Part shown: positions 1 to 28,549 of the stretch, piece by piece | How positions within the stretch are numbered: the stretch's first letter is position 1 | How the letters are laid out: each line of letters begins with the position of its first letter | DNA from: Escherichia coli | GTDB taxonomy: Bacteria > Pseudomonadota > Gammaproteobacteria > Enterobacterales > Enterobacteriaceae | Length of the DNA: 28,549 nt | Strand: one strand, 5' to 3' | NCBI RefSeq assembly: GCF_003334385.1 | Contig: NZ_QOWN01000056.1 | Notes under the pieces: model-generated | Told to the model about the DNA's origin: nothing | The model's input: the letters and a program-made list of their open reading frames with translations, nothing else | Databases searched by the model: none | Position numbers and translations under genes: made by a program

Positions 1-9314: not shown

Positions 9315-10604
9315 ATGGAAACGACTCAAACCAGCACGATTGCGTCGAAAGACTCTCGTAGTGCCTGGCGCAAGACAGACACCATGTGGATGCTGGGCCT
9401 TTACGGCACGGCAATCGGCGCGGGCGTGCTGTTCCTGCCAATCAACGCCGGTGTTGGCGGTATGATCCCGCTGATCATCATGGCTATCCTTGCGTTCCCG
9501 ATGACGTTTTTTGCTCACCGCGGCCTGACTCGCTTCGTACTGTCTGGTAAAAACCCGGGCGAAGACATCACCGAGGTTGTAGAAGAACACTTTGGTATTG
9601 GCGCAGGTAAACTGATTACCCTGCTCTACTTCTTCGCTATCTACCCGATCCTGCTGGTTTATAGCGTGGCAATCACCAATACCGTTGAAAGCTTCATGTC
9701 TCACCAGCTGGGTATGACGCCACCGCCGCGTGCGATTCTGTCGCTGATCCTGATCGTGGGTATGATGACCATCGTTCGCTTCGGTGAGCAGATGATCGTT
9801 AAAGCGATGAGTATTCTGGTATTCCCGTTTGTTGGCGTACTGATGCTGCTGGCTCTGTACCTGATCCCGCAGTGGAACGGCGCTGCACTGGAAACGCTGT
9901 CTCTGGACACTGCATCTGCAACCGGAAACGGTCTGTGGATGACCCTGTGGCTGGCAATTCCGGTAATGGTGTTCTCGTTCAACCACTCTCCGATCATCTC
10001 TTCTTTCGCCGTTGCGAAGCGTGAAGAGTACGGCGATATGGCAGAACAGAAATGCTCGAAGATCCTGGCATTCGCACACATCATGATGGTGCTGACCGTA
10101 ATGTTCTTCGTCTTCAGCTGTGTACTGAGCCTGACTCCGGCAGACCTGGCTGCGGCTAAAGAGCAGAACATCTCGATTCTGTCTTACCTGGCTAACCACT
10201 TTAACGCACCGGTTATCGCGTGGATGGCTCCGATTATCGCGATTATCGCTATCACCAAATCCTTCCTCGGTCACTACCTGGGCGCACGTGAAGGCTTCAA
10301 CGGTATGGTGATTAAATCTCTGCGTGGTAAAGGTAAGTCTATCGAAATCAACAAGCTGAACCGTATCACTGCGCTGTTCATGCTGGTAACGACCTGGATT
10401 GTTGCCACCCTGAACCCGAGCATCCTGGGTATGATTGAAACCCTGGGCGGTCCAATCATCGCGATGATCCTGTTCCTGATGCCGATGTACGCAATTCAGA
10501 AAGTACCGGCAATGCGTAAGTACAGCGGTCACATCAGCAACGTATTCGTTGTCGTGATGGGTCTGATTGCAATCTCCGCAATCTTCTACTCTCTGTTCAG
10601 CTAA
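9315..10604 (+). CDS. sdaC: Serine:H+ symporter SdaC (429 aa)
   Basis: [49 protein letters not shown]... (HAAAP-family membrane transporter); RBS aggag at 9304..9308. Confidence 0.93.
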
Positions 10605-10612
10605 GTCCTTTC

Positions 10613-10632
10613 GCGCCGCTTTCGGGCGGCGC
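10613..10632 (+). terminator. GC-rich hairpin (gcgccgc / gcggcgc) between sdaC and sdaB; possible attenuator or mRNA processing structure
   Basis: 7-bp perfect stem with 6-nt loop, followed by ttcctccgtttt. Confidence 0.35.
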
Positions 10633-10661
10633 TTCCTCCGTTTTAACGCGATGTATTTCCT

Positions 10662-12029
10662 ATGATTAGCGTATTCGATATTTTCAAAATCGGCATTGGC
10701 CCTTCCAGTTCTCATACCGTTGGACCAATGAAAGCGGGTAAACAATTTACCGACGATCTGATTGCCCGTAACCTGCTTAAAGACGTGACCCGCGTGGTGG
10801 TTGACGTGTACGGCTCGCTCTCTCTGACCGGTAAAGGCCACCACACTGATATCGCCATTATTATGGGCCTGGCGGGTAACCTGCCGGATACCGTGGATAT
10901 CGATTCCATCCCCAGTTTTATTCAGGATGTGAATACTCATGGTCGCCTGATGCTGGCAAACGGTCAGCATGAAGTGGAGTTCCCGGTTGATCAGTGCATG
11001 AACTTCCACGCCGACAACCTTTCTCTGCATGAAAACGGTATGCGCATTACCGCGCTGGCGGGCGATAAAGTCGTTTACAGCCAGACTTACTACTCTATTG
11101 GCGGTGGCTTTATCGTTGATGAAGAGCATTTTGGCCAGCAGGATAGCGCACCGGTTGAAGTTCCTTATCCGTACAGTTCAGCAGCCGATCTGCAAAAACA
11201 TTGTCAGGAAACCGGGCTGTCACTCTCTGGCCTGATGATGAAAAACGAGCTGGCGCTGCACAGCAAAGAAGAGCTGGAACAGCACCTGGCGAACGTCTGG
11301 GAAGTCATGCGCGGCGGTATTGAGCGCGGTATTTCCACCGAAGGCGTGTTGCCTGGCAAACTGCGCGTTCCACGCCGTGCTGCGGCACTACGCCGGATGC
11401 TGGTCAGCCAGGATAAAACCACCACTGACCCGATGGCGGTTGTTGACTGGATCAACATGTTTGCACTGGCAGTGAACGAAGAGAACGCTGCTGGCGGTCG
11501 CGTGGTGACTGCGCCGACTAACGGTGCGTGCGGGATTATCCCGGCAGTTCTGGCGTACTACGACAAGTTTATCCGCGAAGTGAACGCTAACTCACTGGCT
11601 CGTTACCTGCTGGTAGCCAGCGCCATTGGTTCTCTTTATAAGATGAACGCGTCGATTTCTGGTGCTGAAGTGGGTTGCCAGGGTGAAGTTGGCGTGGCGT
11701 GCTCAATGGCGGCGGCTGGTCTGGCAGAACTATTAGGCGCAAGCCCGGCGCAGGTGTGCATCGCGGCGGAAATCGCCATGGAGCACAACCTCGGTCTGAC
11801 GTGTGACCCGGTCGCCGGACAGGTACAGGTGCCATGCATCGAGCGTAACGCCATTGCGGCAGTAAAAGCGGTGAACGCCGCACGTATGGCGCTGCGCCGT
11901 ACCAGCGAGCCGCGCGTCTGCCTCGATAAAGTTATCGAAACCATGTACGAAACAGGTAAAGATATGAACGCCAAGTACCGCGAAACCTCTCGCGGCGGCC
12001 TGGCAATGAAGATCGTTGCCTGCGATTAA
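10662..12029 (+). CDS. sdaB: L-serine dehydratase 2, SdaB (455 aa)
   Basis: ORF MISVFDIFKIGIGPSSSHTVGPMKAGKQFTDDL... (iron-sulfur L-serine dehydratase signature N-terminus). Confidence 0.93.
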   Translation: MISVFDIFKIGIGPSSSHTVGPMKAGKQFTDDLIARNLLKDVTRVVVDVYGSLSLTGKGHHTDIAIIMGLAGNLPDTVDIDSIPSFIQDVNTHGRLMLANGQHEVEFPVDQCMNFHADNLSLHENGMRITALAGDKVVYSQTYYSIGGGFIVDEEHFGQQDSAPVEVPYPYSSAADLQKHCQETGLSLSGLMMKNELALHSKEELEQHLANVWEVMRGGIERGISTEGVLPGKLRVPRRAAALRRMLVSQDKTTTDPMAVVDWINMFALAVNEENAAGGRVVTAPTNGACGIIPAVLAYYDKFIREVNANSLARYLLVASAIGSLYKMNASISGAEVGCQGEVGVACSMAAAGLAELLGASPAQVCIAAEIAMEHNLGLTCDPVAGQVQVPCIERNAIAAVKAVNAARMALRRTSEPRVCLDKVIETMYETGKDMNAKYRETSRGGLAMKIVACD

Positions 12030-12896
<867 letters not shown>

Positions 12897-12902
12897 CGGC
12901 GA

Positions 12903-12932
12903 GCCGGATACGCCGCAAACGTCGTATCCGGC
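12903..12932. terminator. REP-like hairpin between convergent xni and fucO (gccggatacgccg-caaa-cgtcgtatccggc); candidate bidirectional terminator
   Basis: 13-bp arms with one mismatch, 4-nt loop, sitting between the two stop codons. Confidence 0.5.
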
Positions 12933-12950
12933 ATTATCACATCAGCGCAT

Positions 12951-14102
12951 TTACCAGGCGGTATGGTAAAGCTCTACAATATCCTCAAGCGTTGCTTCAC
13001 GCGGGTTGCCACCGGTACAAACATCATCCAGTGCCGCCTGCGCCAGTGCCGGAATGTCTTCCTTGCGTACACCAACATCACGCAAATGTGGCGGAATACC
13101 GACATCACGGTTGAGAGCAAACACCGCTTCAACAGCGGCATTACGCGCCTCTTCCAGGCTCATACCTTCCACTTTCACGCCCATAACGCGCGCGATATCG
13201 CGGTACTTCTCACCGGTAAAGTCAGCGTTATAACGCATGACATGCGGTAACAGGATGGCGTTCGCAACACCGTGTGGAGTGTTATAAAACGCGCCCAGTG
13301 GATGCGCCATACCATGCACCAACCCTAACCCAACATTCGAGAAGCCCATACCCGCAACATACTGCCCGAGCGCCATTTCTTCTCCGGCATCCTTATCACC
13401 AGCAACCGATCCTCGCAGCGCCCCAGCAATGATTTCAATCGCTTTAATGTGCAGTGCATCGGTTAGCGCCCACGCGCCACGGGTAATATACCCCTCAATA
13501 GCATGAGTGAGCGCATCGACACCCGTCGCAGCTTTCAGCGCTGGAGGCATACCATCCATCATGTCAGCGTCAATAAACGCCACCTGCGGGATATCATGCG
13601 GATCAACGCAAACAAACTTGCGCCGTTTCTCTTCGTCAGTGATCACGTAGTTAATGGTCACTTCTGCCGCAGTACCTGCTGTGGTAGGAATTGCCAGAAT
13701 CGGTACACTGGGTTTATTGGTCGGGGAAAGCCCTTCCAGGCTACGCACATCGGCAAACTCCGGGTTGTTGCTGATAATGCCAATCGCTTTACAAGTATCC
13801 TGTGGAGAACCACCACCAATAGCGATCAGGTAATCCGCGCCGCTATTCTGGAATACACCGAGCCCTTCTTTGACGACAGTAATTGTTGGGTTGGGCACTA
13901 CGCCGTCGTAAATCGCCCATGCCAGCCCTGCAGCATCCATCTTATCGGTCACTTTCGCCACCACGCCGCATTGCACCAGCGTTTTATCGGTGACGATCAG
14001 CGCCTTCTGATAACCACGGCGTTTCACCTCATCGGTTAAAGCCCCAACAGCACCCCGACCAAACCATGCCGTTTCGTTCAGAATCATTCTGTTAGCCATC
14101 AT
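12951..14102 (-). CDS. fucO: L-1,2-propanediol oxidoreductase (lactaldehyde reductase) FucO (383 aa)
   Basis: ORF MMANRMILNETAWFGRGAVGALTDEVKRRGYQKALIVTDKTL... (iron-containing alcohol dehydrogenase family); RBS aaggaga upstream; start could equally be the second ATG at 14099. Confidence 0.93.
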   Translation of the reverse strand: MMANRMILNETAWFGRGAVGALTDEVKRRGYQKALIVTDKTLVQCGVVAKVTDKMDAAGLAWAIYDGVVPNPTITVVKEGLGVFQNSGADYLIAIGGGSPQDTCKAIGIISNNPEFADVRSLEGLSPTNKPSVPILAIPTTAGTAAEVTINYVITDEEKRRKFVCVDPHDIPQVAFIDADMMDGMPPALKAATGVDALTHAIEGYITRGAWALTDALHIKAIEIIAGALRGSVAGDKDAGEEMALGQYVAGMGFSNVGLGLVHGMAHPLGAFYNTPHGVANAILLPHVMRYNADFTGEKYRDIARVMGVKVEGMSLEEARNAAVEAVFALNRDVGIPPHLRDVGVRKEDIPALAQAALDDVCTGGNPREATLEDIVELYHTAW

Positions 14103-14126
14103 CCTTCTCCTTGTTGCTTTACGAAA

Positions 14127-14774
14127 TTACTCTTCAATTCGTAACCCATAGGTTTTGAATTTCTCCAGCACTACGGCAATCTCTTCATCGCTCAGCACTG
14201 GCACCGGGTCCGTAATCGCCAGGGTCGTCAGGTAAAGTTGCGCCAGCACTTCAACTTCATGCGCCAGCCATAACGCTTTTTCCAGATTCACCTCACAAGC
14301 GATAAGCCCATGATGTTGTAACAAAGTTGCCTTACGATTTTTGAGAGCCAGCGCAACATGTTCAGAAAGTTCGCGTGTTCCAAAGGTCGCATAAGGCGCG
14401 CAAGGAATAGAATTACCGCCAGCCGCCGCAATCATGTAGTGAATAGCGGGGATCGATCGGTTAAGAATGGAAACTGCCGTGCAATGAACGGCATGATTGT
14501 GAACAACCGCGTTGGCATCCGGTCTGCTTTGATAGGCTGCCATATGGAAACGCCATTCGCTTGAGGGGAGCTTTCCTTCCTCATGTTTACCGTTGCCATC
14601 AATAAAGACAATATGCGACTCCGTCAGTTTTTCATATGGAATGCCTGTAGGCGTAATCAGCATCCCATCCTGATAACGTACACTGACGTTCCCCGCTGTC
14701 CCCTGGTTCAGTCCCAGGCGGGTCATTTCCAGGCAAGTGTCAATAATCTGACGAGCAAGTTTATTTCGTTCCAT
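14127..14774 (-). CDS. fucA: L-fuculose-1-phosphate aldolase FucA (215 aa)
   Basis: ORF MERNKLARQIIDTCLEMTRLGLNQGTAGNVSVRYQDGMLITPTG... (class II aldolase). Confidence 0.93.
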   Translation of the reverse strand: MERNKLARQIIDTCLEMTRLGLNQGTAGNVSVRYQDGMLITPTGIPYEKLTESHIVFIDGNGKHEEGKLPSSEWRFHMAAYQSRPDANAVVHNHAVHCTAVSILNRSIPAIHYMIAAAGGNSIPCAPYATFGTRELSEHVALALKNRKATLLQHHGLIACEVNLEKALWLAHEVEVLAQLYLTTLAITDPVPVLSDEEIAVVLEKFKTYGLRIEE

Positions 14775-14963
14775 TAGCTACCTCTCTCTGATTCAAAACA
14801 GGGCAATAATGTTGTTCCTTTCACACTATTGAATTAGCCGTTTAATTACCCACCATCTTCTTCCTGATTAACAAGAAAGAAATTCACAAGCTTATATTTT
14901 GTGACCTGGTTCAACTAATCACAGTAAATAACTGCAAGTTCTCTTTTTATAACCCCATTAAAA

Positions 14964-15058
14964 ATGACCGCTCTTAAAAATATTTATCAAAACGGTCATT
15001 TTTCTATTCCTCCAAGCCCGGAATGACCGTTTTCGGCACAAACAATTAATACGGTCAT
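14964..15058. promoter_or_regulatory. Four evenly spaced ATGACCG(T) half-sites forming two inverted-repeat pairs in the fucAO/fucPIK divergent control region; candidate FucR (DeoR-family) operators
   Basis: atgaccg 14964..14970, cggtcat 14993..14999, atgaccgt 15023..15030, acggtcat 15051..15058; centre-to-centre spacing about 28-30 bp. Confidence 0.4.
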
Positions 15059-15116
15059 CTGATTTGTGTTTTTTATGATTTATTTTCTGAAACGGGCATG
15101 AAATTTCGATTATTAA

Positions 15117-15172
15117 AGTGATGGTAGTCACATAAAGTCACCTTCTAGCTAATAAGTGTGACCGCCGTCATA
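15117..15172. promoter_or_regulatory. Two CRP-like sites upstream of fucP (aGTGAtggtagTCACA at 15117..15132 and TGTGAccgccgTCAtA at 15157..15172)
   Basis: Matches to the TGTGA-N6-TCACA consensus; fuc promoters are catabolite-controlled. Confidence 0.45.
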
Positions 15173-15320
15173 TTACAGAGCGTTTTTTATTTGAAAATGA
15201 ATCCATGAGTTCATTTCAAACAGGCAAATATTCACTGATATGAAGCCCGAACTCGCTGGTTTTGCACTTTTGAAAACATAACCGATTACGTGCTTAAGCT
15301 TCTGAACCTAAGAGGATGCT

Positions 15321-16637
15321 ATGGGAAACACATCAATACAAACGCAGAGTTACCGTGCGGTAGATAAAGATGCAGGGCAAAGCAGAAGTTACATTATTCC
15401 ATTCGCGCTGCTGTGCTCACTGTTTTTTCTTTGGGCGGTAGCCAATAACCTTAACGACATTTTATTACCTCAATTCCAGCAGGCTTTTACGCTGACAAAT
15501 TTCCAGGCTGGCCTGATCCAATCGGCCTTTTACTTTGGTTATTTCATTATCCCAATCCCTGCTGGGATATTGATGAAAAAACTCAGTTATAAAGCAGGGA
15601 TTATTACCGGGTTATTTTTATATGCCTTGGGTGCTGCATTATTCTGGCCCGCCGCAGAAATAATGAACTACACCTTATTTTTAGTTGGCCTATTTATTAT
15701 TGCAGCCGGATTAGGTTGTCTGGAAACTGCCGCAAACCCTTTTGTTACGGTATTAGGGCCGGAAAGTAGTGGTCACTTCCGCTTAAATCTTGCGCAAACA
15801 TTTAACTCGTTTGGCGCAATTATCGCGGTTGTCTTTGGGCAAAGTCTTATTTTGTCTAACGTGCCACATCAATCGCAAGACGTTCTCGATAAAATGTCTC
15901 CAGAGCAATTGAGTGCGTATAAACACAGCCTGGTATTATCGGTACAGACACCTTATATGATCATCGTGGCTATCGTGTTACTGGTCGCCCTGCTGATCAT
16001 GCTGACGAAATTCCCGGCATTGCAGAGTGATAATCACAGTGACGCCAAACAAGGATCGTTCTCCGCATCGCTTTCTCGCCTGGCGCGTATTCGCCACTGG
16101 CGCTGGGCGGTATTAGCGCAATTCTGCTATGTCGGCGCACAAACGGCCTGCTGGAGCTATTTGATTCGCTACGCTGTAGAAGAAATTCCAGGTATGACTG
16201 CAGGCTTTGCCGCTAACTATTTAACCGGAACCATGGTGTGCTTCTTTATTGGTCGTTTCACCGGTACCTGGCTCATCAGTCGCTTCGCACCACACAAAGT
16301 CCTGGCCGCCTACGCATTAATCGCTATGGCACTGTGCCTGATCTCAGCCTTCGCTGGCGGTCATGTGGGCTTAATAGCCCTGACTTTATGCAGCGCCTTT
16401 ATGTCGATTCAGTACCCAACAATCTTCTCGCTGGGCATTAAGAATCTCGGCCAGGACACCAAATATGGTTCGTCCTTCATCGTTATGACCATTATTGGCG
16501 GCGGTATTGTCACTCCGGTCATGGGTTTTGTCAGTGACGCGGCGGGCAACATCCCCACTGCTGAACTGATCCCCGCACTCTGCTTCGCGGTCATCTTTAT
16601 CTTTGCCCGTTTCCGTTCTCAAACGGCAACTAACTGA
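15321..16637 (+). CDS. fucP: L-fucose:H+ symporter FucP (438 aa)
   Basis: ORF MGNTSIQTQSYRAVDKDAGQSRSYIIPFALLCSLFFLWAVANNLNDILLPQF... (MFS, 12-TM pattern); RBS agagga upstream. Confidence 0.93.
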   Translation: MGNTSIQTQSYRAVDKDAGQSRSYIIPFALLCSLFFLWAVANNLNDILLPQFQQAFTLTNFQAGLIQSAFYFGYFIIPIPAGILMKKLSYKAGIITGLFLYALGAALFWPAAEIMNYTLFLVGLFIIAAGLGCLETAANPFVTVLGPESSGHFRLNLAQTFNSFGAIIAVVFGQSLILSNVPHQSQDVLDKMSPEQLSAYKHSLVLSVQTPYMIIVAIVLLVALLIMLTKFPALQSDNHSDAKQGSFSASLSRLARIRHWRWAVLAQFCYVGAQTACWSYLIRYAVEEIPGMTAGFAANYLTGTMVCFFIGRFTGTWLISRFAPHKVLAAYALIAMALCLISAFAGGHVGLIALTLCSAFMSIQYPTIFSLGIKNLGQDTKYGSSFIVMTIIGGGIVTPVMGFVSDAAGNIPTAELIPALCFAVIFIFARFRSQTATN

Positions 16638-16669
16638 ACATATTTTCCGAATAAAGTGAGGAATCTGTA

Positions 16670-18445
16670 ATGAAAAAAATCAGCTTACCGAAAATTGGTA
16701 TCCGCCCGGTTATTGACGGTCGTCGCATGGGTGTTCGTGAGTCGCTTGAAGAACAAACAATGAATATGGCGAAAGCTACGGCCGCACTGCTGACCGAGAA
16801 ACTGCGCCATGCCTGCGGAGCTGCCGTCGAGTGTGTCATTTCCGATACCTGTATCGCGGGTATGGCTGAAGCCGCTGCTTGCGAAGAAAAATTCAGCAGT
16901 CAGAATGTAGGCCTCACCATTACGGTAACGCCTTGCTGGTGCTATGGCAGTGAAACCATCGACATGGATCCAACCCGCCCGAAGGCCATTTGGGGCTTTA
17001 ACGGCACTGAACGCCCCGGCGCTGTTTACCTGGCAGCGGCTCTGGCAGCTCACAGCCAGAAAGGCATCCCAGCATTCTCCATTTACGGTCATGACGTTCA
17101 GGATGCCGATGACACATCGATTCCTGCCGATGTTGAAGAAAAACTGCTGCGCTTTGCCCGCGCCGGTTTGGCCGTCGCCAGCATGAAAGGTAAAAGCTAT
17201 CTGTCGCTGGGCGGCGTTTCGATGGGTATCGCCGGTTCCATTGTTGATCACAACTTCTTTGAATCCTGGCTGGGAATGAAAGTCCAGGCGGTGGATATGA
17301 CCGAACTGCGTCGCCGTATCGATCAGAAGATTTACGACGAAGCCGAATTGGAAATGGCACTGGCCTGGGCTGATAAAAACTTCCGCTATGGCGAAGATGA
17401 AAATAACAAACAGTATCAACGTAATGCCGAGCAAAGCCGCGCAGTTCTGCGCGAAAGTTTACTGATGGCGATGTGTATCCGCGACATGATGCAAGGCAAC
17501 AGCAAACTGGCCGATATTGGTCGCGTGGAAGAATCACTTGGCTACAACGCCATCGCTGCGGGCTTCCAGGGGCAACGTCACTGGACCGATCAATATCCCA
17601 ATGGTGACACCGCCGAAGCGATCCTCAACAGTTCATTTGACTGGAATGGCGTGCGCGAACCCTTTGTCGTGGCGACCGAAAACGACAGTCTTAACGGCGT
17701 GGCAATGCTAATGGGTCACCAGCTCACCGGCACCGCTCAGGTATTTGCCGATGTGCGTACCTACTGGTCACCAGAAGCAATTGAGCGTGTAACGGGGCAT
17801 AAACTGGATGGACTGGCAGAACACGGCATCATCCATTTGATCAACTCCGGTTCTGCTGCGCTGGACGGTTCCTGTAAACAACGCGACAGCGAAGGTAACC
17901 CGACGATGAAGCCACACTGGGAAATCTCTCAGCAAGAGGCTGACGCTTGCCTCGCCGCTACCGAATGGTGCCCGGCGATCCACGAATACTTCCGTGGCGG
18001 CGGTTACTCTTCCCGCTTCCTTACCGAAGGCGGCGTCCCGTTCACCATGACTCGTGTCAACATCATCAAAGGCCTGGGACCGGTACTGCAAATCGCGGAA
18101 GGCTGGAGCGTGGAATTGCCGAAGGATGTGCATGACATCCTCAACAAACGCACCAACTCAACCTGGCCAACCACCTGGTTTGCACCGCGCCTCACCGGTA
18201 AAGGGCCGTTTACGGATGTGTACTCGGTAATGGCGAACTGGGGCGCTAACCATGGGGTTCTGACCATCGGCCACGTTGGCGCAGACTTTATCACTCTCGC
18301 CTCCATGCTGCGTATCCCGGTATGTATGCACAACGTTGAAGAGACCAAAGTGTATCGTCCTTCTGCCTGGGCTGCGCACGGCATGGATATTGAAGGCCAG
18401 GATTACCGCGCTTGCCAGAACTACGGTCCGTTGTACAAGCGTTAA
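16670..18445 (+). CDS. fucI: L-fucose isomerase FucI (591 aa)
   Basis: [44 protein letters not shown]...; stop taa 18443..18445. Confidence 0.93.
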
Positions 18446-18553
18446 TACATTACTCCCTGATGTGATGCCCGGTCGCTCCGGCTACCGGGCCTGAACAAGC
18501 AAGAGTGGTTAGCCGGATAAGCAATGTTATCCGGCTATATTGCAGGAGCGATT

Positions 18554-19972
18554 ATGAAACAAGAAGTTATCCTGGTACTCGACTGTGGCGCGACCAATGT
18601 CAGGGCCATCGCGGTTAATCGGCAGGGCAAAATTGTTGCCCGCGCCTCAACGCCTAATGCCAGCGATATCGCGATGGAAAACAACACCTGGCACCAGTGG
18701 TCTTTAGACGCCATTTTGCAACGCTTTGCTGATTGCTGTCGGCAAATCAATAGTGAACTGACTGAATGCCACATCCGCGGTATCGCCGTCACCACCTTTG
18801 GTGTGGATGGCGCTCTGGTAGATAAGCAAGGCAATCTGCTCTATCCGATTATTAGCTGGAAATGTCCGCGAACAGCAGCGGTTATGGACAATATTGAACG
18901 GTTAATCTCCGCACAGCGGTTGCAGGCTATTTCTGGCGTCGGAGCCTTTAGTTTCAATACGTTATATAAGTTGGTGTGGTTGAAAGAAAATCATCCACAA
19001 CTGCTGGAACGCGCGCACGCCTGGCTCTTTATTTCGTCGCTGATTAACCACCGTTTAACCGGCGAATTCACTACTGATATCACGATGGCCGGAACCAGCC
19101 AGATGCTGGATATCCAGCAACGCGATTTCAGTCCGCAAATTTTACAAGCCACCGGTATTCCACGCCGACTCTTCCCTCGTCTGGTGGAAGCGGGTGAACA
19201 GATTGGTACGCTACAGAACAGCGCCGCAGCAATGCTCGGCTTACCCGTTGGCATACCGGTGATTTCCGCAGGTCACGATACCCAGTTCGCCCTTTTTGGC
19301 GCTGGTGCTGAACAAAATGAACCCGTGCTCTCTTCCGGTACATGGGAAATTTTAATGGTTCGCAGCGCCCAGGTTGATACTTCGCTGTTAAGTCAGTACG
19401 CCGGTTCCACCTGCGAACTGGATAGCCAGGCAGGGTTGTATAACCCAGGTATGCAATGGCTGGCATCCGGCGTGCTGGAATGGGTGAGAAAACTGTTCTG
19501 GACGGCTGAAACACCCTGGCAAATGTTGATTGAAGAAGCTCGTCTGATCGCGCCTGGCGCGGATGGCGTAAAAATGCAGTGTGATTTATTGTCGTGTCAG
19601 AACGCTGGCTGGCAAGGAGTGACGCTTAATACCACGCGGGGGCATTTCTATCGCGCGGCGCTGGAAGGGTTAACTGCGCAATTACAGCGCAATCTACAGA
19701 TGCTGGAAAAAATCGGGCACTTTAAGGCCTCTGAATTATTGTTAGTCGGTGGAGGAAGTCGCAACACATTGTGGAATCAGATTAAAGCCAATATGCTTGA
19801 TATTCCGGTAAAAGTTCTCGACGACGCCGAAACGACCGTCGCAGGAGCTGCGCTGTTCGGTTGGTATGGCGTAGGGGAATTTAACAGCCCGGAAGAAGCC
19901 CGCGCACAGATTCATTATCAGTACCGTTATTTCTACCCGCAAACTGAACCTGAATTTATAGAGGAAGTGTGA
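18554..19972 (+). CDS. fucK: L-fuculokinase FucK (472 aa from this ATG; an in-frame ATG at 18524 would give 482 aa)
   Basis: ORF ...[32 protein letters not shown]... (FGGY carbohydrate kinase). aggag RBS at 18544..18548 sits 5 nt before ATG 18554; the upstream ATG 18524 lies in the loop of a hairpin. Confidence 0.88.
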
Positions 19973-19973
19973 A

Positions 19974-20396
19974 ATGCTGAAAACAATTTCGCCGTTAATT
20001 TCTCCCGAACTATTGAAAGTGCTGGCAGAGATGGGACATGGAGATGAAATTATTTTTTCCGATGCTCACTTTCCCGCCCATTCGATGGGACCGCAGGTGA
20101 TCCGCGCTGATGGCCTGTTGGTGAGCGACTTGCTCCAGGCGATTATCCCGTTATTTGAACTGGACAGTTATGCTCCGCCGCTGGTGATGATGGCGGCGGT
20201 AGAAGGTGACACTCTCGATCCTGAAGTAGAACGACGTTACCGTAATGCGCTTTCACTACAAGCCCCGTGTCCTGACATCATCCGCATCAATCGTTTTGCG
20301 TTTTATGAACGGGCGCAAAAAGCCTTTGCGATCGTTATCACAGGCGAACGAGCGAAGTACGGGAATATTCTTTTAAAAAAAGGGGTAACACCGTAA
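19974..20396 (+). CDS. fucU: L-fucose mutarotase FucU (140 aa)
   Basis: [40 protein letters not shown]... (RbsD/FucU family); ATG 1 nt after the fucK stop. Confidence 0.9.
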
Positions 20397-20453
20397 TCTC
20401 ATACCGGTACGCCCGCATGACGCGGGCGGTTATCGAATGATGGGGTGAAAAAT

Positions 20454-21185
20454 ATGAAAGCGGCACGCCAGCAAGCGATAGTCGACCTGCTGCTGAACCA
20501 TACCAGCCTGACCACGGAAGCTCTCTCTGAACAGCTAAAGGTCAGTAAAGAAACCATTCGTCGCGATCTCAATGAATTACAGACGCAGGGTAAAATTCTG
20601 CGCAATCATGGACGCGCTAAATATATCCACCGTCAAAATCAAGACAGTGGCGATCCCTTTCACATCAGGCTGAAAAGCCATTATGCGCATAAAGCAGATA
20701 TCGCGCGCGAGGCGCTCGCGTGGATTGAAGAAGGGATGGTGATAGCCTTAGACGCCAGTTCAACTTGCTGGTATCTGGCACGCCAGTTGCCTGACATCAA
20801 CATTCAGGTCTTCACCAATAGCCATCCGATTTGCCATGAACTCGGTAAACGCGAACGCATTCAACTGATCAGTTCCGGCGGCACACTTGAGCGCAAATAT
20901 GGCTGTTACGTCAATCCCTCGCTGATTTCCCAACTTAAATCGCTGGAAATCGATCTGTTTATTTTTTCTTGTGAAGGGATCGATAGCAGCGGCGCACTGT
21001 GGGACTCCAATGCGATCAACGCTGATTACAAATCGATGCTATTAAAACGTGCCGCGCAATCGTTGTTATTGATTGATAAAAGTAAATTTAATCGTTCAGG
21101 GGAAGCCCGCATCGGGCATCTGGATGAGGTAACGCACATTATTTCTGATGAGCGCCAGGTTGCAACTTCTTTGGTAACAGCCTGA
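20454..21185 (+). CDS. fucR: DeoR-family transcriptional activator of the fuc regulon, FucR (243 aa)
   Basis: ORF MKAARQQAIVDLLLNHTSLTTEALSEQLKVSKETIRRDLNELQTQGKILR... (N-terminal HTH plus DeoR C-terminal sugar-phosphate domain); the ORF track starts 3 codons earlier at gtg 20445. Confidence 0.9.
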   Translation: MKAARQQAIVDLLLNHTSLTTEALSEQLKVSKETIRRDLNELQTQGKILRNHGRAKYIHRQNQDSGDPFHIRLKSHYAHKADIAREALAWIEEGMVIALDASSTCWYLARQLPDINIQVFTNSHPICHELGKRERIQLISSGGTLERKYGCYVNPSLISQLKSLEIDLFIFSCEGIDSSGALWDSNAINADYKSMLLKRAAQSLLLIDKSKFNRSGEARIGHLDEVTHIISDERQVATSLVTA

Positions 21186-21198
21186 CGGAAAGGGTAGC

Positions 21199-21222
21199 AG
21201 GCCGGAGACGACGCCCCGGCCT
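21199..21222. terminator. GC hairpin between convergent fucR and rlmM (aggccgg ... ccggcct)
   Basis: Inverted repeat within the 43-bp convergent spacer. Confidence 0.4.
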
Positions 21223-21228
21223 TGCCTG

Positions 21229-22329
21229 TTATCGCTCGTCGCGACGACCACCCACCGCAGCCCAGATGCGGCGGACGTGCACCGTCACTTCTTCGCGATC
21301 GTGATACAACTGCCGCGCCTGAATCTGAGCATTTATGCCATGTTCATCAAGCTGTGCCTGAATATACGCCAGATTGTGTGACACTTCTTCGTAGCGTTTT
21401 TTCATCGGCAGTTTGAGGTTGAAAATGGTTTCACGGCACCAGCCATTAACCAGCCACTGCGCCATCAATGCCGCAACTTTCGCCGGTTTTTCAACCATAT
21501 CGCATACCATCCAGGAGATATTGCTGCGCGTCGGACGGAATTTGAAACCGTCTTCCCGCAGCCACGTCACCTGTCCGGTATCCATCAGACTTTGCGCCAT
21601 CGGGCCGTTGTCGACGGAATAAACCCACATGTTGCGCTTCACCAGTTGGTAGGTCCAGCCGCCAGGGCAAGCGCCTAAATCCACCGCCCACATCCCGTTC
21701 GCCAGGCGTTCATCCCACTCATCCGCAGGAATAAACACATGAAATGCCTCTTCCAGTTTGAGCGTGGAACGACTCGGCGCATCTGCCGGAAATTTCAGGC
21801 GCGGAATGCCCATATAGAACGGCGAATTATTGTTGCTGTATGAGTAACCGGTATAGCAGCAGCCTGGTGCAATAAAGAATACATGCACAACCGGACGCTT
21901 CGGCGTTTCATAGTTCGCCAGCACCCCGGCATCGCGCAAGGCAGCGCGTAGCGGAACAGTAAATTTACGGCAGAATTTCAGTAACTCTTTGCTTTCGTTG
22001 GTATCGGCAACTTCAACACGCAGTTCACCGCCCTTCTCTACTACGCCCTGTAACATGCCGACAATGGGGGTAATACGATCTTCTGGCGGCAAATGCTGCA
22101 GGAGTTCCCCCACCACAAACCACTGGCGGGCAAAAATTAATGAACTGAACGGCAGCTCACGGATTAACTTATCGCCATCATCAGGTTGATAACATTCATA
22201 AATGACATAACCCGCATTCTCTTTCACGCGGGCAAAACCGAAAATTTCCCGCTGGCCGGCTTTATCGGTAATTTCTGCGGCGCACTCTTTTTCAAAGCCC
22301 GGACGGCACAGCAATACAACCTTATTCAT
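21229..22329 (-). CDS. rlmM: 23S rRNA 2'-O-ribose C2498 methyltransferase RlmM (YgdE; 366 aa)
   Basis: [48 protein letters not shown]... (THUMP-like N-terminus plus SAM-dependent methyltransferase domain); ATG 22327..22329 overlaps the ygdD 3' end by 8 nt. Confidence 0.9.
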
Positions 22330-22717
22330 GACTTACGCCCTTGCGCTTTAAACGGATAGCACCAACTAACATTAACGCCCAGCCCGCGAGGAAGCTCACG
22401 CCGCCAACCGGAGTGACAAACGCCCACAAACGCAGATGGGACAGCGCCAGGCAATAAAGGCTGCCGCTGAACAACACCGTGCCTAACGCGAGGAAAACGC
22501 TACTCCAGTAAAACCAGATACTGATGCGACGCTGCATTGCCACCGCCAGACCTAAGATCGCCAGCGTATGAAACGCCTGGTATTCGAGGCCGGTCTGGAT
22601 CCAGCCCATCTCAACGGCCCCCATGGTTTTACTTAACACATGCGCGCCAAAAGCGCCCAGAGCCACAAAAATGAAGCCGCTAATGGCGGCGAAAATCAGC
22701 ATAAAACGGCTGGTCAT
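22322..22717 (-). CDS. ygdD: Inner-membrane protein YgdD (DUF423; 131 aa)
   Basis: [33 protein letters not shown]..., four predicted hydrophobic segments. Confidence 0.85.
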
Positions 22718-22735
22718 GGTCGTACCCTACGTAAA

Positions 22736-23653
22736 TTATTGTTCATAACGAAAGCGGAATTTTTCTTGTTCAGCAGCGGCTTTCGCCAGGATCCATTGGC
22801 GAAAGGCGGCTATTTTACCCAGTTCTGCCTGACTGTCATGACAAACCAGATAAAAAGCATTTTTACTGACCAGAACATCATTAAACGGGCAAACAAGACG
22901 TCCGGCCTCGATTTCAGATTGCGCCATCACGTTATTTGCCAGCGCCACTCCCTGCCCGTGGATAGCCGCTTGCAGCACCATGGCGCTATGGCTAAAAATT
23001 GGCCCTTGCTGAACGTTGATATGATTTAACCCCAACTGTCGGGTATATGTCTGCCAGTCACGGCGCGAAGCATCATGTAATAACGTATGTTTAGCCAGAT
23101 CTTCCGGTGTCTTCAAGGGTTTTTCGCCAGTCAGCAGTAGCGGCGAACACACCGGCAATAAATATTCGGCGTACAGTTTTTCCACCCGTAGCCCCGGCCA
23201 GTTGCCCCGACCATAAAATATCGCCACATCAACATCATCCGCCAGCTTATCTTCCTGACGATCAACCGCCTGGATTCGAACGTCAATTCCCGGATAAGCT
23301 GAATTAAAGCTGGAAAGTCGCGGAACCAACCAATGAATGGCGAAACTGGGGAGTAAACTGACCGTCAACGCCCCCTTGGCGCTACGGGCCTGGAGTTTAC
23401 GCGTCGCTTCGGTTAATTGCGAAAATATCTCTTTGATATCGAGGAAATAGCTTTGCCCTTCCTCGGTCAGCAGGAGTGAACGATTACGGCGGCGGAACAG
23501 TTTTAGCCCCAAAAAATCCTCAAGAGACTTGATTTGATGACTTACTGCGGCTTGGGTCACAAAAAGCTCTTCTGCTGCGCGAGTGAAACTTAAATGGCGT
23601 GCTGCGGCATCAAAAACTCGTAAGGCATTTAGCGGTGGTAATCGTTTAGACAT
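22736..23653 (-). CDS. gcvA: LysR-family glycine-cleavage regulator GcvA (305 aa)
   Basis: ORF MSKRLPPLNALRVFDAAARHLSFTRAAEELFVTQAAVSHQIKSLEDFLG... (LysR HTH). Confidence 0.93.
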   Translation of the reverse strand: MSKRLPPLNALRVFDAAARHLSFTRAAEELFVTQAAVSHQIKSLEDFLGLKLFRRRNRSLLLTEEGQSYFLDIKEIFSQLTEATRKLQARSAKGALTVSLLPSFAIHWLVPRLSSFNSAYPGIDVRIQAVDRQEDKLADDVDVAIFYGRGNWPGLRVEKLYAEYLLPVCSPLLLTGEKPLKTPEDLAKHTLLHDASRRDWQTYTRQLGLNHINVQQGPIFSHSAMVLQAAIHGQGVALANNVMAQSEIEAGRLVCPFNDVLVSKNAFYLVCHDSQAELGKIAAFRQWILAKAAAEQEKFRFRYEQ

Positions 23654-23781
23654 GGCTATTAAACTTTGATGTTAAATGAATTTAACAATTAGATCACACT
23701 ATGTAAACTATTAGTTTTTTTAATCTGAGCCATTATAAATTGTCCGTTGAGCTTCTACCAGCAAATACCTATAGTGGCGGC

Positions 23782-23987
23782 ACTTCCTGAGCCGGAACGA
23801 AAAGTTTTATCGGAATGCGTGTTCTGGTGAACTTTTGGCTTACGGTTGTGATGTTGTGTTGTTGTGTTTGCAATTGGTCTGCGATTCAGACCATGGTAGC
23901 AAAGCTACCTTTTTTCACTTCCTGTACATTTACCCTGTCTGTCCATAGTGATTAATGTAGCACCGCCTAATTGCGGTGCTTTTTTTT
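23782..23987 (+). ncRNA. gcvB: GcvB small RNA (~206 nt), divergent from gcvA
   Basis: Sequence ACTTCCTGAGCCGGAACGAAAAGTTTTATCGGAATGCGTGTTCTGGTGAACTTTTGGCTTACGGTTGTGATGTTGTGTTGTTGTGTTTGCAATTGG... including the G/U-rich seed region, ending in hairpin gcaccgc-ctaatt-gcggtgc plus a T7-8 run; -10 tatagt at 23770..23775. Confidence 0.88.
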
Positions 23988-24003
23988 ACCTTGCGATCGC
24001 GAA

Positions 24004-24231
24004 TTACTGATCCAGTTCGACCATCTCTTTCACGTCAGTACGGTTGATCTGCTGTTTGTTGCCATTAGCGTCTTTATACGAAATCATACCGGTATCGTTA
24101 TCAGTCTGTGGTTTGCCGTCAGAGACGATGGTACGTCCGTCATTGGTGTGCATCACATAGTTCGAACCGGAACAGGCGCTCAGGGCAAAAGTCAGCATAC
24201 AGGCAGAAATAATTGCGGCAGTCTTTTTCAT
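24004..24231 (-). CDS. ygdI: Small lipoprotein YgdI (DUF903; 75 aa)
   Basis: ORF (M)[28 protein letters not shown]... with signal peptide and lipobox LSAC; RBS aaggag 6 nt upstream of the second ATG. Confidence 0.82.
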
Positions 24232-24422
24232 CATCTTCTCCTTAAAGCGATTAATAAATCTTAATAGTATTGATTAACAGGCTAAAATTAACGCCTAACA
24301 CTATTCAGCATATGTTACTTACGCGGCTTCGCCAGGATATCCAGATAATTCTGATGGTTAGCACTCTCCTTGTATCAAAGTGAATTTTGCGTCACGATCG
24401 GTGCATCAAGCCGAGGAGTACC

Positions 24423-25628
24423 ATGAACGTTTTTAATCCCGCGCAGTTTCGCGCCCAGTTTCCCGCACTACAGGATGCGGGCGTCTATCTCGACAGCGCC
24501 GCGACCGCGCTTAAACCTGAAGCCGTGGTTGAAGCCACCCAACAGTTTTACAGTCTGAGCGCCGGAAACGTCCATCGCAGCCAGTTTGCCGAAGCCCAAC
24601 GCCTGACCGCGCGTTATGAAGCTGCACGAGAGAAAGTGGCGCAATTACTGAATGCACCGGATGATAAAACTATCGTCTGGACGCGCGGCACCACTGAATC
24701 CATCAACATGGTGGCACAATGCTATGCGCGTCCGCGTCTGCAACCGGGCGATGAGATTATTGTCAGCGTGGCAGAACACCACGCCAACCTCGTCCCCTGG
24801 CTGATGGTCGCCCAACAAACTGGAGCCAAAGTGGTGAAATTGCCGCTTAATGCGCAGCGACTGCCGGATGTCGATTTGTTGCCAGAACTGATTACTCCCC
24901 GTAGTCGGATTCTGGCGTTGGGTCAGATGTCGAACGTTACTGGCGGTTGCCCGGATCTGGCGCGAGCGATTACCTTTGCTCATTCAGCCGGGATGGTGGT
25001 GATGGTTGATGGTGCTCAGGGGGCAGTGCATTTCCCCGCGGATGTTCAGCAACTGGATATTGATTTCTATGCTTTTTCAGGTCACAAACTGTATGGCCCG
25101 ACAGGTATCGGCGTGCTGTATGGTAAATCAGAACTGCTGGAGGCGATGTCGCCCTGGCTGGGCGGCGGCAAAATGGTTCACGAAGTGAGTTTTGACGGCT
25201 TCACGACTCAATCTGCGCCGTGGAAACTGGAAGCTGGAACGCCAAATGTCGCTGGTGTCATAGGATTAAGCGCGGCGCTGGAATGGCTGGCAGATTACGA
25301 TATCAACCAGGCCGAAAGCTGGAGCCGTAGCTTAGCAACGCTGGCGGAAGATGCGCTGGCGAAACGTCCCGGCTTTCGTTCATTCCGCTGCCAGGATTCC
25401 AGCCTGCTGGCCTTTGATTTTGCTGGCGTTCATCATAGCGATATGGTGACGCTGCTGGCGGAGTACGGTATTGCCCTGCGGGCCGGGCAGCATTGCGCTC
25501 AGCCGCTACTGGCAGAATTAGGCGTAACCGGCACACTGCGCGCCTCTTTTGCGCCATATAATACAAAGAGTGATGTGGATGCGCTGGTGAATGCCGTTGA
25601 CCGCGCGCTGGAATTATTGGTGGATTAA
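24423..25628 (+). CDS. csdA: Cysteine sulfinate desulfinase / cysteine desulfurase CsdA (401 aa)
   Basis: [42 protein letters not shown]... with PLP motif [16 protein letters not shown]; RBS gaggag at 24412..24417; the longer ORF from 24387 is likely a spurious extension. Confidence 0.9.
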
Positions 25629-26071
25629 TGACAAACCCGCAATTCGCCGGACATCCGTTCGGCACAACCGTAACCGCAGAAACGTTACGCAATACCTTCG
25701 CACCGTTGACGCAATGGGAAGATAAATATCGCCAGTTGATCATGCTGGGGAAACAGCTTCCGGCATTGCCAGACGAGTTAAAAGCGCAGGCTAAAGAGAT
25801 TGCCGGATGCGAAAACCGCGTCTGGCTGGGATATACAGTGGCTGAAAACGGCAAAATGCATTTCTTTGGCGACAGCGAAGGGCGCATTGTGCGCGGCCTG
25901 CTGGCGGTGTTGTTGACTGCCGTTGAGGGGAAAACCGCCGCCGAGTTGCAGGCACAGTCACCACTGGCATTGTTTGATGAGCTGGGATTACGTGCGCAGC
26001 TTAGCGCCTCACGCAGCCAGGGGTTAAATGCGTTAAGCGAGGCGATTATCGCTGCGACGAAGCAGGTTTAA
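25628..26071 (+). CDS. csdE: Sulfur acceptor protein CsdE (YgdK, SufE-like; 147 aa)
   Basis: [48 protein letters not shown]... [12 protein letters not shown] (SufE-type active Cys); start overlaps the csdA stop (TAATG). Confidence 0.9.
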
Positions 26072-26083
26072 GCACAGAACCGG

Positions 26084-26113
26084 GTCGGATAAGACGTTCG
26101 CGTCTCATCCGAC
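26084..26113. terminator. REP-like palindrome between convergent csdE and tcdA (gtcggataagacg-ttcg-cgtctcatccgac)
   Basis: 13-bp arms with one mismatch between the two stop codons. Confidence 0.5.
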
Positions 26114-26121
26114 CTGATTGT

Positions 26122-26928
26122 TTAACCCTGACGCGCCGCTTTCGCCATCATCTTCTTCAGCGCATGAGAAACCGCAACAAACCCAAAGGTGGCGGTCACC
26201 ATCGTTGCCGCGCCAAATCCAGATGCACAATCCATCCGCTTCGGCCCTTCTGCCGTGGCTTTCATCGCACACACCGTACCGTCTGACTGCGGGTACACCA
26301 GCGCTTCAGTAGAAAACACGCAATCCACGCCGAGCTTACCTTTACTGTTTTTCACTACGCCAAAATCGCTTTTCAGGCGCTCGCGCAACTTCGCCGCCAG
26401 CGGGTCCTGAATCGTTTTCGCCAGATCGGTAACCTGAATCTGCGTCGGATCAATCTGCCCACCCGCGCCACCGGTTGTGACCAGTGGGATTTTATTGCGC
26501 CGACAATAAGCAATCAGCGCCGCTTTGGGCCGTACACTATCAATGGCATCAATCACGTACGAATAACCCACGCTCATATACTGCGCTACGTTATCCGGCG
26601 TCACGAAATCATCCACCACCGTTACACGGCACTCCGGGTTAATCTGGCGAATACGCTCCGCCATAACTTCCGCTTTTGCCAGCCCAACGTTATCGCGCAG
26701 GGCATGAATTTGCCGATTGGTATTGGTGACGCACACATCATCCATATCGATAAGCGTGATTGCGCCAATCCCCGTGCGCGCCAGCGCTTCCGCCGCCCAG
26801 GAACCGACACCACCGATACCAACCACACAAATATGCGCGTCAGCAAACAGTTGCAACGCTTTTTCACCATACAGACGCGCTGTGCCACCAAAACGCTGAC
26901 GCCATGCATCACTAATTACCACAGACAT
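26122..26928 (-). CDS. tcdA: tRNA threonylcarbamoyladenosine dehydratase TcdA (CsdL/YgdL; 268 aa)
   Basis: ORF MSVVISDAWRQRFGGTARLYGEKALQLFADAHICVVGIGGVGSWAAEALARTGIG... (ThiF/MoeB E1-like fold). Confidence 0.9.
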   Translation of the reverse strand: MSVVISDAWRQRFGGTARLYGEKALQLFADAHICVVGIGGVGSWAAEALARTGIGAITLIDMDDVCVTNTNRQIHALRDNVGLAKAEVMAERIRQINPECRVTVVDDFVTPDNVAQYMSVGYSYVIDAIDSVRPKAALIAYCRRNKIPLVTTGGAGGQIDPTQIQVTDLAKTIQDPLAAKLRERLKSDFGVVKNSKGKLGVDCVFSTEALVYPQSDGTVCAMKATAEGPKRMDCASGFGAATMVTATFGFVAVSHALKKMMAKAARQG

Positions 26929-26981
26929 AGCACCTCAGAATTAAAAAGGGCGAGGTTATCCCTCACCCTAAACGCATAAAT

Positions 26982-27010
26982 GCCTGATGCGCTACGCTTA
27001 TCAGGCCTAC
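26982..27010. repeat. REP element (gcctgatgcgctacgcttatcaggcctac)
   Basis: Canonical E. coli REP palindrome motif. Confidence 0.7.
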
Positions 27011-27044
27011 ATAACTCCTGCAATATTTTGGATTTGCATGATTT

Positions 27045-27078
27045 GTAGGCCGGATAAGGCGTTCACGCCGCATCCGGC
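27045..27078. repeat. REP element (gtaggccggataaggcgttcacgccgcatccggc), inverted relative to the first; together a BIME-like pair
   Basis: Canonical REP motif; the REP pair lies between the mltA stop and the tcdA start. Confidence 0.7.
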
Positions 27079-27166
27079 ATGAACAACGCGCACTTAGTCA
27101 ATAATCAGGATGTGAGGTTACCCCTCACCCTGTCATATCCGTAAAAACGGCATACAGAATATCACA

Positions 27167-28264
27167 TCAGCCGCTAAAGACGTTACCTGCGCCCGGGGCG
27201 GTTTTCAGCACCCAGACACGTCCATAGTGGTTGTACCAACCTGCGCGGTGTCCGGCTTCCGGCCCGATCCCTTGATAGATATCGAAGTGTTGGCCTTTGA
27301 TTGCACCACCGACATCCAGCGCCACCATCAGACGCAGTTCGTACTGACCATTAAATTTGCCGTTATTATCCAGCAACGGCACTTCTGCCAGCAAGGTAGT
27401 ACCTGGCGGAATAATGGAACGATCAGAGGCAACTGACGCGCGACCAACCAGCGGCACCGCACTTGCCCCTTTCACCGGAGCAAAAGATTGCGGTTTAAAG
27501 AAGACGAAAGACGGGTTCTGTTCCAGCAGCTCGCGAACCTCGGCTTCACTGTGTGTTTCGCCCCAGTGACGAATCGCCTGCATCGACATATCTTCTTTTT
27601 TCACTTCGCCACGGTCGATCAGCACCTTACCAATGCTGCGATAGGCATGACCGTTTTTCCCTGCATAGCTGAAAAAGTTAAGCGGACTGCCATCACCAAA
27701 GTCGATATACCCACTACCCTGCACATCCATAATGAAGTTATCCATCAGGGAGTTACTGTAAGCGAGAATATATTTATCACTCAATGCCCCCGCGTAGATC
27801 TCCGCACGAGACGGCAGACGACCACGTTTTGGCGGCATACGGTAAATAGGATACTGGAACTCGCCCTGGCGGGTATGGCGCGCCTGAATTACCGGCGTGT
27901 AATAACCGGTAAACTGCACGTTACCATAGTTGTCGGCACCTTCCATCTGCCAGGCATCAATGCCGAACTGGCGCATATTGCGGGTATCACCGCCTGCGCG
28001 CAGCCACTCTTGCACCGCGTTATAAACATTACTCTGGTTGCCATACAGACGCGGTGACGAATTACGGATATGGTTAATTTGCTCGGCAAAATCACCGGCG
28101 TTAATCGGCGCGCCAACGGCATCTGGCTGGTTCACCAGAGAGAAAGGCTGGGTAAATTTCCCGTCTTTATATTGCTGTCCGCGATCGGTTGGTTTGGAAG
28201 AGCAGGCGGCAAGCATTGCCACAACCGTGCCCATAAGAAGGTACTTTACCCAACGTCCTTTCAT
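27167..28264 (-). CDS. mltA: Membrane-bound lytic murein transglycosylase A, MltA (365 aa, lipoprotein)
   Basis: ORF ...MKGRWVKYLLMGTVVAMLAACSSKPTDRGQQYKDG... with lipobox LAAC; the open frame extends upstream to 28546 but the internal ATG at 28262..28264 with a signal peptide is the credible start. Confidence 0.9.
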   Translation of the reverse strand: MKGRWVKYLLMGTVVAMLAACSSKPTDRGQQYKDGKFTQPFSLVNQPDAVGAPINAGDFAEQINHIRNSSPRLYGNQSNVYNAVQEWLRAGGDTRNMRQFGIDAWQMEGADNYGNVQFTGYYTPVIQARHTRQGEFQYPIYRMPPKRGRLPSRAEIYAGALSDKYILAYSNSLMDNFIMDVQGSGYIDFGDGSPLNFFSYAGKNGHAYRSIGKVLIDRGEVKKEDMSMQAIRHWGETHSEAEVRELLEQNPSFVFFKPQSFAPVKGASAVPLVGRASVASDRSIIPPGTTLLAEVPLLDNNGKFNGQYELRLMVALDVGGAIKGQHFDIYQGIGPEAGHRAGWYNHYGRVWVLKTAPGAGNVFSG

Positions 28265-28431
28265 TGTTCTCTTCTTCAGGTTAAAAAATAAGGCGCAACG
28301 AAGATAACAAACCGCCGCGTTTAATGAAATGAGCAGCCTCTCCCTGACGCAAATTTTGCACAAAAAATAGGCTTTAGTGATTTGTTTTTGTTCAAAATCA
28401 TGCCAAATCCGTGATCGGGGTAAAAAAAAGG

Positions 28432-28459
28432 TTGCATGAAAACGCGAGCGGAGTATAGT
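28432..28459 (+). promoter_or_regulatory. Sigma-70 promoter for the initiator tRNA gene (-35 ttgcat 28432..28437, -10 tatagt 28454..28459, 16-bp spacer)
   Basis: Near-consensus hexamers correctly spaced, about 14 bp upstream of the tRNA 5' end. Confidence 0.65.
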
Positions 28460-28472
28460 GCGCATCCACGGA

Positions 28473-28549
<77 letters not shown>

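What the first reader, a model, noticed from the sequence alone, without database searches (positions are those of the whole stretch)
14964..15058. Periodic ATGACCG half-sites in the fuc divergent control region
Four copies of ATGACCG(T) alternate in orientation at about 29-bp intervals, making two large inverted repeats (atgaccg-N22-cggtcat and atgaccgt-N20-acggtcat), just upstream of two CRP-like sites and between the divergent fucAO and fucPIKUR operons. This architecture is what a DeoR-type oligomeric regulator such as FucR would be expected to bind; I do not recall a precisely defined FucR operator, so this is a concrete candidate.
Basis: seen in the sequence. Interest (0 to 1): 0.45.

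Follow-up and report, generated by a model that had tools for sequence, protein, structure and literature searches.

The report
FucR operator boxes between fuc operons
The repeated ATGACCG motifs are real and are the binding boxes of the fucose activator FucR, which were already defined by DAP-seq and promoter mutagenesis in 2021-2025. Comparing 36 enterobacterial loci adds only refinements: a fifth box and fixed 29-bp inverted pairs.

Summary
ATGACCG/CGGTCAT occurs at 14964-70(+), 14993-99(-), 15023-29(+) and 15052-58(-), with centres 29/30/29 bp apart, in the E. coli fucA-fucP intergenic region.

The core matches the published FucR DAP-seq motif (…CGG-K-CA-T…). Two of the four boxes (14963-77 = OFucR3, 15022-36 = OFucR2) were mutated in PfucAO reporters in 2024, with >50-fold and ~30% loss of fucose induction. 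A 2025 paper speaks of "four known" FucR sites.

My comparison of 35 other FucR loci adds three things:
- There is a fifth conserved box at 15093-99 (CGGGCAT).
- The distances S1-S2 (29 bp), S3-S4 (29 bp) and S4-S5 (41 bp), and the distances to the flanking CRP sites, are almost invariant. S2-S3 varies from 19 to 30 bp and is hypervariable in sequence.
- A conserved TGTG…TTTT box lies exactly where an inverted partner of S5 would sit.

The region therefore reads as two rigid modules: CRP2-S1-S2 for fucAO, and S3-S4-box-S5-CRP1-CRP0 for fucPIKUR. I found no reported mutation of S2, S4 or S5, and S2 is the best-scoring box.

The finding is essentially already known, and the refinements are modest but testable.

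The parts
14963..14977 (-). FucR box S1 (core CGGTCAT on the - strand, 14964-14970); this is the published OFucR3/OR3
   Evidence: The sequence is identical to OFucR3 in PMC11011485, whose mutation gave >50-fold loss of fucose induction. PWM score 15.8 bits. Conserved in 35/36 regions.
14986..15000 (+). FucR box S2 (core CGGTCAT 14993-14999), the inverted partner of S1 at 29 bp; I found no report of it being mutated
   Evidence: It is the best PWM score in the window (20.3 bits) and fits every position of the published consensus. It is present in 36/36 regions, with S1-S2 = 29 bp in 30/35 and 30 bp in 5/35.
15000..15022 (.). Variable junction between the S1/S2 and S3/S4 units
   Evidence: The S2-S3 centre distance is 19-30 bp across genera. 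Polymorphisms within Escherichia concentrate here.
15022..15036 (-). FucR box S3 (core 15023-15029); this is the published OFucR2/OR2 and the site proposed from DAP-seq
   Evidence: The sequence is identical to OFucR2, whose mutation gave ~30% loss. PWM score 19.2 bits. Invariant TG.CCGTTT in 21 species.
15045..15059 (+). FucR box S4 (core 15052-15058), the inverted partner of S3 at 29 bp
   Evidence: PWM score 16.1 bits. S3-S4 = 29 bp in 35/36 regions. It lies outside the -270..-1 fragment that gives full PfucAO activity, so fucAO does not need it.
15064..15075 (.). Conserved box TTGTGTTTTTTA (yTGTGGkTTTTa in most genera), role unknown; it sits 29 bp from S5, where an inverted partner would be
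   Evidence: GTG is nearly invariant and TTT invariant in alignment A2. The offsets S4+13 and S5-28 are fixed in 19/21 species. It lacks the CGG core, so it is not a canonical FucR box.
15086..15100 (+). FucR box S5 (core CGGGCAT 15093-15099), a direct repeat of S4 at 41 bp and the box nearest the fucP CRP sites
   Evidence: PWM score 13.0 bits in E. coli and 15-21 bits elsewhere, where the core is mostly CGGTCAT. It sits at -22 from the OCrp1 anchor in 34/36 regions.
14900..14915 (.). CRP site OCrp2 (TGTGACCTGGTTCAAC), about 70.5 bp upstream of the fucA transcription start at 14837
   Evidence: Mutational validation is reported in PMC11011485. TGTGA and TC are invariant. The offset to S1 is fixed at 63-64 bp.
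15117..15132 (.). CRP site OCrp1 of the fucPIK promoter
   Evidence: It is named in PMC11011485 and PMC11894529. The IS5 target CTAG (15145-48) lies between it and OCrp0, as those papers state. The offset from S5 is fixed at 25 bp.
15157..15172 (.). CRP site OCrp0 of the fucPIK promoter (probably a class II position; the fucP start is inferred to be near 15206)
   Evidence: The same literature applies. The spacing to OCrp1 (38-39 bp) and to the conserved GAAAAT (35-36 bp) is nearly invariant. The start site is my inference and was not read from a paper.

Best explanation
The motifs are the operator boxes of FucR, the DeoR-family, fuculose-1-phosphate-dependent activator encoded at 20454-21185 in the same window.

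**The box.** Each box is an asymmetric element of about 12 bp, AAA-CGG-K-CA-TT, sized for one winged-helix domain.

**Layout in E. coli.** The full array is S1(<) -29- S2(>) -30- S3(<) -29- S4(>) -41- S5(>), plus a conserved non-canonical box 29 bp before S5.

**How it most likely works (inferred).**
- The functional units are inverted pairs with a fixed 29-bp centre distance, each bound by two DNA-binding domains of a FucR oligomer.
- The array splits into two rigid modules separated by a length-variable junction.
- The S1/S2 module lies at a fixed distance from CRP site OCrp2 and activates fucAO.
- The S3/S4/box/S5 module is locked to OCrp1 and OCrp0 and activates fucPIKUR.
- In both cases FucR acts as a co-activator that helps CRP and RNA polymerase.

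**What is shown and what is not.** Box identity and the role of S1 and S3 at PfucAO are shown in the literature. The conservation of five boxes and their spacings is shown here. Pairwise occupancy, the assignment of modules to promoters, and the activation mechanism are inferred.
For: **Sequence and statistics**
- The boxes, their orientation and their spacing are in the sequence.
- The cluster is unlikely by chance (5/5000 shuffles).

**Literature**
- The core matches the FucR DAP-seq consensus.
- S1 and S3 are the mutated OFucR3 and OFucR2 (>50-fold and ~30% loss of induction).
- The -270..-1 fragment has full PfucAO activity.
- Activation requires OCrp2.
- 'Four known' FucR sites are cited, all on the fucA side of the IS5 target.

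**Comparative evidence**
- FucR carries HTH_DeoR and DeoRC domains.
- In 34 of the 36 canonical fucA-fucP intergenic regions analysed (the window, K-12 and 34 further loci), a PWM cutoff of 7 bits finds all five boxes between OCrp2 and OCrp1, and no others there, in the same order and orientation.
- The pooled motif of 103 sites has C0, C4 and A5 invariant and G1 and G2 almost so (99 and 102 of 103), with K at position 3.
- Spacings are S1-S2 29 (30 in 5), S3-S4 29 (35/36), S4-S5 41 (42 in 4) and S5-OCrp1 fixed, whereas S2-S3 is 19-30.
- Within Escherichia the substitutions pile up in the S2-S3 junction.
- The degenerate position 3 does not co-vary between paired boxes (equal in 7/21 for S1/S2 and 12/21 for S3/S4, counted). 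This fits protein sites, not a hairpin.
Against: - I could not read any direct footprint or EMSA of FucR on these boxes. In-vitro binding rests on a DAP-seq result that I know only as quoted by PMC11011485; the original paper is not held.
- S3 contributes ~30% to PfucAO even without its partner S4 (the -270 fragment). A box can therefore act outside a 29-bp pair, and the modules are not fully independent.
- A spacing of 29 bp is about 2.75 helical turns, so paired boxes are not on the same DNA face. No solved DeoR-family-DNA complex exists to say whether that is plausible.
- A fucose biosensor study fitted a Hill coefficient of 1, which does not suggest strong cooperativity.
- Citrobacter loci with an ABC transporter in place of fucP keep FucR with the same recognition helix but show no CGGKCAT array upstream of fucI.
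- The PWM was trained on 21 of the 36 regions, so the scan is partly circular.
Confidence: 0.85

Rival explanations
1. This is the published view taken literally. Each 15-bp box is an independent FucR site, orientation and spacing have no functional meaning, and the regular 29-bp pattern is historical (for example a duplicated 59-bp unit).
For: - Single-box mutations give graded effects, and S3 works without S4 in the -270 fragment.
- A Hill coefficient of 1 was fitted for a fucose biosensor.
- E. coli shows a 59-bp direct repeat of the pair (families D4 and D6).
Against: Three intervals of 22-34 bp keep their length to within 1 bp in all but one of the canonical regions (Mangrovibacter, L044), across many enterobacterial genera, although their sequences diverge. 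The equally short S2-S3 interval changes length in most lineages. Orientation is also invariant. That contrast is not expected without a constraint on geometry.
Confidence: 0.25
2. The repeats are chance or neutral sequence, with no regulatory role.
For: A 7-mer is short, and 116 one-mismatch matches occur in the window.
Against: - Only 5/5000 shuffles give such a cluster.
- The boxes are the most conserved non-CRP islands in a 21-species alignment whose mean column identity is 64%.
- Published mutagenesis shows function for two boxes.
Confidence: 0.01
3. The inverted repeats act as a nucleic-acid structure (a cruciform, or an RNA or DNA hairpin) rather than as protein sites.
For: The 151-nt stretch folds somewhat better than shuffles as single-stranded DNA (z = -2.0). 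Arms 14960-81 and 14982-15003 are 82% complementary.
Against: - There is no compensatory change. The variable core position differs between paired boxes in 14/21 (S1/S2) and 9/21 (S3/S4) species.
- The spacers are not complementary in other genera.
- The region lies upstream of both transcription starts.
- There is no Rfam match.
Confidence: 0.02
4. The boxes are bound mainly by another factor (CRP, SrsR/YgfI or an unknown protein), and the FucR effect is indirect.
For: - I could not read any footprint with purified FucR.
- The CRP half-site in OCrp0 (GTGACCG) resembles a box.
- ABC-type Citrobacter loci keep FucR without the array.
Against: - The motif was derived from FucR DAP-seq, as quoted.
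- Box mutations affect only fucose-induced activity, not basal CRP-dependent activity.
- The boxes lack the TGTGA-N6-TCACA form.
- The reported SrsR site lies in the fucP 5'UTR, and SrsR is reported not to regulate fucAO.
Confidence: 0.04

Closest known systems
E. coli FucR operators OFucR2/OFucR3 (OR0-OR3): Zhang et al. 2024 (PMC11011485), Zhou et al. 2025 (PMC11894529), motif from Baumgart et al. 2021 DAP-seq
   Same: This is the same locus and the same sequences. S1 = OFucR3, S3 = OFucR2, the core is CGG-K-CA, and FucR acts together with CRP.
   Different: - The papers treat the boxes as separate 15-bp sites. The text I could read says nothing about inverted pairing, fixed spacing, phylogenetic conservation or a fifth box.
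- The positions of the 'putative' OR0 and OR1 are given only in a figure that I cannot see, so at least one of S2, S4 and S5 is not among the four named sites.
Operators of other DeoR-family regulators (E. coli DeoR, GlpR, AgaR, UlaR; Lactococcus FruR). This entry is from my own knowledge and was not tested here.
   Same: The regulators are oligomeric, with an N-terminal winged helix and a DeoRC sugar-phosphate sensor. They use several repeated sites per control region, and non-palindromic repeats occur.
   Different: - The classical members are repressors with compact 16-20 bp palindromes or tandem repeats.
- FucR is an activator whose boxes form inverted pairs 29 bp apart.
- No DeoR-family-DNA structure is solved. 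The only PDB relative found is the DeoR C-terminal domain 7L6L.
Divergent CRP plus specific-activator control regions such as malEp-malKp (MalT boxes with CRP). This entry is from my own knowledge; PMC11011485 cites Richet 1991.
   Same: Asymmetric activator boxes in both orientations lie between divergent, activator-dependent promoters that lack consensus -35/-10 elements (none found), together with several CRP sites at fixed distances.
   Different: The activator family is unrelated (MalT is a STAND/LuxR-type protein). No repositioning mechanism has been shown for FucR.

Membership tests
FucR operator boxes of the E. coli fuc regulon | Sequence fits the FucR DAP-seq consensus (RYSMRHW-CGG-K-CA-W-B) | tested here: met
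   All five boxes carry CGG-K-CA. S2 fits every position, and S1 and S3 are the published sequences.
FucR operator boxes of the E. coli fuc regulon | Location in the fucAO/fucPIK intergenic region, on the fucA side of the IS5 target between OCrp0 and OCrp1 | tested here: met
   The boxes lie at 14964-15099 and the IS5 target CTAG at 15145-48.
FucR operator boxes of the E. coli fuc regulon | Loss of fucose induction when the box is mutated | not testable with these tools
   The literature reports S1 >50-fold and S3 ~30% at PfucAO. I found no report of S2, S4 or S5 being mutated.
FucR operator boxes of the E. coli fuc regulon | Direct binding of purified FucR, dependent on fuculose-1-P | not testable with these tools
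   Only DAP-seq is quoted. The original paper is not held, and I found no footprint or EMSA.
FucR operator boxes of the E. coli fuc regulon | Co-occurrence and conservation with FucR orthologues | tested here: met
   There are five boxes in 34/36 canonical fucA-fucP regions with FucR at 67-100% identity. The exception is that ABC-transporter-type Citrobacter loci keep FucR without the array.
DeoR-family regulator (the protein that binds) | HTH_DeoR N-terminal domain plus DeoRC sensor domain | tested here: met
   PF08220 has E = 1.3e-21 and PF00455 has E = 2.5e-45.
CRP binding site | TGTGA-N6-TCACA symmetry | tested here: not met
   The ATGACCG boxes lack it. The true CRP sites are separate, at 14900-15, 15117-32 and 15157-72.
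Structured RNA or hairpin element | Compensatory changes that keep pairing, or an Rfam match | tested here: not met
   There is no covariation at the variable core position and no Rfam hit at E <= 1.

The most novel reading that the evidence does not exclude
FucR uses an operator geometry not described for the DeoR family: asymmetric boxes of about 12 bp read as inverted pairs at a rigid 29-bp centre distance (about 2.75 helical turns).
- The divergent fuc control region would then be two independently evolving rigid modules: CRP2-S1-S2 for fucAO, and S3-S4-TGTG box-S5-CRP1-CRP0 for fucPIKUR.
- S2, which I found no report of being mutated, would be as essential for fucAO as S1.
- The published assignment of S3 (OFucR2) to fucAO would be secondary cross-talk.
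Probability: 0.45. Interest if true: 0.4.

Novelty: already known. Interest (0 to 1): 0.2.

Why it matters
The fuc regulon is a classic system for fucose use in the gut, propanediol evolution and IS5 activation, and FucR is one of the few activators in the DeoR family. That these boxes are FucR sites is already published, so the finding does not open a new question.

The comparative result is still useful in a narrow way:
- It identifies three conserved boxes (S2, S4, S5) and one conserved non-canonical box for which I found no reported mutation.
- It predicts which boxes serve which promoter.
- It gives a concrete spacing rule (29 bp) to guide footprinting, biosensor design and the first structural work on a DeoR-family-DNA complex.

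Tried and rejected
- **Original DAP-seq paper (Baumgart 2021):** not held, so the motif is known to me only as quoted.
- **Podolny 1999 (fucPIK promoter):** not held. The fucP transcription start is therefore inferred from CRP geometry.
- **Positions of OR0 and OR1:** they are not in the text or supplements of PMC11894529.
- **Promoter and terminator scan:** no consensus promoter or terminator in the intergenic region. That fits activator dependence but is otherwise uninformative.
- **Rfam:** nothing found.
- **PDB:** no FucR relative by phmmer. A profile finds only the DeoR C-terminal domain 7L6L, so the 29-bp geometry cannot be checked against a structure.
- **Deeper phylogeny:** FucR relatives drop from 67% to 39% identity. 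The two 39% relatives I looked up lie on short contigs. Contigs L059 and L060, carrying one FucR-like gene next to fucI, have two same-strand CGGKCAT-like boxes 63 bp apart. This is suggestive only.
- **Apparent second box cluster upstream of fucR in Citrobacter:** it is a hairpin at the end of fucU, not an operator.
- **S2/S3 as the dimer site:** the perfect 12-bp S2/S3 inverted repeat of E. coli (I7) was considered and rejected because that spacing is the only variable one.

Full report
**Observation**

The window is an E. coli chromosome segment carrying fucO (12951-14102, -), fucA (14127-14774, -), fucP (15321-16637), fucI, fucK, fucU and fucR (20454-21185). The 546-bp fucA-fucP intergenic region differs from K-12 MG1655 by one base.

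ATGACCG occurs exactly at 14964-70 (+), 14993-99 (-), 15023-29 (+) and 15052-58 (-). Orientation alternates and the centres are 29, 30 and 29 bp apart. The window holds 12 copies against 3.5 expected. In 5000 dinucleotide shuffles of the intergenic region, only 5 gave any 7-mer class (excluding 7-mers built from only two bases) at least 4 non-overlapping copies within 100 bp.

**What is already published**

Zhang et al. 2024 (PMC11011485) quote the FucR motif from the DAP-seq study of Baumgart et al. 2021 as R-Y-S-M-R-H-W-CGG-K-CA-W-B. They name two sites:
- OFucR2, ccgaaaaCGGtCAtt, which is the reverse complement of window 15022-36 (my S3).
- OFucR3, ttaagagCGGtCAtt, which is the reverse complement of 14963-77 (my S1).

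In a PfucAO(-270..-1)-lacZ reporter, mutating OFucR3 lowered fucose-induced activity more than 50-fold and mutating OFucR2 lowered it by about 30%. Neither mutation changed basal activity.

Their 5'RACE start for fucA (-63 from the ATG) maps to window 14837, and their -10 element to 14842-47. CRP site OCrp2 is essential for this promoter.

Zhou et al. [quoted passage not shown] They state that 'all four known binding sites' lie on the fucA side of the IS5 target CTAG, which is window 15145-48, between OCrp1 and OCrp0.

I found no direct footprint or EMSA, and the original DAP-seq paper is not held.

**Independent comparative test**

Using FucR as the query I fetched 52 enterobacterial loci with 60-98% identity. 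Thirty-four of them, plus K-12 and the window, give 36 regions with the canonical divergent fucA/fucP arrangement.

A 21-species alignment of the intergenic region has a mean column identity of 64%. Its conserved islands are the three CRP sites, the probable fucP -10 region and five FucR-type boxes, not four. The fifth box (S5, window 15093-99) reads CGGGCAT in E. coli and CGGTCAT in most other genera.

The pooled motif from 103 sites is wwAAA-CGG-K-CA-TTt. C0, C4 and A5 are invariant and G1 and G2 almost so (99 and 102 of 103), in agreement with the quoted DAP-seq consensus.

With a PWM cutoff of 7 bits, 34 of the 36 regions show all five boxes between OCrp2 and OCrp1, and no others there, in the same order and orientation. 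The PWM was trained on 21 of these regions, so this scan is partly circular. In the window, S2 is the best hit (20.3 bits), followed by S3 19.2, S4 16.1, S1 15.8 and S5 13.0.

**Geometry**

The distances between landmarks are strikingly rigid:

| Interval | Distance |
|---|---|
| fucA TSS to OCrp2 | 63 bp (60-63) |
| OCrp2 to S1 | 63-64 bp |
| S1 to S2 | 29 bp (30 in 5 of 35) |
| S2 to S3 | 19-30 bp (mode 27) |
| S3 to S4 | 29 bp (35 of 36) |
| S4 to S5 | 41 bp (42 in 4) |
| S5 to OCrp1 | 25 bp |
| OCrp1 to OCrp0 | 38-39 bp |
| OCrp0 to the conserved GAAAAT | 35-36 bp |

S2-S3 is the only interval between the promoters whose length varies, and it is also the sequence-hypervariable spot within Escherichia.

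It suggests two modules: OCrp2-S1-S2, and S3-S4-S5-OCrp1-OCrp0.

A further conserved box (E. coli TTGTGTTTTTT at 15064-74, yTGTGGkTTTT elsewhere) sits at a fixed offset, exactly 29 bp from S5. That is where an inverted partner of S5 would be, but it lacks the CGG core. Its role is unexplained.

The variable core position (T or G) does not co-vary between paired boxes: it is equal in 7/21 species for S1/S2 and 12/21 for S3/S4. There is also no Rfam match. The repeats therefore behave as protein sites and not as a hairpin, even though the stretch folds modestly better than shuffles.

**Mechanism**

Shown:
- FucR is an HTH_DeoR + DeoRC protein.
- S1 and S3 matter for fucose induction of PfucAO (literature).
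- The five boxes and their spacing are under selection (this work).

Inferred:
- Each asymmetric box takes one winged-helix domain.
- A 29-bp inverted pair is occupied by two domains of one oligomer.
- S1/S2 serve fucAO from about -130 and -159.
- S3/S4/S5 serve fucPIKUR from roughly -180, -151 and -110, relative to a start that I infer near 15206.
- FucR acts by helping CRP and RNA polymerase, as the authors of the 2024 paper propose.

Caveats:
- S3 contributes ~30% to PfucAO without S4 being present, so boxes can act singly and the modules talk to each other.
- 29 bp is not an integral number of helical turns.
- No DeoR-family-DNA structure exists for comparison.
- A biosensor study fitted a Hill coefficient of 1.
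- ABC-transporter-type Citrobacter fuc loci keep FucR with the same recognition helix but have no such array.

**Comparison and novelty**

This is the same object as the published OFucR2/OFucR3 (OR0-OR3) sites. Relative to other DeoR-family operators (from my own knowledge) it shares multiplicity and oligomeric binding. It differs in serving an activator and in the long-spaced inverted pairs. Functionally it resembles other divergent CRP-plus-activator regions such as malEp-malKp.

The finding itself is already known. The refinements are the fifth box, the spacing rule, the two-module layout, the fact that I found no reported test of S2, S4 or S5, and the TGTG box. They are incremental but directly testable.

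I score interest at 0.2. The most novel reading not excluded is a new operator geometry for the DeoR family, with S2 essential for fucAO and a reassignment of S3 to the fucPIK side. I give it a probability of about 0.45 and an interest of about 0.4 if true.

Noticed in passing
window 15064-15075: A conserved box, TTGTGTTTTTTA (yTGTGGkTTTTa in most genera), lies between FucR boxes S4 and S5 at fixed offsets. It sits 29 bp from S5 but has no CGG core. Its function is unknown.
   Followed up: partly
window 15000-15022: The junction between boxes S2 and S3 is hypervariable in length (S2-S3 centre distances of 19-30 bp across genera) and in sequence, even among E. coli strains. The S1-spacer-S2 stretch is nearly invariant in Escherichia. 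Every other Escherichia sequence aligned has ATGCCCG, not ATGACCG, at S3.
   Followed up: yes
L015:5771-6220, and the same region of L013, L014, L033, L034, L036-L039, L041, L049 and L053: Citrobacter fuc loci in which fucP is replaced by a divergent ribose-type ABC transporter operon keep fucR but lack the CGGKCAT array. Instead, the five regions I printed (L014, L015, L033, L039, L053) carry the perfect palindrome GCTAACTCGAGTTAGC twice, about 235 bp apart. This is probably the operator of another regulator.
   Followed up: partly
window 20410-20428; L015:9954-9982: The fucU-fucR spacer holds a GC-rich hairpin (cgcccgc-atgac-gcgggcg). Citrobacter has a different hairpin there whose arms mimic FucR boxes. 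It is probably an intercistronic RNA stem-loop.
   Followed up: partly
L016:8681-10711: Kosakonia sacchari has an orphan fucR (86% identical) next to iap, cysG and cysDN, with no other fuc genes within 10 kb. L030, L031 and L047 are similar.
   Followed up: partly
L051:10001-10240: In Citrobacter koseri NCTC10786, fucR is frameshifted after about residue 36, and fucA and fucP give truncated matches, yet the five-box array is intact. This is either a recent pseudogene or an assembly error.
   Followed up: no
L040, L032, L052: Assemblies labelled Martelella alba, Serratia marcescens and Komagataeibacter melomenusus carry typical enterobacterial fuc DNA. The last is a 499-bp contig at low coverage. 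Mislabelling or contamination is likely.
   Followed up: no
window 14865-14889: PMC11011485 places the PfucAO -35 element 'TTGtgA' at -96..-91 from the fucA ATG. The sequence there reads TAATCA, and TTGTGA lies at -115..-110. The published coordinates or hexamer appear inconsistent.
   Followed up: partly
window 15158-15164: The promoter-proximal CRP site OCrp0 contains GTGACCG, one base off a FucR box. It scores 7-12 bits with the FucR matrix in several species. This is probably a coincidence between the TGTGA and TGACCG cores.
   Followed up: no
L059:200-300; L060:100-200: Metagenome contigs with a 39%-identical FucR-like gene followed by fucI have two same-strand CGGKCAT-like boxes 63 bp apart upstream. 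This hints that the core motif outlasts the E. coli-type pair geometry.
   Followed up: partly
window 19717 and 27650: Isolated strong matches to the FucR matrix (16.5 and 16.0 bits) lie inside fucK and far downstream. Neither has a partner at 29 bp, so they are probably non-functional.
   Followed up: no

What the first reader, a model, noticed from the sequence alone, without database searches (positions are those of the whole stretch)
18467..18553. Structured fucI-fucK spacer; upstream in-frame ATG of fucK sits in a hairpin loop
The 108-bp spacer contains two hairpins (gcccggt...accgggc at 18467..18490 and the REP-like perfect 10-bp stem agccggataa/ttatccggct at 18511..18536). The ATG at 18524, which would give a 482-aa FucK, is in the loop of the second hairpin and lacks an RBS, whereas ATG 18554 follows aggag. 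The hairpins may set differential stability or translation between fucI and fucK within the operon.
Basis: seen in the sequence. Interest (0 to 1): 0.25.

Follow-up and report, generated by a model that had tools for sequence, protein, structure and literature searches.

The report
Decayed REP pair between fucI and fucK
The two hairpins between the E. coli fucose genes fucI and fucK are worn-down copies of a common bacterial repeat (a REP pair), and the extra upstream ATG lies in a loop and is almost certainly unused, so this is an ordinary feature.

Summary
The window is E. coli K-12. The 108-nt fucI-fucK spacer holds hairpin 1 (18467-18490, -17.4 kcal/mol) and hairpin 2 (18510-18537, a perfect 11-bp stem, -16.7 kcal/mol). 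ATG 18524 lies in the loop of hairpin 2 with no Shine-Dalgarno (SD) sequence. ATG 18554 follows AGGAG.

Orthologous spacers in Citrobacter, Klebsiella and Salmonella carry a canonical BIME (two inverted REPs) at exactly these positions. Covariance models built from those REPs recover both E. coli hairpins in the right orientation (21.8 and 19.7 bits). IS1397, a REP-loop-specific insertion sequence, sits in the hairpin 2 loop in one strain. Both hairpins have lost the GTAG/CTAC motif, and hairpin 2 has lost the stem mismatch, so they are immobile relics.

They still look constrained. The spacer diverges 3-8 times more slowly than flanking third-codon positions, and stem changes keep pairing. 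Genera without REPs have a terminator-like hairpin at the same place.

The likely function, inferred and not shown, is a REP-type intercistronic RNA stabiliser/attenuator that favours fucI over fucK.

The 472-aa start is conserved in 44/44 spacers and is already the current annotation. E. albertii lacks the upstream ATG. Low novelty.

The parts
18443..18445 (+). fucI stop codon TAA
   Evidence: It lies 21 nt upstream of the foot of hairpin 1.
18465..18496 (+). Hairpin 1, a decayed inverted REP (iREP) of the GCCCGGT...ACCGGGCCTAC class. The stem is 18467-18473 with 18484-18490. The apex is C(UCCG)G at 18476-18481. The CTAC tail is lost (CCTGAAC).
   Evidence: The fold is -17.4 kcal/mol, z = -3.8. 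It is the best window hit of model R3, built from Citrobacter/Klebsiella REP1 units: 19.7 bits, E about 0.009, + strand. The alignment shows positional homology. The REP class is dispersed: 30 of 43 metagenome matches lie outside fuc.
18491..18509 (+). Linker between the two REP remnants. Bases 18503-18509 can pair with 18449-18455 to give a weak outer helix around hairpin 1.
   Evidence: MFE structure. The outer helix is not well conserved within Escherichia.
18508..18537 (+). Hairpin 2, a decayed y-type REP. It has a perfect 11-bp stem (18510-18520 with 18527-18537) and a 6-nt loop, gcaatg. The head is GTTAG instead of GTAGG. TT replaces the usual mismatch.
   Evidence: The fold is -16.7 kcal/mol, z = -5.8. 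Model R1, built from 22 non-Escherichia REPs, gives 21.8 bits, E = 6.5e-4. This is the third-best hit in the window, after the canonical BIME at 26980-27080. IS1397 has inserted at 18526-18529 in strain BH100.
18524..18526 (+). Upstream in-frame ATG that would give a 482-aa FucK. It sits in the loop of hairpin 2, has no SD sequence, and is judged non-functional.
   Evidence: It is lost in E. albertii (ATA) and has no counterpart in most genera. The same in-frame ATG recurs by accident in the REP interior of Citrobacter Awk4, NCU1 and R56.
18544..18548 (+). Shine-Dalgarno sequence AGGAG of fucK
   Evidence: The GGAG column is invariant in the 15-sequence alignment, and a purine-rich SD-like motif precedes the ATG in all 44 spacers.
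18554..19972 (+). fucK coding sequence (472 aa), the true start
   Evidence: The RefSeq annotation is NP_417283.2. The UniRef representative FUCK_ECOLI has 472 aa. ATGAA(A/G) aligns in 44/44 spacers. Pfam FGGY_N model position 1 falls at residue 5 of this form.

Best explanation
The fucI-fucK spacer of E. coli carries the decayed remains of a BIME, that is, two REP (palindromic unit) sequences in inverse orientation.

- Hairpin 1 descends from an inverted REP of the GCCCGGT...ACCGGGCCTAC class.
- Hairpin 2 descends from a y-type REP (GTAGGCCGGATAAG...ATCCGGC).
- Both have lost the GTAG/CTAC tetranucleotide, and hairpin 2 has lost the stem mismatch. The REP-associated transposase needs both features, so these copies are fixed and no longer mobile.
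- Both have been kept, and even tightened, as RNA hairpins. Hairpin 2 is a perfect 11-bp palindrome. Hairpin 1 is capped by a UNCG tetraloop.

The hairpins are transcribed inside the fucPIKUR mRNA. They most likely act as other intercistronic REPs do. They would block 3'-to-5' exonucleases and so stabilise the upstream fucP-fucI segment. They may also attenuate transcription partially and without a U-tract, possibly with the help of Rho. Either effect would make fucI expression exceed that of fucK, fucU and fucR.

The ATG at 18524 is an accidental by-product of the REP interior. FucK starts at ATG 18554, behind AGGAG.

Shown here: the structure, REP ancestry, positional orthology, sequence constraint and the conserved start site. 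Inferred: the effect on RNA stability and attenuation.
For: Identity:
- Alignment A2 places hairpin 1 on REP1 and hairpin 2 on REP2 of the canonical BIMEs in Citrobacter, Klebsiella, Raoultella and Salmonella.
- Model R1 finds the canonical BIME at 26980-27080 (32.8 and 30.8 bits) and then hairpin 2 (21.8 bits, same strand as in the orthologues).
- Model R3 ranks hairpin 1 first in the window (19.7 bits).
- The REP1 class is a dispersed repeat, usually found next to an inverted y-like REP.
- IS1397 sits in the hairpin 2 loop with a 4-bp target duplication. All 6 other IS1397 copies sampled sit in the apical loops of canonical REPs. PMC1525189 states that IS1397 inserts specifically in REPs.

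Decay:
- PMC3333891 shows that TnpA-REP needs GTAG and the stem mismatch, and that a GC-to-TT change making a perfect palindrome abolishes binding. Hairpin 2 has GTTA and exactly that TT state.

Constraint:
- Spacer divergence against K-12 is 2.8%, 1.9% and 6.5%. Flanking third-codon positions diverge by 9.3%, 15.1% and 20.0% (p = 0.01, 9e-6 and 2e-4).
- The hairpin 2 stem has 0 variable sites and its loop has 3.
- Both hairpin 1 stem changes keep a G.U pair.
- C18478T turns the tetraloop UCCG into UUCG.

A hairpin at this position is general:
- 41 of 44 orthologous spacers fold with z < -2.
- Genera without a REP carry a hairpin plus a T-run, like an intrinsic terminator, in the same spacer.

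Mechanism precedent:
- REPs stabilise upstream mRNA and attenuate transcription (Newbury 1987 and Espeli 2001, as cited in PMC12306157).

Start site: and PMC1805508.
Against: - No expression, 3'-end or half-life data for this spacer were found, so the function is inferred.
- Neither hairpin is followed by a U-tract, and the terminator scan finds nothing.
- Rfam has no match.
- The REP stems show almost no covariation, so structure counts are uninformative (60 of 500 shuffles do as well).
- The three Escherichia comparisons are not independent, and the sample of E. coli variants is small (8 sequences).
- The 2026 preprint stresses that REP effects depend on context and are stronger for canonical REPs. 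These two are not canonical.
- Low divergence could also reflect a role at the DNA level.
- PMC1805508 implies that EcoGene's N-terminally verified set once listed the 482-aa start. I could not trace the reason.
Confidence: 0.62

Rival explanations
1. The hairpins are neutral relics. A selfish BIME landed in a permissive spacer and is simply decaying. They have no effect on fuc expression.
For: The GTAG/CTAC motif and the mismatch are lost. REP, ERIC-like and other elements come and go in this spacer between species, as expected for a permissive landing site. Two natural strains tolerate IS insertions here. The REP literature reports variable and often absent effects.
Against: The spacer evolves 3-8 times more slowly than flanking third-codon positions. 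Changes avoid the stems or keep wobble pairs. Decay would be expected to weaken a palindrome, not to perfect it to 11 bp or to add a UNCG cap. Lineages without a REP keep a hairpin at the same place. Only 2 of 5425 genomes have the spacer interrupted.
Confidence: 0.22
2. The element works at the DNA level, as described for some BIMEs, for example as a gyrase, IHF or Pol I binding site, or as a topological insulator. It would not act as RNA.
For: REPs and BIMEs bind gyrase, IHF and Pol I (PMC1525189; PMC3333891). Sequence conservation alone cannot tell a DNA role from an RNA role.
Against: The observed stem variants are G.U wobbles, and the apex is a UNCG tetraloop whose variant is also UNCG. 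These are stabilising features of RNA, not of DNA (plus established knowledge of C(UNCG)G loops). I saw no IHF-like site in the 19-nt linker, but this was by eye and is not a formal test. Lineages without a REP carry terminator-like RNA hairpins instead.
Confidence: 0.06
3. The hairpins control fucK translation or the stability of the downstream mRNA, rather than protecting fucI. Two versions are possible. Hairpin 2 could act as a 5' stem-loop that protects a processed fucKUR transcript. Or the hairpin 1 loop (UCGCUCC, 18473-18479) could pair with the fucK SD region (GGAGCGA, 18545-18551) as a pseudoknot that limits initiation.
For: There is a 7-nt perfect complement between the hairpin 1 loop and the SD region, present in K-12, E. 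albertii and Escherichia sp.. Hairpin 2 ends 6 nt before the SD sequence.
Against: A complement of 6 nt or more arises in about 6% of shuffles, it was noticed post hoc, and it is absent from 41 of 44 orthologous spacers. The pairing competes with the UNCG-capped apex of hairpin 1. No processing-site data exist.
Confidence: 0.08
4. Both starts are used, so that a minor 482-aa FucK isoform beginning [10 protein letters not shown] exists.
For: The ORF is open from ATG 18524. Older annotations, and apparently EcoGene's verified set of about 2006, used it.
Against: There is no SD sequence, and the ATG lies in the 6-nt loop of a -16.7 kcal/mol hairpin. E. albertii has ATA there. The extension has no counterpart in other genera. 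The FGGY_N domain and PDB homologues begin after it. Current RefSeq and UniProt use 472 aa. PMC1805508 itself argues for the downstream start.
Confidence: 0.03

Closest known systems
Canonical E. coli BIME (z-type iREP + y-type REP), for example the one in this window at 26980-27080 between tcdA and mltA
   Same: Two palindromic units lie in inverse orientation in an extragenic spacer. They share the GCCGGATAAG...ATCCGGC core. The same covariance models hit both loci.
   Different: The fuc copy lacks GTAG/CTAC. Hairpin 2 is 28-30 nt and a perfect palindrome, so it has no stem mismatch. Hairpin 1 belongs to a GCCCGGT class typical of Klebsiella and Citrobacter, not to the E. coli z1/z2 types. 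The sequence is single-copy in E. coli.
Intercistronic REP stabilisers and attenuators (malE-malF REP, Newbury et al. 1987; REP325 in yjdMN, bioRxiv 10.64898/2026.03.23.713779)
   Same: REP hairpins lie between two genes of one operon. The predicted effect is to protect the upstream mRNA and reduce downstream expression.
   Different: The function is demonstrated for those loci and only inferred here. The fuc hairpins are non-canonical, and the preprint finds weaker effects for less canonical REPs.
Terminator-like hairpin in the fucI-fucK spacer of Raoultella terrigena, Enterobacter sp., Kluyvera and Symbiopectobacterium
   Same: It occupies the same position, between the fucI stop and the fucK SD sequence, and is a G+C-rich stem-loop.
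   Different: Those are single hairpins followed by a T-run. They are unrelated in sequence to REPs. The E. coli hairpins have no U-tract.
C(UUCG)G / UNCG-capped hairpins (Tuerk et al. 1988, cited from memory)
   Same: The apex of hairpin 1 is C(UCCG)G, and C(UUCG)G in strain SCPM-O-B-8794.
   Different: This is only the cap of a REP-derived stem. No thermodynamic or nuclease measurements were made here.

Membership tests
REP / palindromic unit, y type (hairpin 2) | Extragenic, transcribed location close to a gene end | tested here: met
   It lies in the 108-nt fucI-fucK spacer inside the fucPIKUR operon.
REP / palindromic unit, y type (hairpin 2) | Match to the REP consensus core (GTAGGCCGGATAAG...ATCCGGC) | tested here: met
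   Model R1 gives 21.8 bits, E = 6.5e-4, on the + strand, against 32.8 and 30.8 bits for the canonical REPs in the window. The CTTATCCGGCCTAC motif matches with 2 mismatches.
REP / palindromic unit, y type (hairpin 2) | Conserved GTAG tetranucleotide 5' of the palindrome foot (PMC3333891) | tested here: not met
   The sequence is GTTAGCCGG instead of GTAGGCCGG.
REP / palindromic unit, y type (hairpin 2) | Imperfect palindrome of 30-40 nt with a mismatch in the stem (PMC3333891) | tested here: not met
   It is a perfect 11-bp palindrome of 28 nt. TT lies opposite AA, where canonical REPs have the GC/AA mismatch.
REP / palindromic unit, y type (hairpin 2) | Many near-identical copies per genome | tested here: not met
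   The 121-nt spacer query matches a median of one place per E. coli genome. In the window, only the generic REP core recurs.
REP / palindromic unit, y type (hairpin 2) | Target of REP-specific insertion sequences (IS1397) | tested here: met
   IS1397 is inserted at 18526-18529 in strain BH100, with target duplication GTTA. All 6 other copies sampled lie in the loops of canonical REPs.
BIME (pair of inverted REPs) | An iREP and a REP in inverse orientation, separated by a short linker | tested here: met
   Hairpin 1 matches the iREP model on the + strand and hairpin 2 matches the REP model on the + strand. The stems are 19 nt apart. Both are positionally orthologous to canonical BIMEs.
BIME (pair of inverted REPs) | E. 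coli composition of y plus z1 (BIME-1, L linker with an IHF site) or y plus z2 (BIME-2) | tested here: not met
   Hairpin 1 is of the GCCCGGT...ACCGGGC class, not z1 or z2. The linker is unrelated to the tcdA/mltA linker. IHF binding was not tested.
Intrinsic (Rho-independent) terminator | G+C-rich hairpin followed directly by a U-tract | tested here: not met
   The scan of 18200-18800 finds none. Hairpin 2 is followed by AUAUUGCAGG. Orthologous spacers in L024 and L045 do meet this feature.
REP-type mRNA stabiliser / attenuator (functional class) | Higher abundance or longer half-life of the upstream cistron that depends on the hairpin, with 3' ends at the hairpin foot | not testable with these tools
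   No expression or 3'-end data for fucI-fucK were found in the searchable literature.
Curated RNA families (Rfam 15) | Any covariance-model match in 17500-19500 | tested here: not met
   There are 0 matches up to E = 10.
FGGY carbohydrate kinase N-terminus (bears on the start codon) | The domain begins within a few residues of the initiator Met | tested here: met
   FGGY_N model position 1 aligns to residue 15 of the 482-aa form, which is residue 5 of the 472-aa form. PDB homologues align from residues 13-18 of the long form to their own residues 3-10.

The most novel reading that the evidence does not exclude
The REP pair has been domesticated into a dedicated two-part RNA switch specific to Escherichia. 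Hairpin 1, capped by a UNCG tetraloop, would protect the 3' end of a processed fucPI mRNA. Its loop (UCGCUCC) could alternatively pair with the fucK SD region (GGAGCGA) as a pseudoknot. Hairpin 2 would cap the 5' end of a processed fucKUR mRNA. Processing and loop-SD pairing would then set the FucI:FucK stoichiometry after transcription.
Probability: 0.08. Interest if true: 0.45.

Novelty: new member of a known kind. Interest (0 to 1): 0.15.

Why it matters
The practical value is modest.

- It gives a concrete reason why the 482-aa FucK annotation, still present in some records, is wrong. The extra ATG is a by-product of a REP interior.
- It documents a clear case of a REP pair that has lost its mobility signals yet is kept under constraint as RNA hairpins inside an operon.
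- The same spacer holds canonical BIMEs, single REPs, ERIC-like elements or terminator-like hairpins in different genera. This makes fucI-fucK a convenient natural series for testing what an intercistronic hairpin does to relative expression in a sugar operon.
- None of this changes current understanding of REPs or of fucose metabolism.

Tried and rejected
- Rfam scan of 17500-19500 with permissive thresholds: nothing found.
- Promoter and terminator scan of the spacer: nothing found, so there is no consensus promoter for fucK and no intrinsic terminator.
- REP annotation in NC_000913.3: none is listed at fucI-fucK. The canonical BIME at 26980-27080 is not listed either, so this absence says nothing.
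- Covariation in the REP stem: uninformative, because the stem barely varies.
- Model R2 was built with a mis-registered structure string and was discarded. R3 replaced it.
- Literature searches for fucI/fucK together with REP/BIME, for FucK N-terminal peptides ([20 protein letters not shown]), and for fucI versus fucK expression: nothing relevant beyond the Hon-yaku paper.
- The RepRanger supplements held as text do not list fucI or fucK.
- The IS1397 primary papers (PMC94167, PMC169884) are not held. I therefore tested IS1397 specificity directly on six other copies.
- Anti-SD pairing of the hairpin 1 loop: kept only as a low-probability idea, because it arises by chance about 6% of the time and is confined to Escherichia.
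- REP-induced ribosome stalling at the fucI stop (the rule that a REP must lie within 15 nt of the stop): this does not apply in E. coli, where hairpin 1 starts 21 nt after the stop. It could apply in Klebsiella and Citrobacter, where the REP starts 4-14 nt after it.

Full report
**Where this is.** The window is E. coli K-12. The 421 nt around the finding are 100% identical to DH10B and are present in 5,425 of 5,426 complete E. coli genomes. Window position p corresponds to MG1655 position p + 2,918,914. The finding lies between fucI (16670-18445) and fucK inside the fucPIKUR operon.

**Observation check.**
- The fucI stop TAA is at 18443-18445, and the spacer is 108 nt.
- Hairpin 1 is gcccggt (18467-73) paired with accgggc (18484-90).
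- Hairpin 2 is agccggataa (18511-20) paired with ttatccggct (18527-36). The pair t18510-a18537 extends it to 11 bp.
- The loop gcaatg (18521-26) contains ATG 18524.
- AGGAG (18544-48) precedes ATG 18554 by 5 nt.
- The 482-aa ORF exists and is closed upstream by TAA 18518-20.

The structures are not chance.
- The spacer folds at -46.4 kcal/mol (z about -4; 0/500 shuffles).
- Hairpin 2 folds at -16.7 (z -5.8; 0/500) and hairpin 1 at -17.4 (z -3.8; 2/500).
- Perfect stems of 10 bp or more occur at only three loci in the window, against 0.39 expected.
- Perfect 7-bp stems are common (44 observed, about 20 expected). Hairpin 1 therefore rests on its energy and homology rather than on stem length.

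**What it is.** I fetched the fucI-fucK junction from 43 other species and extracted the spacers. With K-12, this makes 44 spacers.
- 29 of the 44, including the four Escherichia, contain two REP or REP-like units in inverse orientation, which is a BIME. A typical example is ...GCCCGGTGGCGCAAGCTTACCGGGCCTAC-linker-GTAGGCCGGATAAGGCGTTTACGCCGCCATCCGGCA... In some, the first unit is z-type (TGCCTGATGGCG...CTTATCAGGCCTAC).
- Alignment A2 puts E. coli hairpin 1 on the first unit and hairpin 2 on the second, with the same distance to the fucK start.
- In Citrobacter Awk4, NCU1 and R56 the REP interior reads GCGCAATGCC. Its ATG lies 10 codons upstream and in frame, exactly as in E. coli. This shows that the E. 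coli 'caatg' loop is inherited REP interior.

Two independent tests agree with this reading.
- A covariance model built from 22 non-Escherichia second units (R1) finds, in the whole window, the canonical BIME between tcdA and mltA (27045-27080 at 32.8 bits; 26980-27010 at 30.8 bits). Its next hit is hairpin 2 (18508-18537, + strand, 21.8 bits, E = 6.5e-4).
- A model of the first-unit class (R3) ranks hairpin 1 first (18465-18496, + strand, 19.7 bits, E about 0.009), ahead of the canonical REPs.
- That first-unit class is a genuine dispersed repeat. Of 43 exact matches in metagenome contigs, 30 lie outside a fuc context, nearly always beside an inverted y-like REP.

**An unplanned confirmation.** Only 2 of 5,425 genomes have the spacer interrupted.
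- In strain BH100 an IS1397 sits at 18526-18529, at the boundary of the loop and the 3' arm of hairpin 2, with target duplication GTTA.
- IS1397 is reported to insert specifically into REPs (PMC1525189).
- I checked six other IS1397 copies from six genomes. All six split canonical y- or z-type REPs at the apical loop; a 3-4 bp target duplication could be read for five of them.
- The transposase therefore treats hairpin 2 as a REP.
- In strain 13KWH46 an IS2-like element lies in the loop of hairpin 1, with target duplication CTCCG.

**Why 'decayed'.** Ton-Hoang et al. (PMC3333891) define E. coli REPs as imperfect palindromes of 30-40 nt with a conserved GTAG 5' of the foot.
- They show that the REP-associated transposase needs both the GTAG and the stem mismatch. 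Changing GC to TT, which makes the palindrome perfect, abolishes binding and cleavage.
- Hairpin 2 reads GTTAG instead of GTAGG and has exactly that TT state.
- Hairpin 1 has CCTGAAC where the class has CCTAC.
- The sequence is single-copy in E. coli.

I therefore do not file the hairpins as canonical REPs. They are relics of a BIME, and by inference they are no longer mobile.

**Are they still doing something?** Several observations argue against pure neutral decay.
- Against K-12, the spacer differs by 2.8% (Escherichia sp. MOD1), 1.9% (E. albertii) and 6.5% (a divergent E. coli). Third-codon positions of the flanking fucI and fucK differ by 9.3%, 15.1% and 20.0% (Fisher p = 0.01, 9e-6, 2e-4).
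- Among eight variant Escherichia sequences, the 22 stem positions of hairpin 2 never change, while its 6-nt loop has three variable sites (hypergeometric p = 0.006).
- The two changes in the hairpin 1 stem (A18484G, C18490T) both keep a G.U pair.
- C18478T converts the apex C(UCCG)G into C(UUCG)G, so it remains a UNCG tetraloop. G.U pairs and UNCG caps stabilise RNA rather than DNA. This last point rests on established knowledge, not on a test here.
- Across genera the position is always structured. 41 of 44 spacers fold with z < -2. The 11 spacers with no REP carry a single G+C-rich hairpin, in most cases followed by a T-run, which the scan calls terminator-like. Two Citrobacter spacers carry what looks like an ERIC element instead.

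**Most likely mechanism (inferred).** The hairpins are transcribed within the fucPIKUR mRNA and have no U-tract. They most plausibly act like other intercistronic REPs.
- They would block 3'-to-5' exonucleases and so stabilise the upstream segment.
- They might also attenuate transcription partially, possibly with the help of Rho.
- Either effect would raise fucP-fucI expression relative to fucK-fucU-fucR.

The precedents are as follows.
- REP stabilisation and BIME attenuation, as summarised in PMC12306157.
[quoted passage not shown] That preprint also reports large context dependence and weaker effects for non-canonical REPs.

I found no expression, 3'-end or half-life data for this spacer. 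This step is therefore inference, and I give it about even odds.

The mechanism in which a REP within 15 nt of a stop codon stalls terminating ribosomes does not apply in E. coli, because hairpin 1 starts 21 nt after the stop. It could apply in Klebsiella and Citrobacter, where the REP starts 4-14 nt after the stop.

**The start codon.** ATG 18554 with a purine-rich SD-like motif is aligned in all 44 spacers.
- The 10-codon extension has no counterpart in most genera, and E. albertii has ATA at 18524-26.
- Pfam FGGY_N starts at residue 15 of the long form, and PDB homologues align from residues 13-18.
- RefSeq (NP_417283.2, WP_000808392.1) and the UniRef representative FUCK_ECOLI have 472 aa. 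The 482-aa sequence survives in older records on 45 contigs, against at least 1,000 for the short form.
- The issue was already raised in 2007. Hon-yaku predicted the downstream site with probability 1.0 and argued that the start then listed by EcoGene, 10 codons longer, was erroneous (PMC1805508).
- I could not find out why EcoGene's N-terminally 'verified' set listed the long form. This is the only evidence on the other side.
- No paper in the searchable library contains either N-terminal peptide.

**Alternatives considered.**
- Neutral relic: about 0.22.
- DNA-level role: about 0.06.
- Control of fucK translation or of downstream mRNA stability: about 0.08. This includes a 7-nt complement between the hairpin 1 loop (UCGCUCC) and the SD region (GGAGCGA). 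It is found only in Escherichia, and a complement of 6 nt or more arises by chance in about 6% of shuffles.
- A real 482-aa isoform: about 0.03.

**Verdict.** The feature is a decayed BIME, a new but unremarkable member of a very well known kind. The start-codon question is already settled in current annotation. Interest is low (0.15). The only mildly interesting angle is that a REP pair appears to have been fixed and kept as RNA hairpins after losing its mobility signals, in a spacer that always carries a hairpin-forming element of one kind or another across genera.

Noticed in passing
L003 3732-5164 (E. coli BH100), equivalent to window 18526-18529: IS1397 is inserted in the loop of hairpin 2 between fucI and fucK, with target duplication GTTA. 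The BH100 lineage carries at least 33 IS1397 places. All six other copies sampled from six genomes split canonical REPs at their apical loop.
   Followed up: yes
L004 2170-3500 (E. coli 13KWH46), equivalent to window 18477-18481: An IS2-like element of the IS3 family is inserted in the loop of hairpin 1, with target duplication CTCCG. The effect on fucK expression in this strain is unknown.
   Followed up: partly
window 12903-12932: A perfect 10-bp hairpin, GCCGGATACG...CGTATCCGGC, lies between the convergent genes ygdG and fucO. It has a REP-like core (model R1: 14.9 bits, E about 0.04) and is probably a bidirectional terminator or a REP relic.
   Followed up: partly
window 26980-27080: A canonical BIME (z-type iREP plus y-type REP, 34-nt linker) lies between tcdA and mltA. 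It is not listed in the NC_000913.3 feature table returned by the tool, so a missing REP annotation there is uninformative.
   Followed up: yes
window 26082-26117: A degenerate REP-like hairpin, GGTCGGATAAGACG...CGTCTCATCCGACC, lies between csdE and tcdA (model R1: about 10 bits, not significant).
   Followed up: no
L013 1318-1500 and L046 1383-1500: In Citrobacter amalonaticus S646 and Citrobacter sp. MGH106 the fucI-fucK spacer holds a different palindromic element. Its ends (…GAGTTGCAGG… and …CCTGCAAC…TATGACGGGTATG) resemble ERIC/IRU. I identified this from memory only.
   Followed up: no
window 18476-18481; REP1 units in L008-L047 and L063-L105: The apex of hairpin 1 is a UNCG tetraloop, C(UCCG)G, which becomes C(UUCG)G in L007. 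The Klebsiella/Citrobacter GCCCGGT-class REPs are capped by C(GCAA)G. Their variants GUAA, GAAA, GCGA and GUGA keep the GNRA pattern, while GCAG does not. This suggests RNA-level selection on the apex of REPs of this class.
   Followed up: partly
window 18473-18479 and 18545-18551: There is a 7-nt perfect complement between the hairpin 1 loop (TCGCTCC) and the fucK SD region (GGAGCGA). It is present only in Escherichia. A complement of 6 nt or more arises in about 6% of shuffles.
   Followed up: partly
L038 (Escherichia whittamii) and L037 (Citrobacter sedlakii), 1447-1500 and 1451-1500: These species keep only one of the two units, the first in E. whittamii and the second in C. sedlakii. Their spacers are 50-54 nt, which shows turnover of REPs at this site.
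   Followed up: no
L014, L016, L010, L025 around 1485-1500: The Salmonella and some Klebsiella spacers have an in-frame ATG 4 codons upstream of the fucK start, overlapping the SD sequence (TTTATGGAGTTATCTATG). This is another possible source of inconsistent start annotation.
   Followed up: no
L048 and L011: A 382-nt contig labelled Agrococcus sp. HG114 encodes a FucK fragment 99% identical to that of E. coli, which is probably contamination. A contig labelled Serratia marcescens carries a Citrobacter/Klebsiella-like fuc locus.
   Followed up: no

What the first reader, a model, noticed from the sequence alone, without database searches (positions are those of the whole stretch)
26952..27131. 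18-bp direct repeats bracketing a REP pair between mltA and tcdA
gaggttatccctcaccct (26952..26969) and gaggttacccctcaccct (27114..27131) differ at one position and flank a ~145-bp segment with two oppositely oriented REP elements. Each copy is itself partly palindromic (gagg...cctc). A direct repeat this long is not expected by chance; it could be a duplicated insertion target left by REP/BIME acquisition, a repeated regulator site for the tcdA promoter, or a pair of recombination sites.
Basis: seen in the sequence. Interest (0 to 1): 0.4.

Follow-up and report, generated by a model that had tools for sequence, protein, structure and literature searches.

The report
Terminator hairpin duplicated around a BIME-1
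The two 18-base repeats are two copies of the terminator hairpin of mltA, duplicated on either side of an inserted BIME-1 repeat element; the element is long known, but whole-hairpin duplications beside many other BIME-1 copies may show how these elements insert.

Summary
GAGGTTAYCCCTCACCCT occurs at 26952-26969 and 27114-27131 and nowhere else in the window. The copies bracket 144 bp: a Y REP, a long linker and an inverted Z1 REP, which is a BIME-1.

On the minus strand, copy 1 belongs to a 9-bp-stem hairpin followed by a T-run, 20 nt before the tcdA start codon. This is the mltA terminator.

Evidence that the repeat is a target duplication:
- About half of 5,426 complete E. coli genomes carry this allele. 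The sampled others are exactly 162 bp shorter, with one hairpin and no BIME-1.
- Salmonella has the same single hairpin and no BIME-1.
- E. albertii and two divergent Escherichia lineages share the same insertion junction.
- E. coli O157:H7 OK1 has two 162-bp units. Escherichia sp. MOD1-EC7003 has at least five. The repeats therefore also drive deletion and amplification.

The pattern is general. Of 32 independent solo BIME-1 loci, 8 to 12 are flanked by direct copies of a different local hairpin (16-26 bp) abutting the element ends.

I found no support for a regulator site or a dedicated recombination site. The element and its presence/absence polymorphism are known. The hairpin-sized duplication may be under-described, and how it forms is inferred.

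The parts
26122..26928 (-). tcdA (ygdL) coding sequence. Its start codon is 20 nt downstream of the hairpin, and its GAGG ribosome-binding site is at 26933-26936.
   Evidence: ORF list. RefSeq annotation of identical DNA.
26942..26969 (-). Intrinsic-terminator-like hairpin AGGGTGAGG-GATAA-CCTCGCCCT (26969..26947) plus its T-run (26946..26942). This is the conserved, presumably functional copy and it contains repeat copy 1.
   Evidence: Terminator scan. RNA fold of -17.2 kcal/mol, z-score -4.6. A homologous single hairpin lies before tcdA in Salmonella.
26952..26969 (.). Direct repeat copy 1 (R1), GAGGTTATCCCTCACCCT.
26970..26981 (+). Remnant of the BIME-1 left end motif (AAACGCATAAAT). The consensus left end GAGACTGATGACAAACGCAAAAyT is about 12 nt longer, so this end is truncated.
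   Evidence: Comparison with 29-32 other BIME-1 copies.
26982..27010 (+). Y-type REP (palindromic unit), GCCTGATGCGCTACGCTTATCAGGCCTAC.
   Evidence: Inverted-repeat pairs I2 and I4.
27011..27044 (+). Long (L) linker of the BIME-1. Its IHF-like core is degenerate (ATCCAAAATATTG on the minus strand, 2 mismatches to WATCAANNNNTTR). The Rfam ES036/CssrF match lies here.
27045..27081 (+). Z1-type REP in inverted orientation (GTAGGCCGGATAAGGCGTTCACGCCGCATCCGGCATG).
   Evidence: Pairs I2 and I3.
27082..27113 (+). BIME-1 right end motif (AACAACGCGCACTTAGTCAATAATCAGGATGT). The consensus is AACAAaGCGCACTTTGTCAACAATCTGA, an imperfect inverted repeat of the left end.
   Evidence: The motif recurs at the rsmS-mscK BIME-1 and in the loci. 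End consensus.
27114..27131 (.). Direct repeat copy 2 (R2), GAGGTTACCCCTCACCCT, readable as 27112-27131. On the minus strand it forms a weaker hairpin with no T-run. It is the non-conserved duplicate.
   Evidence: Fold of -14.7 kcal/mol followed by AUCCUGAUUAUU. Decayed in E. albertii.
26970..27131 (.). The 162-bp unit (BIME-1 plus one repeat copy) that is absent, single, double or multiple among Escherichia genomes.
   Evidence: Alignment A1. Tandem arrays of period 162 in L076 and L096.
27167..28264 (-). mltA coding sequence. Its stop codon lies 35 nt upstream, in the direction of transcription, of repeat copy 2.
   Evidence: RefSeq annotation. ORF list.

Best explanation
The two 18-mers are a target-site duplication. 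The ancestral mltA-tcdA spacer held one intrinsic-terminator hairpin just upstream of the tcdA ribosome-binding site. A BIME-1 inserted at the foot of that hairpin in an ancestor of Escherichia, and 18-20 bp of the hairpin ended up on both sides of it. A BIME-1 is a Y REP, an L linker and an inverted Z1 REP with imperfect inverted-repeat ends; it is also called a RIP, RIB or REPIN-type element.

The copy next to tcdA kept its full stem and T-run and still looks like the terminator or attenuator. The copy next to mltA is a by-product that is free to decay.

Since then the two copies have served as passive substrates for slipped or unequal recombination. This removes the 162-bp unit precisely, giving one-copy alleles, or amplifies it, giving two to at least five units.

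Shown here: the anatomy, the allele series, the single-hairpin outgroup, and the same hairpin duplication at many other BIME-1 loci.

Inferred: how the duplication is made. My preferred mechanism is structure-directed staggered cleavage at the two feet of the target hairpin or cruciform, followed by fill-in. The stagger, and so the duplication, would then equal the hairpin. The enzyme could be the REP-associated Y1 transposase, because the BIME-1 ends carry C|TGA motifs like its reported cleavage sites.
For: Anatomy.

Allele series in E. coli:
- 2,752 of 5,426 complete genomes cover the full query. In the spread sample, the other chromosomal alleles span 338-339 bp instead of 501 bp.
- Four fetched short alleles contain exactly one hairpin and no REP, and show no footprint.
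- O157:H7 OK1 has 2.1 units and three 18-mers.
- Escherichia sp. MOD1-EC7003 has at least 4.8 units of period 162, and the array continues on another contig.

Outgroup: Salmonella enterica has one homologous hairpin, AGGGGTGAGGAATAACCTCGCC followed by a T-run, then the same RBS and ATG. It has no BIME-1 and no second copy.

One old insertion: E. albertii, E. coli SCPM-O-B-8794 and MOD1-EC7003 share the same truncated left junction (R1|AAACGC[A/G]TAAAT), although their tcdA-side flanks differ from the window by 5-9%.

The 18-mer is not part of the element or of a dispersed family:
- The 30-mer around R2 has a median of 1 and at most 2 places per E. coli genome.
- Every exact 18-mer match among the 96 fetched loci lies at this locus.

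Generality:
- In 32 non-redundant solo BIME-1 loci, left and right flanks were aligned against each other. Eight score 12-23 and four more score 10. Mismatched flank pairs give a mean of 6.4, a 99th percentile of 10 and a maximum of 13 (n=992).
- In most of these loci the repeat abuts the consensus element ends and is a whole local hairpin of 16-26 bp.
- In the 29 of these loci with enough flanking sequence, 22 have a strong hairpin abutting at least one end. Windows 60 nt further out give 4 (left) and 1 (right) of 29 (Mann-Whitney p=8e-6).
- At rsmS-mscK, 3,881 genomes have the BIME-1 flanked by two hairpin copies. Two sampled short alleles, 170 bp shorter, have one hairpin.
- Tandem arrays read hairpin-BIME-hairpin-BIME-hairpin.

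Link to the transposase: Ton-Hoang et al. 2012 (PMC3333891) report TnpA_REP cleavage at CC|T or C|T, including TGCC|TGAT. The BIME-1 ends read GAGAC|TGATGAC and CAATC|TGA.
Against: - IS200/IS605-type Y1 transposases, the relatives of the REP-associated transposase, insert single-stranded DNA without making target duplications (PMC3333891 and PMC2817692). A hairpin-sized duplication is therefore not predicted by the accepted model.
- Only about 25-40% of solo BIME-1 loci show a recognisable duplication. Others have a hairpin on one side only. The duplication is either not obligatory or is often lost.
- At this locus the left end of the element is about 12 nt short and the duplication covers 18-20 of the 23 hairpin bases. 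It is not a textbook example.
- Within E. coli, polarity is unresolved. The one-copy alleles could be secondary precise deletions, as the shared old junction suggests, or retained ancestral alleles.
- No transcript or termination data were examined, so the terminator role of copy 1 rests on sequence, fold and conservation.
Confidence: 0.85

Rival explanations
1. The duplication comes from replication or repair rather than from a transposase. A polymerase stalls in the terminator hairpin, the nascent strand switches to a BIME-1 template elsewhere, copies about 145 nt, and returns upstream of the hairpin. The hairpin is then copied twice. Repair of a resolved cruciform, whose two ends each keep the whole palindrome, would give the same product.
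For: - The duplication length follows the hairpin length (16-26 bp) rather than being fixed, which fits a structure-dependent process.
- The BIME-1 ends at this locus are irregular: the left end is truncated and the right end is CAATAATCAGGATGT.
- Y1 transposases are not expected to make duplications.
Against: - In the clean cases the element ends fall at the same consensus positions: 24 nt before the Y REP and 14-17 nt after GCGCAC. This argues for defined element termini rather than random switch points.
- No donor flanking sequence or junction microhomology was seen in the junctions I inspected.
Confidence: 0.25
2. The two hairpin copies existed before the BIME-1 as a tandem terminator pair, and the element simply landed between them.
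For: BIME-1 ends usually abut hairpins, so hairpins attract insertions.
Against: - Salmonella and all sampled BIME-free E. coli alleles have one copy, not two.
- The same arrangement with different hairpins recurs at 8-12 other loci. That would require pre-existing tandem hairpins everywhere.
Confidence: 0.04
3. The repeats are paired binding sites for a regulator of tcdA, or sites for a dedicated site-specific recombinase that flips or excises the REP pair.
For: - The two copies are nearly identical in K-12 (17 of 18) and identical in E. coli SCPM-O-B-8794.
- Precise loss and gain of the 162-bp unit occurs.
Against: - Copy 2 is missing in about half of E. coli and has decayed in E. albertii.
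- No promoter-like site was found nearby.
- The repeats are direct and differ in sequence from locus to locus, so no common recognition site exists.
- The one-copy alleles carry three different combinations at the two variable positions (T-C, T-T and C-T). That suggests, but does not prove, exchange by homology rather than at one fixed site.
Confidence: 0.03

Closest known systems
BIME-1 (also called RIP or RIB elements) of E. coli: Y REP, L linker and Z1 REP
   Same: Same parts in the same order and orientation. It is extragenic, at the 3' end of a transcription unit, and single-copy in K-12. Its linker and end motifs align with dozens of other BIME-1 copies (definition quoted from PMC3333891).
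   Different: The IHF core in the linker is degenerate here (2 mismatches) and the left end motif is about 12 nt short. None of the descriptions I could read mention flanking hairpin duplications.
BIME-1 presence/absence ('excision') polymorphism among E. coli isolates (Bachellier et al. 1997, Genetics 145:551, as summarised in PMC1187871)
   Same: A whole BIME-1 is present or absent between strains at a fixed locus. This is exactly what searches show for mltA-tcdA and rsmS-mscK.
   Different: I could not open the 1997 paper. I therefore cannot say whether it noted that the deleted segment is bounded by duplicated hairpins, or whether it examined this locus. The 2-unit and 5-or-more-unit alleles are the reciprocal products.
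REPIN-RAYT systems (REP doublets mobilised by a single-copy Y1 transposase)
   Same: An inverted REP doublet with a spacer. Tandem clusters repeat the doublet together with its flanking sequence, as reported for Pseudomonas (PMC3116915) and seen here.
   Different: The proposed IS200/IS605-like single-strand mechanism makes no target duplication. Here 16-26 bp hairpin duplications flank many copies.
MITEs with terminal inverted repeats and target-site duplications
   Same: About 150 bp, non-coding, with imperfect terminal inverted repeats (AGAyTGwTGACAAA) and flanking direct repeats whose single copy is found at empty sites.
   Different: MITE duplications are short and of fixed length, set by a DDE transposase. 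Here the length varies with the target hairpin. A review states that REPs lack MITE signatures (PMC3184786).
Deletion and tandem duplication between short direct repeats (slipped misalignment or unequal exchange)
   Same: Alleles with 0, 1, 2 and at least 5 units, with the unit length equal to the repeat spacing of 162 bp.
   Different: Nothing unusual. Dependence on RecA was not tested.
BIME-associated candidate attenuator upstream of ygdL (Naville and Gautheret 2010, PMC2965389)
   Same: The same locus: ygdL is tcdA. That screen flagged a premature terminator preceded by BIME sequence.
   Different: The present analysis shows that the terminator predates the BIME and is conserved without it in Salmonella and in half of E. 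coli. The BIME is therefore not an integral part of any attenuator.

Membership tests
BIME-1 | One Y REP and one Z1 REP in opposite orientation | tested here: met
   The Y REP is at 26982-27010 and the inverted Z REP core at 27049-27078 (pair I2). Calling it Z1 rather than Z2 rests on the short GGCGTTCACGCC centre, recalled from the literature, and on identity to other single-copy BIME-1 loci.
BIME-1 | A long, conserved L linker between the two REPs | tested here: met
   The 34-nt linker 27011-27044 aligns with ...TGCAATATATTGAATTTGCA... of the other copies.
BIME-1 | An IHF binding site in the linker (frequent, not obligatory) | tested here: inconclusive
   The best match to WATCAANNNNTTR has 2 mismatches (ATCCAAAATATTG). 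The consensus linker has 1 mismatch. Binding was not tested.
BIME-1 | Extragenic and a single unit per locus (not a tandem BIME-2-like array) | tested here: met
   It lies between mltA and tcdA as one unit in the window. Arrays occur in other strains.
Target-site duplication of a mobile element | Direct repeats abut the element ends | tested here: met
   R1 ends at 26969 and the element starts at 26970. The element ends at 27111-27113 and R2 starts at 27112-27114.
Target-site duplication of a mobile element | Empty sites carry exactly one copy and no element | tested here: met
   Alignment A1 of four E. coli alleles. About half of 5,426 genomes lack the full-length allele. Salmonella has one copy.
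Target-site duplication of a mobile element | Other copies of the element are flanked by duplications of their own, different, targets | tested here: met
   8-12 of 32 solo loci, against a mismatched-flank null. The rsmS-mscK short alleles have one hairpin.
Target-site duplication of a mobile element | A fixed duplication length characteristic of the transposase | tested here: not met
   Lengths of 16-26 bp follow the size of the target hairpin.
REPIN mobilised by a RAYT (TnpA_REP) | Mobilisation depends on the REP-associated Y1 transposase | not testable with these tools
   The only link is indirect: the element ends carry C|TGA, like the reported cleavage sites.
Intrinsic (Rho-independent) terminator | A GC-rich stem-loop followed by a T-run on the transcribed strand, downstream of a gene | tested here: met
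   Copy 1 on the minus strand has a 9-bp stem, a 5-nt loop and TTTTT, with a fold energy of -17.2 kcal/mol. It is conserved in Salmonella. Actual termination was not measured.
Regulator operator pair or site-specific recombination sites | Both copies conserved wherever the regulated gene or the system is present | tested here: not met
   Copy 2 is absent in about half of E. coli and matches only 14 of 20 bases in E. albertii.

The most novel reading that the evidence does not exclude
BIME-1 elements (the E. coli REPINs) behave like MITEs with imperfect terminal inverted repeats. They insert at the foot of GC-rich terminator hairpins and duplicate the entire hairpin, so the target duplication is defined by structure and varies in length (16-26 bp). 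If this is unreported, it contradicts the duplication-free, IS200/IS605-like model assumed for REP and REPIN spread. It would point to symmetric cleavage at both feet of an extruded hairpin or cruciform, or to hairpin-stalled template switching, as the integration step. It would also explain how tandem hairpin-BIME arrays and precise 'excisions' arise.
Probability: 0.35. Interest if true: 0.65.

Novelty: already known. Interest (0 to 1): 0.4.

Why it matters
For this locus the result is tidy rather than surprising. A known repeat element sits in the mltA terminator, and the 18-mers record its insertion. They also explain why the 162-bp unit comes and goes among strains.

The wider interest is mechanistic. 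How REP, BIME and REPIN elements integrate has never been shown, and the favoured transposase family leaves no target duplication. A recurrent duplication of whole target hairpins is a concrete constraint on that mechanism, and it can be tested.

It also has practical consequences:
- Such loci are built-in hotspots for precise deletion and tandem amplification.
- They create spare terminator-like hairpins in 3' UTRs.
- They can mislead screens for attenuators or small RNAs. Examples are the ygdL 'attenuator' cluster and the Rfam ES036 match on the linker.

Tried and rejected
- **Dispersed repeat family.** I asked whether the 18-mer belongs to one. A 30-mer BLAST around R2 against all complete E. 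coli genomes gave a median of 1 and a maximum of 2 places per genome. At E<=10 its sensitivity is about 19-20 nt or more, so an isolated exact 18-mer would be missed. All exact matches in the 96 fetched loci are at this locus. Rejected, with that caveat.
- **Donor locus.** I looked for a donor sharing the 32-nt non-REP segment 27082-27113. It is not unique flanking DNA but the conserved BIME-1 end motif, shared with rsmS-mscK and many other loci.
- **barA-gudD as a second empty-site test**. This was not clean. K-12 carries an oppositely oriented BIME at the same hairpin, so I used rsmS-mscK instead.
- **Counting arrays in E. coli.** A synthetic 72-nt junction query was used. The '>=80% covered' count is inflated because the tool joins the R1-side and R2-side pieces. 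Only single-piece hits, such as O157:H7 OK1, are true 2-unit alleles.
- **Promoter scan** of 26700-27400 found nothing.
- **Literature.** Bachellier 1997 and Gilson 1991 are not held. Two searches failed for technical reasons and one was malformed. Searches linking REPIN or BIME with target duplications or terminator duplication returned nothing relevant.
- **Atlantibacter** has an unrelated hairpin and gave no information on polarity.
- The single genome-contig scan went to a BIME-1 motif rather than the 18-mer, so E. fergusonii and other close outgroups were not examined.

Full report
**Observation**

The window reads gaggttatccctcaccct at 26952-26969 and gaggttacccctcaccct at 27114-27131. 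With up to three mismatches allowed these are the only two matches in 28.5 kb. The chance expectation is 0.02, and none of 100 shuffles gave two matches. The repeat finder returns the same pair, with starts 162 bp apart.

The flanking genes are tcdA (26122-26928) and mltA (27167-28264), both on the minus strand.

**Anatomy**

The 144 bp between the copies (26970-27113) contain, in order:
- a short left end motif (AAACGCATAAAT);
- a Y-type REP (26982-27010);
- a 34-nt linker;
- an inverted Z1-type REP (core 27049-27078);
- a 32-nt right end motif.

This is the BIME-1 architecture as defined in Ton-Hoang et al. 2012: z1 plus y, single copy, long conserved L linker (PMC3333891). The IHF-like core of the linker is degenerate in this copy.

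In the direction of transcription (minus strand), copy 1 is most of a hairpin, AGGGTGAGG-GATAA-CCTCGCCCT, followed by TTTTT (-17.2 kcal/mol). The hairpin lies 20 nt upstream of the tcdA ATG and just before its GAGG ribosome-binding site. Copy 2, next to the mltA stop codon, forms a weaker hairpin with no T-run.

**Allele series at this locus**

A 501-bp query across the spacer matched all 5,426 complete E. coli genomes. Of these, 2,752 carry the full-length allele. In an evenly spaced sample of the ranking, every other chromosomal allele spans 338-339 bp instead of 501 bp, shorter by the repeat spacing of 162 bp.

Four such alleles were fetched: ST131 O25b, O111:NM and two others. Each has exactly one hairpin, no REP and no footprint. 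They are polymorphic at the same two positions that distinguish the two copies in the window. When the preceding GT is included, the repeat can be read as 20 bp.

The reciprocal product also exists:
- E. coli O157:H7 OK1 has three 18-mers and two BIME-1 units, 2.1 copies of a 162-bp period at 99% identity.
- Escherichia sp. MOD1-EC7003 has at least 4.8 units before the fetched stretch ends, with more on another contig.

**Polarity**

Salmonella enterica has a single homologous hairpin, AGGGGTGAGGAATAACCTCGCC followed by a T-run. The same ATTCTGAGGT..ATG leader follows it. There is no BIME-1 and no second copy. A single terminator hairpin is therefore ancestral.

E. albertii, E. coli SCPM-O-B-8794 and MOD1-EC7003 all share the peculiar truncated left junction (hairpin|AAACGC[A/G]TAAAT). 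Their tcdA-side flanks differ from the window by 5-9%. This points to one old insertion in the Escherichia lineage.

In E. albertii copy 2 has decayed to 14 of 20 matches and part of the right end motif is lost. Copy 2 is therefore dispensable.

Under this reading the one-copy alleles within E. coli are most simply later precise deletions between the repeats. This matches the 'excisions of a whole BIME-1' attributed to Bachellier et al. 1997 (PMC1187871). Retained ancestral alleles cannot be excluded with the data I have.

**The 18-mer is not part of the element or of another repeat family**

- The 30-mer around copy 2 has one place per genome (maximum two) in E. coli. The search would detect matches of about 19-20 nt or more.
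- Among 96 fetched loci, all exact 18-mer matches lie at mltA-tcdA.
- The 32 nt to the right of the Z1 REP, by contrast, is a shared BIME-1 end motif.

**The same thing happens at other BIME-1 loci**

A scan of one genome per species for the motif CCGGCATGAACAAMGCGCAC returned BIME-1 copies from E. albertii, E. whittamii, two E. coli-like genomes, two unnamed Escherichia species and Pseudocitrobacter.

For 32 non-redundant solo copies I aligned the 90 nt left of the Y REP with the 90 nt right of the motif:
- Mismatched flank pairs (n=992) score a mean of 6.4, a 99th percentile of 10 and a maximum of 13.
- Eight loci score 12-23 and four more score 10.
- In most of them the repeat abuts the consensus element ends. 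These ends lie 24 nt before the Y REP and 14-17 nt after the motif.
- Each repeat is a complete local GC-rich hairpin of 16-26 bp. Where A- and T-runs are present, the left copy keeps the A-run and the right copy keeps the T-run.

In the 29 loci with enough flanking sequence, 22 have a strong hairpin against at least one end and 10 against both. Windows 60 nt further out give 4 and 1 of 29 (p=8e-6).

At rsmS-mscK, 3,881 E. coli genomes have a BIME-1 between two hairpin copies. Two sampled short alleles, 170 bp shorter, have one hairpin.

Many tandem arrays read hairpin-BIME-hairpin-BIME-hairpin.

The element ends are GAGACTGATGACAAACGCAAAAyT... and ...GCGCACTTTGTCAACAATCTGA. They are imperfect inverted repeats of each other.

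**How it most likely works**

Shown: a BIME-1 inserted at the foot of the mltA terminator and the hairpin became duplicated. The tcdA-proximal copy retains all terminator features and is the one conserved across genera. The two copies now mediate precise loss and tandem gain of the 162-bp unit.

Inferred: how the duplication forms. Its length follows the hairpin rather than being fixed. I therefore favour structure-directed cleavage at the two feet of the extruded hairpin or cruciform, one cut per strand, followed by joining of the element and fill-in.

The BIME-1 ends carry C|TGA, which resembles the TnpA_REP cleavage sites reported by Ton-Hoang et al.. That enzyme is the obvious candidate.

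The main rival is hairpin-stalled template switching or repair of a resolved cruciform.

Against the transposase idea, IS200/IS605-type enzymes are described as making no target repeats. In addition, only 25-40% of solo copies show a recognisable duplication.

**Other readings**

A regulator-site pair is not supported. Copy 2 is missing or decayed in many lineages, and no promoter-like site is nearby.

A dedicated recombination system is not indicated. The flanking repeats differ at every locus. The one-copy alleles also carry three different combinations at the two variable positions, which suggests but does not prove exchange by homology rather than at a fixed site.

Naville and Gautheret 2010 listed ygdL (tcdA) in a BIME-related 'attenuator' cluster. 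Here the terminator is older than the BIME and exists without it.

**Comparison with what is known, and novelty**

The element is a BIME-1, and whole-BIME-1 presence/absence between strains is established. The locus is therefore already known in kind.

I could not find any statement that BIME-1 or REPIN copies are bounded by duplications of whole target hairpins. One review says REPs lack MITE signatures. The key older papers are not held, so I leave this open. I give a 35% probability that the pattern is genuinely undescribed and mechanistically informative.

**Verdict**

Overall interest is modest, at 0.4. It is higher if the hairpin-duplication rule proves new.

Noticed in passing
window 27003-27045 (-): Rfam RF02751 (ES036/CssrF sRNA) matches above its gathering score (46.5 bits against 37.6). 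The match lies exactly on the BIME-1 L linker, so that family may simply model a repeated BIME-1 linker rather than a distinct sRNA gene.
   Followed up: no
L005:1-400 (E. coli O26 RM10386, rsmS-mscK spacer): An IS621 (IS110-family) transposase gene sits where the Y-REP half of this BIME-1 should be. Only the linker, the Z1 REP and the right-hand hairpin remain. This fits the known habit of such IS elements of targeting REPs.
   Followed up: no
L065:700-2000, L061:11500-12400, L057, L069-L071, L078, L080 (Escherichia sp. MOD1-EC7003): This genome carries many tandem BIME-1 arrays of about 160-bp period, with up to 8 units. One spacer hairpin (GGCCGGGTTCGGCCT and variants) recurs inside arrays at several different loci and is the flanking duplication at L063. 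This suggests a hairpin can be carried along with the element.
   Followed up: partly
L090:780-1010 (K-12) versus L028:3040-3260 (E. coli SCPM-O-B-8794), barA-gudD spacer: The same terminator hairpin is occupied by BIMEs in opposite orientations in the two genomes, each with hairpin-like copies on both sides. This is either an insertion hotspot or an inversion.
   Followed up: partly
L096:465-806 (E. coli O157:H7 OK1): A two-unit allele of the mltA-tcdA BIME-1 with three copies of the 18-mer. The middle copy is the C variant, as expected from unequal exchange between copy 1 and copy 2.
   Followed up: yes
L093:1405-1445 (Salmonella enterica, mltA-tcdA spacer): A different palindrome (GCCCGATAACGCGATCGCTATCGGGC) lies between the mltA stop codon and the conserved terminator. 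It may be a Salmonella-type REP at the equivalent position.
   Followed up: no
window 26897-26911 (-): A second terminator-like hit (TGATGCATGGCGTCA followed by GCGTTTTGGT) lies inside the first codons of tcdA. It is weak (6-bp stem with 3 GC pairs) and is probably a chance match.
   Followed up: no
window 5242-5601 (-), 23782-23987 (+), 28473-28546 (+): CsrB, GcvB and a tRNA were found by Rfam. K-12 has tRNA-Met genes just beyond mltA, so the tRNA is probably one of them. These are ordinary landmarks that place the window in the csrB to gcvB-csdAE-tcdA-mltA region of E. coli.
   Followed up: no
consensus of L008-L089 BIME-1 ends: The BIME-1 termini read GAGAC|TGATGAC and CAATC|TGA. Both contain the C|TGA(T) motif reported as a TnpA_REP cleavage site. 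They are also imperfect inverted repeats (AGAyTGwTGACAAA).
   Followed up: partly
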